The translations under genes and the position numbers were made by a program. From Candidatus Pelearchaeum maunauluense (GTDB lineage Archaea > Thermoproteota > Nitrososphaeria_A > Caldarchaeales > Caldarchaeaceae): a stretch of DNA of 58,410 nt. The notes beneath the pieces are model-generated. The model was not told where the DNA came from. It saw nothing but the letters and a program-made list of their open reading frames with translations, and did no database searches. Below are positions 1-58,410 of this stretch, piece after piece. Position 1 is the stretch's first letter. Every line of letters starts with the position of its first letter. The stretch covers positions 1 through 58,410 of the forward strand of contig JANVYQ010000009.1 of the NCBI GenBank assembly GCA_030059675.1, written 5' to 3'.

Positions 1-1
1 T

Positions 2-789
2 TATATCTACGTAGTTCTTACGAAGATGGAGAGAAGTGGTCTCCTTAGAGGTAAATGGAGAATTGAAAAAGGACGTAGAAAGCATATTTACACAATTACT
101 GAATTTGGTATAACCGAGTTTAAACGCCAGCAAAAAGCATCACTAGACTATCTAATTGCATCATATATTCATATGAACTTTGCAGAATTAAACTTAAGAA
201 ACATAATACAGATTTATAGTAAATACTATAATTGGCTTTTTAAGCGGCTCGGTGTGAATATTGAGAGTTCAAGAGAAGCCAATTTTATCTTATCAATCCC
301 ATATCAGGATTCGCCATTATGTAATGCGATAACAGTTTTAGCTATAAGCGAAGCTTTCCCTTATTTCTGGATATATCTGGTAAACCCACCTGAGATTAAG
401 TTTCATGAGGAAAAGAATAACCTAGTTATCGTTAAAGGTTGGAGAGACAATATACCACTTAAAGACTGTTTTGCCGATTATCTTCACCTCATAGGCTCCC
501 CAAAAACACCTCAGAAGAAAAGACCATACAAAAATCAATTAGAGTTCCCAAGAAGAGTGGCCAGTTTTTAATCCAAGTTCCCAATATAATGGTTATAGAG
601 AAATCACCATTCTGCCCTACCTTTCCCGATTTCTTATCGAGACTATTCTATGAGGTATACGGACAAGATAGCGTTATTAGTCTAAAAAATGTTAAGCAAA
701 TACTCCGAGGCTATTTTAAGAAAGTAAAAAATATAGAATCATCAGGCAACACACCTATACGCAAGTATCAGAAATTAGACTGCAAGTAA
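2..789 (+). pseudogene. PadR-type wHTH regulator fused to a class I methyltransferase-like domain; 5' truncated by the window edge; frameshifted at about 496-506
   Basis: Frame open from nt 2 (YIYVVLTKMERSGLL...GRRKHIYTITEFG, PadR helix/wing). 'VKGWRDNIPLKDCFADY' resembles a methyltransferase motif. The -1 frame continues 'KSIRVPKKSGQFLIQVPN' (cf. RVLKPGG motif) into ORF 589..789. Confidence 0.6.
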
Positions 790-1048
790 AGTTAATATCT
801 TTAACTCGGATGTTAAGTTTCCGAATCTTGTATTTTCACTCATTATCAAATAACGCCGTATTGCATTAAAGTATAACTTAATAGACTAAAAGCAGCTATC
901 ATCATTTGCCAATCAGGCAATTAGATTCATCAGGCTAATACCCACTCAATCTATGATACCGTCTAAAGAATACATGTTACAAACTTTAGGTACCGATGTA
1001 ACTTTTCAGGCATTTTGATTTAACTTTACTATAATATAATTTATTAGC

Positions 1049-2650
1049 TTAGAAAATTTTCGAAAATATCTTATTTTTTAAAGTTGAAAATGTTGAAGTT
1101 TTATTTGTAGCAAAACTTTTGTGTAGATGTTTATTTGATCTTGAGGCTGCTAGCCGGCGATATATGAGAGATGTCAGTATGGCTGCTAGTAGTATTGCTG
1201 CCGCTCTTAGTATTGCTAGTTCTGTCGTTTGTTTTACTATTATGATTTCTATGTTTTTGTCGTTGTTTAGAGTTATGCGGGTTGGGTTGAAGCCTGGGGG
1301 TTCTATTGAGCGGATTTCATATTCACCTGTTGGGAGTAGTAGCTTTATGCTTCCATTTCCCTCTCTTTCTGTTCCGTCTATTGTTATTTTTACCTTATTG
1401 TTGTATGTTTTTCCGTCTGGATAGATTAGGTTTATGTTTAGTTGGTGCAGGTTTGTTATTATTGTTATTTCTTCTCCTGCTCTGAAGGTTAGTGGTTTTG
1501 GTATGTATTCTGTTGTGGAGAAGCCGTTGATTTTTATAGCGGTCTCGATTGTGCGTGTTGGTTCTATTATTGCTTCCCTGTTGGTTATCGTGAGTTGTGT
1601 TTGGAATATTATGTAGTTTGTTCCGTTTATGTTGGTTATTCTTGTTTTTGTTGCTGGTATCTGGAAGTCGGTTATCGTTTTGTTATGTTTTTTATCTATT
1701 ACCTTTAGTTGCGCTATTGGTGTTTTGACTTCGATTCTGCTTACTTCTTCATTTGTCGATACTAGTATCAATGTAATGGGATTTTTCAGGGCTTCTTCTA
1801 TGCTCATTTCCATCTCGGTTGTTAAGGGGAGTTTTGTTATCTCTTTCGGTAGTATTGCTATTTTTTCTCTGAAGAGTTCTTCGGTTTTTGTTTCGGTGTA
1901 TTGTGATATTCTTATTATGTATTTTCCGTATCTGAGTGGGAATATTCCTGATGGGCCTACTTTGTTGATTTCTGGTAGCTGTATTCTAAGTTCCCAACCG
2001 TTTTCCCTTATGCTTGGTTTTGCTATGTAGCTGGCTACCAGGTGTTCGAACTCTAATCTGTATGTTGTGTTTTCGATTTTTCCTGCTATCTGTGCTGGTG
2101 GCTCATCGCGGATTAGGTCTATTTTGTATTGGTAGAATACTGGTGGTTCTAGTTCAAATGTTATTAGCCCTCCTGGTGGGTATGTTTTTGTTATTGTTTT
2201 ATTTGATATTATGAATCCCGTCCCAGATTTGGATTCTATCCGGAGTTTTATTCTTTTATCGTCGGTTATGCTTGTTATGAGTTCCGTTTCTTCTTTTTCT
2301 GGCTCTCTGAGTATTATTCTCATCTTTTTTCCATCGTCGGTTGTTAGGTTCCATGTTCCTGGTTTGTCTTCTGGGCTGAAGCGTTTGAGTAGTGTGGTTT
2401 CTCCGTCTTTTAGTGTTATTATGTGTGTTTCTCCGTTTGGTGATTCTATTGTTATCTCTCCGTCTCCGCCTACAATCTTTATCCAGATTTCTTCTCCTGT
2501 GTTGGTGTCTATTTCCGCGCCGTCTAGTAGTGGGAGCATTATTCCTCCGTATCCTATGAACCAGAGCTTCTCTGCGTAGGCGGTGGGCTGTGCTACTGTT
2601 ATGAGAGCGAATAATAGTGTTGCGGTTAGTATGTGCTTGCTATACTGCAT
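1049..2650 (-). CDS. Secreted, C-terminally membrane-anchored beta-rich surface protein
   Basis: N-terminal signal peptide (MQYSKHILTATLLFALITVAQPTAYA), Thr/Ile-rich beta-like body, C-terminal TM helix followed by basic residues. Confidence 0.7.
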   Translation of the reverse strand: MQYSKHILTATLLFALITVAQPTAYAEKLWFIGYGGIMLPLLDGAEIDTNTGEEIWIKIVGGDGEITIESPNGETHIITLKDGETTLLKRFSPEDKPGTWNLTTDDGKKMRIILREPEKEETELITSITDDKRIKLRIESKSGTGFIISNKTITKTYPPGGLITFELEPPVFYQYKIDLIRDEPPAQIAGKIENTTYRLEFEHLVASYIAKPSIRENGWELRIQLPEINKVGPSGIFPLRYGKYIIRISQYTETKTEELFREKIAILPKEITKLPLTTEMEMSIEEALKNPITLILVSTNEEVSRIEVKTPIAQLKVIDKKHNKTITDFQIPATKTRITNINGTNYIIFQTQLTITNREAIIEPTRTIETAIKINGFSTTEYIPKPLTFRAGEEITIITNLHQLNINLIYPDGKTYNNKVKITIDGTEREGNGSIKLLLPTGEYEIRSIEPPGFNPTRITLNNDKNIEIIIVKQTTELAILRAAAILLAAILTSLIYRRLAASRSNKHLHKSFATNKTSTFSTLKNKIFSKIF

Positions 2651-3377
2651 GGTGGCTGTCGCCTTTTCTGGTTATTATTGCGAGGGATATCAAGAGTGCG
2701 GCTGATAGTCCTCCGAGTATTAGTGTTGCTCTGTCTGGCATTATGCTTGAAATCCATGAGGAGGCTGTTGTTAGTATTAGCGTTATTGCAAGTACTGCTA
2801 TTCCAGTTATTCTTGGTATTATCTCGTCTTTTACTGTTCTCTTTTCACTGTTTGTCATTAAGTTGAGGATTATGCCTAGTGTTGCGAGTGCTGTTAGGGG
2901 TGTGAGGAGTGTTGTGTCTGGTTGTTGAAAGTCGCCGCCAGCTAGTAGGTTTATCCTCTCTCCCTCGGAGAAGAGGTTTCTGAAGCCTGAGACGAGGTAT
3001 AGGAAGATTTTTTCTGGGGTGTTAAAGTCGTTCAGGACTGCTGTGTATAGCATTAGTGATATAGCGTATCCTATGATGTAGGATGTTATCATTCCCCATA
3101 TTGAGCGGGCTGTGAGGGTTGCTATGATTATGATTGCTGGCATGGCTATGATATAGCCTGCGGCTAGGCTTATGAATGGTACTGGGTCTCCCTCAAATAT
3201 CAGGAGATACAGACACCAGAGCGCCGGTATGTAGACCAGCGCTACGCCAGCCCACTGGACTTTCTCGGCGAATGTTATGAGGAACATTGAGAGGAAGCCT
3301 GCGAGGAGGTATATGTTGAGAACAGCTATTCCCATCAATGTTCCAGCCGTCACTAGGGAGGCTGGTAGTATAATCAT
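2640..3377 (-). CDS. Multi-pass membrane protein of unknown function
   Basis: 245 aa with about 6-7 hydrophobic segments; overlaps the downstream gene, so operonic. Confidence 0.7.
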   Translation of the reverse strand: MIILPASLVTAGTLMGIAVLNIYLLAGFLSMFLITFAEKVQWAGVALVYIPALWCLYLLIFEGDPVPFISLAAGYIIAMPAIIIIATLTARSIWGMITSYIIGYAISLMLYTAVLNDFNTPEKIFLYLVSGFRNLFSEGERINLLAGGDFQQPDTTLLTPLTALATLGIILNLMTNSEKRTVKDEIIPRITGIAVLAITLILTTASSWISSIMPDRATLILGGLSAALLISLAIITRKGDSHHAV

Positions 3378-3394
3378 AATTAGTGAGGCGTTTC

Positions 3395-4681
3395 TTAATA
3401 CACTCGTATAACGTCACCCCGCTTGAGAATTTGATAGAGAAACGCTATAGTCTCCTTCACTTTGCTAGGCTCTATAACAATCAACGTGGGGTTCATTTTC
3501 TTTAGCCATGCTATTCGCTCCTCTTCTAGTTTCTCCAAGTATAACGTGGCGTAGGGATGGGGTTTCTGTTTTTTCCTGACGCATATGAAGAAGGCGCGTA
3601 CTCCCCTTCGTGTTAGGTATTTGCTTACTGTCTTCAGCTCTTCTGGACGTGTATATGCGAATCTGCCGACTATGAATAGGGTTATTCCAGGTCTGACACG
3701 GCTTGCTTCGCGCATTATGTCGTAGCTTTTTGCTGGCTTGGTTTTTGCGACTGCTTGTATTAGCTGTTTATACGCTGCGCCTCCGCCAGTTGGCTGTATC
3801 TCGGCGTCCTCTACTGTTCCCAGCGTGATTAGCCCGACCCTATCGCCGCGCGCTATTAGCGTCTGGGATACTGAGATTATTTCCTCCAGAACCTCGTCAA
3901 GGATTGTTTTCTCTCCGCCTATTAGCATGGATGGGCTACAGTCCAGCATGAAGACTATATCCATCTGGCTCTGTCTCTCAAATTCTCTTACGTGAAGCTC
4001 GTGTTCGGGGTCGCGTGCGGTTTTCTTCCAATCTACGCGTCTTATTACCTCGCCTGTTATGTATGGTCTAATGCCCCTAAATGTTTCTTCTGGTCCTGTG
4101 AATGGGTTGTATCCTGAGCCAGCTACGCGGAAGTCTCGCGACATAGCTACTGCTTCTGGAATCTTTACATCTAGCCTCTGCGCTGGTGTTGCGAAGAGCG
4201 TTGCGGTAGGTCCTAGGGAGAGTTCGCGGACGCATGCGCGGTAGTCGTCGTATATTCTCAGCCTTAATGGACCTATTACGTATGCTCCCCTACTGCGTGG
4301 CTTGATGGTATAGCTAATCTCCATAGACTCGCCATCGTCCAGCTGTTTTTCCCCACCTATGCTCCCAGATACCAGCTCTAAATCATTAGCCATATCCTCG
4401 GCCTTTACTAGATAGCGCCTCCCAGACCTATTCCTAACTATTACCCGCATTTTAACCGTCTCTTCTACCTGGCATATGCTGGTGCTGATGTATCTCTCTA
4501 CTGTGAAGTCGTTCTCTTTTAGTCGGTTTAGGTTGAGCTGCGCTGTGATGGCGTATGTTGTTAGGTATGTGAGTATGAAGAATGTGGAGAATGTTAATGG
4601 TGAATAGATGATGAGGGTTGTGGTGAGTAGCAGGAGGAGTGTTGTCGCGAGTGTTCCGCTGAACCATTTTGAGGTTAGCAT
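3395..4681 (-). CDS. DUF58-family protein with vWA domain
   Basis: N-terminal TM pair; 'FRGIRPYITGEVIRRVDWKKTAR...LHVREFE' DUF58 motif; MIDAS DCSPS; adjacent to MoxR. Confidence 0.9.
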   Translation of the reverse strand: MLTSKWFSGTLATTLLLLLTTTLIIYSPLTFSTFFILTYLTTYAITAQLNLNRLKENDFTVERYISTSICQVEETVKMRVIVRNRSGRRYLVKAEDMANDLELVSGSIGGEKQLDDGESMEISYTIKPRSRGAYVIGPLRLRIYDDYRACVRELSLGPTATLFATPAQRLDVKIPEAVAMSRDFRVAGSGYNPFTGPEETFRGIRPYITGEVIRRVDWKKTARDPEHELHVREFERQSQMDIVFMLDCSPSMLIGGEKTILDEVLEEIISVSQTLIARGDRVGLITLGTVEDAEIQPTGGGAAYKQLIQAVAKTKPAKSYDIMREASRVRPGITLFIVGRFAYTRPEELKTVSKYLTRRGVRAFFICVRKKQKPHPYATLYLEKLEEERIAWLKKMNPTLIVIEPSKVKETIAFLYQILKRGDVIRVY

Positions 4682-5643
4682 TAGCGCGGAACCTCCACGG
4701 ACTCTAGACTCTCTCTTATTATCTCGGTGATTGTTGAGTAGTCTGGGGTGCGTGATAGGCCTTGGTATTCTGGCTTCAGTATTATGCGGTGGTTTAAGAC
4801 CATGTGCGCAACGTGCTTTACGTGGTCTGGGATTACGTACCGCCTCCCGCTCATGGCCGCGTAAGCCTTAGCTGCCTGGAGGAGGGCTATCTCAGCCCTC
4901 GGACTAGCCCCCAGCAAGACCTTATGATTGCTCCGCGTTGCGCGGACAATTGACACGATGTACTTCATAATGTCCTTATGGACATATATGGAATGAACCT
5001 CCTCTACAGCGTTTTTTATGCTCTCCTTGTCGGAGATGGCCTCTACTGGTATCTCGTCTCTTAGTATGTTTTTCTTTTTGAGTATTTCAATCTCAGCCGT
5101 CTCGTCTAGGAATGTTAGGTTTATCCGCATCATGAATCTGTCCATCTCGGCCTCAGGTAGGGGGAATGTGCCCTCAAGCTCTATAGGATTCTGCGTCGCA
5201 ACTACTATGAACGGCTCTGGTAGTTGGTAACTATTCCCCTCAATAGTTACCTGCCTCTCCTGCATAGCTTCAAGTAGCGCAGACTGGCTCCTCGGCGGTG
5301 CTCTATTAATCTCGTCAACCAGCACGATGTTGGCGAATATAGGGCCTGGCCTGAACTCGAACTCTCCCGTCTTCCTGTTGTAGACCATGCTGCCAAGTAT
5401 GTCTGATGGTAGTATGTCGGATGTGAATTGTATGCGTTTAAACTCCAGTCCGAGTGTTTTGGCGAAGGCCTTGGCTAGGTATGTCTTGGCTAGGCCTGGC
5501 ACGCCTTCTATGAGTATATGCCCGTTGGTGAGTAGCGCTATTGTGAGAGCGTCTATCGCCTCGTCCATGCCTACTATGGCTTTATGCAGTTCCCTCCGTA
5601 TGGCCGAGGCTAGCATAGCTACGTTGGCGGCCTTCTGCGCCAT
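4681..5643 (-). CDS. moxR: MoxR-family AAA+ ATPase
   Basis: GVPGLAKT Walker A, RIQFTSDILPSD, VDEINRAPPRSQSALLEAMQE, ATQNPIELEGTFPLPEA. Confidence 0.95.
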   Translation of the reverse strand: MAQKAANVAMLASAIRRELHKAIVGMDEAIDALTIALLTNGHILIEGVPGLAKTYLAKAFAKTLGLEFKRIQFTSDILPSDILGSMVYNRKTGEFEFRPGPIFANIVLVDEINRAPPRSQSALLEAMQERQVTIEGNSYQLPEPFIVVATQNPIELEGTFPLPEAEMDRFMMRINLTFLDETAEIEILKKKNILRDEIPVEAISDKESIKNAVEEVHSIYVHKDIMKYIVSIVRATRSNHKVLLGASPRAEIALLQAAKAYAAMSGRRYVIPDHVKHVAHMVLNHRIILKPEYQGLSRTPDYSTITEIIRESLESVEVPR

Positions 5644-5679
5644 CCAGCTCCACGAACAAAGTTATTACACACATTATTA

Positions 5680-6465
5680 ATGTCTATTCCAAGTCTGAAA
5701 ATGAGTAGAGAGGCAGTCAAGCTACTTAGAGAGTATTTCGGCTTGAATATGTATGAGGCGCGCGCCTACTTGGCTATTCTCAAGGGGGCTTCCACGCATA
5801 AGGAGATTTCTAGGGCTTCGGGTGTTCCTCTCCCGCGTGTGTATGATACGGTTGAGAATCTGGAGAGGATGGGGCTGGTTAGGATTAGTGATTCTGGAGT
5901 TGAGGCTGTTGAGCCCTCTGCTGCGATAAGGGCTATGATGATTGAGCTGGAGAGGCGATTTATGCAGGAGCAAGAAGAGCGGCGAAGGGCTGGCGACAGG
6001 CTTGTGGGCATCCTCTCCAAACTCGCTAGGGAGAGGAGCGAGGGCAGCGAGATACTAATACTCAGAGGACTCAACAGCATAGCCTCAAAGATGCTGGAGA
6101 TATGCAACAGTCATGATGAGCTGGTTTTCACTGTGAGGAAAGGGATCAGGGTAAAGGAGAGGCTGAAACCTTACCTAGAGGCACTAGCCACCAGCGGGAA
6201 GAGGAGAATTAGATTCATACTCCACTCGCGGATTAGCCTGAGTGAGGAGGATTTACAGTTCTTCAGGAAGATAAACGCTGAGATAACGTTTAGCGAGAAT
6301 ATAATGCTGGACGTATTGGTGACTGATGGTGAAGAAGCTATAATAGGCCTTCCCGCTGGTGGTGAGGACGCTATAGCCATATGGGTTAAGCATGAGAGCT
6401 TCACCAGCTCGCTTATGGAGGCCGTGAACGAGCTATGGGAATATGCGAAGAGAATCAAAAACTAG
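5680..6465 (+). CDS. TrmB-family transcriptional regulator
   Basis: 'FGLNMYEARAYLAILK...EISRASGVPLPRVYDTVENLERMGLV' TrmB HTH plus C-terminal PLD-like effector domain. Confidence 0.9.
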   Translation: MSIPSLKMSREAVKLLREYFGLNMYEARAYLAILKGASTHKEISRASGVPLPRVYDTVENLERMGLVRISDSGVEAVEPSAAIRAMMIELERRFMQEQEERRRAGDRLVGILSKLARERSEGSEILILRGLNSIASKMLEICNSHDELVFTVRKGIRVKERLKPYLEALATSGKRRIRFILHSRISLSEEDLQFFRKINAEITFSENIMLDVLVTDGEEAIIGLPAGGEDAIAIWVKHESFTSSLMEAVNELWEYAKRIKN

Positions 6466-6474
6466 GATAGAATA

Positions 6475-6804
6475 TTATCTCCTCTTACGGCCAGCCTCCT
6501 CAACAAAGCTCCTTAGGGTATCCCGCGCGGTTGGGGGTAGGTTCTCCAACATTCTAGATAAATTACCTCCATGCTTATCTTGCTTTATAATTGATGAGGC
6601 TATCTTAGCTGCTTCGCCCAACTTTCCCTGCATCACGCGCCTATGCAATAACGCATACGCGTCCATCCATGGCTCAAGTAGCGCTATGTTGTCTTCTTGT
6701 TTTTTCCTGGTCTTCCTCTCCCTTTTGATGAGTATCAGGGCTGTGATTATTAGTATGAGGAGGGCTAGGAAGACGATGAGCGTGGTAATGGCGTCTTCAG
6801 GCAC
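6475..6804 (-). CDS. Small single-TM hypothetical protein
   Basis: N-terminal TM helix followed by basic stretch; overlaps the upstream gene. Confidence 0.65.
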   Translation of the reverse strand: MPEDAITTLIVFLALLILIITALILIKRERKTRKKQEDNIALLEPWMDAYALLHRRVMQGKLGEAAKIASSIIKQDKHGGNLSRMLENLPPTARDTLRSFVEEAGRKRR

Positions 6805-7270
6805 CTATCCTAACACCTTTGAGTGTAGTTAAGTGTGCTTTAAGCTTAAGTAGCTCGTCTCCAAAGAAGTTGAGCATACCCTCGTCTGGCTGCACCTCCC
6901 CAAACCTCACCATCTCGTATATGCCGTACATCCGCTTCAGCGAGGCTATGGACTCCTTATCAAGCCGTGCTGGGTTCTCTTCTAATAGCTCCAGATACGT
7001 CTTGGAGCGGTATCCCTCTCCCATAAGCCTACCCATGACAGCGCCGAATGTGGCGATTATCGCCTTATCCCTATCCCCAGACTCGGAGAGTCTCCTAAAC
7101 AAATCAACCTCACTCAGGAGGCTCACCACCTCATCCTCAGCCTGCTCATACCTCTTCCTATTAGCCGCGTAGTACTGCTTATACGCAAGCCCAAGTATAG
7201 CGGCTATCAGTATTATGTTGATTATAAGCCAGAAGGTTGTGTCGTAGATTAGCGCTATAGGGTCTGCCAG
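6797..7270 (-). CDS. Single-TM protein with DUF4129-like C-terminus; probable CTG start upstream of the ORF-track start
   Basis: Frame stays open upstream of 7129 and encodes a TM helix (FWLIINIILIAAILGLAY); GAGGTGA SD-like motif 6 nt before CTG at 7270; C-terminal 'SKTYLEL...LKRMYGIYEMVRFG' is DUF4129-like. Confidence 0.6.
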   Translation of the reverse strand: MADPIALIYDTTFWLIINIILIAAILGLAYKQYYAANRKRYEQAEDEVVSLLSEVDLFRRLSESGDRDKAIIATFGAVMGRLMGEGYRSKTYLELLEENPARLDKESIASLKRMYGIYEMVRFGEVQPDEGMLNFFGDELLKLKAHLTTLKGVRIGA

Positions 7271-7276
7271 GGGGCT

Positions 7277-8041
7277 TCACCTCATCTCCACTACAGTCGC
7301 CTCTACGACGAAGATGGGGATATAGCTTTCCGAAACAACTATGGCGCTCACTATGTCGTTGATATAAGCTATCCCAGCCTCACGCGCCTGTGCAACGGGA
7401 TGCGAGAATGTGAAGACACCGCTGTACCCCACTTCATCAGCCTCCGCTGGGCTATACACCCTACCACCAATAAACACGCGACGCTCAAAGTCTTCATTAT
7501 AAAACACTATGACAGGCAGACCCGCATAAGCTATCCTATTAGGCCCAGCATCTATAGGCTCAAACCCTACTAGGATTGTTGAGCTACCATTCAGGCTGTC
7601 TATCGTTATGTCTATTGACGCTATTCTCTGCCTATATTCCACGTATTTTATTCTCATGTCTGTCTGGTCTGCTGTGAGTTGTAAGGCCTCGCTCCAAGTT
7701 GGAAATCTCCCGTCTGGGGATGATACCGAAACCCTATACGTCCCTGGCGTTAGTAGAAACTGTGCAACGCCTCGCTCATTTGTTCGGCGTAGAAGCTCGT
7801 CAACGCGCACAACAGCACCTGAGACACGTTCCACAACATCGCCGTGAATCTTCTCCACGATGACGCGGAAAACCAATACGGGAGCCTCTGCCGTCGGTAT
7901 CTCCTCCCCGAATAGGCCAGACGCCATAGAAGGACTTGAAAACGGTGGAGTGATGTTGAAGAAGCTGAAGGATACGAGCATGAGTATCAGGAGTAGGAGG
8001 AGAATGAGGTTGTTAAGCCTGGTATCGCTCACAGCCAACAT
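7277..8041 (-). CDS. Membrane-anchored protein with carboxypeptidase-regulatory/prealbumin-like domain
   Basis: N-terminal TM; 'VSGAVVRVD...TNERGVAQFLLTPGTYRVSVS' motif. Confidence 0.65.
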   Translation of the reverse strand: MLAVSDTRLNNLILLLLLILMLVSFSFFNITPPFSSPSMASGLFGEEIPTAEAPVLVFRVIVEKIHGDVVERVSGAVVRVDELLRRTNERGVAQFLLTPGTYRVSVSSPDGRFPTWSEALQLTADQTDMRIKYVEYRQRIASIDITIDSLNGSSTILVGFEPIDAGPNRIAYAGLPVIVFYNEDFERRVFIGGRVYSPAEADEVGYSGVFTFSHPVAQAREAGIAYINDIVSAIVVSESYIPIFVVEATVVEMR

Positions 8042-8084
8042 TAAACAGCATGCTCTAGGTTATAAATTTCCCCCACAATCAATC

Positions 8085-9407
8085 TCAAATCAAACCTAGC
8101 CTACGAAGCTCGTCTATGATGACAGACTGCCCCATGTCATCAAGCTCGTAGCGTACATGTATTATCGGCTTGTTGGTCTTAAATAACCTTGTCAAATCTG
8201 TGGGAGTTGCCGAGATTATATAATCGCACTCCACGCGCTCCAGTGTCTCGCGCAGGTCGTTAATCTGCTGCTGGCTGTAGCCTATGCTCGGTATCACCGG
8301 CCCCATATGCGGGTATTGCAGATATGTCTCTCTTATAGAGCCGACAGCAGCCCCGCGCGGGTCAACAACAATAGCGCCGTACCGCTCTGCCGCTATGAGC
8401 CCTATGCCATGGCTAAGCCCGCCATGCGTGACTGTTGGCCCGTCCTCCACCACCGTGACACGCTTGCCGCGTATAGCTTCAAGCCCCTCACCAAAAATCC
8501 TAGAGCCAGTAGTCATAATACGCGCTTTAGGATTAAGTAAGCTGATGTTCCGTATTATGTTCTTGACAGCCTCGCTGGGTGCTGTGTCGGTTTTGTTAAT
8601 CACTACGATATCCGCCATCAGTAGATTCGTCTCCCCAGGATACGAGCCGACCTCCTGCCCAGGCCTAAGGGCGTCGGCCACAACTATCAATAGGCTGGGC
8701 TCTATGAAGGGAAAATCATTATTACCACCATCCCATACTATAACATCCGCATCCTCCTCAGCCAGCCTAAGAACCTCACGATAATCAAGACCAGCGTAGA
8801 CCTTGTTTCCAGCCCTTATATGCGGCTCATACTCCTCACGCTCCTCAATAGTGCAGCCATACCTATCAAGGTCTTCCAGCGTGGCGAAACGCTGCGCCAC
8901 CTGTTTCCGCAAGTCTCCATAGGGCATGGGATGGCGTATGACCGCTATACGCCTACCAGCTCTACGGAGGAGGCCAGTAACGTATCTTGTTACGGTGCTC
9001 TTCCCCGAGCCTGTCCGCGTGGCTGTTACAGCGACAACTGGGAGATGAGACTTCAGCATCGTAGCCTTAGGGCCGAGGAGCATGAAGTCGGCACCAAGGG
9101 CCAGGACTCTAGAAGCCTTATGCATCACCTCCTCATGGAGGAGGTCGCTGTAAGACAGCACAACCAAATCCACGTCGTTCTCCCTCACTATGCGCGGCAG
9201 CTCCTCCTCAGGGAGAATCGGTATACCACGCGGATAACGCGGGCCAGCAAGCTCCCGAGGATAAACGCGGCCAGCTATGTTGGGTATCTGGGCCGCGGTG
9301 AAGGCTACAACCTCATACTCGGGATTCTCTCTGAAAACGACGTTAAAATTATGGAAGTCGCGCCCCGCCGCGCCCATTATCACAACACGCTTAGACATAC
9401 CCACCAC
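8085..9407 (-). CDS. P-loop ligase of the cDPG-synthase-related 'predicted GTPase' family; likely arginine synthetase (ArcE)-like
   Basis: GAAGRDFHNFN N-terminus, TRTGSGKS Walker A, RHPMPYGDL, TIEEREEYEPHI, WDGGNND, VEDGPTVTHGG. Confidence 0.8.
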   Translation of the reverse strand: MVGMSKRVVIMGAAGRDFHNFNVVFRENPEYEVVAFTAAQIPNIAGRVYPRELAGPRYPRGIPILPEEELPRIVRENDVDLVVLSYSDLLHEEVMHKASRVLALGADFMLLGPKATMLKSHLPVVAVTATRTGSGKSTVTRYVTGLLRRAGRRIAVIRHPMPYGDLRKQVAQRFATLEDLDRYGCTIEEREEYEPHIRAGNKVYAGLDYREVLRLAEEDADVIVWDGGNNDFPFIEPSLLIVVADALRPGQEVGSYPGETNLLMADIVVINKTDTAPSEAVKNIIRNISLLNPKARIMTTGSRIFGEGLEAIRGKRVTVVEDGPTVTHGGLSHGIGLIAAERYGAIVVDPRGAAVGSIRETYLQYPHMGPVIPSIGYSQQQINDLRETLERVECDYIISATPTDLTRLFKTNKPIIHVRYELDDMGQSVIIDELRRLGLI

Positions 9408-9511
9408 CTACCGAAAAAGGCTCCTAAATGCGTTTATGGCAGGTAGCTACATTTGCTTTGCTAGGATTAGCTCATATACTGCTGGCTTTAGTAGTTTATG
9501 CGGGGAGTGGG

Positions 9512-10072
9512 GTGAGCGAGAGCCGCGGCGTGGAGATACAGCACCAGGCTATACGATTCAGGCTTGATGGTGAGCGCATAGTATCACACTCTGGAGAAGG
9601 TGTTTCCTGGTTCGTGGAGCGTGGATACGGTGAGAAAGACGACAAGGGGCTTCTACAGCTAAGCCCAATAGAGGCGCTCTACCTAGTTGAGGTCGGGAAG
9701 ATAGAGATATTCAACGAGAACGGCGAGAAGATGGAGTTTGACAGCCTTGTTAAGCTCTTTGCAAAGAAGAGCGAAACGCTCTGGCGCGACTACGTAATAT
9801 ACCGCGACCTAAGGCGGCGTAGATACGTGATGAAAGAAGGCTTCAGCCCACAGCTCCGCTTCAGAGTCTTTGAACGCGGAGAATACGGGGAAGCACCAGC
9901 CAAATACATAATCATACCCCTCTCAGAGGGAAAGGATATTTCAGTTTCAACAATAGCAGAGCTGATAAGGTCGTGCAGGTCTATGGACAAGGAGCCTGTC
10001 TTGGCGGTTGTTGATAGACGAAACGAGGTCGTGTATTATAGCGCGTCAATAGCGGATTTGAAGAATGTGTAG
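9512..10072 (+). CDS. tRNA splicing endonuclease, probably the structural (beta) subunit
   Basis: 'LQLSPIEALYLVE', 'YVIYRDLRRRRYVMKEG', 'KEPVLAVVD...VVYY' fold motifs; catalytic Tyr/His positions appear substituted. GTG start at 9512 chosen after a purine-rich SD-like tract. Confidence 0.85.
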   Translation: MSESRGVEIQHQAIRFRLDGERIVSHSGEGVSWFVERGYGEKDDKGLLQLSPIEALYLVEVGKIEIFNENGEKMEFDSLVKLFAKKSETLWRDYVIYRDLRRRRYVMKEGFSPQLRFRVFERGEYGEAPAKYIIIPLSEGKDISVSTIAELIRSCRSMDKEPVLAVVDRRNEVVYYSASIADLKNV

Positions 10073-10078
10073 CGCGCT

Positions 10079-10930
10079 ATGCGCCGCGCTCTGGCTTTTG
10101 TCAGCATAACACGCCCACCTAACGGGCTACTAATGTTCATAGCAGTGTTGGTGGGTGTAGTCTTCTCGGATAGCCAGAGGATAACGCTTGAGCAGGCTCT
10201 CCTAGCCCTGGTAACGGCATACAGCCTAAACGGCTCATCCATGGTGATTAACGACTACTTTGACAGGGATACAGATTTAATCAGCAATCCATCGCGCCCA
10301 ATTCCCGCGGGATTAATAGCCCCTAAGGAGGCCCTACTCTATTCTACAATACTGGCAACGGCTGGTTTGGCCGCCGCCGCCCTAATATCCCTAGCATGCC
10401 TAACATTCGCAGCACTAGCTTACGCTGCCGCCTTCATCTATAATGCTCGTCTGAAGAAGAGCGGATTCCTTGGGAACCTGATGGTTAGCGTTGATGTTAT
10501 AGCGCCATTCATCTACGGCGCAATAGTGAGCGACGGCTTCATAACGCCGCGGGTCTTGGTGTTTGCAGCTCTAGCATTCATAGCAAACACTGGCCGTGAA
10601 GTAATAAAGGGGATAGTAGATGTCGAGGGTGATGCTACGCGTAACGTTTCTACGGTTGCGCGCGTAAGGGGTGAGCGTTATGCAGCATATTTAGGCGCTG
10701 GACTCTATCTTCTCGCAGTAGCGCTAAGCCCAGCCCCATACATACTCAACTACGTATCAGCCTACTACCTATACACTGTAGCCCTCGCAGACGCGGGCTT
10801 CATATACTCCGCACTGAAAATAATTAAAGACCCAACACGCGAGAACGCTAGACGACAGAAGAATCTCACACTCCTCTGGATGCTCCTGGCCCTCGCCTCA
10901 TTCGCCGTAGGCGGATTAACACATAGCTAA
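10079..10930 (+). CDS. Digeranylgeranylglyceryl-phosphate synthase (UbiA family)
   Basis: RPPN, INDYFDRDTD...NPSRPIPAG, REVIKGIVDVEGD aspartate-rich motifs; multi-TM. Confidence 0.9.
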   Translation: MRRALAFVSITRPPNGLLMFIAVLVGVVFSDSQRITLEQALLALVTAYSLNGSSMVINDYFDRDTDLISNPSRPIPAGLIAPKEALLYSTILATAGLAAAALISLACLTFAALAYAAAFIYNARLKKSGFLGNLMVSVDVIAPFIYGAIVSDGFITPRVLVFAALAFIANTGREVIKGIVDVEGDATRNVSTVARVRGERYAAYLGAGLYLLAVALSPAPYILNYVSAYYLYTVALADAGFIYSALKIIKDPTRENARRQKNLTLLWMLLALASFAVGGLTHS

Positions 10931-11583
10931 ACCTCGGCCAAAACCATGCACGGAGCGCTGTCCACACCATCTATCAAGAGAGGCATGACAAAGACTCTAC
11001 GAATATTACTGGGCTTATCCATCAAGTCCATATCCTCTATTATGAGGAAGTCCCGCCCAACCAGTAGTGTTCTATGAGCAGCCCTTCCCTCTTCACGCCT
11101 CATGGGAGAGGAGATGGATATCGCGTCAACACCAACGGCCCTAAGCCTGGGCAGCTCCTCCACAATGTAGCGCGCAGCCCCATCAGAAAGACAAGGACCA
11201 CGCCTAGAGAAGGCTTCTACATCACTCTCGCGAAAACGCTGGAACCCTGTTCTTATCATGAGCAAATCAGCGTCGCGAATCTCATCATACAGGCTGCGGA
11301 GCTCATCGGCAGTAATAAGCTCACCCACACCCTTGGGAATATCAACCAGAACAGGCCGCTCAAAGATGAAAAAATCAACACCAAAACCAGCAATAGGCCT
11401 ACCTCGCGGGTCAAAATGGAGAGGAGCATCCACATGGGTTCCGAGGTGGTTTAAAAAAGAAACAAAATACGAATTACTACTATTCCCGCGCTCTATCTGC
11501 TTAAACGGCCTTATCTCAAGACTAGGCCCCATATCATACGAAGGCGTAGCCACCGAAAGCTTATGCGAGAGTAGAACCCACAT
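10927..11583 (-). CDS. Cyclase / kynurenine formamidase-family metal hydrolase
   Basis: HLGTHVDAPLHF motif; GVDAISI; DSAPC C-terminus. Confidence 0.9.
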   Translation of the reverse strand: MWVLLSHKLSVATPSYDMGPSLEIRPFKQIERGNSSNSYFVSFLNHLGTHVDAPLHFDPRGRPIAGFGVDFFIFERPVLVDIPKGVGELITADELRSLYDEIRDADLLMIRTGFQRFRESDVEAFSRRGPCLSDGAARYIVEELPRLRAVGVDAISISSPMRREEGRAAHRTLLVGRDFLIIEDMDLMDKPSNIRRVFVMPLLIDGVDSAPCMVLAEV

Positions 11584-11618
11584 GAGTTTTACTGCTGCAT
11601 AGATACTAAATAACCCTT

Positions 11619-12260
11619 TTAGCCAGCTAGGCCTGTTACGCTATAGATGGCGACTGTGATTGCTAGCACAGTTATTGACAGAGCTCCCATGAGGGCTGCT
11701 TCCTTTTTGCCGCTCTTTGGCATGCTATATGACTCTAGCGTTGGGTATGCCTTCCTTACTGCGGTGATGAGTGAGAGACTAACTATGGCGCCGAAGGTTA
11801 CTTGTAAGCTATTTACTGTGGCTAGTTCTGCCAGCGCTGCTCCGAACCCGAAGAGCGGCAACTCAACGGCGAAGTAGCCTGATAGCATGACTAAGGCGCC
11901 TGCTATCACCGCCGCGATTTGGCGTGGCAATCCCTGGCCTCGGCCTATCAGACCAACTACAAACCCCTCCATCCCCTTTATGAATAGTGTTAGAGGCGCG
12001 AAGAAAGCGAATGTTCCAGTGAGTATATCCGCCAACGCGGAGCCTATTCCTCCAGCTAGGAAGCCGAGCCTAGCTCCAAGAGCCAAGCCACTGAACATAA
12101 CCATCGCATCCCCAAGGTTGAAGTATCCCCGCGTGGGGGCGAAGGGAATCACGATTAGCAGTGTGGTGATTGTTGTCGCCGCAGCCATTATAGCCACCAT
12201 CGCCGCCTCCTTACTGCGCATCCCTCCAGAGCTCTGCATACCTGCCTCCCCATCATCCAA
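11619..12260 (-). CDS. ECF transporter S component
   Basis: 'IPFAPTRGYFNLGDAMV...GGIGSALADIL...APLTLFIKGMEG' signature. Confidence 0.85.
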   Translation of the reverse strand: MDDGEAGMQSSGGMRSKEAAMVAIMAAATTITTLLIVIPFAPTRGYFNLGDAMVMFSGLALGARLGFLAGGIGSALADILTGTFAFFAPLTLFIKGMEGFVVGLIGRGQGLPRQIAAVIAGALVMLSGYFAVELPLFGFGAALAELATVNSLQVTFGAIVSLSLITAVRKAYPTLESYSMPKSGKKEAALMGALSITVLAITVAIYSVTGLAG

Positions 12261-12292
12261 GATATATAAGCTTCAGCTTACATATAGGCAAC

Positions 12293-13732
12293 ATGCCCTT
12301 CAAATGCTCTTCATGCACCAATAGTATAAAAGATATATCACCGCCCTATTCATGCGGAAAATGCGGCGATGTAATTCTCTATCACCCGCCTCTTGAGGAG
12401 TTAAAGCCTCTAGCGTTGCATGATGCGAGTTTTAGCGGCGTATGGCGTTTTTGGAAGATGCTACCGCCAATAGCTGATAACTTCAGAATAAGCCTAGGCG
12501 AGGGCGGCACATTCCTCCACCGCGCTGAGAGACTAGCTACACAGCTGGGTCTTAGGCATCTATATCTGAAAAACGAAACCACAAATCCTTCAGGCTCATT
12601 CGTTGATAGAGGAATCGCTATAGAAATCTCCAAAGCATTATCCATGGGATTTGCTAAGCTGGCGTGTATAAGCCATGGCAATCTGGGGGTCTCCGTAGCT
12701 GCTTACGCGGCCAAAACCGGCCTAAACTGCACAATCTACACACCACCAAATATTGAGCGTGGCAAACTATATCAATTAATAGCATACGACGCCGAGATAA
12801 TCTTCCAGAAGAAAATATCTCCAAAAGAGATTAGAGATTCCACAGATAATCTATACCTCATATCAACGACTAGCCCTTTCTTCCTAGCTGGGCTTAAGAC
12901 AATAGCGTATGAGGTGCTTGAGCAGCTGCAAAAAGTGCCTAACATTGTTATAGTCCCTGTAGGTAGTGGGGGAAATATAGCCATGTTCTGGGAGGGAATG
13001 AGGGAGCTGCATAAACTGGGGGTAACAAACGGCTCACTACCCAAGCTGGTTGCTGTCCAATCAGATGGATGTATGCCCATAGTGGAAGCCCATAAGCGAG
13101 GCTTGGATAACGCTAAGTGGAGGAAGAGGGTTAGGACGCTTTTCCCAGATATAGCGGTTCCCAGCCCCCTGCTGGGCAGGTTGGCGCTAAGAGCTATCCG
13201 CGAGTCTAGAGGACTTTCAATATCCGTCTCTGATGGTGAGATAATAGACGCTACGCGGATCTTGGCAAAAAGTGAAGGGATATTTGCAGAACCTGCCGCT
13301 GCATCAACAATTGCCGCTCTCAGAAAAATGGTAGAAAACAACATGCTGGACAGGGATGATGTAATAGTATGCATAATAACTGGCTCTGGCCTAAAGGAGC
13401 CTTTCATAATCCGGCCGATAGGCAGAGCGGCGCGGACTGTAGCAGTAAGAACCCGACCAGCCTCGCGTGTGGGCAGGATGAAGACGCTCATACTAAAACT
13501 CTTAGCGGAGAAACCTATGCACGGATACGCGCTTTGGAAAAATCTTAGAAAGCGATTCGGTGTGACTGTTTCTACTGTATCAATATACCAGCACTTAGCG
13601 GAACTCCAAGACTCAGGACTGATAACGGCGGCGCCGCTAGTAGCTGGATACGGGCAGAGTAAAAGGAAGAGAACATTCTACGAGCTTACCATCCTGGGGC
13701 GTAGGATGCTAGACCAAATGACCACAAACTAA
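12293..13732 (+). CDS. Threonine-synthase-like fold-type II PLP domain (catalytic Lys replaced by Val) fused to a C-terminal PadR wHTH
   Basis: N-terminal CxxC..CxxC; LGEGGT; KNETTNPSGSFVDRG; VPVGSGGN; EGIFAEPAAA; ITGSGLK; C-terminal 'ILKLLAEKPMHGYAL...IYQHLAELQDSGLI...RTFYELTILG'. Confidence 0.9.
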   Translation: MPFKCSSCTNSIKDISPPYSCGKCGDVILYHPPLEELKPLALHDASFSGVWRFWKMLPPIADNFRISLGEGGTFLHRAERLATQLGLRHLYLKNETTNPSGSFVDRGIAIEISKALSMGFAKLACISHGNLGVSVAAYAAKTGLNCTIYTPPNIERGKLYQLIAYDAEIIFQKKISPKEIRDSTDNLYLISTTSPFFLAGLKTIAYEVLEQLQKVPNIVIVPVGSGGNIAMFWEGMRELHKLGVTNGSLPKLVAVQSDGCMPIVEAHKRGLDNAKWRKRVRTLFPDIAVPSPLLGRLALRAIRESRGLSISVSDGEIIDATRILAKSEGIFAEPAAASTIAALRKMVENNMLDRDDVIVCIITGSGLKEPFIIRPIGRAARTVAVRTRPASRVGRMKTLILKLLAEKPMHGYALWKNLRKRFGVTVSTVSIYQHLAELQDSGLITAAPLVAGYGQSKRKRTFYELTILGRRMLDQMTTN

Positions 13733-14321
13733 CGAGTCTTGGGTCATAGCTGTTAGTCGTCAACGGCTCTAAACTATGCGATTCTTTTGAACCTTAAACA
13801 CTCTAGTGTTTTCCGCTTACGTTGTCACCATCTATTGAGATATTAATAAAAATCATTTATTTGAAACTGAAAGTGTTCCACTCCAAACACCATAAGTCCT
13901 TTGTGTTCTAAGCTACTTCCAAGACCACACTCACATATATGACCTGTCTCCAGCCTATAACATAGTTATACGCACTATAAATTAAATCAAAGAAAATATT
14001 TGCGTCAAGTTCCTAGGGACAGCTGCAACAAGGTGTAGTTTGTCTAGCTCTCAGAGACCGAATTTAGCGAGACATTAAAGAGACATAAAGCCTTTGATGA
14101 CACAGCTCTGACCAGACTCACTAATAAAACACTAGCCATAAAGTGTGAAGAAAACCAACCAGAGTAGTATCGGTATTAGAAAACTTATTGAGTTTTCCGC
14201 AAATAATACAGCCAAAGAGAGCAACAAACATCACTTACCGAAGAAAGAGATCACCCTTTTATTTAATATAATGGAATCGAATATCTTGCCGCAGATGTTG
14301 GCGAAGTTAAAGTTGAGTTTC

Positions 14322-14367
14322 AAGCCGTTAGAAGAGAAGAAATAGGAAGACAGATTAAGGCAGAGAA
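14322..14367. repeat. Imperfect direct repeat, copy 1 (partner 15439-15478)
   Basis: AAGCCGTTAGAAGAG and GGAAGACAGATTAAGGC blocks are identical in both copies. Confidence 0.85.
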
Positions 14368-14429
14368 ATAACTCTCTTTTGTTTTTATGAATTAAAAGAT
14401 GAAGGTTATCAAAACTTGCATGTTTTCTT

Positions 14430-14921
14430 CTAGCGTAGTTTTTTCTCTAGGAATCTGTGGTATTGTTTAACTTTTTCTTGTGGAAAGGGATTTACAACAG
14501 TTATTTCTTTAACTTTTGAGAGTTCTGCGTCTAGCGAGTAAATTATTGTTGAGCCTAGGCTTCTCGTGAGTGATACGAGGTAGCCGTCCCATGATTCGAT
14601 ATTGTATGCTGCGGCGTAGTCTAACGCGTCTTCTGCTATTTCTGGAGTTACACGCGGATATAGGGCCGGCGATCTAGTTGTTAGGATTCCTTGCATAACT
14701 TTTTTCACCGATAGTTTAGGTATCCGTAGATAGCGTGTTGCTATATGGTAGGCTCCTATTACTGCGGTTACTGGCAGTGCGACTCTTCTCTTTTGGAGTA
14801 ATACCTCTGATAGGAAGTTTATGCTTCTCTCTTTAAGGGGGTTCTCAAAGCATGTCGGAACTATTATGCTTACATCCACTACGCCTTCAGGGTAGGCCGA
14901 GCTTCCTTCTTGCGTATTCAC
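14430..14921 (-). CDS. vapC: PIN-domain toxin VapC (true start probably near 14890)
   Basis: VVDVSII at N-terminus, 'YNIESWDGYLV...IIYSLDAEL...VVNPF' PIN motifs; overlaps the antitoxin. Confidence 0.85.
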   Translation of the reverse strand: MNTQEGSSAYPEGVVDVSIIVPTCFENPLKERSINFLSEVLLQKRRVALPVTAVIGAYHIATRYLRIPKLSVKKVMQGILTTRSPALYPRVTPEIAEDALDYAAAYNIESWDGYLVSLTRSLGSTIIYSLDAELSKVKEITVVNPFPQEKVKQYHRFLEKKLR

Positions 14922-15174
14922 GGCTCATCCACTTCCAACTCTCTTCTGATTCCTCAGTAAAGGCCTCAGCCTTAAGTGCTAGAGCTGAATTCACCCACTC
15001 CTGAACTCTTTCCTTATAATCAACTGGCTCCGGCTCTAACACTGCCCGACGGCCATCAAGCCTGATTGTTACACGTCCGCCCTCCTTAAGGCCCAGCAAC
15101 TTACGAATATGAGAAGGTAGCACAAGCCTGCCCTGCCTGTCTATGTTAATGGAGTCTTCCACATCTTTCACCAC
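14887..15174 (-). CDS. vapB: AbrB/MazE-family antitoxin
   Basis: 'IDRQGRLVLPSHIRKLLGLKEGGRV' swapped-hairpin motif upstream of the PIN gene. Confidence 0.9.
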   Translation of the reverse strand: MVKDVEDSINIDRQGRLVLPSHIRKLLGLKEGGRVTIRLDGRRAVLEPEPVDYKERVQEWVNSALALKAEAFTEESEESWKWMSREYARRKLGLP

Positions 15175-15438
15175 ATGGAATAATTAGTGCCATAAATATA
15201 AATCTTACCGCTCTTAGCATTACTCAGCATCCTCTGAGATATCGCAGCCTCTAGGTGTCAATAAATAGTGTTAGCCTCTTATAGAATAACGCGAATATGT
15301 TAAGATGGTTAAAAGGCTGGCATACTTCTTGTAGCCCACTCTTAGGCATGTTGGTTAAAAGGCCGCTAAGATAACGATATACTTAACAGAACTATAAAAC
15401 GTTGCCATTAATTTTTAGAAAAGCTGAAACCTAGATTT

Positions 15439-15478
15439 AAGCCGTTAGAAGAGTGGGAAGACAGATTAAGGCGGAGAA
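15439..15478. repeat. Imperfect direct repeat, copy 2 (partner 14322-14367)
   Basis: Same two identical blocks, separated by a shorter spacer. Confidence 0.85.
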
Positions 15479-15497
15479 GCAGTTTTCCTTAATCTTT

Positions 15498-15633
15498 TTA
15501 CTTTAGATATTCATTTGGTTCTTTTCTTCTTAAGTTTGTTTCGCCAAAACGCTTGTCATAGCTAATTATTGCTTCTGCTCCTAGTTTCTTCGCTATGTAG
15601 TATTGTAGAGAGTCACCAAAGTCTAGACCTATT
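15498..15633 (-). pseudogene. C-terminal remnant of a PIN/VapC toxin
   Basis: Minus strand reads IGLDFGDSLQYYIAKKLGAEAIISYDKRFGETNLRRKEPNEYLK*; no N-terminal half. Confidence 0.8.
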
Positions 15634-15738
15634 TTATTTGTAAAAACAGTTGAGAGTTTAGGAAAATTGGTATATTCATTTTCTTTTTGGGAAAATTGCT
15701 AATCTTTTGAGGCCCGTGTTTTATTCTCCTTCTTTCAC

Positions 15739-15972
15739 TTAGTATATTTCATCAGCTACTAGTCCGTGTGATTCGCTGTGTACCTTGTTGCCTGCCTCTT
15801 TCTCTTCAGCCTTAAATAGGCAGAAAACAACGCCTTGCTTCTCATGGTACCAATATCTTACGAACTTGACTCCGTGTTTGCCTTGTTTTTCTAGATCTTT
15901 CTGATGTGCTTCCTCAAGTAACTTAGGATTCACTCCTCGCACATTTTTATGTACATCTAAATACAATGGCAT
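15739..15972 (-). CDS. DUF4242 (SCO4226-like nickel-binding) small protein, possibly truncated by 6 codons
   Basis: MPLYLDVH...AHQKDL...GVKFVRYW...VFCLF..A...VHSESHGLVADEI. Confidence 0.85.
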   Translation of the reverse strand: MPLYLDVHKNVRGVNPKLLEEAHQKDLEKQGKHGVKFVRYWYHEKQGVVFCLFKAEEKEAGNKVHSESHGLVADEIY

Positions 15973-16403
15973 GTATGTTTTAAATTTATGCATTATTTAA
16001 ACAACCACTAGCAACCAGCTTGTTGGTTGGTCACGTACTCTTAGTAGCTTTAAGTTGGCTGTTTAAGCGTAATTATGGATTAGATGTTTAGTCTTTAAGC
16101 TGATTCTTGGAACAAGCTGGGATGTAATCTTATATTTACTATTTCGCTTATGATAAGTTTCTCTTCTAAACTATCACATATACAGCAACAGGGTCTTAGC
16201 GTCTCTCGCTACGTGGTGTTCGCCGTTTTTCATGAATAAAACAGGATTTCTAAAATATCTTTCAATATTCCTAATTTCGAGTGTAACTATGCGTTTAATG
16301 CCTTAAGCTTCTATCAATGTTAATGCATTCCCGGCTTTTCTTATCCTTTATTCTTGCTGTGGTTATCTTTATGTATATGAGTCTGATTAAGGATTGATGG
16401 GTT

Positions 16404-16766
16404 ATGGTGTTTCGGGTTAAGAGGGTTTATGATGTACCTTCTAGTGGGGATGGTTTTAGGGTACTTGTGGATAGGCTGTGGCCGCGTGGTCTTGATAGGG
16501 GTAGGGCTAGAGTAGATTTGTGGATGCGTGAGGTTGCGCCTAGTGATGAGCTTAGGCGCTGGTTTGGGCATGACGCTAGTAAGTGGGAGGAGTTTAGGAG
16601 GCGTTATTTTGAGGAGCTTGGGGAGAAGGATGAGCTGGTTAATGCTATTTTGGAGCTTGAGAAGTGGATGGGGGTGGTTACCCTGTTGTTCAGCGCTAGG
16701 GATTTGGAGCATAATAATGCGGTTGTGCTTATGGAGTATCTTATCCGTCTTCGCGGTGGGCGTTAG
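16404..16766 (+). CDS. DUF488 / YeaO-family protein
   Basis: KRVYD...DGFRVLVDRLWPRG...VAPSDELRRWFGH...HNNAVVL. Confidence 0.95.
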   Translation: MVFRVKRVYDVPSSGDGFRVLVDRLWPRGLDRGRARVDLWMREVAPSDELRRWFGHDASKWEEFRRRYFEELGEKDELVNAILELEKWMGVVTLLFSARDLEHNNAVVLMEYLIRLRGGR

Positions 16767-17248
16767 CTATTTTTCACCACCATTTTTACCGCCTTAATTA
16801 GTTTCTGGTAATTTGTTGAGTAGGCTAAGTGTGAGGGGCATTTGCAGTCTGTTGAGCCGAAGCCTCTTACGTAGTTTTTCATCTTTTTTATGAGATATGC
16901 TGCTATTTTGCATTCGTTCTCAGGTTTTGGGTTACATGCTATTGCGCGTATGTGTGTTGAGGGTAGTGATGTTAGGGTGTCTATGTGCCAGTGTTTTCTT
17001 TTCTTTTTGTGTCTTAGGTGTCTTGTTATGCGTGCTCTTAGGGCGCGTTTTGCGGAGCCTGCGTATGCGTAGTATCCGTGTGTTAGTTTTATCTTTCCCA
17101 GCGAGCCTATCTTGAGTGTTTTTGTTTGTTTTAGGGCTATTATGATGACGTAGCTTCCTGAGTCTGGTAGGTTTGCTGGGTTTTGGTGAAGAAAAATATG
17201 TGGGGGATGTTGCCCCTTGGTTGAGGCTCTTATATTCCGACGCCTCAA
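16763..17248 (-). CDS. GIY-YIG (Uri superfamily, DUF123) endonuclease
   Basis: GSYVIII...GYYAYAGSA...RITRH...HWHID...EC...GFGSTDCKCPSHL. Confidence 0.9.
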   Translation of the reverse strand: MRRRNIRASTKGQHPPHIFLHQNPANLPDSGSYVIIIALKQTKTLKIGSLGKIKLTHGYYAYAGSAKRALRARITRHLRHKKKRKHWHIDTLTSLPSTHIRAIACNPKPENECKIAAYLIKKMKNYVRGFGSTDCKCPSHLAYSTNYQKLIKAVKMVVKNS

Positions 17249-17255
17249 GACTTTC

Positions 17256-17432
17256 TTAGAAGTCTTCTTTGATTATCGTCTTCCTGCCGTTGGCTTGGCA
17301 GCGTTTGACGGCTCTGTTGATCAGCTCCTTGACGGCGGCGTCTAGTCCCTCTAGGGCGTCTGAGCTGAGCCGAATACCCTCTGGGAGCAGCTCCCTAACT
17401 CTAGACTCCACGATTACGAAGTCTTTCGCCAT
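17256..17432 (-). CDS. Short histone-fold protein (58 aa, truncated alpha3 type); not in the ORF track
   Basis: MAKDFVIVESRVRELLPEGIRLSSDALEGLDAAVKELINRAVKRCQANGRKTIIKEDF*; RKT..D L2 clamp motif; TATA-like TTTTAA about 20-25 nt upstream. Confidence 0.85.
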   Translation of the reverse strand: MAKDFVIVESRVRELLPEGIRLSSDALEGLDAAVKELINRAVKRCQANGRKTIIKEDF

Positions 17433-17443
17433 TTCAACTCACA

Positions 17444-17465
17444 TTACCCGCTTAAAAAGCGGTAA
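17444..17465. promoter_or_regulatory. Imperfect inverted repeat centred on the putative TATA box of the histone gene
   Basis: TTACCCGCT-TAAAA-AGCGGTAA. Confidence 0.5.
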
Positions 17466-17580
17466 AATAGGTTTTCTTTTCCATGAGCCTGTAAGCCATA
17501 TCTGGCGCATCTTAGCCCCTTTTTAGGGTATTTAATCGGTAATACGCCTAAAACCTAACAAATAAGCCCGCCCTAGCCGT

Positions 17581-17919
17581 GTGGAGGGAGTGAGAGCCGT
17601 GCAGTATTTCATGGCTGTTAAGGTTGGTGAGCGGGTAGCAACGCGTGCGCAGCAGAGGCTGCTCAACTACGTCCCATCAGCACTAGTTGCTATGATAGTG
17701 AAGGAGAAGAGCGACGGTTTCCAGCCTGTGGGTGAGGAAGACCTTTTCGCCGTGCTCCCCGTAGGGGCTGACGAGTATATCATAGCCTTATGCGACGCCG
17801 AGGGCTACGCCAAGGCAATCTCAACGCACCTCTCGAAGGAAGAGACGGAGAAGACGGTTGAGAAGATGCGCCGTGATGGGATTCAGGAGTTCTCTGGAAG
17901 AGTCATACTCCCAGTCTAG
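17581..17919 (+). CDS. Hypothetical protein
   Basis: 112-aa ORF with native codon usage, divergent from the histone gene; no recognised motif. Confidence 0.65.
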   Translation: MEGVRAVQYFMAVKVGERVATRAQQRLLNYVPSALVAMIVKEKSDGFQPVGEEDLFAVLPVGADEYIIALCDAEGYAKAISTHLSKEETEKTVEKMRRDGIQEFSGRVILPV

Positions 17920-18665
17920 AGCATCCTCTTGAATGCCTCAGCATCCACAGCCATGGATACGTTGTTGAAGAGGATAAAGCCCTGCTCGGAGCGCCTCATC
18001 TCCTCAAACACATACTCGCGGAGTTTCTCCAAGTCTTCGCGCGTGTAGCGATATGAGTAGTTGACCTCGCCTTTCCCTATGCCGTGGAGGCGTGTGTAGA
18101 ATATTTTATGCCGCGCAACTGGTTTCCAGCGGAAAACATCAACCACATGAACCACGCCATATCTCTCACATATTCGGCGTACCTCTTCACCATTATCGCG
18201 CCACGTGCCGCGCGGCTCCCAGCCTAACATGAAGCCCTCAGCTACGGTGTTGGCGAAGAAACGTTCAGCATTCTCAGCATTCTCTTCAGAGTAGCCGAAA
18301 GACGCTGGTGTTTGAATCACCACAACACGCGCATCAACTGCGCGCGCTATCTCAACGGTTTTTCTCCACGCCTCCATATTCTCCCGAGATGGCTTTAGAT
18401 TACCATATAGATGCTGCTTGCTCTTGGGGACCGTTATCCCAGCGCGCTTCCATGTCGGGCTTGTCGGCGGGTGCGTCAAGGCTTGCCAGGCCTTCATGTT
18501 AAAGACGAAACCGTCTGGGGCTTTCTCCCTCCATTTCCGCGCGGTCTCCACACGCGGAAGCTTGTAGAAGGTCTCCTGAAGCTCAATAGTCCTGAACTGC
18601 TTATAATATGCTTCCTTACCGCCGCGGACAGCCCACCCGCAGCAGCCTACCAAGATGTTTGGCAT
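17916..18665 (-). CDS. DUF72-family protein
   Basis: VGCCGW...IELQETFYKLP...WREKAP..F.FNMKAWQALTH...WEPRGTW...YTRLHG...FNN. Confidence 0.92.
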   Translation of the reverse strand: MPNILVGCCGWAVRGGKEAYYKQFRTIELQETFYKLPRVETARKWREKAPDGFVFNMKAWQALTHPPTSPTWKRAGITVPKSKQHLYGNLKPSRENMEAWRKTVEIARAVDARVVVIQTPASFGYSEENAENAERFFANTVAEGFMLGWEPRGTWRDNGEEVRRICERYGVVHVVDVFRWKPVARHKIFYTRLHGIGKGEVNYSYRYTREDLEKLREYVFEEMRRSEQGFILFNNVSMAVDAEAFKRML

Positions 18666-18702
18666 ACCATAGTCATGTAGGGTAGTGGGCGAATATTTGC
18701 GT

Positions 18703-19371
18703 TTAGACTATGTTTCTGGAGCTTATGTAGTGTTGGGCTAGTTTCTTGAGGGCTGCTCTCAAGTGTCTACTGACCGTTGATGTGGTTAGCCCTAGGTTTG
18801 CTGCTATTTGGCTCAGGTCTGCTCTACGCGGCGCGTCGAAGAACCCTAGCTGGAGAGCTACGTTCAGAACAGCTACCTGCTTGTCTGTGAGCCTCACCTC
18901 CCCCTCATACTCCCTATTCTCCAGCACCTCAACGCGAAGCCCCCTATTGCGCATCTCCGAAACAATCTGACGCCCCGATATGGGGCCAGCTACCACAACC
19001 CTAACCAAGAGGCCAACACCATCAAGATAAGCAATCCAGTCGGGTATGCACTGGGACTTGGAAAGCACCTTACACGAGGTACAGCTGCTTGACGTAATCC
19101 AGATATGATTGTCGTCTAGGACTATGGGCTTGACGCCTGTTTTGACCAGCTCCCGCGCATCTATAGGCTTGTCAATCTTGAGGAGATGGTCTGAGTTATT
19201 CTCACCCACTTTTAGCCTCTTAATCATCCCCTGTATAGCCCTTGGCTGGAGGAGCCTGATTACGCTACAATCACTATTCTTAATGACGATTGTTAGTGCG
19301 CGCGTGCCTAAGTGTCTGGTCAAGCCGTGAAAAATAATGGTTGGGTGTTTAAACTGTTTTTGAAGCAACAC
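18703..19371 (-). CDS. Bacterio-opsin-activator-type (HTH_10) transcriptional regulator
   Basis: C-terminal 'LTDKQVAVLNVALQLGFFDAPRRADLSQIAANLGLTTSTVSRHLRAALKKL'; CTSC in the N-terminal domain. Confidence 0.85.
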   Translation of the reverse strand: MLLQKQFKHPTIIFHGLTRHLGTRALTIVIKNSDCSVIRLLQPRAIQGMIKRLKVGENNSDHLLKIDKPIDARELVKTGVKPIVLDDNHIWITSSSCTSCKVLSKSQCIPDWIAYLDGVGLLVRVVVAGPISGRQIVSEMRNRGLRVEVLENREYEGEVRLTDKQVAVLNVALQLGFFDAPRRADLSQIAANLGLTTSTVSRHLRAALKKLAQHYISSRNIV

Positions 19372-20971
19372 GGGGCTTTGAGGGTAGGAAGATTCCTATC
19401 AACGCCTTTATCCCTATTGTCCTGACCACGTTGAGCATGAAGAAGGTGAAGCCAGCAGCCATTAGTAGGGCTCCGACTATCGCCACAGTCATGTAAGGCT
19501 CGTATGGTCCTAGCCCCATCGGGTAGAGTGTTCTTCGCAGCATTCCAGCAGAGCCAGCTAGGCCCATGCTAAGCCCCATTACGAGGCCGCCTACTGTCAT
19601 GAGTATTAGATGCGCATCCGCCAGCCTCTCGTTAAGCGACTTACCTGTGAGCATGGGGAAGAGCGCGTATATTGCGGCGAATATCGTCAGGCTCAGGCCG
19701 ACGAGGAGCTGTACGTGGCCGTGTATCCCGATAACCCACTGCGTGTTGTGAAGATAACGGTTCATTGAGTAGTTGGCTTGTATTATCCCAGCCGTCCCCC
19801 CTATGCCGTAGCCGAGTATAGAAGCCAAGACAAACTTCAGAGGGGCTGAGTACTTCACAGGCCTTGCGAGCCAGATGGTCATTAAGACAGCGAACATCGT
19901 AAGCCCCATCGTTAGCAACTCACCCCACGTGAATATCTGGCCCTGTATCTGGAGGAACAGCGGCTGGGGAGTGTCAGCCAGCATGTGGTGGTTCCATACG
20001 AAGAGGGAAACTACCAGGTCTGCGAGTATGACAGTTCTCACGACGCTCTCACCGTAAAGCGGCCTACCGAGGAGCAGGGGGACGAGCAGATACCACGTGC
20101 CAGCGGTGAATATCAGCACGTTACCATCAGCTATTAGGTCAAGCCCCCACCAGAAGACGTTCTTGTATATGAGCGGGTCTATGATGTTGAAGCTCAGGCC
20201 TGCTCCTGGCAGTAGGTAGGAGAGGCCGAATATTATTATGAGGATTCCGAAGCCGCCCATCACGAGAGCGTTGAGCGTTGTATCAACGCATCCCCGGAAG
20301 ACCGCGACGGCGAATACTGGGTAGTTAGAGACCTTTTCCACATAGTTGGGTATTCCGCGTATCTTTGCCCGTAGCTTGTCTAGGTTGAACGCAGTTACTA
20401 GCAGCTCTTTGGCGACGTATGCTGCTCCAGCCTTGACATTCCCCCCACCATTGGCAACTACTTCCTGCTGCCTAACGGGGAGGAAGATTGTGGCAAACAT
20501 GTTGAAGAAGAATGTGAGGACTTCGAGGATTATTAGCGCAGCACCAAGGCCAAATGCTACTAGGCTAATCGGCTCCCATCCAGCCAGCTCAACAGCGGCT
20601 GGGAGAGGCCAGTATAGAGTGTAGAGAGGCGCGTAGCGTGTTATGAACGTTGTAGCCCAGACAGTTGCTACGCCTATTGTCATCAGCCAGAAGCTCGCGT
20701 ACGCGGCTCTCTTGCTGTATATATCGCGATTCAGCACATAGGGGACGAGGAAGTAGAAAGCACCCATAACAGCCATGTAAGCCCATCCATATATTCCGAC
20801 AAAGGGATGCGCAGTCATAATCGCGTAGAAGTGCTTCTCGGTAAAGAACTCGGTTAGCATGTTGGAGATTCTGAAGCGCATAATCGTTCCTTCAAGGCCA
20901 GCAAGGGCGAAGAATACTAGCGCAACAACGACGAAGCGAAGCGTTAATAGCTTCCGTTCATCCTCGTTCAT
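19349..20971 (-). CDS. Heme-copper oxidase superfamily subunit I with non-canonical active site (B-family-derived, gNOR-like)
   Basis: About 12 TM; MTAH (helix II), WNHH (helix VII), HNTQWVIGIHGH (helix X); helix VI FWWGLDLIADG instead of FWWxGHPxVY. Confidence 0.88.
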   Translation of the reverse strand: MNEDERKLLTLRFVVVALVFFALAGLEGTIMRFRISNMLTEFFTEKHFYAIMTAHPFVGIYGWAYMAVMGAFYFLVPYVLNRDIYSKRAAYASFWLMTIGVATVWATTFITRYAPLYTLYWPLPAAVELAGWEPISLVAFGLGAALIILEVLTFFFNMFATIFLPVRQQEVVANGGGNVKAGAAYVAKELLVTAFNLDKLRAKIRGIPNYVEKVSNYPVFAVAVFRGCVDTTLNALVMGGFGILIIIFGLSYLLPGAGLSFNIIDPLIYKNVFWWGLDLIADGNVLIFTAGTWYLLVPLLLGRPLYGESVVRTVILADLVVSLFVWNHHMLADTPQPLFLQIQGQIFTWGELLTMGLTMFAVLMTIWLARPVKYSAPLKFVLASILGYGIGGTAGIIQANYSMNRYLHNTQWVIGIHGHVQLLVGLSLTIFAAIYALFPMLTGKSLNERLADAHLILMTVGGLVMGLSMGLAGSAGMLRRTLYPMGLGPYEPYMTVAIVGALLMAAGFTFFMLNVVRTIGIKALIGIFLPSKPRVASKTV

Positions 20972-21555
20972 CTTCCACCACCCCCAACAACAGCTATAGC
21001 ATCAGGCACGTACATGTACGGATGCTTAGGACCACTGTACTCTGTTGAGCGTATGTCGTAGTGTCCTGGCTCTTCAAAGACCCATGTTATCCTGTTCTCG
21101 TATGGTTTTGGGACTACCTGCATCTGAAAGACCATAGTCCCGTCTTTTCTGAAGACCCCGAAACCGTATGTTAGGTCGTCTGAGATTACGATGAACTCTA
21201 CGGGTACGCCTGCTGGGATTGTAATGGGCTTCTCAGGCAGGATGAACTTGTAGTCTCTAACTTCTATGACCACCTGCTTTACGGGCTGCTCTTGCGCCCA
21301 TAGCGCGTTCTTGGCTGCTGGCACTAGGGGCGAGAGCGTGGCTAGGTTTCCGAGGAGCGCAACGGCTACTAGGAAGTAAAGCCACTGCCGCTCCCGCCTA
21401 TCCATCCCACGCCCAGCCCCACCATCAGCACGCTCCCGCGCGCTTACACCACCCCTAGGCGGCCTGCGCGTAACTATGTAGAAGAAGACGATGAATCCTA
21501 TTATGGTTGTGAATACCGTGAGGTAGAAGAGCTCTATTATATTCTGTATTGTCAT
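20968..21555 (-). CDS. Heme-copper oxidase subunit II-like cupredoxin lacking CuA ligands
   Basis: TM segments plus 'ITIPAGVPVEF...SDDLTYGFG...QVVP...F.EPG.Y.IRSTEYSGPKHPYM'. Confidence 0.88.
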   Translation of the reverse strand: MTIQNIIELFYLTVFTTIIGFIVFFYIVTRRPPRGGVSARERADGGAGRGMDRRERQWLYFLVAVALLGNLATLSPLVPAAKNALWAQEQPVKQVVIEVRDYKFILPEKPITIPAGVPVEFIVISDDLTYGFGVFRKDGTMVFQMQVVPKPYENRITWVFEEPGHYDIRSTEYSGPKHPYMYVPDAIAVVGGGGR

Positions 21556-21686
21556 TTTCCACATCAATATATACTATAATTATCGTTGTTGATATGGAAT
21601 ATACGCAAAATATTGCATAGACGGTAATATTTACAGCCCAAAATCTTCTAAACAGCCCCGCAGAGCTTAGGAGAGCGTGCCGCAGC

Positions 21687-22843
21687 ATGTTCGTGCACCA
21701 ACTCACAGAGGAGCAGGAAATGCTCAGAAAGGCAATCCAAGAGTTCGCCGCGCGCTATCCAGCCGAGTATTGGAGGATGAAGGATGAGCGCCGCGAGTAT
21801 CCTAGTGAGTTCGTCTCAGACCTTATGCGCTCAGGCTGGATGGGCGTGAATATACCCCAAGAATACGGCGGGGCTGGCTATGGTGTAACCGAGACGAGTA
21901 TCGTGCTGGAGGAGCTGGCACGCTCAGGTGGAGGCTTTGAAGCGGCAGGGGCGGCGCATGCTTCTTACTTCAACGCAACCGTGCTGGTCAAGCATGCCAG
22001 CGAGGAGCTAAAGCTGCGCTACCTACCAGCGATAGCACGCGGCGAGCTAAGATTCCAATCCCTAGCAATAACGGAGCAGGGTTCGGGATTCGACACGCCC
22101 AGCATAAGGACACTAGCAGCCAAGCAAGGCGATAAATACGTAATCAACGGGAGCAAAGTCTTCATCTCACGCATACTACACACAGACCTAATGCTCCTAC
22201 TAGCCAGAACAACACCATACGAGCAGGCAGCGAGGAGAACAGGGGGGATGACATTATTCTTGGTGGATGTGCGGAGAGCTGGAGACGCTATCAGGATACG
22301 GGAGATACCAAACAACGTTAGAAGAACGGTAGATACCAGCGAGCTCTTCATAGAGAACTTAGAAGTTCCAGAGGAGAACATAGTAGGCGAAGTTGGCAGG
22401 GGCTTCTATCACCTACTTGATGTAGTGAATGCAGAGCGCATAGACTTGGCAGCGGAATGCATAGGACTGGGAAGACTCGCCCTAAGCCGCGCATAGTATT
22501 CGGAAAGCCAATAGGCCAGTACCAGGCAATAGCGCATCCGCTGGCTGATGCTTACATAAAGCTGGAGGCAGCAGACCTAATGCGCTACAGGGCTGCATGG
22601 CTCTACTACAACAACAAACCCTGCGGCGCAGAAGCAAACATGGCAAAATACCTAGCAGCCGAAGCATGCATGCACGCCTGCGACAGAGCACTACAAACAC
22701 ACGGAGGATATGGGTTCTCAGTAGAGATGGATATAGAACGATACTGGCGCGAAGCAAGACTACACCTACTAGCACCAATCTCACAAGAAATGATACTCAA
22801 CCACATAGCACAAGACAGACTCAACCTACCAAAATCATACTAA
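21687..22843 (+). pseudogene. Acyl-CoA dehydrogenase split by a deletion/frameshift at about 22490
   Basis: LTEEQEMLR, AITEQGSGFD, VINGSKVFIS in frame 1; VFGKPIGQYQAI, ALQTHGGYG, IERYWREARL in frame 2; the 'VEYAKER'-type linker is missing. Confidence 0.85.
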
Positions 22844-22929
22844 AAAGATATGATGAGACGTAAGAGCTTAAAGACGTAAATCTACACCATCTTCTATTAA
22901 ACTTACCAAATCTAATATTTTTACTCCCT

Positions 22930-24174
22930 CTATATCACCTCTTTTTCTGGAACTATAAAATATTCTTCGCCATACTTAACAGAGAGCTTCTCCGCCATCA
23001 TCTTAGATTTATGTTGTAAAAGCTTTGCATCAGACTTATCAGGTTCGGTAAGTTTGCATTCAAAGAACAAAGCCTTCTCATCACCGAGCGCCACTATGTC
23101 TATTTCGTTTCCATGCCTATCCCAGTATCGCCCAATCTTATATCCCGTCAAGACTAGCGAAACAATTTCAAGACAAAGTTTCTCAAATACATGCCCTAAG
23201 TAGGTTGGTAAGTTTTTCATTATATCCGCTATTACATACTCTATTTGACCAAAACTCTATCCTATCTTTCATAGGGTTAATGAAGCGCATGTAGAAGGAG
23301 AAGAAATTATCCAGCAGCTGATACCGAGGGACCCTGGTCTTCATTATTGTAGGTTCTTTACCTATGATATCCATCTTCTCTAAGGTTAGAATGTATTTCT
23401 TTAGCTTTGTTCTCTCGATAACCCTATAGTCGCTTATCTCCTTAAGCGTGAGCTTTCCCATGGCTATTGCTTCCATGATCTCTAAGTATCTAATCGGCTC
23501 TCTAAGCTCTGTTTGTAACATTCTTTCAGCTTCTTCATATAGAGGAGCGCCTCTCTCAAGGAAAAGCCTGACTATATTTTCGTGTAAGTCTTTTGAATGG
23601 TCGTACATAAGAAGGTAGTGGGGTGTGCCGCCTAAAATTGAGTAGATTTCTACTATTCTACGCTCATCCACCGAAGGGAATATACGTCTTACAGTTACAT
23701 AGTCAAAGCCCCTAAGTTTGACCACTCTGGTGGCTCTTCCGCAGAGTGGCCCAGCATAGCTTAGGTCCCTCTCAATCATACCAACCGTGGAGCCTAACAA
23801 GAACAACTTACACTTTGACGTGTGATGAAATAGGTCCCAGTAATACTGCAGTTTAGGCGACAAATATTTGGATATTCGCTGGTATTCATCAAAAAACACT
23901 ACACCCACATCCTTAGACATCTTGAAGAGATACTCAAGGAACTCATCTAACGACCTGAAGGAGGTGCTGAAGATTGTCACGCATTTGGATAGGAAACGAC
24001 TAAGACTTGAGCCTTCTACATAAACATAATACCCTCCAACAGTCTCTGGAAGCTTTCTAATCAGGGCGTCTTACCAACTCGTCTACGTCCATAAAGTAAG
24101 ACAAGCTCGGAACGCTCTGACTTCACAACCTCCTTCAATATCTTAAGCTCTTCTTCCCTATTGTAGAATATCAC
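22930..24174 (-). pseudogene. Archaeal ATPase (ATPase_2/DUF234-type) with several frameshifts
   Basis: GTG at 24174: IFYNREEEL...LYGRRRVGKT then stop; FFDEYQ Walker B, LGGTPHYL, DNFFSFY; C-terminal 'GRYWDRHGNEIDIVA...FFECK' in another frame. Confidence 0.88.
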
Positions 24175-24291
24175 GTATACTTAAGCTAACACAATAAAAA
24201 TATTTATCTCAGAATCAGGGATGAGCAGGCCTTTATACGCCCCTACAACTGCTGTGTTTTCTTTTCTCCGAAAGTTGACATGTGGAGTATG

Positions 24292-24415
24292 TGCGGGGGG
24301 TGGGATTCGAACCCACGAACCCCTTCGGGAGCAGGTTTCTTATTTTTGGGATCTTAAGCCTGCCGCGTTCAAGGGGGTTTGGTGCCCCTCTTTGACCAGA
24401 CTCGGCCACCCCCGC
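24292..24415 (-). tRNA. tRNA-Leu(TAA) with two introns (24367-24389 at about position 22/23; 24337-24352 at 37/38); CCA not encoded
   Basis: Removing both introns gives GCGGGGGTGGCCGAGTCTGGTCAAAGGCGGCAGGCTTAAGACCTGCTCCCGAAGGGGTTCGTGGGTTCGAATCCCACCCCCCGCA, a cloverleaf with a long variable arm; both junctions form bulge-helix-type motifs. Confidence 0.93.
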
Positions 24416-24419
24416 GTTT

Positions 24420-24593
24420 TTAGCGGAGGAGCTTCTTGGGTTTGAGCCAGTCGTATTTTCTCCATTTTGGGTTTGGGAAGCCGCAGTGGGCGCATCTTCG
24501 TTTGGCTGTGTGGAATGAGCGCCTTCCGCAGCGTCTGCACCTAATATGGATGGGTTTGTTGAATTTTCCCATGGAGGGTGTTCCTTTCGTCAT
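24420..24593 (-). CDS. rpl37e: 50S ribosomal protein L37e (57 aa); not in the ORF track
   Basis: [40 protein letters not shown]...RKYDW. Confidence 0.96.
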
Positions 24594-24652
24594 AGCTCCC
24601 CCATGCTGAGGGTTTCGCTAGTTCTTATATATGATTTAGCGCGCGGGAGAGA

Positions 24653-26152
24653 TTGAGATTGGGCTTGATTACTGGGCAGGTTTATGGGAATTTTATAGGC
24701 GGCGAGTGGGTCCAGGCGTCCAGCGGCAAGACCTATAAGACGGTTAACCCTGCTCGGAAGAGCCAGGTTATAGGAGAGTTTCAGAGCTCTGATAGGAGTG
24801 ATGTTCAGCGTGCTATTGAGCGTGCCTATGCTGCCTGGCGTGAGTGGCGCTCTACTCCTCCACCTAAGCGGGGTGAGATACTGCTTGAGGCCTATTATCT
24901 GATGAAGAAGCGTGCAGAGGATTTCTCTAGGCTTATTGCGCTTGAGATGGGGAAGCCGATAGGCGATGCGCGCGGTGAGGTGAAGAGAGCGCTCAACGTC
25001 CTGGAGTTCATCGCTGGCGAGGGGCGGCGTATGCTGGGCGAGACAATACCATCAGAAATACCCAACAACGTAATCATGACGTTTAGGAAGCCTCTCGGCG
25101 TTGTCTCAATCATAACACCATGGAACTTCCCGATAGCGATACCTGTCTGGAAGATAGCGCCAGCCCTAGTAGCGGGTAATGCGGTTGTCTTCAAGCCAGC
25201 GGCGACGACGCCGCTCTGCGGTGTGAAGCTGATGGAGCTATTCGCCGATGCTGGAATACCAGCGGGAGTGCTCAACATGGTTACAGGCTCAGGCTCGCTG
25301 ATAGGTGACGAGCTCGTCTCCAACGAGAAGATTGCGGCTGTATCCTTCACAGGCTCAACAGCTGTTGGACGCCAGATATACGCTAAAGCGGCGCATCATC
25401 TCAAGAAGGCGCAGTGCGAGATGGGTGGGAAGAACGCCGTTGTTGTTCTTGAGGATGCGAATATAGATGCGGCGGTTAGCGCTATAATACAGGGAGCGTT
25501 CTCAAGCACTGGTGAGCGATGCACGGCGACGAGCCGCGTGATAGTGGAGAAGCCGGCGCGCGAAGAGTTGATGGAGAAGCTGATACAGCGCGTAAGCAGG
25601 CTGAAGGTGGGCGACCCACTGGAGGAGGACACCTACGTAGGCCCCCTGGCCCACGAGGAGCAGTACATCAAGGTCCGCGACTATATTGAGATAGGGAAGA
25701 GCGAGGGAGCTAAGCTGGTGTATGGTGGCAGGACATTAACAGAGCCTCCCTACGATGATGGCTACTACGTCCAGCCCGCCGTGTTCGCTGATGCGAAGCC
25801 AGAGATGCGCATAGCGCGTGAGGAAATCTTCGGCCCCGTGCTAACCGTCCTAGAAGCCCGCGACATGCATGAGGCGGCGGAGATAAACAACTCGGTCTAT
25901 TATGGCTTCAAGACCAGCATATATACAGAGAACATACGCAAGGCGTTTAGGTTTGCTGATATGTGCGATACTGGCATGGTGCATATAAACGCGCCCACAC
26001 TGGGCGGCGAGGTCCAAGCACCATTCGGCGGCCTCAAGGAGTCTGGTGCTGGATACAAGGAGCTGGGGAGGGAGGCTATAAGATTCTACACCAACGAGAT
26101 AATAACTTACCTTGACTACAGCGAGCAGAGGCCTGAGGTCAAGTTCATCTAA
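24653..26152 (+). CDS. NAD(P)-dependent aldehyde dehydrogenase (2,5-dioxopentanoate dehydrogenase-like)
   Basis: ITPWNFP, FTGS, EMGGKN, GERCTATSR, EEIFGP, PFGGLKESG. Confidence 0.93.
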   Translation: MRLGLITGQVYGNFIGGEWVQASSGKTYKTVNPARKSQVIGEFQSSDRSDVQRAIERAYAAWREWRSTPPPKRGEILLEAYYLMKKRAEDFSRLIALEMGKPIGDARGEVKRALNVLEFIAGEGRRMLGETIPSEIPNNVIMTFRKPLGVVSIITPWNFPIAIPVWKIAPALVAGNAVVFKPAATTPLCGVKLMELFADAGIPAGVLNMVTGSGSLIGDELVSNEKIAAVSFTGSTAVGRQIYAKAAHHLKKAQCEMGGKNAVVVLEDANIDAAVSAIIQGAFSSTGERCTATSRVIVEKPAREELMEKLIQRVSRLKVGDPLEEDTYVGPLAHEEQYIKVRDYIEIGKSEGAKLVYGGRTLTEPPYDDGYYVQPAVFADAKPEMRIAREEIFGPVLTVLEARDMHEAAEINNSVYYGFKTSIYTENIRKAFRFADMCDTGMVHINAPTLGGEVQAPFGGLKESGAGYKELGREAIRFYTNEIITYLDYSEQRPEVKFI

Positions 26153-26154
26153 CG

Positions 26155-26394
26155 CTAGGTCGGCGATATCATTATGATGTTGTCTCCTCTGACGACGATT
26201 GTCCCCAGCTTGTTGGCCGAGTTCTCGTCAATAACCTCCTCGGCATTCTCAAGGACGAGGTTCATGTGCTGGTCGTAGCCCTGTAGCAGTCCGCGGAGCA
26301 TCCTGCCGTTGCGGAGCTTCACCAGCACCGTGTTTCCGAGACTCTTAGACAGCACCTTAACAGAGACGTCACTGGACAAAGCACTTTCAACCAC
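26155..26394 (-). other. lsm: Sm-like protein (SmAP1/Lsm)
   Basis: Sm1 'VLVKLRNGRMLRGLLQGYDQHMNLVL' and Sm2 'IVVRGDNIIMISP'. Confidence 0.96.
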
Positions 26395-26500
26395 AAAGAA
26401 ACAAGGCGTGTTTATTAAGTTTATGACGTATAATCACCCTCAACACCACAACCTACTAGGCCACGGCTGGACAGTATATACATGGGGGTAGTATTAACGC

Positions 26501-28411
26501 CTAGGATTGGTGCAGGACTATCGTCTCCAAGTTGCGCGGCGCGTATATGTTAGCTGGCATTATCTTGGACGCTGCATTAGCTAGGCTCTGTATGGCCTCC
26601 TCCTCGCCGTGCACTAGAATTATGTTCCTAGGCCTAGGTGTTATCCTGCATAGGTAGTTGAGCAGTTGCTGCCGACTACTATGGCCTGAGAAGCCATCAA
26701 CCTTCTGAACCTGCATACGCACTTGCAGCAGCTCGCTCCTCCCCTCCTCGTCGATTAGAGTAACCTCCCTAACGCCCTTGAGAATCTTCCTTCCCAACGT
26801 TCCCTCAACCTGGTAGCTGACGAAGAGGAGGAGGTTCTTCTCATCGTCAGCAAACCCTCGGAGATACTTCAGTATAGGTCCTCCCTCCAACATGCCTGAT
26901 GTGGAGATTATCACCGCAGGCCCCTGGCTGTTCAGCACCTCCTCGCGCTGCGACTGGCTCTTGATTGGCGTGAAGTATTCTGAGAGGAAGATGTTCTCTC
27001 CTGAGCGGAGGCGTTGCTGGAGCTCTCCAGCCAGGTAGTCTGGGAACGCGGTGTGTATCGCTGTCGCTTCTATAACCAGGCCGTCAAGGAATACTGGGAC
27101 TTCAACCAGCTTGCCCTCTTCAAACAAGCTGTTAAGCACGAGCATTATCTCCTGCGCTCTCCCTATTGCTGGGACGGGTATCAGAACCTTCCCTCCCTTG
27201 TTTACCGTGTTGGTTATGTACTCGGCGAAGATGTTCTCGCTCTCCTCGCGTGTGAATGGTACTGGGGTGGCGCCGTATGTGCTCTCCATGATAAGCGTCT
27301 CGGCGCGCGGGAACCTGTAGTTGCTAGCATCCAGCGTTCTTGTCTTCTCAAACTTGAAGTCGCCGCTGTAGACGATGTTATGAAGCCCCTCTCCCACGTG
27401 TATATGCACTATCCCGCTCCCAAGTATGTGGCCTGCGTTGTAGAAGGTTATCCTAACGTCTGGGGTTACGTTTGTAACCACACCATACTTGAGCGGTTGT
27501 GTGTGCTGTAACGCTAGCTTGACCTCGTTCTCGGTGTATGGGGCGAAGACGCCTTCCTTACCAGCAACCGAGATGTAGTCCAGCTGCTCCAACGCCATTA
27601 GGGGCACTGTTGGCTCTACGCAGTAGACGGGGCCGCGGTAGCCGTATTTGAAGAGGAATGGGACAAGCCCGGCATGGTCTAGGTGGGCGTGTGATATTAC
27701 TACAGCGTCAAGCCACTCTACCAGGTCTGGCATCACGTCAAAGCGCGGGAACATGTCTATCGGCGCTGAAGCCCCTGCCGAGAGACCGCAGTCCAGCAGT
27801 AACGTGCTCTCCGTCGTCTGGAGCAGAAGAGCAGAACGGCCAACCTGCCTACCAGCGCCGAGCACAGTTATTCTCACATCTTTTATCTCAAAGACTAGCG
27901 GCCTAAAGACGCGCTCGCCTATCCGTCTTAGAATCTCCAGCTTGTCCTTTTGGTCCCAGAAGATAAACTGCTTAATCCTCTCCATCGTCTTTGACTGCAT
28001 CAAGGGCTCGCGGAGGACTCGTATAACCCAGCGCGTCTCGCGTATAAGATTCTTGAGTGTCTCGCTACCCTCTAAGGACGTTATCCTAGGGTCGTTGCTC
28101 TCTATGACAATCTCCCCAAGAGGCTCGTCAAAGATTAGCCTAAAGTTGTTTGGGAGAGTGTTGCGTATAACCTGCTCAGCCTCCTCCTTGGGTAGCCTTA
28201 TATCGGGGTCTGAGCGTATAACCACGCGCTTCTTAATCAGGCTCACAAGCTCTCGCGCAACCTTATCCCTGTCAAAGAATAGCTCCTGGTTTTGCGTGTA
28301 TATCGCTATCCTCGCCCCCTCATACTCTATCCTCGTTATAGTAGGCTCGCGCGGGCTTATCGCTGCAAAATACCTCAATAACTCATTCCTGAGCCTATCG
28401 CTGGCCATCAA
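26501..28411 (-). CDS. fttA: aCPSF1 / FttA beta-CASP ribonuclease with KH domains (transcription termination factor)
   Basis: IEYEG..IAIY KH region; LGAGRQVGRS; SHAHLDH; NAGHILGS; MESTYG; GFSGHS; VHGE. Confidence 0.95.
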   Translation of the reverse strand: MMASDRLRNELLRYFAAISPREPTITRIEYEGARIAIYTQNQELFFDRDKVARELVSLIKKRVVIRSDPDIRLPKEEAEQVIRNTLPNNFRLIFDEPLGEIVIESNDPRITSLEGSETLKNLIRETRWVIRVLREPLMQSKTMERIKQFIFWDQKDKLEILRRIGERVFRPLVFEIKDVRITVLGAGRQVGRSALLLQTTESTLLLDCGLSAGASAPIDMFPRFDVMPDLVEWLDAVVISHAHLDHAGLVPFLFKYGYRGPVYCVEPTVPLMALEQLDYISVAGKEGVFAPYTENEVKLALQHTQPLKYGVVTNVTPDVRITFYNAGHILGSGIVHIHVGEGLHNIVYSGDFKFEKTRTLDASNYRFPRAETLIMESTYGATPVPFTREESENIFAEYITNTVNKGGKVLIPVPAIGRAQEIMLVLNSLFEEGKLVEVPVFLDGLVIEATAIHTAFPDYLAGELQQRLRSGENIFLSEYFTPIKSQSQREEVLNSQGPAVIISTSGMLEGGPILKYLRGFADDEKNLLLFVSYQVEGTLGRKILKGVREVTLIDEEGRSELLQVRMQVQKVDGFSGHSSRQQLLNYLCRITPRPRNIILVHGEEEAIQSLANAASKIMPANIYAPRNLETIVLHQS

Positions 28412-28429
28412 ACCGCAGGCGCCCTCTCC

Positions 28430-29110
28430 CTAGACAGGAGCATACTTGAGATACTGTTTGTAGAGGGGAGCCTTCTCCTCAAGGGACAGCTCCCCATAAC
28501 CCACATCCCGCTTAACATAAGCAACATCAATACTATCCCCAGAGCCAGCATCCCGCCTTATTGACGCCGCCACGGCCTGGAAAGCCAGGTGGACAGCGTC
28601 ATCAAAACTTATGTCGCGGCTGTAGTTAGGCTCCAGCACACCCAGCGCTACTGGGCTTCCAGAGCCAGTGGCTATGAGCGTCTCCTCCGTTACTGAGCCG
28701 AACGGGTCTAGGGTATAGAGGCGGGGGCCCTCGCTGTCTATCCCGCCTATTATGAGCTGGGCTATGTATGGGAAGTAGCGGGAGTTGAACATGAGGGATT
28801 GGGCTAGGCGCGCGACTGCCGAGATGGGCATGGTGTCGCGGCGCATTATCTGGTAGTAGTTTATGTTTGCCCGTAGTATGTCTATGAGGCTCTGCGCGTC
28901 AGCTACGCGGCCAGCGATTGTTATTGCCACGTGTTTATGGAGGGGGTGAACCTTCTTGCCCTTACGGTGCGCAACGAAGAATCCAGCGGTTACGCGCGTA
29001 TCGGTGGCGAAGACGACCGCGTCTCTAGCTATCAAGCCCACAGTTGTGGTTCCTGTCTTGAGAGCCTTGACCCACGCATCACGGTCTTGAGGAAACAAGC
29101 GCAACACCAA
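28430..29110 (-). CDS. psmB: Proteasome beta subunit
   Basis: Propeptide ...LKTG|TTTVG, ATGSGS, RDAGSGD; conserved adjacency to aCPSF1. Confidence 0.95.
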   Translation of the reverse strand: MVLRLFPQDRDAWVKALKTGTTTVGLIARDAVVFATDTRVTAGFFVAHRKGKKVHPLHKHVAITIAGRVADAQSLIDILRANINYYQIMRRDTMPISAVARLAQSLMFNSRYFPYIAQLIIGGIDSEGPRLYTLDPFGSVTEETLIATGSGSPVALGVLEPNYSRDISFDDAVHLAFQAVAASIRRDAGSGDSIDVAYVKRDVGYGELSLEEKAPLYKQYLKYAPV

Positions 29111-29361
29111 GCAGAACTAGCCTGTTCTAGGAATATCCGCTACTCTCGTTGTTTGCGCATTATAAAAGGATTTGCACCTATTCAGCCCCTATGGCACGCG
29201 CCCAACTATAAAAGATATGCCTTAGCCACGCGCTAGCCTCTCCAACTAGCTGGATTTGTGGCCTAGCTACTTCGCGGGGAGTTGGCGAGACGCAGTCCAC
29301 GCATGCTTGCTGTTTAAGACAATTTTAAATAGCTGAGCGGGGAAAGCGGCTCAGAAGGCCT

Positions 29362-30087
29362 ATGACTGAGGAGCAAGATTCAGGCGGCGTTCAGGAGGCT
29401 CAGCAACTCACGGTAGCTACTGACTCGTATGTGTTGATAGACTACACACTCCGCGTCAAGGATACTGGCGAGCTAGTGGATACTACTGTTGAGGAGGAGG
29501 CCAAGAAGGCTGGTGTTTATGACGCTGCGCGCGTGTATGAGCCGCGCCTAGTAGTTCCTGGCAAGGGAATGCTACTCCGCGCAATAGAGGACGAGCTAAT
29601 AGGGATGACTGAGGATAGCTCCAAGAGCTTTGAGATACCTCCAGAGAGGGCTTTCGGCCCCCGCGACGCGTCTAAGATAAAGACGATACCACTACGTAAG
29701 CTGAAGGATGTTGATACTCCAATCACTGTTGGCTCGCGTATAGTGATAGATGGCAAGGAGGGGATTATCAGGACTATAGGCTCAGGCCGCGTTCAGGTGG
29801 ATTTCAACCCCTACCTAGCGGGGAAGACCTTGGTATGCGACGTTACTGTTAGGAAGATAATCACAGACGAGTTGGAGCGCGTGAAGGCAGTAATCCACAG
29901 CAGGATACCAGAGGTGGAGATTGAGAAGTTTGAGATAAAGCTGGAGAAGCCCACGCTCACAATCAAGATACCCGAAGAAGCCCTAACGCTCCCAGCTCTC
30001 CCAATAGCCAAGCGCGTAATGGCGCGGGAGCTGAAGGAGGCGGTCAACGGTATTGAGAAGATTGTCTACGTAGAGGAGTACACGTAG
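29362..30087 (+). CDS. Long-type FKBP peptidyl-prolyl isomerase (SlyD-like)
   Basis: IDYT...DTT.EE.AK, IPPERAFGPRD, GRVQVDFNPYLAGKTL. Confidence 0.92.
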   Translation: MTEEQDSGGVQEAQQLTVATDSYVLIDYTLRVKDTGELVDTTVEEEAKKAGVYDAARVYEPRLVVPGKGMLLRAIEDELIGMTEDSSKSFEIPPERAFGPRDASKIKTIPLRKLKDVDTPITVGSRIVIDGKEGIIRTIGSGRVQVDFNPYLAGKTLVCDVTVRKIITDELERVKAVIHSRIPEVEIEKFEIKLEKPTLTIKIPEEALTLPALPIAKRVMARELKEAVNGIEKIVYVEEYT

Positions 30088-30433
30088 TGAATGCTGCTAG
30101 GAGCAGTATTAGGAGAGTTATCTGGAGTATGCTTCCCGTTATGAAGATGGCTGATTGGATTAGTAGTCCCTGCTCTATGAATGCATAGTGCGCGCGGCTT
30201 GTTAGTGATGCTGTTAGTGTTATGACCGCCGTTATCGCTGCTGCTGGGTAGGCCTGCCACACGCCCTTTATAGCTGCCAGCGTTATCGCGGTGTAGGCTA
30301 CTGTTCCGATTGTTATGGATGTGAATAGCCATCTCGGAACTACTGGATACGCAACAACCATGAACACGAAGCCCAGCACGGTGCTGGCTACTAGGCAGGC
30401 CAGCACGGCCTTCAGAAGATAGCCGCGAGCCAT
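30044..30433 (-). CDS. Small 4-TM membrane protein
   Basis: Four hydrophobic segments; convergent overlap with the FKBP 3' end. Confidence 0.65.
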   Translation of the reverse strand: MARGYLLKAVLACLVASTVLGFVFMVVAYPVVPRWLFTSITIGTVAYTAITLAAIKGVWQAYPAAAITAVITLTASLTSRAHYAFIEQGLLIQSAIFITGSILQITLLILLLAAFTTCTPLRRQSSQYR

Positions 30434-30514
30434 AACGCCTAACCCACCTATCTAGACGAAATAAATACCCTTAGCATCTTTAAAGTCTAGTAGGCGCGTC
30501 TCACCAAGGTAGGA

Positions 30515-31822
30515 ATGAGGGGTTACTGGATTAGAGACGAGTCTCTGGCGGAGCAGGGGCGTAGGAAGATAGAATGGGCCGAGGCCCAGATGCCTGTTCT
30601 CCGCATGGTTAGGGAGGAGCTCTCAGCGAGTAGGGAGCTTGAGGGTGTTAGGGTTTCGGCGTGTCTGCACATAACTAAGGAGACAGCAGTCTTGGTGCGC
30701 GCTCTCCGCGCTGGAGGGGCTGAAATAGCTCTATGCGCCTCAAACCCCCTAAGCACGCAAGACGAGGTAGCAGCGGCGCTGGCTGCGGAGGGAATCCACG
30801 TATACGGCTTCCGTGGAATGAACCACGAAGAATACTACCGCTGCATAGGGCTGGCGCTCTCGCACAGCCCGACATACACCGTAGACGACGGCGCAGACCT
30901 GGTTACCTCTATACATAAGATTAGGCTTAACAGGCTTGACGAGGCGGCTGCGCTGGTTAAGTCTGTCGTCGGTGACGTGGCGCGCCTCGCCGATGTTAGA
31001 GGTGGCACGGAGGAGACCACGACTGGGGTTACCAGGCTTAGAACCATGGCTGAGGAGAGGCTGCTGCTCTACCCCATAATAGCTGTGAATGACGCTAGGT
31101 CAAAGAGCCTGTTTGACAACCCGATAGGTACTGGCCAGTCAGCCCTTGATGGGATATTGAGGGCCACTAACCTTTTGATAGCTGGGAAGAATGTGGTGGT
31201 GTGTGGCTTCGGCAGGGTTGGTGAGGGGATAGCGGAGCGCGCGAGGGGCTTGGCGGCGCATGTTACGGTTGTTGAGCCAGATCCCATTAAGGCGCTCAAG
31301 GCTTACATGAGCGGCTTCCGCGTGGATAGCATGAAGAACGCAGCGCGCTACGGTGATGTCTTCATAACGGCCACTGGAAACATCAACGTAATTCGCGGCG
31401 AGCATTTTAACGTGATGAAGGACGGCGCTGTACTGGCTAACGCTGGCCACATGGATGTGGAGATTGCGAAGGACGAGCTACGTAAGCTTGCTGTTGGCGT
31501 TGAGGAGATTAGACCATGCCTTGAGCGATACACACTCAACGATGGGCGTAGGATATACCTCCTGGGAGAGGGGAGGCTCGTAAACCTAGTATGCGCTGAG
31601 GGGCATCCATCGGAGGTGATGGACCTCTCCTTCTCGCTCCAGGCCGAGTCTATACGCTATCTTAACAGGCTTGATGGTAAGCTTGAGACGCGTGTCCATC
31701 TGGTTCCAGAGGAAGTGGATAGGCGAGTGGCGAGGCTCAAGCTGAAGAGTCTTGATGTTGAGTTGGAGGAGCTTACCGAGGAGCAGCTACGCTACATGCG
31801 CGAGTGGGCTATGGGAACTTAG
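30515..31822 (+). CDS. ahcY: Adenosylhomocysteinase
   Basis: CLHITKETAVL, SNPLSTQD, DDGADL, EETTTGV, FDNPIGTGQS, GEGRLVNL..AEGHP. Confidence 0.97.
   Translation: MRGYWIRDESLAEQGRRKIEWAEAQMPVLRMVREELSASRELEGVRVSACLHITKETAVLVRALRAGGAEIALCASNPLSTQDEVAAALAAEGIHVYGFRGMNHEEYYRCIGLALSHSPTYTVDDGADLVTSIHKIRLNRLDEAAALVKSVVGDVARLADVRGGTEETTTGVTRLRTMAEERLLLYPIIAVNDARSKSLFDNPIGTGQSALDGILRATNLLIAGKNVVVCGFGRVGEGIAERARGLAAHVTVVEPDPIKALKAYMSGFRVDSMKNAARYGDVFITATGNINVIRGEHFNVMKDGAVLANAGHMDVEIAKDELRKLAVGVEEIRPCLERYTLNDGRRIYLLGEGRLVNLVCAEGHPSEVMDLSFSLQAESIRYLNRLDGKLETRVHLVPEEVDRRVARLKLKSLDVELEELTEEQLRYMREWAMGT
31718..31743. repeat. Exact 26-nt direct repeat, copy 1 (copy 2 at 32103-32128)
   Basis: GATAGGCGAGTGGCGAGGCTCAAGCT occurs in both ahcY and the RPA-like gene. 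Confidence 0.9.
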
Positions 31823-31823
31823 G

Positions 31824-33218
31824 ATGTTGGATTATGAGGAGCTGGTCTCTAAGGTTCTTGAGAAGCGCCGCGACCTGAGCCGCGAGGAGCTGGAGAGGCT
31901 AGTAGATAAGATGACGCGCGAGATGCCCTTCCTCAACAGAGCTGGCGCTCTCCTCATACTGCTGGGCGAGGCGGGCGCAGGCTCCGAGGTGGGCGAGGCT
32001 AGGGACTACTCGCTCACAAACATAGCAGGGCTAACCCCAGGGCTGGGGCGGGTGAATATCAGAGGCCGCGTAATCTCCATCGGCTTTATGCAGCTCTCCG
32101 AAGATAGGCGAGTGGCGAGGCTCAAGCTAGGAGATGGAACTGGGAAGGTTGAGGTAGTTTGCTGGGATGAGAAGGCCGAGCAACTAGCTGGGCTTCAGCT
32201 AAAGCCAGGAGACATAGCCGAGGTGCGCGCAGGCTATACACGCATAAGCCAGCTAACGGGACGTGTGGAGGTTCATGTAGGTAAGCAAGGCTCGGTTGAG
32301 AGAAGTATGGACGACGCTGGCATACCACCGCTCACGAAGCTATTCACACCAGTCTCGGAGGCGCTCGCTAGCGGTGAGGATATGGTAGACCTGCTCGGCG
32401 TGGTTCTCTACCTAGGCAAGCAGCGTGAGGTGAGCGTGGAGGGGGGCGAATCATCGCTGGCCGAGATTATCCTGAGCGATGGACATGGCGAGTGCCTGCT
32501 GACAGTCTGGGAGGAGCCGCTGAGCCACCTCACGGATATCAAGCTTATGGACGTTGTTATGGTCTCGCAGGTACGGCGTAAAGATGAAGGCTTCGCAACA
32601 ACCACGCGCTCGCAGATACTCAAGCCAGCTAAACACGAATTTGAAGAGCTGGTGAGGAGCGCTGAGCAGCGTGTCATTCGCGGTGGAAGGTATCTAGTCC
32701 TTGACCGCGTTGATACACCATCGCGTAGTGTGATAATCTGTACAGACGGCTCTGGGGTCCTCCGTATGGAGGGCGATCAAGAGTTTAGGCGCGGTGATTG
32801 CTTCAAGGCTGGTTATGCGGTAAAGCTGGGGAGGCGCGGCAAGACCTACCTATACGCCAGCGACATCTCGCAGATAGCGCGCGAAGGATGTGAGGGTGTT
32901 AGGTTCTCTCCCACCAAGATAAGACTTGAGCAGAGCCCAGAACCAGCAATTGACGTAATAATAACAGGAACCATAACGGGGAAGACACCGCTCTCCAAGA
33001 CAGACACACGCTACGGAGAGCGGGAAGTCATCCACTTCTGGCTAAAGCAGGGAGAGAAGGTCATAAGCGGCTCAGCATGGGGCGGAAAAGCCATAGAACT
33101 AGACAAAATACCCGAAGGAACCAACGTGGAACTACGCTGGGTAAGCCTAAGGCTAAACAAATACAACGAGTTAGAGCTCAGGCTAGACCAAGACTCTGTA
33201 ATAGAGACACTAAATTGA
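31824..33218 (+). CDS. Multi-OB-fold ssDNA-binding protein (RPA-like)
   Basis: N-terminal helical cap, then 'IAGLTPG...VNIRGRV...LGDGTGKVEVVCWD' and further OB repeats (ILSDGHGECLLTVWE; SGSAWG); ATG at 31824 just after the ahcY stop. Confidence 0.8.
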   Translation: MLDYEELVSKVLEKRRDLSREELERLVDKMTREMPFLNRAGALLILLGEAGAGSEVGEARDYSLTNIAGLTPGLGRVNIRGRVISIGFMQLSEDRRVARLKLGDGTGKVEVVCWDEKAEQLAGLQLKPGDIAEVRAGYTRISQLTGRVEVHVGKQGSVERSMDDAGIPPLTKLFTPVSEALASGEDMVDLLGVVLYLGKQREVSVEGGESSLAEIILSDGHGECLLTVWEEPLSHLTDIKLMDVVMVSQVRRKDEGFATTTRSQILKPAKHEFEELVRSAEQRVIRGGRYLVLDRVDTPSRSVIICTDGSGVLRMEGDQEFRRGDCFKAGYAVKLGRRGKTYLYASDISQIAREGCEGVRFSPTKIRLEQSPEPAIDVIITGTITGKTPLSKTDTRYGEREVIHFWLKQGEKVISGSAWGGKAIELDKIPEGTNVELRWVSLRLNKYNELELRLDQDSVIETLN

Positions 33219-33259
33219 GGTTTAAGTAGTGACTTTAAGGGCTGTGTGCTGAGCTTCGG

Positions 33260-34495
33260 ATGCTAATAATCGCTATGTTGAAAGGCGTTCCAGCCAAGAC
33301 GACTGGTGTTATCACCGTATCTGGCGTGCTCAGGCGCGAGGAGATGGAGCTAGTGATGAACCCGCATGACACGCGAGCGCTTGAGGCAGCGTACTATCTC
33401 AAGCGAAGAGTCGGGGGCAAGGTTATTGGCCTTAGCATGGGGCCTGAGCCTAAGCTTGTCCCGATAATGAACGACCTGTATGAGCCGAGTCAGGAGAGTA
33501 GGCTGGTTCCGCGTATGCCGATATACGGCGTGGATGAGAATGTCCTCTTGAGCGATAGGCGTATGGCTGGCGCAGACACCCTAGCCACAGCATACGCGCT
33601 CGCCAAGGGGATACACAGGATAATCCAGCTCCACCAAGAAGCGCTTGATGGGCTCATAGAGCTGGTAAGGAACAACGCGCCGCCAGCAGAGGTGGAGGGC
33701 AAGGCGCGCGAGCTATACAACGAGAACATGCTCCCCAACAAGGTATACTCAACACTCCCAACCGTAAAGGAGAGCTACGTTAAGCTCTTTGTGGAGGGCA
33801 GGATAGACAGGGAGGAGCTTCTTGAGAAGCTGGAAGAAGCACGTAGGGATTTGATAAACTTCATAATCCTGGCTGGTATGAAGACCTCCGACGGGGAGAC
33901 TGGAAACACAGGCCCGCAAACCGCCGAGGGGCTGAGCGAGTTTCTGGGAATCACGATACCCCACGCCGCGTTCGTGGTTGATTTTGAGGTATCGCCAGAG
34001 GAGAACTCCGTGATAGCTGAGCGGAAGCTGGGTAATCTGCTGCAGAAGCTTAGGATACCTATACCTTGCCTGCTCACCCTGCACACAGAATACACCCCGC
34101 GCGTTCCTCCAGCAAGCGTGCAGAAGCGGGTCAGGCTAAACAATTACCGCGGCCAGCTAAGGAAGATACGCATATGGGACGCGACATACATAGGCGCAGA
34201 CCCAGAGAAGCTGGGATTCGCAGGCTCGCCCACTATTGTAGGCCCAGGGATGGAGATAGGCAGGCCACCAGTCCAGAAGGTAGTGGGGAAGACGCTGGTC
34301 TTCAAGCAGGATATGGATAGGTTTGAGTGGAATGGAAAGAGATATGGCCCGTTCAAGAAGTATGACCCTGTGGGCGGTTTGCCTGAAGAGCTTGTTAGGG
34401 AGCTGGAGAGTAAGGGGCTTCTGGAGGTCTTCACGCTCAAGCACATGATTGAAGAGCTGTTCGGGGGTTTGCAGGTTGTCGCTAGAGCAGTATAG
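33260..34495 (+). CDS. fixA: Electron transfer flavoprotein beta subunit (FixA) with large insertion and C-terminal extension
   Basis: KGVP, MNPHDTRALEAA, LSMGP, LSDRRMAGADTLATAYALA, DGETG..GP, GFAGSPTIV. Confidence 0.9.
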   Translation: MLIIAMLKGVPAKTTGVITVSGVLRREEMELVMNPHDTRALEAAYYLKRRVGGKVIGLSMGPEPKLVPIMNDLYEPSQESRLVPRMPIYGVDENVLLSDRRMAGADTLATAYALAKGIHRIIQLHQEALDGLIELVRNNAPPAEVEGKARELYNENMLPNKVYSTLPTVKESYVKLFVEGRIDREELLEKLEEARRDLINFIILAGMKTSDGETGNTGPQTAEGLSEFLGITIPHAAFVVDFEVSPEENSVIAERKLGNLLQKLRIPIPCLLTLHTEYTPRVPPASVQKRVRLNNYRGQLRKIRIWDATYIGADPEKLGFAGSPTIVGPGMEIGRPPVQKVVGKTLVFKQDMDRFEWNGKRYGPFKKYDPVGGLPEELVRELESKGLLEVFTLKHMIEELFGGLQVVARAV

Positions 34496-35561
34496 GGATG
34501 TTTGGGTTTATCTAACCCGCGAGGACGGTAAGCTCACACGGCCATCGCTGGAGCTCATCGCAGCTGGTAGGAAGGTAGCCGACAAGATAGGACAGCGTGT
34601 AGTTGCAGTCATGCTGGGATACCAACTGGGCGACGCTCCCAACGAGGCGATAGCGCGGGGTGCTGACGCGGTGATATACGCCGATGAGCCCTGGCTGAAG
34701 AACTACCTCTGCCTCCCCTACACCCGCGTCCTAGTAGAGATGTGCAGACAATACAAGCCCTATGCGTTCCTATTCATAGCAGACGAGCTTGGCCGCGACC
34801 TCTCGCCTAGGGTTGCGTATAGGCTGAAGACGGGGTTGGCCACGGATAACATAGACCTGGAGGTTGAGGACTACTACTTCGGGAAGGACAACACCACATA
34901 CAAGAATGTCCTGGCCCAGATTAGGCCAGACTTCGCCACGCGCGTGGCGAAGATATACACCCCGCGGCACAGGCCGCAGATAGCTAGCATAAGGCCTGGG
35001 AACTTTGAGCCCCTGCCACACGACGAGAGCAGACAGGGGGAGCTGATACGCTTCCAGCCCAGCCCCGTTGAGGATGACTTTAAGGTGGAGATTATAGAAG
35101 AGAAGACTCTACCCAAGAGCGCCGTTGACCTAGAAAATGCTAAGGTGATTATCAGCCTTGGTCTTGGGATATTGAAGGACGGGGAGGGCAGGCCTAGGAA
35201 TCCACGCGAGGGGCTTAAGCTGGCTGAGGAGCTTGCAGAGCTACTACGCGAGCGTTATGGTCTTAAGGTTGAGATAGGTGCTACGAGAGCATTAATTTAC
35301 GCCGAGCTGAAGGAGCTTGAGGGCATCATCACCAAAGAGAGGCAAGTAGGCCAGACAGGAAAAACAGTAGCACCAGACATCTACATAGCATTAGGAATAA
35401 GCGGAGCAGTGCAGCACCGCGTAGGGATGATAAGGTCAAAGAACATAGTGGCGATAAACACAGATCCCAACGCCCCGATATTTAATATAGCCCACTACGT
35501 AATCAACGACGACCTCTATAAGGTTGTTCCGCAACTAATCTCACACCTGCGCGGACAGTGA
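34476..35561 (+). CDS. fixB: Electron transfer flavoprotein alpha subunit (FixB)
   Basis: GRDLSPRVA, QVGQTGKTVAPDIYIALGISGAVQHRVGM, AINTDPNAPIF; TTG start at 34476 inferred. Confidence 0.93.
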   Translation: MSLEQYRDVWVYLTREDGKLTRPSLELIAAGRKVADKIGQRVVAVMLGYQLGDAPNEAIARGADAVIYADEPWLKNYLCLPYTRVLVEMCRQYKPYAFLFIADELGRDLSPRVAYRLKTGLATDNIDLEVEDYYFGKDNTTYKNVLAQIRPDFATRVAKIYTPRHRPQIASIRPGNFEPLPHDESRQGELIRFQPSPVEDDFKVEIIEEKTLPKSAVDLENAKVIISLGLGILKDGEGRPRNPREGLKLAEELAELLRERYGLKVEIGATRALIYAELKELEGIITKERQVGQTGKTVAPDIYIALGISGAVQHRVGMIRSKNIVAINTDPNAPIFNIAHYVINDDLYKVVPQLISHLRGQ

Positions 35562-37246
35562 GGGGGATGGTTGAGAAGTTTGATGTAGTTGTTGTGGGTG
35601 CTGGGCCAGCTGGCTCTGCTGCGGCGATAACACTGGCCCGCGAGGGGTATGATGTTCTCCTGCTGGAGAAGGCCAAGGTTCCTGGACACCGCAACATAAC
35701 TGGCGGTGTTCTCTTCGGGAGATACCTCCCAGGCTACGGCATGATAGACCTTATCCCAGAGTTTGAGGAGGAGGCTCCTCTGGAGAGGCGTATAGTCGCG
35801 CATGAGCTTTATGCGCTTCAACAGCCCCAGCGTGAGGATAATAGGCTGACGTATAGGCTTCTCAAGATGGATAAACGCTCCATCGCCACGCGGCTAGGCT
35901 TGACGATGCTCAACGTGGATACAGGCCACGACTACACCGTGCTAAGAGCGCGGTTTGACAAGTGGATGGCGTCTAAAGCTGTTGAAGCAGGCGCGATTAT
36001 GGTTACGGGCAAGTCTGTTGAGCACCTCCTAACACGCGGCAACCAGGTTGTGGGCGTTGTTACAGACGATAATGAGGAGATAATGTGTAACGTGGTTATT
36101 GACTGTGGTGGTGTAACGTCGCGGCTCGTTGAGCAGGCAGGGCTTCGCGGAAAGCTTGAGCCTCACCAAGTCTATCACGGCGTTAAGCACGTGTATAAGC
36201 TTGAGCCTACGCTGATTGAGGAGCGCTTCTCAGCTGATGGCGGGTTTAAGGCGGTCTACCTCCTTGGGGACTTCATGCATTCAACAGTCGGCGGCGGGTT
36301 CCTCTACCCCAACCGCGATACGGTCTCGGTTGGGATAGTGGCTGGGATGGACTCGCTCATAGAGAGGCTAACCAGCAGCCCCAACGACGTTGGAAAGCCC
36401 CTGGACATGGTGGAGGAGATGGAGTCCCACCCCTTCGTTTGGCAGCTCATAGAGGGCGGGAGCCTTGTGGAATATTCTGCCCACAACATACCGCGCGGCT
36501 ATAAGACGATACTGGAAACACCATACACTTCGGGCTTCTTGGTAGCTGGCGATGCGCTGGGGGCGTTTGTCAAGATAGGCGCTCTGATAGACGGTATGCG
36601 CCGCGCGATAGCTTCTGGAATCATGGCCGCTGAAACCTACATACACGCGCATGGAGCTGGTGACTTTACCTACAGGACGCTCGCGATATACAGGAAGCTC
36701 CTCTCACCAATCTACCGCGACGTTGCAGCATCCAAGAGAAACAGCGCCCTGCTTGAGAGGAGGTTCTTCTACGAGACGATGCCGCGACTGATGTTCAGCC
36801 TCGGCTTAGCCCAGAAGAGAAACTACACGGGTGAGGAGAAGAAGAGAGACCTGCGCGACGCAATACAGCGCATACAGGAGAGGACAGGGCTGCTGGATTA
36901 TGAGGAGGACAAGGAATACTCGCATATTAAGGTGGATACGCAGAAGGCCTCGCAGGACAGGCTGAAGGCATGGATACCCCTATGCCCCGTGAACTGCTAC
37001 ACCCTAATCACGCCCAAGGGCGTGTTCGCGTCGTTCAAAGACTTGTATGAATATAACCTGGCTCAGCTAGGCGGCAGGGCTGAGGAGGCTCTCAGAACAA
37101 CCTTCAAGGATGTTGAGGAAGGCGCTGTTAGGTTTGACCACGTAGCATGCGTCGCTTGCGGAACATGCGGCGTGATAGGGCCGCCTGGCGTCGTTGATTT
37201 CGGCCACGAGAGGCAAGGACACGGCGTACAATACAAATACGGTTAG
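35558..37246 (+). CDS. fixC: FixC-type flavoprotein (ETF:quinone oxidoreductase) fused to a FixX ferredoxin
   Basis: VVVGAGPAGSAAA, YTVLRARFDKWMA, GGGFLYPNRDTVSVG, EYSAH, AGDA; C-terminal CPVNCY...CVACGTC...GVQYKYG. Confidence 0.9.
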   Translation: MRGMVEKFDVVVVGAGPAGSAAAITLAREGYDVLLLEKAKVPGHRNITGGVLFGRYLPGYGMIDLIPEFEEEAPLERRIVAHELYALQQPQREDNRLTYRLLKMDKRSIATRLGLTMLNVDTGHDYTVLRARFDKWMASKAVEAGAIMVTGKSVEHLLTRGNQVVGVVTDDNEEIMCNVVIDCGGVTSRLVEQAGLRGKLEPHQVYHGVKHVYKLEPTLIEERFSADGGFKAVYLLGDFMHSTVGGGFLYPNRDTVSVGIVAGMDSLIERLTSSPNDVGKPLDMVEEMESHPFVWQLIEGGSLVEYSAHNIPRGYKTILETPYTSGFLVAGDALGAFVKIGALIDGMRRAIASGIMAAETYIHAHGAGDFTYRTLAIYRKLLSPIYRDVAASKRNSALLERRFFYETMPRLMFSLGLAQKRNYTGEEKKRDLRDAIQRIQERTGLLDYEEDKEYSHIKVDTQKASQDRLKAWIPLCPVNCYTLITPKGVFASFKDLYEYNLAQLGGRAEEALRTTFKDVEEGAVRFDHVACVACGTCGVIGPPGVVDFGHERQGHGVQYKYG

Positions 37247-38032
37247 TCATGCTGTCTTCTTCCTCCCCGCCCTCACTATTATAGCGCCGCCTAGGAGCTT
37301 ATCCTTTACCGAGACATCCTCAAACCACCGCCTTAACTCGGCTACCAGCCGCGCCCTCCGCGGCCATCTACGGTATGTAAGAATTATGGCCGCTACGCGT
37401 ATTCCCTTCCTACTCGCTGCGATGAGCCCTAGTATGGGCGCTATGAAGCGCCAGTAGAAGCCTATCAGCGCCGCGTATAGCCTGTTGTCTGGCTTCGCTA
37501 TGTCGCAGACTATTAGCCGCCCATCACGCTTAAGCGCGCGTGTGAGCTCGCGCATAGCGGTTTCCCCATCAACCGAGTCCCTCACAGCGAACGCGGCTAT
37601 GATTGTGTCTATCGCGTCCATCCGTAGCGGCAGGTGCTCAAATACTCCCTGTACTGGATGCGTCTGGGCTGGCCTCACCTGCTTAGCACGTACCAGCATG
37701 GCTTGGAGCACATCAAGCATAACAACGTCAAGCTCGTTATTCTCTTCTAATGCTATCTCAGTAAATATTCCATCACCGCATCCAGCGTCAAGCACAGTTT
37801 TGGAACCGTGCAGCGCACCAGCGACGGCGTCGCGTCTGAGCTTCACATCCATCCCCAGAGAAATCCAGCGATTAACCCTACCATAGACGCCGACCAAATC
37901 CTCTAGAGCATCCAAGACGCGGCGCCAGTCTTCGCGAAGCCCAAAAACGCTCAAGGCAGCAACAATCCCCGGGGAGAGCTTAAGACCTCTAGAGGGAGCC
38001 GCGTTCATAAAGGTCTTATCCCATATAGCCAA
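37247..38032 (-). CDS. UbiE/MenG-like class I SAM methyltransferase
   Basis: YGRVNRWISLGMD..LRR, VLDAGCGDG, FEHLPLR, RALKRDG; true start may be downstream of 38032. Confidence 0.85.
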   Translation of the reverse strand: MAIWDKTFMNAAPSRGLKLSPGIVAALSVFGLREDWRRVLDALEDLVGVYGRVNRWISLGMDVKLRRDAVAGALHGSKTVLDAGCGDGIFTEIALEENNELDVVMLDVLQAMLVRAKQVRPAQTHPVQGVFEHLPLRMDAIDTIIAAFAVRDSVDGETAMRELTRALKRDGRLIVCDIAKPDNRLYAALIGFYWRFIAPILGLIAASRKGIRVAAIILTYRRWPRRARLVAELRRWFEDVSVKDKLLGGAIIVRAGRKKTA

Positions 38033-38072
38033 GGACTATAATCTTTACAAATTATGCTAAGGGCTTGCTAGG

Positions 38073-39578
38073 GTGATGCATGTGCGCCGTCTAGTTATTC
38101 TTGTTGCGCTGCTTATCCTCCTCTCCTCAATAACGCCAGCCCTCGCGCATGTCTCTGGCAGGGGCTTCATCCTACTCCTCCCAACAGGCCTTTACATCAT
38201 GGGAGGAGCAGTGGTTGTTGCTGTCTCATTCCTAATACTAGCCCTAGTCCCAGCGCGTTTCTTCGCAAAACTTGAAAAACTCCAGAAAACGATAACGCAT
38301 AACCACATCGCGCGTGGGAGTTTATCCAACGCGGTGAGCATAGCTTCGCTAGTCTTCGTCCTCTTCATCATCTACGCTGGCTACTATGGAAGCCGCGACC
38401 CGCTGGCCAATCCACTTCCAATCTTCGTCTGGTCAGTCTGGTGGATAGGCTCCACATATCTCCATGCTTTGTTTGGGAACGTCTGGATACACCTAAACCC
38501 CTGGACAGGGCTTTACAGACTCATCACATCACGTCCAAGGCTTAAACGGCTGGATGGCATCATCAGCTATCCAGCCGAGCGCGTGGGCTACCTGCCAGCC
38601 ATAATAACATTCACGGCATTCGCCTGGTTTGAGCTTGTTCATCCAGCGCCGGCAGACCCAACACTACTCGCCAACGTAGCTTTAGCATACATACTATACA
38701 CGTTCATCTTCATGTTCATCTTCGGCGAGAAGAGCTGGCTTCAGTATGGCGAGACCTTCTCGGTTTTCTTCCGCGTTATATCTTGGCTCTCTCCGCTTAG
38801 GTATTCCCCGCAGGGTAGCGGGAGCTGCAAGCTATGCAACCCTGAGCTTGGCTATTTAGCTTGCTATGAGTGCGCCTCAAGGCCTGGCTCTAAGGCTGTG
38901 CGGATAACGTTTCCCTCCCTCAACCTACTGCACGTGGGATGCCTTAGCATGAGCGGCGTAGCCTTCATAGTTCTCGCCCTCTCAACAGTCTCGTTTGACG
39001 GCCTATCAAGAACCTTCGCATGGCTCTCCACGATAGGCGTAAACCCGCTGGAATACCCTGGCCGCTCCCTCCTGATAACACAAAACACAGTAGGCCTCCT
39101 ACTAGCCTTCGCAGCCTTATTCGCAGCATACGCCGCGACGCTCATACTAGCCAAAATCACCCTGAGGATAGGTATAGACACCCAACGCATGCTGGGCTTC
39201 TTCATCGTCTCCATAGTTCCCATAGCATTTGGATACCACTTCGCCCACTACCTACCCTCGTTCATGATAGACATACAATACGCCCTCAAGGTCTTATCAG
39301 ACCCCCTGGGAATGGGGTGGGACATTCTAGGAACACGCAACATGCCCGTTATCGTCTCATTCCTCTCAGACCCCGCCCAGCTCTACGCCATATGGCACAC
39401 ACAAGTTCTAGTGATAATAGCCGCGCATGTGGTGGCTGTGTTGATAGCCCATGCAATAGCCCTTCGCGTTGTTGTTGGTGTGAAAAAAGCCATGCTGAGC
39501 CAACTTTCCATGCTCGCGCTAATGATAGGATACACGATGTTCGGCCTCTGGCTGCTCTCAGCACCAGCCATAGAGTAG
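38073..39578 (+). CDS. Polytopic membrane protein of the 'fenitrothion hydrolase FedB'-like family
   Basis: GGAVVVAVSF, NPLP.FVW..WW.G, NPW, FAWFEL, GETFSVFF, TVSFDG, VPIAFGYHFAHY, SDPLG.GWD..G, MIGYTMFGLWLLS. Confidence 0.7.
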   Translation: MMHVRRLVILVALLILLSSITPALAHVSGRGFILLLPTGLYIMGGAVVVAVSFLILALVPARFFAKLEKLQKTITHNHIARGSLSNAVSIASLVFVLFIIYAGYYGSRDPLANPLPIFVWSVWWIGSTYLHALFGNVWIHLNPWTGLYRLITSRPRLKRLDGIISYPAERVGYLPAIITFTAFAWFELVHPAPADPTLLANVALAYILYTFIFMFIFGEKSWLQYGETFSVFFRVISWLSPLRYSPQGSGSCKLCNPELGYLACYECASRPGSKAVRITFPSLNLLHVGCLSMSGVAFIVLALSTVSFDGLSRTFAWLSTIGVNPLEYPGRSLLITQNTVGLLLAFAALFAAYAATLILAKITLRIGIDTQRMLGFFIVSIVPIAFGYHFAHYLPSFMIDIQYALKVLSDPLGMGWDILGTRNMPVIVSFLSDPAQLYAIWHTQVLVIIAAHVVAVLIAHAIALRVVVGVKKAMLSQLSMLALMIGYTMFGLWLLSAPAIE

Positions 39579-39603
39579 AACGTTTATTAGATTCGGCAAA
39601 AAC

Positions 39604-41073
39604 ATGCAGCGGAGCATGACACCAGACACGCAAGCACTACAAAACTATGTAGCTGGTAGGTTCGTTGATTCTAACGCGAGCGAGTTCATCACGTTCTATA
39701 ACCCAGCATTCGCCGAGCCGCTAGGGAAAGTTCCAGTTACGCCGCGTGAGGAGGTTTCCGCGGCGGTTGAGGCGGCGTTAGCTGGGTTTGAGGCGATTAG
39801 AAAAATGCCAGCTACCGAGAGGGTTAAGCTTCTCCTCCGTATAAGGGGGTTGATGGAGAGGGACGCCGACAAGCTGGCGCGCGTGCTGGTTGACAACCAT
39901 GGGAGAACCTACTCGGAAGGGCTTGGAGAAGTGAGGCGTAGCATAGAGAACGTGGAATCCGCAGCAGCGCTGGCTTACACGTATGCAAAGGGCGAGAACA
40001 TGCCTAACGTATCACCTGGCGTTGACCAGACACTCATACGCGAGCCCCTCGGCGTATTCGCGATAATCACACCATTCAACATACCCCTCCACGCATGGTC
40101 TTCATACGTCCCATACGCCATAGCCCTGGGATGCTCCGTAGTTCTCAAGCCCAGCGAGATAACACCACTCATAAGCAACGAGATATTCAGGATAATGCAC
40201 GAGGCAGGCGTTCCAGAGGGGGTTGTGAACCTAGTCCACGGTGGGCCGAGCGTTGTTGAGCAGCTGGTAAAGCACCGCGATGTTAAGGGAGTGGGCTTCA
40301 TAGGCTCGACGCGGACGGGGAGGCTGCTCTACCGCATGGCCGCGGAGGAGGGGAAGAGGGCATCAATAAACGCCGGGGCCAAGAACTACATCGTGGTCAT
40401 GCCAGACGCAGACCGCGAGAAGACTGTGGGAGCGCTTGTCTCGTCGTTCTTCGGCATGTGCGGCCAGCGCTGCCTAGCAGGCTCCAACCTAGTGCTGGTA
40501 GGCGGTAATGACGAGCTCCTCTCGCGGTTCGTTGAGGCGTCCAACCTAAGGCTTGGGTATGGTATGGACTCTGACGTGGATATGGGGCCTCTGGTATCGG
40601 CGACAGCCCTAGAGAGGGTGAGGAGCTACGTAGAGCGGGGAGAGGCTGAAGGAGCTAAACTACTCCTAGACGGGAGGAAGAACAGACCAGTAAAACCACT
40701 CAAGGGATACTTTATAGGCCCCACGATATTCGCAGACGTATCACCAGACATGACGATAGCGCGCGAGGAAATCTTCGGCCCAGTAGCTTCGGTCATAACC
40801 TGCGAGAAGCTTGACGAAGCTATAGAGTACATTAACAAGAAGACACCATACGGGAACGCTGCCGCTATATTCACATCCAACGCGCGGGAAGCTAGGAGAT
40901 TCGCCCTTGAGGTTGATGTGGGGAACGTGGGGATAAACGTAGGGATACCGCAGCCGATGGCATACTTCCCCATAGGGGGGAGGCGCGAATCCTTCTTCGG
41001 CGGCGCGCACTCAAGAGTTGATACTATTAGATTCTTCACAGACCACAAGATAATAGTATCAAGATGGCTATGA
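39604..41073 (+). CDS. mmsA: CoA-acylating methylmalonate-semialdehyde dehydrogenase-like ALDH
   Basis: ITPFN, FIGST, GAKNY..VMPDAD, GQRCLAGS, YGNAAAIFT, GINVGIPQPMAYFP.GG...SFFG. Confidence 0.88.
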   Translation: MQRSMTPDTQALQNYVAGRFVDSNASEFITFYNPAFAEPLGKVPVTPREEVSAAVEAALAGFEAIRKMPATERVKLLLRIRGLMERDADKLARVLVDNHGRTYSEGLGEVRRSIENVESAAALAYTYAKGENMPNVSPGVDQTLIREPLGVFAIITPFNIPLHAWSSYVPYAIALGCSVVLKPSEITPLISNEIFRIMHEAGVPEGVVNLVHGGPSVVEQLVKHRDVKGVGFIGSTRTGRLLYRMAAEEGKRASINAGAKNYIVVMPDADREKTVGALVSSFFGMCGQRCLAGSNLVLVGGNDELLSRFVEASNLRLGYGMDSDVDMGPLVSATALERVRSYVERGEAEGAKLLLDGRKNRPVKPLKGYFIGPTIFADVSPDMTIAREEIFGPVASVITCEKLDEAIEYINKKTPYGNAAAIFTSNAREARRFALEVDVGNVGINVGIPQPMAYFPIGGRRESFFGGAHSRVDTIRFFTDHKIIVSRWL

Positions 41074-41100
41074 TTACGGTTGCTCTCACCGCTGCCCATG

Positions 41101-41703
41101 CTATCTGAGGCCGTCCTCTCCCTTTACTTCTTCTTTCTTTAGGCCTCCTATTCTTGGGAGCGGCCTCCCCCCGCTGGTTAGCGCTGCTATTACTACTATC
41201 TCATCCCGCTTTGGCGCGTCGGATATCCTTACCTCCATAGCATCGTAATGCGTACGGACAAACGCGGCGCGCTTATAGTGGAGTGGAACATCTATCGCAG
41301 TTCCCACACCGCCCATCTTGACTGATGATGGAATTATTGCCTTACATACCTCTCTCCCCCCACACTCATCGCGCAGAGGGCCGCCGAACTTTGGGTGAAG
41401 TATGGCATGACCATGCTCCAGCTCCCCATCCTCGCCCACTATCGCCGCCTTACCATAATTCTCAACCTCCTCAGGAGCTATTCCTAAGGCGCTTCGCGCG
41501 GCCTTGCCTAGAAGACCGCCTAGATACTCACCGGCATCAATCAACACCTGTAAATTCTCCACATACCTGCCAGCGTAGGGGTTCTTGATTACGGCGGCAG
41601 CAGCAGCCCTTTTTATCGGCTTCTCCAATCTCCGGTCAAGCTCGCTATACGTCTCCTCAACAAAAACCACCAGCTTCCTAATCTCCACCAAACTCTGCGA
41701 CAT
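41101..41703 (-). CDS. 'Amino acid synthesis' (AA_synth/DUF1185) family protein
   Basis: AAAVIKNPYAGRYVENL, YGKAAIVGEDGELEH, DVPLHYK.AAFVRTHYD, DAP..DEI, GGRPLPRIGG. Confidence 0.85.
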   Translation of the reverse strand: MSQSLVEIRKLVVFVEETYSELDRRLEKPIKRAAAAAVIKNPYAGRYVENLQVLIDAGEYLGGLLGKAARSALGIAPEEVENYGKAAIVGEDGELEHGHAILHPKFGGPLRDECGGREVCKAIIPSSVKMGGVGTAIDVPLHYKRAAFVRTHYDAMEVRISDAPKRDEIVVIAALTSGGRPLPRIGGLKKEEVKGEDGLR

Positions 41704-41753
41704 ACAGCGCAAATTAAACCAAAACCCTATTATTAATGTTCCTTTAATGCGCA

Positions 41754-42417
41754 TCATCGCCGAAGAAGCTTTTCAGGTGTTAACCGATTCACCCACTCCA
41801 CTACATCAAAGTCTTCATCATAAGAGATTATGGCTAGTTCCTTAAGGGCTTGAACAGCTAACGCATCATCAAAGTCTAATCCATAGTTTTTCATACTAAT
41901 CAGACCCAGTTTATGTATCCATAATCCTCTATATCATAAAAGTGAAGTTAAGAACGTGGATATATCGCTCCATGATTTTCCATAGTTTTCCACGACGATA
42001 ACTATGGAGTCTATATGAAAATCAGTTATTGAGGCTTTAATACGTCCATCTTTTACATTTTCCAGAAGAAGCTTATATTGTTCTCCGCGCTCTTCAGCAA
42101 GTTGTCTTCTAAGAAGATGTTTGAATCAAGGAGTACGTCTGTAATTTTCTGTTTTTCTTGCTCTAATTCTTCTTGCCTCATGCTGGAGCTCAACTCCCGT
42201 GAGCTTAACGTTTGATAACAGTCCATAGATTGCTTCTACAGGGTCTCCCGAATCTTCAACGGTTTCTACTATGTCTGAGATTTCTGAGAGCCATGCTGAG
42301 ATGGCTTTTTTCTGAGGCTATGTCAATTGGGTTATCTTTATGTCCATAAAGGCGCATAGCAGTCTCCTTGAATCTTCTCTCAAGTTCGTCAGGGAGATAG
42401 ATCTTGATAAGCCCCAT
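41754..42417 (-). pseudogene. Degenerate antitoxin (RHH-like) plus VapC toxin pair
   Basis: MGLIKIYLPDELERRFKETAMRLYG (frameshift) ...DPVEAIYGLL...VELQHEA; then VLLDSNIFLE (frameshift) ...ITDFHIDSI (stop) ...GLDFDDALAVQ...IISYDEDFD. Confidence 0.8.
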
Positions 42418-42594
42418 CCTAAATTTGCTTTATTGTAGATAGAGCTTTATATCTGTATTCTTTTTCGATCTAGAACATCATGTAAATAAGCGCTTATACT
42501 TAGAGGCTATAAACATAACCTGATGTTTTGTGGGTATTTGTTGAAGAACAGGCTTTTATATAGCGTCTGCATGTGCATTTGGAGAGGAGTAAAG

Positions 42595-42879
42595 ATGGAG
42601 GTCAAGGTCTATCTTCCAACGCCTCTCCGTCAGTATGCCGATGGTCAGGAAGTGGTGGTGATCTCAGCCTCTACTGTTGGTGAGGCGTTGCAGCAGCTGG
42701 TTGAGCGCTTCCAGGCTTTGAGGAGGCATCTCTATAACGAGTCTGGGAAGCTGCGGAGCTTCGTCAACGTCTTCGTGAATGAGGAGGATATTAGGCATTT
42801 GAAGGGTGAGGAGACGCCGCTGAAGGATGGTGATACGGTGTATATCATACCTTCTATAGCTGGGGGTGTTGGTGCATGA
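42595..42879 (+). CDS. ThiS/MoaD/SAMP-family ubiquitin-like protein with C-terminal GG-VGA
   Basis: PTPLRQY, TVGEAL, FVNVFVNEEDIR, LKDGDTVYIIPSIAGG; ATG at 42595 after GAGGAG. Confidence 0.92.
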   Translation: MEVKVYLPTPLRQYADGQEVVVISASTVGEALQQLVERFQALRRHLYNESGKLRSFVNVFVNEEDIRHLKGEETPLKDGDTVYIIPSIAGGVGA

Positions 42880-43154
42880 TGGCTGCTGGCCAGAAGACTG
42901 AAGACAGCGTGGTGCGCCGCGTGGGGAGGACTCTAAAGACCTACGGCAGGCTAACCATACCCCAGAAGCTGCTGAAGCGCGCCCAGCGGCGCGAGGTTGT
43001 CCTAGTCGTAGACGAGATACGCTACGTCTTTGAGACAGACAGGTATGGCAGGATATACATACCCCCTGAGATTAGGGAGAGGCTCGCCAACATGACCAAC
43101 GTTGAGATAGGCTTATCCAACGGCGAGTTAATGCTTAGGTTCCGACGCTTCTAG
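42876..43154 (+). CDS. Protein with two AbrB/MraZ-like swapped-hairpin motifs
   Basis: 'KTYGRLTIPQKL' and 'DRYGRIYIPPEIRERL'; ATGA overlap with the upstream gene. Confidence 0.7.
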   Translation: MMAAGQKTEDSVVRRVGRTLKTYGRLTIPQKLLKRAQRREVVLVVDEIRYVFETDRYGRIYIPPEIRERLANMTNVEIGLSNGELMLRFRRF

Positions 43155-44217
43155 GCTAGACGCCCAAGTATATCCCTGAACTCCACGCTGCTCAGCGGCT
43201 CAACACGCGCAAGCTCAAGATTCTCCTCTACGTGTTCTCGTGTTTTTATGACTACCAACGCGGCTATTGTGGGCGCTGAGCGCGCTAGCTGGAGAAGCTG
43301 CGGAGCCCTGCTCCTCAGGGGAATCCCAAGCTCTATCGCGTGGCGTAGTAGCTCTCCCTCCAGTAGGGGCGCGCTGGTGAAGACCCCTATTCCGAGCCTT
43401 TTTGCCGCCTCAAAGAATGTCAGCGGTTCCTCACCTATCTTCTGGTTGGGTAGCAGAGCCGCCTCTGGCATAGCTGGGTTGAAGGGTAGCTGGACGAATC
43501 TGAACCCGCTCAAGGCTGAGATAATCCCTAGCTCCTAGCACCGTCCTGAAGCAGCTCCACGTGGCCAGGCCGTAGAAGCGTATCCTGCCGCGTTTCCTCA
43601 TCTCCTCGTAGAATGTGAAAACCTCGCGAAGCTCCTCATAGAAGCGGCTGTGCCCCAGATAGGGGAGCTGGGACTCAGCAGCATTATGTAGGTAGATTAG
43701 GTCTATGGTCTCCAGCCTAAGGTTTTGTAGGCTTCTGTTGAGCTGGTCTTCTAGGAACGCTGGCTTCATGCAGTGGATTCCTCCAACTATGTCGCTTGGT
43801 GCGCAGACCCCGCTCATGATTAGGTGCCTCTCCACGTATTCTGGGAAGCTCATATCCGGCTCGGCGTCGTGGGTTAGGTAGCCGTTCTTGGTTGAGATGA
43901 AGACCTGCTCGCGGCCAACCTCGTTTATATCCACCAGCAGCCGTACTGCCCTGCCCACAGAGCGCTCAGCACGCTGGAATCGGTAGTTTATCGCTGTATC
44001 CACGACATTACAAGCCCTACTCCTCACCGACTTGATTATCGCCTCCTCCACCAGCCTATCGGTAGCAGCGTCGGGCTCGCCGAGGTATGTGCCCACACCA
44101 ACGGAGGAGAAGACGAGGCCAGAGAATTCTCTGAAGTGTAGCTTGGTAATTCCATGCCTATAAGCCTCGGCCGCGAATCTCCTCGTCCCCCTCCTGCGTA
44201 GCGTATCCGGCCAGCAT
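43151..44217 (-). pseudogene. Aldo/keto reductase with two frameshifts
   Basis: MLAGYATQEG (extra G in G5 run at about 44187-44191) ...GTYLG, DTAINYR.QRAER, ISTKNGY, IDLIYLHN, GLATW; deletion at about 43505, then FRFVQLPFN. Confidence 0.85.
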
Positions 44218-44387
44218 GGAGAAGGGCCGTATAGGCGATGCTCGTAACGCTATTTCAGCTAACAACATCTGGCCAAACACCGGCCTATGAGCGCTCATCG
44301 CGGCGCTCCGCGGGCTGCCCGCGGCTCGTGTGTTGGATGGAGCTATAAATGGCCATATGGCCGTAGTTATCCAAGAGGCTTGGAAGG

Positions 44388-44825
44388 GTGTCTGGCAGAT
44401 TGGTGAGGTATAGCATAACGCTACGCGCTGGTGGTGCGGATGTTACGATGGAGTCTGAGTCGCGGGAGGAGCTTCTGAAGAGGCTTGACGACCTCGTTGC
44501 GCTGGCTAGGAGTGTTGCGGAGAGGGTTGGCGGCCAGATTGCGGCGCCTGTGCAGCAGACAGCGGCCCCCGCTGTTAAGACGCGTCGCCGCAGGGGTAAG
44601 TCAGAGGCCGTAGAGGTGCTTCGACACATAGAGGAGAAGCTTATACCCTCTGGCTTCTTCAGAGAGGCGCGCTCAACCGCAGATACGCGAGCCAAGCTGA
44701 AAGAGCTTGTGGGCGTGCTCTTCCAGAGCAGGAAGGTAAGCCAGGCGCTGGGCATACTGTATGATAAGGGAGTGCTGCGCAGAACTGGGCCGAAGGGGAA
44801 CTACCGCTACTACATGGCTTCATAG
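44388..44825 (+). CDS. Hypothetical protein with C-terminal winged-helix-like domain
   Basis: Basic linker KTRRRRGK, then 'GFFREARSTADTRAKL...VSQALGILYDKGVLRRTGPKGNYRY'. Confidence 0.7.
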   Translation: MSGRLVRYSITLRAGGADVTMESESREELLKRLDDLVALARSVAERVGGQIAAPVQQTAAPAVKTRRRRGKSEAVEVLRHIEEKLIPSGFFREARSTADTRAKLKELVGVLFQSRKVSQALGILYDKGVLRRTGPKGNYRYYMAS

Positions 44826-45737
44826 CAGGAGGACGTAGGTGTAGGCTAGCGCTAGGCCTGCCAATGTGGTTAGCGTCCATGAGGCTATGAGCTTTCTGAG
44901 CGTAGCCGCCTTTACCAGAGCGATTCGTGTTGTGAGCGCCGCTCCCAAGAAGCCTCCTAACATGTTTTGCGTCAGGGCTACGGGTATGCTGAGCTGCGTG
45001 AAGAGCCAGAGCATCGTGGCTGCCGTGAAAAGCCCTGTAAGCAGCTTCTGAGGGCTTAGGACGACTAGACTCTCGGCCATCATACCCATTATGCCGCGTC
45101 CAACCAGCATGACGCCCAGTGAGCAGGCTAGGGCAAGCGCCAGGGGGAGAAGACTGGAGTAAGCGCCAGCCTCTCTAGCAAGCCCTAGGATGAAGCTCAC
45201 GTTATTAGCTGCTAGGGCGTATGAGACGTAGAAGACAACCGCATAGACCGCGAGGCGGTTGAACGCGTCTATTGTGACGAGGCTCATGTTACTAGCTAGC
45301 CTCTTCACGGCGCTGTATAGGAGAGGCGTTGCGGCCAGAACCGCGAGCGGAGCCGCGACCCACGCGGCGACCACCCTAGTGAGGAAGTCTATGCTTATCT
45401 GTTGGCCTGCCGAGTATGCGGCGCCAACGTATGCTGCTGTAGCTATGTTAGATAGGCTTACTGGGATTGCGGCGATGTTGGAGCCTAGCATGAGCGCAGT
45501 TGATACCGCGAGCGCTGTCGTGGCTGCTTCGCCGCTTGGTGCGCCGCCCAACAGTAGCGCGGGCTTCATCTTCCAGCCCTCAGCGACAACGCCCAGAAAC
45601 ATTGCTGAAGAAAACAGGAGAGTTGCACGCCTATATGTGAGAAGCCTAACACCAGTAAGAGCGCCAACAGCGATTGAGCTATTATTCCACCCGAAGACTA
45701 GGGCGAGGGCTATGGATACGAGAACTACCTCAAGCAA
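44820..45737 (-). CDS. PiT-family inorganic phosphate transporter
   Basis: GWNN, IPVSLS, AANNV, IPVALTQ motifs; multi-TM; follows DUF47. Confidence 0.85.
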   Translation of the reverse strand: MLEVVLVSIALALVFGWNNSSIAVGALTGVRLLTYRRATLLFSSAMFLGVVAEGWKMKPALLLGGAPSGEAATTALAVSTALMLGSNIAAIPVSLSNIATAAYVGAAYSAGQQISIDFLTRVVAAWVAAPLAVLAATPLLYSAVKRLASNMSLVTIDAFNRLAVYAVVFYVSYALAANNVSFILGLAREAGAYSSLLPLALALACSLGVMLVGRGIMGMMAESLVVLSPQKLLTGLFTAATMLWLFTQLSIPVALTQNMLGGFLGAALTTRIALVKAATLRKLIASWTLTTLAGLALAYTYVLLL

Positions 45738-45739
45738 GC

Positions 45740-46438
45740 CTAGCTATACCCTTTTGCGATTATCTGGAGGATAACATCAGAAGCATCCTCGGCGGCGTCG
45801 CATATGCTATCAGCTTGGTTCACGAAGTCCTTGAGCTGGATTACGTCAAGTATTGGATGGCTCTCAGCGTCTTGTAGTATTTTTCTGAGTAGTGCTTCTT
45901 TCATCGCGTCGGCTGCTTCCTCATACTCCTCTACCTTGTGGGCCAGCTTCACCGCTCCTGAGCCGTGTCTAACAAGCTCCAGTAGGGCGTCGCCCAGCGC
46001 CAATACCGAGTCTAGGCAGAGCTGCGCGTAGCGCTCCATCTCCTGCTCGCTGAAGATTTTCTTGACTAGGGCGCTTTCGCGGGGTAGGTCGCGGAGAATC
46101 TTAGCTGAAACCTTCGCCGAGTCTGCTATGCTATCAAGCTTCTCCACTAGGTTGAGTAGGTCGTCGCGGAGGTATGCGAAGAAGCTGCCAGCGCAGATGT
46201 CCTCGGCTATCCTGCGTCTGACCTCGTCAACCTCCGTCTCCAGCCTATCAACCTCGCCGCAGAGCTTATCAATCTCTTTATGATTCCCGCTCCCAACAAC
46301 GCCGCAGAGCTCCTTGAAGCGCCTCACAGTCTCAGTAGACATCTCCCACTGCTTCAGCAGACGCTCCACGAGCTCCTCCTCACGTCTCTTTAAAAGTGAG
46401 AACGGCCAACGAACAGTCCACACCCCGAAGACAAACAA
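45740..46438 (-). CDS. DUF47 / PhoU-like phosphate transport regulator
   Basis: LETEVDEVRR, REDL-type RDDLL...DSIAD, EEAAD, DSICDAAEDASD. Confidence 0.9.
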   Translation of the reverse strand: MFVFGVWTVRWPFSLLKRREEELVERLLKQWEMSTETVRRFKELCGVVGSGNHKEIDKLCGEVDRLETEVDEVRRRIAEDICAGSFFAYLRDDLLNLVEKLDSIADSAKVSAKILRDLPRESALVKKIFSEQEMERYAQLCLDSVLALGDALLELVRHGSGAVKLAHKVEEYEEAADAMKEALLRKILQDAESHPILDVIQLKDFVNQADSICDAAEDASDVILQIIAKGYS

Positions 46439-46517
46439 CAGCCAACCAACAATATAACGATTGATGATATTTCATGACAGGTTTTTATCCTGCATTTGGC
46501 GCGTGTAGCGCCTAGGT

Positions 46518-47423
46518 GTGCGCAACCCCGTGCGGAGAGAGGCGCAGGCGTTTTCTGTGGTGGAGACGGTTAAGGTCTATTTTCGTTTGACGAAGCCGCG
46601 TGTATGGTGGCTTCTTGTATTCACTGGCATCACTGGGCTTGTAGCCGCTTCCAACGGCGTCCCAGACCCATACATCGCTGTTATGGCTACGCTCATAATA
46701 ACCCTAGGCTCCGCTGGGGCTGAGACGGTTTCCAACTATCTTGAGCGGGATATAGATGCGATAATGCAGAGAACGCGGAAGCGGCCACTACCAGCTGGGC
46801 AGATAAAGCCTGCGTGGAAGGCGTTGGTCTTCGGAATAGCTCTAATCGCAGCCTCGCTGACCATGGCCGCGAGCATAAACGTTCTCGCGTTTCTCTTCAT
46901 GGCTTTCGGAATATTTGACTACGTTGTTGTTTATGTGATGTATTCTAAGAGGAGGACGCCGCTGAACATAATCTTGGGGAGTTTCGCTGGCGGTGCTCCC
47001 ACGATGGCTGGCTACGTAGCGGTATCCAACGCGGCCACGCTGGAGGCGTGGATAATGTCGGCCCTCGTAGTTCTCTGGATACCCAGCCACGTATGGAGCC
47101 TAGCCCTAAAGTACCGCGACGACTACGCGCGCGCAAACATACCCATGCTCCCAGTAGTGACAAGCGAGAGGACTGCGATAAGATGTATAGCTTCCACAGC
47201 TATCCTGCTGGTTCTCTTCTCGGCCGCACTCTACTTCCACAACCCAGCCAAGTATGGTGTAATCTACGTGGCTACGGCGGGGATAACTGGCGCGCTCCTA
47301 GCGGTTCTCAGCGTGGAGCTCATGAGAAGGCCGGATAAGGATAATGCCTGGCGGCTCTTCAAGTTCAGCAGCCCACACCTGGCGTTGCTCTTCCTAGCGA
47401 TAATAATTGACACGATATTCTAA
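46518..47423 (+). CDS. cyoE: Protoheme IX prenyltransferase (heme o synthase)
   Basis: LTKPRV, ERDIDAIMQRTRKRPLP, KRRTPLNI..G..AG, LWIPSHVWSLAL..RDDY..A.IPMLP. Confidence 0.95.
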   Translation: MRNPVRREAQAFSVVETVKVYFRLTKPRVWWLLVFTGITGLVAASNGVPDPYIAVMATLIITLGSAGAETVSNYLERDIDAIMQRTRKRPLPAGQIKPAWKALVFGIALIAASLTMAASINVLAFLFMAFGIFDYVVVYVMYSKRRTPLNIILGSFAGGAPTMAGYVAVSNAATLEAWIMSALVVLWIPSHVWSLALKYRDDYARANIPMLPVVTSERTAIRCIASTAILLVLFSAALYFHNPAKYGVIYVATAGITGALLAVLSVELMRRPDKDNAWRLFKFSSPHLALLFLAIIIDTIF

Positions 47424-47440
47424 GAGAAAAGAAGAAAAGG
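47423..47440 (-). terminator. U-rich tract right after the rpoA stop (putative archaeal terminator)
   Basis: Minus strand CCTTTTCTTCTTTTCTCT between convergent genes. Confidence 0.5.
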
Positions 47441-50400
47441 CTACTGCTGGTTGTTTTGGTTCTCCTCCTGGCCCGCCGCGTGCCTCATCAGAAGCGTTAC
47501 CATGCCTGTTCCTACTGGTATCTCTTTTCCAATCAGTATGCGCTCCACGTTTCCTCTTAGGTTGTCCACCTCGCCGCGTGCGGCAGCATCCATCAACGTC
47601 TGGACGCTTATCTCAAAGGCTGCCCTGGCTAGGACGCTGCTCTTCAGCTTCACTACGCCGTGCCTGCCTATCTGCCTGACCGCGCCGCTTACGGTCATCA
47701 TGTCAGCTAGGAGTAGCAGATGCCTTATATCCACGTCAAGCCCCTGCTCGCGCATGACGTTCTTCGCCTCCTTGATTATCGCGTTCCTAGCAGCCTCGAT
47801 GCCCAGAACCTCGGCAATCTCGTAGATGTCATTTGTCTCCACGCGGGCGTGGTCTATCCCAGGAATCTCCAGAACCTCCTTTAGGTTTGAGCCCTCGGTC
47901 TCTATCACGTAGCCATCCTTCTCCTGCTTCACTATCGCCCTCTTAATCTTCCTAACACCCTTAACCTTGATTACGTCAAGCCTCTCCTTCAGCTTGTTGA
48001 TATTCAGCAGCATATCCTCCTTCAGCTTTATCGTAACCGTCTCGCCGTCCTCGTCCACCTTCCCCTCAAAGAGCTTGAGCGCTTTCTCAATATCCCCCTT
48101 GGTTATCCCCCTATCCTCCATTATCTCCCTGTTGAGCTTAATGATGAGCGTGCCCCGCTTGTAGTTGACTGACATCTCCTCAACTAGGTCGCCGAACTTG
48201 GTGAACTGGAGCTGCTTCGCCAGCTTCTTCGCCTTGGCTAGGTTGTGAGCGTACTCGCCGGTCAGAGGTAGGCGCATGAAGGGAGTTGAAGGCGTTCTCC
48301 GCGCATCCACTATCTCTATCAGCCTTGGGAGCCCTAGGAGGATGCTCTGCTCGCGTACTCCAGCGAAGTGGAATGTCCTGAGCGTGAGCTGGGTTCCAGG
48401 CTCGCCTATGGACTGGGCTGTTATGACGCCCACCGCGTCCCCAGGCTCTACTCGCGACTCCTTATAACGCCGCTCAAGCTCCTCAAACGCCTTATCCACC
48501 AGCTCGCGCGTGGCCTTGCTATTCTTCAGAGCCGCGGCGAGCTCGCGCACAATCTTCGGCGGGAGACGCTGACAATACTCGCGAACCTTCTCCTCAATAT
48601 ACTCCTCCTTGGCCGGCGCTCCTCCCCTGATTGTCGGGGCCAGCTTGTTTATCAGAGCGTCAGGCGAGACGACGATGCCGTGGTCGCTCTTCGCTGGGTC
48701 TACGCCGTCCTCGCCATAGAGGAACTGTATTATCCTCTTCTCATCAGCCGTTCTTACCGTTCCGTCATAGTCTATGTAGAGCGACTCTAGGGCGTTGATT
48801 AGCCTGCGCTGCATGTAGCCGCTCTGCTGCGTTCTGACCGCGGTATCCACCAGCCCGTCCCTGCCTCCCACAGCGTGGAAGAAGAACTCTATCGGGTCTA
48901 GGCCTGAGACGAATGAGTTGTAGACGAAGCCCCGCGCCCTTGGTGAGAGGTCTCCCTTCTTGAAGAATGTAAGAACCCTGTCGTTGAAGCCCCTATGTAT
49001 TCTCTCACGCCTCACCGACTGCTGGCCTACTACTGCAACCATCTGGTCTATGTTAAGGAGTGTGCCGCGTGCTCCTGTTCTAGCCATTATGACCGCGCTG
49101 CTCTCCTGCGATATCTTGGAGCGGACTATACGCCCAGCGGTATCCCTAGCCTCGCTCAGGAGCTGGAGAACATCCGACTCAAACGCCTGCGTCTCGGTCA
49201 TCCCAGGCGGTATCTCGCGCTTCCCACGCTCGTACTCGGCCTTGAGCTTGAGGAAGTCGTCCTCGGTCTGCCTCAAGACTCTGGAAATCTCCTCATACGC
49301 CTCGCGCGGCACTGTCAGGTCCTCAACCGAGAAGGTGAAGCCGTGAATCTCCAGATAGGTGTTGGCCAGCCTCACAACCTTGTCCAAGAACTCGCGGGCA
49401 ACCTCATTACCATAATCACGGGCAAGCCTATGCAGTATGCTGTTAGCCTTCTCTATCCCTATAGCGTTCTTGTCTATGACACCCTCCACAAGCTCGCCGT
49501 TCCTGATAACCACAGGCCTGTTGGGGTCGAAGGAAGACCTGAACGTGTGGTTGAAGTCCCTCGGCATGAGGAGGCTGAATATCTGCTTACCCGTCCAGCG
49601 CGGCTCAGGCTTCTTGATTGCTGGCTCTGGTATGGGGCCTGAATACTTTATCGCCGCAAGTAGCTGGGCCATCTCGCGCTTGTTGAATGAGGTGCCCTCG
49701 CGCGTCAGGAGGTACATTGAGGTTAGGAAGTCGCGTATTGCTCCGATGATTGGAGCACCGTAGCGCGGCGAGATAATATTATTCTGGACGAGCAGGAGTA
49801 TCCTGGCCTCTGTCTGCGCCTCCTCGCTCTGAGGAACATGGAGGTTCATCTCATCCCCGTCAAAGTCGGCGTTATACGGCGTGCAGACAGCCAGGTTGAG
49901 CCTAAACGTCCTATATGGCAATACCCTAACGATATGCGCCATTATTGACATCCTGTGCAGCGATGGCTGGCGGTTGAAGAGCACTATGTCCCCGTTCTGT
50001 AGGTGGCGCTCCACCGTGTAGCCTGGCTCCAGCGCGTTGGCGAGCCCCTCAAGGTCGTGGACGAACTTGAGCCTGATACGCTTCCCATCTGGCCTGATAA
50101 CATACTTAGCTCCTGGATACTTGTCTGGCCCGTTCCTCACAAGCTGGCGGAGGCGCTCCACATTCCATATAGTAACCTTCTCCGCCACCGTGAGTTGCAT
50201 GGCTATCTCAACTGGGACACCCACCTCGTTTACGCCTATGTTGATGTCTGGTGAGATTACTGTGCGTGCTGAGAAATCCACACGCTTTCCTGAGAGGTTA
50301 AGCCTGAACCTGCCCTCCTTGCCTTTGAGGCGTTGTGCAAGCGTCTTCAGGACGCGGCCAGACCTGTGCATGGCTGGTGATGTCCCCGCGGCCTCGTTGT

Positions 50401-51241
50401 TGATGTAGGTGGTTACGTGGTACTGCAGTAGGTCTGACAGCTCCGCGATTACTGGAGACGGAGAGCCAGCGTTGATGTTCTCGCGAAGCCTCTGCGCTAC
50501 GCGGAGGATGTCAACGAGCTTGTGGGTCAGGTCGTCCTCAGACCTGAAGCCAGACTCAAGCGTTATAGACGGCCTGACATACACCGGTGGGACTGGCAGA
50601 ACAGTTAGGACCATCCACTCTGGTCTTGAGGTTTCTGGGTTGATGTCTAGGAGCTTGAGGTCGTCATCTGGTATGCGCTCTAAGCGCGACCTCACGGTGC
50701 TGGCGTGGAGCCTCACCGGCCCCGAGTCGGTTACCTCCACTATTGTTACTGGCTTCTCCAGCTCTATCTTGTGCTGTTTCTCGCCGCAATGGGGGCAGAC
50801 CTGCTCGGCCATGGCGCGTTGCTTGACCCTGAAGAAGACATGCCTATACGGCCTGCCCTGCTGCTGTAAGCGTATAATCTCCTCCTTGAACTGGTTTATC
50901 TGGTCTTCTGAGAGGAGTATCCTTCCGCATGAGCGGCATGTGCATTTCAGCAGCTCGTATATCGTCTTGGCGAAGCCTACGTGGATGACGGGGACTGGTA
51001 GCTCTATGTGCCCGAAGTGGCCTGGGCAGCCTAGGTATGTGTTTCCGCAGGTCTTGCATCTCTGTCCTGGCTCCAGCGTACCTAGGCGGGGGTCCATAAC
51101 GCCCGTCGGGATTGGCATACCATCCTCGTCGTATGTGTCTGGCGAGCTTATCTCGGCGACGCTCATCTTCCTGATGAGGTCTGGGGAGAGTATGCCGAAG
51201 CGGATTGCAGCGATTGAGGCTGTGTAGCTCATCATCCTCAC
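47441..51241 (-). CDS. rpoA: RNA polymerase largest subunit, unsplit A'+A''
   Basis: CPGHFGHIEL, YNADFDGDEMN, AQSIGEPGTQLTLRTFHFAG, SVLARAAFE all in one ORF. Confidence 0.98.
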   Translation of the reverse strand: MRMMSYTASIAAIRFGILSPDLIRKMSVAEISSPDTYDEDGMPIPTGVMDPRLGTLEPGQRCKTCGNTYLGCPGHFGHIELPVPVIHVGFAKTIYELLKCTCRSCGRILLSEDQINQFKEEIIRLQQQGRPYRHVFFRVKQRAMAEQVCPHCGEKQHKIELEKPVTIVEVTDSGPVRLHASTVRSRLERIPDDDLKLLDINPETSRPEWMVLTVLPVPPVYVRPSITLESGFRSEDDLTHKLVDILRVAQRLRENINAGSPSPVIAELSDLLQYHVTTYINNEAAGTSPAMHRSGRVLKTLAQRLKGKEGRFRLNLSGKRVDFSARTVISPDINIGVNEVGVPVEIAMQLTVAEKVTIWNVERLRQLVRNGPDKYPGAKYVIRPDGKRIRLKFVHDLEGLANALEPGYTVERHLQNGDIVLFNRQPSLHRMSIMAHIVRVLPYRTFRLNLAVCTPYNADFDGDEMNLHVPQSEEAQTEARILLLVQNNIISPRYGAPIIGAIRDFLTSMYLLTREGTSFNKREMAQLLAAIKYSGPIPEPAIKKPEPRWTGKQIFSLLMPRDFNHTFRSSFDPNRPVVIRNGELVEGVIDKNAIGIEKANSILHRLARDYGNEVAREFLDKVVRLANTYLEIHGFTFSVEDLTVPREAYEEISRVLRQTEDDFLKLKAEYERGKREIPPGMTETQAFESDVLQLLSEARDTAGRIVRSKISQESSAVIMARTGARGTLLNIDQMVAVVGQQSVRRERIHRGFNDRVLTFFKKGDLSPRARGFVYNSFVSGLDPIEFFFHAVGGRDGLVDTAVRTQQSGYMQRRLINALESLYIDYDGTVRTADEKRIIQFLYGEDGVDPAKSDHGIVVSPDALINKLAPTIRGGAPAKEEYIEEKVREYCQRLPPKIVRELAAALKNSKATRELVDKAFEELERRYKESRVEPGDAVGVITAQSIGEPGTQLTLRTFHFAGVREQSILLGLPRLIEIVDARRTPSTPFMRLPLTGEYAHNLAKAKKLAKQLQFTKFGDLVEEMSVNYKRGTLIIKLNREIMEDRGITKGDIEKALKLFEGKVDEDGETVTIKLKEDMLLNINKLKERLDVIKVKGVRKIKRAIVKQEKDGYVIETEGSNLKEVLEIPGIDHARVETNDIYEIAEVLGIEAARNAIIKEAKNVMREQGLDVDIRHLLLLADMMTVSGAVRQIGRHGVVKLKSSVLARAAFEISVQTLMDAAARGEVDNLRGNVERILIGKEIPVGTGMVTLLMRHAAGQEENQNNQQ

Positions 51242-51243
51242 CC

Positions 51244-54200
51244 CTAGGTTGGCGGAAGCTCCTCCATCTCTATCTTCACCCTAAGCCCCATGCTGAGCAG
51301 CTCGTTGAGCAGTAGGTAGAAGGCGTAGCTCATCGTTACAGGCCTTACCTTGGCGTCTTTACCATCTACTGGGCAGATGTAGCGTTCTTGCTTAAGGTCG
51401 TAATATGCTGGGAGCCCGCATTTTTCGCAGAAGTGCGCCATGTATTTGTCGCTCTGCTCCAGAAGCCTGTCCAGGAGTAGGTAGGACGCTCCATATGCTA
51501 TAAGGCAGTCGCGCTCCATCTCCCCGAACTTCAGGCCGCCACCCCTGGCCCTCCCCTCCGTAGGCTGGCGCGTCAGCATCTGCACCTGCCCGCGAGCCCT
51601 GGCGTGTATCTTATCCCTAACCAGGTGGTGGAGACGCTGGTAGTAGACGACGCCTATGAATATCTCAGTCTCGTAGCGCCTCCCCGTTATGCCGTTGTAT
51701 AGTATTTCCTTACCAGAGCTCTTAAAGCCCAGCTCCTCAAGCTCGCGCTTAATCTCCTCGTATGGCTTGCCCATGAATGGCGTGCCGTCTATCAGCTCTC
51801 CCTTCAGAGCGCCCAGCTTGCCTGCTAGGCTCTCAAGGAGCTGGCCGACGGTCATTCTTGACGGGAAGGCGTGTGGGTTTATGAGCAGGTCTGGGACAAC
51901 CCCGTCCTTCGTGTATGGCATGTCCTCATGCGGGAAGAGCATCCCCACAACACCCTTCTGACCATGCCGCGAGGAGAACTTATCACCAATCTCCGTGAAG
52001 CACGTGGTTCTCACACGCGCCTTGGCCAGCTTATTGCCCTCAGCTGTGTGGGTTACGAATATAGCATCCACGACGCCGCTCTCAGACGGCCTTACAGCCT
52101 CGGAGGTGTCGCGCCAGACCATCTCGCGCGTTGGGACACGCTGGTATTCCTCCATGAAGCGCGGCGGACTCATCATCCCTATAATCACGGTACCGCCGCT
52201 CACATCCGCCTCAATATGAGCGAAGCCGTCGCTGTCAAGCACGCGGTAGTACTGCTCGCCGCGGTAGCCGCGCACACTTGGGTCTGGGATTCCGAACTTG
52301 TCGCGCTGGCCGCCTAGGTATGGCCGTGCCTCCACCTCGTATGTCCTGTAGCTTATAGAAAGCCCAAGGCCACGCTCAACAGACGACTTGTTAAGCACAA
52401 CCGCGTCCTCCATGTTGTAGCCCTGGCTTGTGAGCACGGCGACGACCATGTTTTGGCCCGATGGCCGCGAGTTCAGGCCGACGAACTCCGCCGCCTTGGT
52501 GGTTACTATCGGCCTCTGCGGGTAGATTAGGAGGTGCATACGCGAGTCTGTTCTTAGGTCGTAGTTGGAGGCGAAGATTCCGAGAGCCTGCTTGCCCATA
52601 GCTCCCTCATACACATTACGCGGCGACTGGTTGTGCTGGGCGTATGGGATTACGGAAACAACAGCCCCCAGCATGGCGTAGGGCGAGACCTCAAGATGAG
52701 TATGCTCCTGCGTGAGCTTGTCTGGGGTAAGCGCGACGTAGGCGTTCTCCTCCTCCTCAGCGTCTAGGAACTCAATTATCCCAAGGCTCACCAAGTCCCT
52801 GAAGCGTGTAGTCTTATTCCTCAACTGCTCTATATGCGTGGGCTTGAGCCTAGGCTGGCCACGCTCAACAACTATAACTGGCCGCCTAACCCTGCCCTCA
52901 TCAGTGTTAATCCAGACCTCCTGAACATGCTCATACACATAGACAGCCACGTTGACGTTGCTGTTCACCTCCCCCTCGCGGCGTAGTCTGCGTATCTCGC
53001 TGGCCAGCCACTGGCCGTTATTATGGTAGCCGACCAGCAAGCCGTCCACGAAGACCTTCGTGCTGGGTATCTGTCGTCTCCTGGAGATTACCTCCGCGAG
53101 CGGGATTACGCCGAGCTGGAAGAGCTTATCCAGCACGTCGCGCCTGTTGGTCTGGAATGAGAACTCCGCGCTCAGGGCTAGGTTCTTCACAAGCCCAGCG
53201 TTGCTCCCCTCAGGGGTCTCGCATGGGCAGAGCCTCCCCCAGTGAGTCCCATGTAGGTCGCGCGCCTCAAAGTGGGGCTGGCCCCTGCTGAGCGGCGACT
53301 GGACACGCCTAAGGTGGCTCAGCGTTGCGAGGTAGTTTGTCCTGTTGAGGAGCTGGGTAACCCCAACCCTGCCGCCAGGCCAGTTTCCAGTAGCGAAGGC
53401 GTGGCGTACAAAGTCTGTAACTATTCCTGGCCTGACGAATGTGGAGATACCAACAGGCTGGCGAGTAGCTATTATGCGCTCAAGCTGGTATCTTATGTCG
53501 CGGATGAGCTTCATCAAGGCCATGCGGTATAGCTCTGTCAGTAGCGGGGATTCTAGCTTAACCCTCTTGTTGGCGTAGTGGTCCTTGTCGCTGGGTGTTC
53601 TCAGGCCTAGGCTCGTTTCAAGAACCATGCCTATCATCTCGCAGAGATAGACAGCCTTGTTGTATCGCGCCGCCTTCGTCGTGCCTACGTGAAGTAGGAA
53701 GACGCTATCTATCATCTGCTCCGCGCGCTCCATCCTATACTCCTCGGCATAACCGAGAGCAACCCTGTTGCCTATGTAGCGGAGAGCCTCCTCAGCGCTC
53801 TCCACGCCCTCAGCCTCCCTGAAGGAAGGCTCAAGAAGCTCCTGCACCTCCTTACGCGGCGAAATCATATTCACTATATCGCGGTCGTTGGTCATCCCAA
53901 GTGCGCGGAGCATTATTATCGCTGGTATCCCCTTATAGATGCGCGAGAAGAACACCCTAATCGGATTACCCTCCTTATAATTGACCTCAACCCTAACCTG
54001 CCTCCCATGCGCGGAGGAGAGGATAACAGCAGTATATTGTGCTTTGCCATTAGTGTCTTTCCGAGTTACCATTATCCTGTTGGGCGCTAGGTCTTCTATC
54101 GCGACCACTACACGCTCAGAGCCGTTTATTATGAAGTAGCCACCTGGGTCGCGCGGGTCTTCGCCAACAGCCATGAGCTCGTCTGGCGTCATCTTGGAGA

Positions 54201-54606
54201 GTGGGCATATCTCAGACTTGACCATAACGGGTATGGCGCCTATCTCAACCTTCTCGCCGGATATCCTCCTGCCGTCTATGTAGAGGCTCATCTTCACGTA
54301 GATGGGTGCTTCGTAGGTGAGGTTTCTCAGCCGCGCCTCCGCTGGGTAGAGCCGCTCATTAATCGTACCGTCAATCTCCACAACGCGTGGGCTGCCTATC
54401 TCCACCTGGCCAAACTTAAGCACCACAGTCCCATGACGGGTTCTAATCTCCTGGTCGCCCAGCGAGTTGATAAGCTCCTGAAGCCCCTCACGGACAAAGT
54501 AGTTGTAAGATTTTAAATGGTGCTGGACCAGCCCCTCCTCCTCTATAAACGCGCGCATTACCTCCCAGAGGTCTTCCTGGCTTAGCTTGGGAACAACCTG
54601 CTGCAT
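51244..54606 (-). CDS. rpoB: RNA polymerase subunit B (unsplit)
   Basis: GGYFIINGSERV, ETPEG, GYNMEDA, GDKFSSRHGQKG, GGLKFGEMERD. Confidence 0.98.
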   Translation of the reverse strand: MQQVVPKLSQEDLWEVMRAFIEEEGLVQHHLKSYNYFVREGLQELINSLGDQEIRTRHGTVVLKFGQVEIGSPRVVEIDGTINERLYPAEARLRNLTYEAPIYVKMSLYIDGRRISGEKVEIGAIPVMVKSEICPLSKMTPDELMAVGEDPRDPGGYFIINGSERVVVAIEDLAPNRIMVTRKDTNGKAQYTAVILSSAHGRQVRVEVNYKEGNPIRVFFSRIYKGIPAIIMLRALGMTNDRDIVNMISPRKEVQELLEPSFREAEGVESAEEALRYIGNRVALGYAEEYRMERAEQMIDSVFLLHVGTTKAARYNKAVYLCEMIGMVLETSLGLRTPSDKDHYANKRVKLESPLLTELYRMALMKLIRDIRYQLERIIATRQPVGISTFVRPGIVTDFVRHAFATGNWPGGRVGVTQLLNRTNYLATLSHLRRVQSPLSRGQPHFEARDLHGTHWGRLCPCETPEGSNAGLVKNLALSAEFSFQTNRRDVLDKLFQLGVIPLAEVISRRRQIPSTKVFVDGLLVGYHNNGQWLASEIRRLRREGEVNSNVNVAVYVYEHVQEVWINTDEGRVRRPVIVVERGQPRLKPTHIEQLRNKTTRFRDLVSLGIIEFLDAEEEENAYVALTPDKLTQEHTHLEVSPYAMLGAVVSVIPYAQHNQSPRNVYEGAMGKQALGIFASNYDLRTDSRMHLLIYPQRPIVTTKAAEFVGLNSRPSGQNMVVAVLTSQGYNMEDAVVLNKSSVERGLGLSISYRTYEVEARPYLGGQRDKFGIPDPSVRGYRGEQYYRVLDSDGFAHIEADVSGGTVIIGMMSPPRFMEEYQRVPTREMVWRDTSEAVRPSESGVVDAIFVTHTAEGNKLAKARVRTTCFTEIGDKFSSRHGQKGVVGMLFPHEDMPYTKDGVVPDLLINPHAFPSRMTVGQLLESLAGKLGALKGELIDGTPFMGKPYEEIKRELEELGFKSSGKEILYNGITGRRYETEIFIGVVYYQRLHHLVRDKIHARARGQVQMLTRQPTEGRARGGGLKFGEMERDCLIAYGASYLLLDRLLEQSDKYMAHFCEKCGLPAYYDLKQERYICPVDGKDAKVRPVTMSYAFYLLLNELLSMGLRVKIEMEELPPT

Positions 54607-54609
54607 ATT

Positions 54610-54948
54610 CTACGCCTCCCTCACCACGACCCTATAATAAATAGCCTCGCCAGCGGTCTCCGACTCGCGTGTTATCTTGATTATATCCCCCAGCTTCGCG
54701 CCGAGCAGCTTAACCACAGGGTCAGTTATCAGTATATAGGGCAGCTGCTGGGGCGTTATTCCCAGCCTCTCTAGGAGCTGCTTCTTCTCCTCCTCGCTCA
54801 ATATCTCATGCTTCGGGACAAGGCTATGCTGGAGTATGCTGAAAGGCTTAGCCTCAGGCTCAGCAGCCTCCTTCTCCTTCTTCTTTGCAGTCTTACACCT
54901 CTCCGCCCGTTTAGACTTGCTCATACGCTTACCATCCCCCTTAACCAT
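54610..54948 (-). CDS. rpoH: RNA polymerase subunit H (Rpo5) with Lys-rich N-terminal extension
   Basis: [10 protein letters not shown]...[11 protein letters not shown]...[14 protein letters not shown]...YYRVV. Confidence 0.95.
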
Positions 54949-55119
54949 GCAGAATACTCTCTATCCGATGTACGGAGTGGGTGGTATTAAACCCTCTCCG
55001 AACGAAAACAGGGCTTTGTTTTAGGGATCCTCAGGCTATTCCCGCTTTATATAATACTTCCCTACGCCCGCATATAATGCGATATTATTAAAAATTAGAG
55101 AGTTGTGCCGACCCTAGCT

Positions 55120-56555
55120 CTACGCGTGCTGCGAAAGCTTCTTGTCGTATCTTGTAGCCACCATAACCAGCTTCTCCGCAGACTTGGCTAGTTGCTGGGC
55201 TATTCCAGCAAGCTGCTCGGCAGCGCTCGTCTGCTGCTCTGTAGCGGCAGAAACCTGCTCAACAGCGGCGGCGTTCTCCTCGGCTATTGAGGCAAGCTCG
55301 TTGATAGCGTTGGATATGTTCTCCACGTTCTGCATAACCGATGAGACGCTGCCAGCAACCTCGCTGGTGTTGTTGGCTATATTCTGCAAAGCCACGAGCG
55401 TCTTGTTGATTGTGTCAGCGCTCTCATTAACCTCGCTACTGCTGGTCTCCATCAGCCTAGTAGCGTTCTCTATCTCGCCTGTCACACCCTCTATTATGCG
55501 CGAAATCTTCTCGGTTGCCTTTGAAGAGTCATCAGACAGGCGCTGACCTCGTCAGCAACCACCGCAAAGCTCCGCCCAGCCTCACCGGCTTTAGCAGCCT
55601 CAATAGCAGCGTTAAGAGCCAAGAGATTAGTCTGGTCAACAATCTTGTTAATAACCTCAAGTATCGTCGTAACATGCCGCGACTTCTCCGCCAGCGCCTT
55701 GGTACTCTCACTGGACGCTGCTACGCTTTCCTTGATTCTGTTAAGCTTCTCAGTGGCCTCGCTGGTCATAGAAGCCCCCTGAGCAGCCATGGCGGTTATC
55801 TCGTTGGCCTTCTCGTGAGCACTGCGCGCAACAGCAGCAGACTCCTTGGATATCTTATTAATCTCAGCCAAGTTCTGCGACCGCGTCTGAACGCCCTTCG
55901 CTATCTCAGAGATACTGTTGGAAATCTGCTCTATTGAAGACCTAACCTCGTCGCTTGATGAGGAGAGCTGCTGACCAGCCGTCTCAACCTCCTTACCTAT
56001 CTCCAGCAACCGCGAGATATAGGTGTCTATGTACGCGTCTATAACCAGCTGCATGTCTATATTCAATATCTTTAGGAACGCCAGCAAGACTTTTGAGAGC
56101 TTGCCAGGCTTCATCCAGTATCTTTTGACAATCTCTGGGATTATCTCATTCCAGTAGAGGACGTATGCGCCTAGGTAGTATTTGGGCAGGAGATTTATTC
56201 TGTCATGGGCCTTCCCTATCCTCAGACGCTCCTCAAAATACTCGGCATCACAATTACCTTCCGAGAGGCGTATTAGGTATTGTTTCTGGAGATTCATGAG
56301 CCTCTGGACTATGCCTGGCGTGGAGAGCAGTTGCCTAGTTTCTTCAAATTTCTGTAGATGCTCATTGAACTTCTCCACAAATCTATCAGCCACGGCTTTA
56401 AAGAGGCTGTTAAGCTCTTTCAAAAACTCCTCGTCTTCCTTCGTAAATTGCACGAAACGCTTACGCAGCTCCCGTTCCTCCGCATCTATCACAAGCGTAG
56501 TACCAGCCGCGCGCCTGCTCTCAGGATGTTCCTGCAACTGTATTTGAGCGCACAT
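55120..56555 (-). pseudogene. Globin-coupled sensor / HemAT-like soluble chemoreceptor with a 1-nt frameshift at about 55543
   Basis: Protoglobin-like N-terminus ([33 protein letters not shown]); MCP tip [30 protein letters not shown]; the other frame continues [13 protein letters not shown]...AEENAAAVEQVSAATEQQ. Confidence 0.85.
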
Positions 56556-56811
56556 ACTCCTTCACACTTGAAGGTTAAAAGCCATTAACGAGAAACACAA
56601 TAACTCTAGAATAACTCTTCGGAATACTACACGATTTAACCCGAGAATAAACTATAAGGGACATAGCCCATGTGAAAAGTAAAAATGAATGGCGTATTTC
56701 GCATTTTGACGCTAAAATAGGCATATCCAATTCACAGAACTTAAATCAAAATCACCTGCATCAGAAATTCACGAGTTGTTGTAATCTTTATTCCTGCATT
56801 TCCTTCCCTGG

Positions 56812-57297
56812 GTGCTAGAGCGAGGCGCCCCCACAGTAACCGAAGATATGCCTCTTCTTGACGCTTACTCACTCCTCCCACTTAGGCAGATTGACTTCCT
56901 CCCCGTCGTACGCGACTCGCGTATAGTCGGGATGATTATCGGCAAGCAGCTCCTAAACTTACTACATCGCGGTAGAAAATTTGGATATGAAGCGCTCATA
57001 ACGATGAGAGTAAGCGACATCACGATAAGGGACGTGCCAAAGGTTAGGCAGGAGAGGCCTGGGGAGTTCTTCAGTACACGGGTTGAGAACCTCCCCCTGG
57101 CCGAGCCCCTCATAGTTAATGGAGACATTGACGTATCCTGGGCTTGGACAACGGTGTATAAAAGCCCAGCCGAGTGCATACTCTTGAAAGAAGCGGAGAA
57201 CTGGCGTATTGTAACGCCTTGGGACTTGGTCGTCAAGCCCTACCTAACTGGGCGTATGCGCCAGCCTACGCGGCTTCTTCAACGACTACAAGGTTAA
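56812..57297 (+). CDS. CBS-domain protein
   Basis: 'PTVTEDMPLLDAY...FLPVVRDSRIVGMI...MRVSDI'. Confidence 0.7.
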   Translation: MLERGAPTVTEDMPLLDAYSLLPLRQIDFLPVVRDSRIVGMIIGKQLLNLLHRGRKFGYEALITMRVSDITIRDVPKVRQERPGEFFSTRVENLPLAEPLIVNGDIDVSWAWTTVYKSPAECILLKEAENWRIVTPWDLVVKPYLTGRMRQPTRLLQRLQG

Positions 57298-57363
57298 TAA
57301 CGTGAGATAACGCCGCAAAAAAGCTGAAAACCTCCAGCGTTGCTAAACCGTTGTTAAGAATCG

Positions 57364-57379
57364 TTTAAAGTATTTAAAT
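57364..57379 (+). promoter_or_regulatory. Putative rRNA operon TATA box(es)
   Basis: TTTAAAGTATTTAAAT about 230 nt upstream of the 16S 5' end. Confidence 0.5.
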
Positions 57380-57604
57380 CAGGCAAACATAACTACATCT
57401 GCGCCACGGTTCCCGACGGCGGTACCGTTTCAAACATGGGGAGAGGCCCTCCCCACGGATGAAGAAACGGCCTCCTACCGTGGTAACAAAATGAGGACCT
57501 AAGGTACACTCACAAAAATCACACTTAGGTCCGAGCACGGGCCCAAACGCCCCCGTACACCCCACAACCCCCAAACCCTTGCAGCCGTCCCATCCCCAGG
57601 CACG

Positions 57605-58410
<806 letters not shown>

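What the first reader, a model, noticed from the sequence alone, without database searches (positions are those of the whole stretch)
19349..20971. Heme-copper oxidase subunit I with Asp-x3-Asp replacing the His-x3-Tyr active-site pair
Seen: five of the six canonical His ligands are present, but helix VI reads FWWGLDLIADG (Asp codons at 20140-20138 and 20128-20126) where ba3-type oxidases have FWWTGHPIVYF. There is also a Glu in the helix VIII region (TWGELL) and an approximately 50-aa soluble insertion. Known: the cross-linked His-Tyr is required for O2 reduction. From memory, a His-to-Asp ligand swap defines the biochemically little-studied gNOR family, reported mainly in sulfur-oxidising bacteria. 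Inference: not an O2 reductase, but a non-heme-Fe NO reductase or new chemistry in a thermophilic archaeon. Automatic annotation would mislabel it cytochrome c oxidase.
Basis: partly seen in the sequence, partly recalled or inferred. Interest (0 to 1): 0.82.

Follow-up and report, generated by a model that had tools for sequence, protein, structure and literature searches.

The report
Archaeal gNOR-type nitric oxide reductase operon
This is a two-gene operon for a gNOR-type (norGH-like) heme-copper enzyme, a family already named but never tested biochemically and predicted to reduce nitric oxide rather than oxygen, found here in a Caldarchaeales-like archaeon whose relatives are described in the papers read here as lacking any nitric oxide reductase.

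Summary
ORF 19349-20971(-) is a 540-aa heme-copper oxidoreductase subunit I. It keeps five of the six canonical His, and helix VI reads FWWGLDLIADG (D278, D282).

This is a family signature, not a one-off. Every one of 79 clade members carries D..D, E351 and a one-residue insertion after D282. The clade is monophyletic (SH-like support 100). It contains Persephonella, Sulfurovum, Sulfuricurvum and Methylomirabilis sequences, the taxa in which gNOR (norGH) was defined.

The translationally coupled upstream gene (20968-21567) is a ba3-like cupredoxin subunit II. Both CuA cysteines are replaced by Ser, which is another published gNOR trait.

Its NO-reductase activity is still only inferred.

In this genome there is a NosZ but no NirS, NirK or NarG above cut-off, which suggests NO -> N2O -> N2 using NO made elsewhere. 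Across the order, co-occurrence with NosZ is weak (5 of 17 gNOR genomes). In five checked relatives gNOR is the only heme-copper enzyme.

Verdict: a new member of a known kind, of moderate interest.

The parts
20968..21567 (-). Subunit II (norH-like), 199 aa: two N-terminal TM helices plus a cupredoxin domain without a CuA site
   Evidence: ORF. It has no Pfam hit and weak CyoA/CoxB hits of 24 bits. The family profile's best PDB match is Thermus ba3 subunit II, E 4e-13 to 1e-12. The AF2 model has pLDDT 83.2. The best Foldseek hit is the ba3 CuA domain 2cua_A, rmsd 2.4 over 100 columns. A homologue lies directly upstream of subunit I in 75 of 80 loci; the other 5 loci start inside subunit I.
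21013..21048 (-). Degenerate CuA motif S174-T-E176-Y-S178-G-P-K-H182-P-Y-M185, where CuA proteins have C-x-E-x-C-x3-H-x2-M
   Evidence: Codons are. In the alignment to ba3 subunit II both Cys are replaced by Ser, while the His and Met are kept. The motif reads STEY[SA]G in 74 of 75 loci and CTEYCG in one, L016.
21166..21168 (-). Y134 of subunit II, at the position of the first CuA His ligand
   Evidence: DLTYGF aligns with DVIHGF of ba3 subunit II. Y134 is nearly invariant in alignment A2.
19349..20971 (-). Subunit I (norG-like), 540 aa, 12 TM helices, gNOR-family heme-copper oxidoreductase
   Evidence: (pLDDT 80.9, pTM 0.85). Its ATG overlaps the subunit II TGA stop (ATGA), which implies translational coupling.
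20126..20140 (-). Helix VI D278-L-I-A-D282: Asp in place of the helix-VI His ligand, and Asp one helical turn on, where the cross-linked Tyr would be
   Evidence: D..D is found in 79 of 79 clade members and in 80 of 80 loci.
19985..19990 (-). H328-H329, the two retained active-site metal ligands of helix VII
   Evidence: 79 of 79.
19919..19921 (-). E351 (TWGE, helix VIII), a family-specific buried Glu
   Evidence: 79 of 79 in the clade. The 57 outsiders mostly have I, V or L here.
20807..20809 (-). H55, helix II ligand of the low-spin heme
   Evidence: It aligns with the heme-ligand His of the A-type chains; 79 of 79.
19715..19723 (-). H417-G-H419, helix X ligands of the high-spin and low-spin hemes
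   Evidence: alignment (HGH on HFH); 79 of 79 each.
20891..20893 (-). E27 (helix I), at the column of the quinol-site Asp of quinol oxidases
   Evidence: It aligns with d74 of B. subtilis aa3-600 chain 6koc_A. It is 79 of 79 in the clade and mostly L or A in outsiders. The role of D75 in E. coli bo3 is taken from PMC13022660 (passages read).
20318..20452 (-). Family-specific insertion of about 45 aa between TM IV and TM V (residues 174-218)
18703..19371 (-). HTH_10 transcription regulator directly downstream. The true start is probably the TTG at 19323 or later
   Evidence: HTH_10 at 66.3 bits. Homologues lie next to gNOR in 16 of 80 loci, all of them archaeal. The alignment shows conserved Cys residues (NSDC and CxxC) in the Caldarchaeales and Geothermarchaeota members.

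Best explanation
Genes 21567-20968 and 20971-19349 form a translationally coupled operon. It encodes a gNOR-family (norGH-type) heme-copper oxidoreductase.

Subunit I binds a low-spin heme (H55/H419) and a high-spin heme (H417). Beside the high-spin heme lies a non-heme metal site built from H328, H329 and the carboxylate of D278. This is a 2-His-1-carboxylate set, which I infer favours Fe over Cu. D282 sits where the cross-linked Tyr would be, and E351 lies nearby. Without the His-Tyr cofactor the enzyme cannot carry out the four-electron reduction of O2. It most likely performs the two-electron reduction 2 NO + 2 e- + 2 H+ -> N2O + H2O.

Subunit II is a ba3-derived cupredoxin that has lost both CuA cysteines. 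Electrons therefore probably enter subunit I directly from membrane quinol, at a helix I/II site that keeps an acidic residue (E27) and usually a His (H47) at the positions of the bo3/aa3-600 quinol ligands.

In this organism the N2O could pass to the NosZ encoded elsewhere in the genome. No NO-forming nitrite reductase was found, so the NO would come from neighbouring cells or from abiotic chemistry.

Shown here: the anatomy, the conservation, the clade membership, the loss of CuA and the gene content of the genome. Inferred: the identity of the metal, the substrate, the quinol donor and the physiological role.
For: - Fold and ligands.
- D278, D282 and E351 are each found in 79 of 79 clade members.
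- The D..D group is one side of a branch with SH-like support 100 and stem length 0.88. It includes Persephonella, Sulfurovum, Sulfuricurvum and Methylomirabilis.
- At 50% clustering, only two full-length representatives score high (521 and 394 bits). The next full-length one scores 120 bits.
- Subunit II is a cupredoxin, closest to ba3 CuA, with Cys->Ser twice. This holds in 74 of 75 loci.
- Published gNOR traits match: Asp for an active-site His, a CuA-less cupredoxin subunit and a possible quinol donor (PMC11214002, passages); 'D' at the Tyr position (PMC8756737, Table A4 passage).
- norGH genes were reported as transcribed in a Methylomirabilis MAG (PMC8906906, passages).
- E27 aligns with aa3-600 d74, and H47 with h94. 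E27 is 79 of 79 and H47 is 58 of 79.
- This genome has NosZ at 752.8 bits against a cut-off of 625.
- Genes typical of NO-stress regulons lie beside gNOR elsewhere: hemerythrin-domain genes in 10 of 80 loci and Crp/Fnr regulators in 8 of 80.
Against: - No gNOR has been assayed. The gNOR-mentioning papers found are surveys or predictions, judging from listings, abstracts or passages.
- This genome has no NirS, no NirK above cut-off (best 40.9 bits against 296.3) and no NarG, so it has no internal source of NO.
- Across the 76 genomes of the order, gNOR (17) and NosZ (13) overlap in only 5. Ten of the 17 gNOR genomes have neither NosZ nor a NirK-like gene. Pathway co-occurrence is therefore weak.
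- The quinol-site Arg (R70/R71) is not kept: L23 sits at that column.
- H47 is missing in 21 of 79 members.
- One member, L016, keeps an intact CuA motif, so quinol is not the donor in every gNOR.
- The structure tool returns no coordinates, so the geometry of D278, D282 and E351 around the metal could not be measured.
Confidence: 0.65

Rival explanations
1. It has gNOR architecture, but its physiological job is NO detoxification, not respiration linked to NosZ. It would protect an organism exposed to NO made by neighbouring denitrifiers or by abiotic nitrite chemistry.
For: Ten of the 17 gNOR genomes in the order have neither NosZ nor a NirK-like gene. In 5 of 5 checked genomes (G018, G019, G048, G052, G053; 82-97% complete) gNOR is the only PF00115 match. 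Hemerythrin-domain neighbours occur in 10 of 80 loci.
Against: This genome and 4 others in the order do carry NosZ. Two of them (G028, G034) also have a NirK-like gene. Detoxification and respiration use the same reaction, so they are not exclusive.
Confidence: 0.3
2. It uses a different substrate. The carboxylate-rich site could catalyse some other reaction, such as slow O2 or peroxide scavenging, NO dismutation, or reduction of another N- or S-oxide.
For: No gNOR has been assayed. The family is enriched in sulfidic habitats (PMC11214002, passage). It is the sole HCO in some apparently anaerobic relatives. Other HCO-derived families have been proposed to perform NO dismutation or N2O reduction (PMC11214002, passages).
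Against: The missing His-Tyr cofactor argues against O2 reduction to water. [quoted passage not shown] Several unrelated HCO active-site variants that lack the Tyr are NORs (same paper).
Confidence: 0.12
3. The electron donor is not quinol. It would be a soluble or membrane-anchored carrier that docks on the CuA-less cupredoxin subunit.
For: The cupredoxin domain is strongly conserved despite the loss of CuA: the STEYSG block and H182/M185 are kept in the archaeal and Chloroflexota members. One member, L016, keeps a full CuA motif. The quinol-site Arg is absent.
Against: Without the two Cys there is no binuclear CuA to relay electrons. E. coli bo3, a quinol oxidase, also keeps a CuA-less subunit II (PMC13022660, passage; PMC11214002, passage). 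No cytochrome c or blue-copper gene is a conserved neighbour in the 80 loci.
Confidence: 0.2
4. It is a decaying or non-functional oxidase paralogue.
For: The genome has three other, canonical HCO subunit I genes. Some nearby genes are split.
Against: The frame is intact. The protein is 42-97% identical to hundreds of homologues. Dozens of positions are kept in 77 or more of the 79 clade members, including the substituted site residues. The gene is translationally coupled to its partner.
Confidence: 0.02

Closest known systems
gNOR (norGH) family of heme-copper oxidoreductases, first reported in Sulfurimonas, Sulfurovum and Persephonella and present in Ca. Methylomirabilis
   Same: It has Asp for the helix-VI His, Asp at the Tyr position, a CuA-less cupredoxin subunit II and a two-gene operon, and it falls in the same clade. 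It is 43-46% identical over its full length to Persephonella, Sulfurovum and Methylomirabilis members.
   Different: The host is archaeal (Caldarchaeales-like), in a genome with NosZ and three canonical oxidases but no Nir. It has an adjacent HTH_10 regulator in place of the 201-aa downstream ORF found in 19 loci, all from Campylobacterota or Aquificota.
B-family O2 reductase (Thermus thermophilus cytochrome ba3)
   Same: Subunit II is closest to ba3 subunit II in both sequence and fold. Subunit I shares the 12-TM fold and the heme ligands. Y294 is kept at a column where 22 of 57 outsiders also have Tyr.
   Different: It has no His-Tyr pair and no CuA. It has an extra cytoplasmic insertion and the family-specific residues E27, R226, D230 and E351.
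cNOR/qNOR (NorB/NorZ)
   Same: They are predicted to catalyse the same reaction, with a non-heme metal bound by His plus carboxylate and buried Glu residues near the site.
   Different: According to PMC11214002, cNOR/qNOR use three His plus a Glu; here there are two His plus an Asp. That paper relates gNOR to the B family and cNOR/qNOR to the C family. No named cNOR or qNOR sequence was in my tree, so I did not test this part.
Quinol oxidases E. coli bo3 and B. subtilis aa3-600
   Same: They share a CuA-less cupredoxin subunit II, an acidic residue at the D75/D74 column (E27) and a His at the H98/H94 column (H47) (PMC13022660).
   Different: Those are A-family O2 reductases with His-Tyr and an Arg at the quinol site. 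Here L23 replaces the Arg, and H47 is present in only 58 of 79 members.
sNOR/bNOR-type HCOs (H-x3-N active site)
   Same: The cross-linked Tyr is lost from helix VI. One such relative, P0144, even shares the WWGL context (WWGLHSYVN).
   Different: They keep all three His ligands and have Asn, not Asp, at the Tyr position. Seven of the 9 H..N rows form one separate starred group. The other two (P0144, P0206) sit on long branches near the gNOR clade but outside it.

Membership tests
gNOR (norGH) | HCO subunit I fold with His ligands for both hemes | tested here: met
   COX1 at 223.6 bits. H55, H417 and H419 are aligned with the heme ligands and are 79 of 79. The AF2 model has 12 TM helices, with TM-score about 0.75 to oxidase subunit I chains.
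gNOR (norGH) | One active-site His replaced by Asp (PMC11214002) | tested here: met
   D278 falls on the helix-VI His column in MAFFT (52 of 57 outsiders have H) and in hhalign. Pairwise phmmer shifts by one residue. H328 and H329 are kept.
gNOR (norGH) | Asp at the position of the cross-linked Tyr (PMC8756737, Table A4: gNOR 'D') | tested here: met
   D282 falls on the Tyr/Asn column in MAFFT. It is i+4 from D278, so it lies one helical turn further on. hhalign instead treats D282-G283 as an insertion. No alignment gives a Tyr here.
gNOR (norGH) | Second subunit with a cupredoxin fold lacking the CuA ligands | tested here: met
   (ba3 CuA domain is the best match). S174 and S178 replace the two Cys and Y134 replaces a His.
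gNOR (norGH) | Falls in the clade of the founding members (Sulfurovum, Persephonella, Methylomirabilis) | tested here: met
   FastTree of 136 rows: 79 D..D rows form one side of a branch, SH-like support 100. This is a FastTree only, and no Sulfurimonas denitrificans sequence was among the 80 loci.
gNOR (norGH) | NO reductase activity with a non-heme Fe site | not testable with these tools
   In the papers I could search, this is only predicted for the family (PMC11214002 passages; listings).
gNOR (norGH) | Quinol as the electron donor (proposed in PMC11214002 and PMC8906906) | tested here: inconclusive
   E27 and H47 align with aa3-600 d74 and h94, but the Arg is absent and H47 is only 58 of 79. 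The paper that names the gNOR quinol residues was not in the library.
B-family / A-family O2 reductase | His-Tyr cross-link pair in helix VI, and three His ligands for CuB | tested here: not met
   D278 and D282 sit in their place. All NCBIfam oxidase models score far below their cut-offs, for example CtaD at 129.9 against 670.75.
cbb3-type (C-family) oxidase, the name given by NCBI sources | CcoN model match, and a helix-VII Tyr that substitutes for the helix-VI Tyr | tested here: not met
   ccoN scores 83.7 bits against a cut-off of 583.15. At the column where the two C-like rows (P0239, P0262) have Tyr, gNOR has the invariant S322. That this column is the cbb3 Tyr is my recollection.
cNOR/qNOR | Three His plus one Glu ligating FeB; NorB-type sequence | tested here: not met
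   Only two His remain, plus an Asp. No NorB/NorZ model appears among the 7 NCBIfam hits.

The most novel reading that the evidence does not exclude
gNOR may not be the 'non-electrogenic' enzyme it is usually labelled.

Every one of the 79 members keeps a chain of polar residues on helices VI and VIII, where the K-type proton path of the B family runs: Y294, T348, E351 and T354. They also keep a family-specific Arg/Asp pair in TM V (R226, D230) beneath a cytoplasmic insertion of about 45 residues.

If these residues form a cytoplasmic proton-uptake route, quinol-driven NO reduction would conserve energy. In the Caldarchaeales lineages where gNOR is the only heme-copper enzyme and no Nir or Nos gene is present, externally supplied NO would then serve as a respiratory electron acceptor in its own right.
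Probability: 0.15. Interest if true: 0.75.

Novelty: new member of a known kind. Interest (0 to 1): 0.38.

Why it matters
gNOR is one of the HCO families predicted, but never shown, to produce N2O. It is the only one in which an active-site His is replaced (PMC11214002).

This window adds nothing categorically new, but it does three useful things.

1. It shows that a Caldarchaeales-like archaeon carries norGH next to canonical oxidases and a NosZ. Papers on this order state that N2O reductase is its only denitrification gene (PMC9270275, passage), or that no NOR could be identified (PMC10547907, passage). The homologues are labelled cbb3-type oxidase in the source databases, which may be why they went unnoticed. 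Recognising them changes the predicted nitrogen role of 17 of the 76 genomes in the order.

2. It gives a conservation map of the family: E27, R226, D230, D278, D282, Y294, E351 and T354. These residues are concrete targets for mutagenesis.

3. Relatives from hot-spring archaea are plausible sources of a stable protein for the first biochemical and structural study of a gNOR.

Tried and rejected
- Expression data: no RNA holder was listed for window:19349-21567.
- Earlier scan notes: the look-up near the locus returned nothing.
- Residue geometry from the model: structure prediction gives no coordinates and no model file appears in /data. No invariant His other than the five ligands and H408 was seen. 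The invariant Tyr residues are Y117, Y120, Y269, Y294, Y435 and Y483, and none can be placed at the site without a structure.
- Foldseek on subunit I does not discriminate between HCO families. The top hits are A-type oxidases and bo3, all with TM-score about 0.75.
- Functional linkage through genome context in this window was rejected. The flanking genes are unrelated to NO: a split acyl-CoA dehydrogenase, aldehyde dehydrogenase, DUF72, DUF488, DUF123 and a MazE-like gene.
- The sulfur-oxidation link was rejected for this genome: there is no SoxB hit and only a 19-bit DsrA hit. SQR was not searched.
- The paper on quinol oxidation in HCOs (reference 23 of PMC11214002) was not in the library. 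A search for the aa3-600 quinol-site residues found nothing useful.
- The FIND preprint (10.1101/592808, passage) states that gNOR has a His-to-Glu heme-ligand substitution. In these sequences all three heme His are 79 of 79, so I did not adopt that statement.
- Supplements were closed. Datasets S1, S6 and S7 of PMC11214002 may already list the archaeal hosts and conserved residues of gNOR.
Full report
**What is at the coordinates**

ORF 19349-20971 on the minus strand encodes 540 aa. It matches Pfam COX1 at 223.6 bits in two stretches. It scores far below the curated cut-off of every NCBIfam oxidase model, for example CtaD at 129.9 against 670.75 and ccoN at 83.7 against 583.15. Against PDB sequences it hits 52 distinct oxidase subunit I chains, the best at only E 1.4e-16.

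window:20120-20155(-) translates to FWWGLDLIADGN. The other five canonical His are present: H55, H328, H329, H417 and H419.

An AF2 model built on 23 homologues has pLDDT 80.9 and pTM 0.85. It shows 12 long helices plus three short helices at residues 183-216, between TM IV and TM V. Foldseek matches subunit I chains of many oxidases at TM-score about 0.75 and does not discriminate between families.

**Alignment register**

Three alignment methods disagree in detail.
- Pairwise phmmer to A-type chains pairs G276 with the conserved Gly. This puts L277 on the His and A281 on the Tyr, with compensating gaps.
- MAFFT over 136 HCO sequences puts D278 on the His column, where 52 of 57 sequences outside the clade have H. 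It puts D282 on the Tyr/Asn column (42 Y, 9 N), with G283 as a one-residue insertion.
- hhalign of the family profile against a profile of 14 B-like and H..N-type relatives also puts D278 on the His. It treats D282-G283 as an insertion.

A distant relative reads WWGLHSYVN in the same WWGL context (P0144), which supports D278 = His. D282 is four residues after D278 in a predicted continuous helix. It therefore has the same spatial relation to D278 that the Tyr has to the His. No alignment supplies a His or a Tyr at these positions.

**It is a family signature**

- A word-indexed search found 2732 proteins with E <= 1e-10 among 8000 scored candidates. The 120 listed are 48-97% identical to the window protein. 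They come mostly from Nitrososphaerota/Aigarchaeota/Caldarchaeales, Thermoprotei and Methanomethylicia MAGs, with a few from bacteria.
The best 80 were kept.
- All 80 of these loci read [FY]WWGLD[LM][IV]ADG.
- In the 79-member clade the following are 79 of 79: E27, H55, D230, Y269, K270, D278, D282, G283, Y294, S322, H328, H329, E351, T354, H417 and H419. R226 is 78 of 79. Most of the non-ligand residues in this list are hydrophobic or different in the 57 outsiders.
- At 50% clustering over 1.84 billion proteins, only two full-length representatives score high (521 and 394 bits). The next full-length one scores 120.6 bits at 29% identity.

**Which family**

A FastTree of 136 rows was built from the window protein, 77 full-length locus proteins, the 3 other HCOs of this genome and 55 representatives of at least 430 aa. 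Shorter fragments were left out. The 79 D..D rows fall on one side of a branch with SH-like support 100 and stem length 0.88. That clade contains Persephonella, Sulfurovum, Sulfuricurvum, Nitratifractor and Ca. Methylomirabilis sequences. The window protein nests among Caldarchaeales/Calditenuaceae MAGs.

These bacterial taxa are where gNOR was defined. PMC8756737 lists gNOR with active-site residue D in Sulfurimonas, Sulfurovum and Persephonella (Table A4 passage). PMC11214002 states that M. oxyfera has a gNOR. It also states that gNOR is the first HCO family to replace an active-site His, by Asp, that its second subunit is a cupredoxin lacking the CuA residues, and that it may oxidise quinol (passages read). 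PMC8906906 names the genes norGH and reports them as transcribed in a Methylomirabilis MAG (passages read).

This is only a FastTree, and no named cNOR, qNOR, eNOR or nNOR references were available to me. The sister group of gNOR is therefore not settled here.

**Subunit II**

ORF 20968-21567(-) encodes 199 aa. Its TGA stop overlaps the subunit I ATG (ATGA). It has no Pfam hit. A profile of 27 homologues has its best PDB matches in T. thermophilus ba3 subunit II and CuA-domain constructs derived from it, at E 4e-13 to 4e-12. The AF2 model (pLDDT 83.2) best matches the ba3 CuA domain 2cua_A, at rmsd 2.4 over 100 columns.

In the alignment to ba3 subunit II, the CuA ligands map as follows:

| CuA ligand in ba3 | Residue here |
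|---|---|
| First His | Y134 |
| First Cys | S174 |
| Second Cys | S178 |
| Second His | H182 (kept) |
| Met | M185 (kept) |

A homologue lies directly upstream of subunit I in 75 of 80 loci. The other five loci begin inside subunit I. The motif reads STEY[SA]G in 74 of the 75. One locus, a Thermofilaceae MAG (L016), reads CTEYCG together with the upstream His. That is an intact CuA motif, next to a D..D subunit I.

**Electron donor**

In the phmmer alignment to B. subtilis aa3-600 (6koc_A), E27 falls on d74, H47 on h94 and L23 on r70. For E. coli bo3, D75, R71 and H98 form the quinone head-group network (PMC13022660, passages read). That the aa3-600 residues are their equivalents is my recollection. 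E27 is 79 of 79 and H47 is 58 of 79. This fits a quinol site but does not prove one.

**Genome context**

The window is contig C10 of a 1.79-Mb assembly in 21 contigs, 94% complete.

| Gene family searched | Result in this genome |
|---|---|
| Other HCO subunit I genes | Three, all with GHPEVY; two are fused I+III forms of 778 and 817 aa |
| NosZ | Present, 752.8 bits (cut-off 625), at C18:5659-7512 |
| NirS | No hit |
| NirK | None above cut-off (best 40.9 bits against 296.3) |
| NarG | None above cut-off |
| SoxB | No hit |
| DsrA | 19 bits only |

Across the 76 genomes of the order:

| Gene set | Genomes |
|---|---|
| gNOR | 17 of 76 (5 of 15 genera) |
| NosZ | 13 of 76 |
| gNOR and NosZ | 5 (G000, G016, G028, G034, G044) |
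| NirK-like (E <= 1e-30, none above the curated cut-off) | 18 of 76 |
| gNOR and NirK-like | 4 |
| gNOR, NosZ and NirK-like | 2 (G028, G034) |
| gNOR with neither NosZ nor NirK-like | 10 of 17 |

These genomes are related to one another and some are incomplete, so the counts are descriptive only. In G018, G019, G048, G052 and G053 the gNOR gene is the only PF00115 match.

**Neighbours**

Only subunits I and II are conserved across the 80 loci. Recurrent but lineage-limited neighbours are:
- an ORF of about 201 aa with no Pfam hit, downstream in 19 loci, all from Campylobacterota or Aquificota (within 135 bp of subunit I in 15 of them);
- HTH_10 regulators in 16 archaeal loci;
- hemerythrin-domain proteins in 10 loci;
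- Crp/Fnr regulators in 8 loci.

In the window the HTH_10 regulator is 18703-19371(-). Its homologues share conserved Cys residues (NSDC and CxxC). Its real start is probably the TTG at 19323 or later. The other flanking genes are unrelated to NO.

**Interpretation**

- *Shown:* a conserved, intact norGH-type operon with the gNOR active-site and subunit II signatures, inside the gNOR clade.
- *Inferred:* a 2-His-1-carboxylate non-heme Fe site; two-electron reduction of NO to N2O; quinol as the donor; and, in this organism, hand-over of N2O to NosZ, with the NO coming from outside the cell.

The weak co-occurrence with Nir and Nos, and the cases where gNOR is the sole HCO, fit NO detoxification at least as well as denitrification. 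No gNOR has been characterised in the papers I could search. Searches list only surveys and predictions, and supplements were closed.

**Novelty**

The family is known and archaeal members are mentioned (PMC11214002). Papers on Caldarchaeales nevertheless say the group has N2O reductase 'and no other denitrification genes' (PMC9270275), or that no NOR was identified (PMC10547907). No paper in the library combined gNOR with a claim of its presence in Aigarchaeota, Caldarchaeales, Bathyarchaeia or Geothermarchaeota. Only PMC9270275 holds both kinds of term, and it does not link them. The main text of PMC11214002 names none of these taxa.

I rate this a new member of a known kind.

Noticed in passing
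L016:1713-2288 (+) with subunit I at L016:2295 onward: A Thermofilaceae MAG has a gNOR subunit I with the D..D motif, but its subunit II keeps a complete CuA motif (H ... CTEYCG..H..M). This is 1 of 75 loci. It may be a CuA-dependent gNOR or the ancestral state.
   Followed up: partly
window 18703-19371 (-): The HTH_10 regulator next to gNOR has homologues beside gNOR in 16 of 80 loci, all archaeal. The Caldarchaeales and Geothermarchaeota members share conserved Cys residues (NSDC and CxxC). It could be a redox- or NO-sensing regulator of the operon. The annotated GTG start probably lies too far upstream.
   Followed up: partly
L052:7763-8365, L052:9677-10366 and similar: Hemerythrin HHE-domain genes lie beside gNOR in 10 of 80 loci, across Bathyarchaeia, Chloroflexota, Thermoproteota and several candidate bacterial phyla. 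Crp/Fnr regulators lie beside it in 8 loci. Neither is present in the window.
   Followed up: partly
L076:7318-7923 and 18 other loci: An ORF of about 201 aa with no Pfam hit lies downstream of gNOR subunit I in 19 loci, all from Campylobacterota or Aquificota. It is within 135 bp in 15 of them and 0.8-2.3 kb away in 4. It may be a third subunit and is absent from the archaeal loci.
   Followed up: no
P0148 (462 aa): This HCO-like protein has Arg at the helix-VI His column, Gln at the Tyr column, and Q-H instead of H-H in helix VII. It sits on a long branch near the gNOR clade. It matches none of the active-site patterns I know.
   Followed up: no
window 21687-22496 (+) and 22457-22843 (+): An acyl-CoA dehydrogenase is split into two overlapping ORFs (N and middle domains; C-terminal domain). 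This points to a frameshift, a pseudogene or an assembly error.
   Followed up: partly
window 23183-23980 (-) and 22930-23220 (-): An archaeal ATPase_2 gene starts only at profile position 95, and a separate DUF234 ORF follows it. It looks like one gene that is truncated and split.
   Followed up: no
window 24292-24415 (-): Rfam finds a 124-nt tRNA match at 33.6 bits that ARAGORN did not report. It is probably an intron-containing archaeal tRNA.
   Followed up: no
window 57605-58410 (+): The 5' half of an archaeal 16S rRNA gene is cut off by the end of the contig.
   Followed up: no
window 1-2000: G+C is 0.349 here, against about 0.50-0.57 over most of the window. This may be foreign or intergenic DNA.
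   Followed up: no
G000:C18:5659-7512 and C18:7949-8332: The genome's NosZ (709-aa open frame) has a small cupredoxin-like ORF about 0.4 kb away.
   Followed up: no
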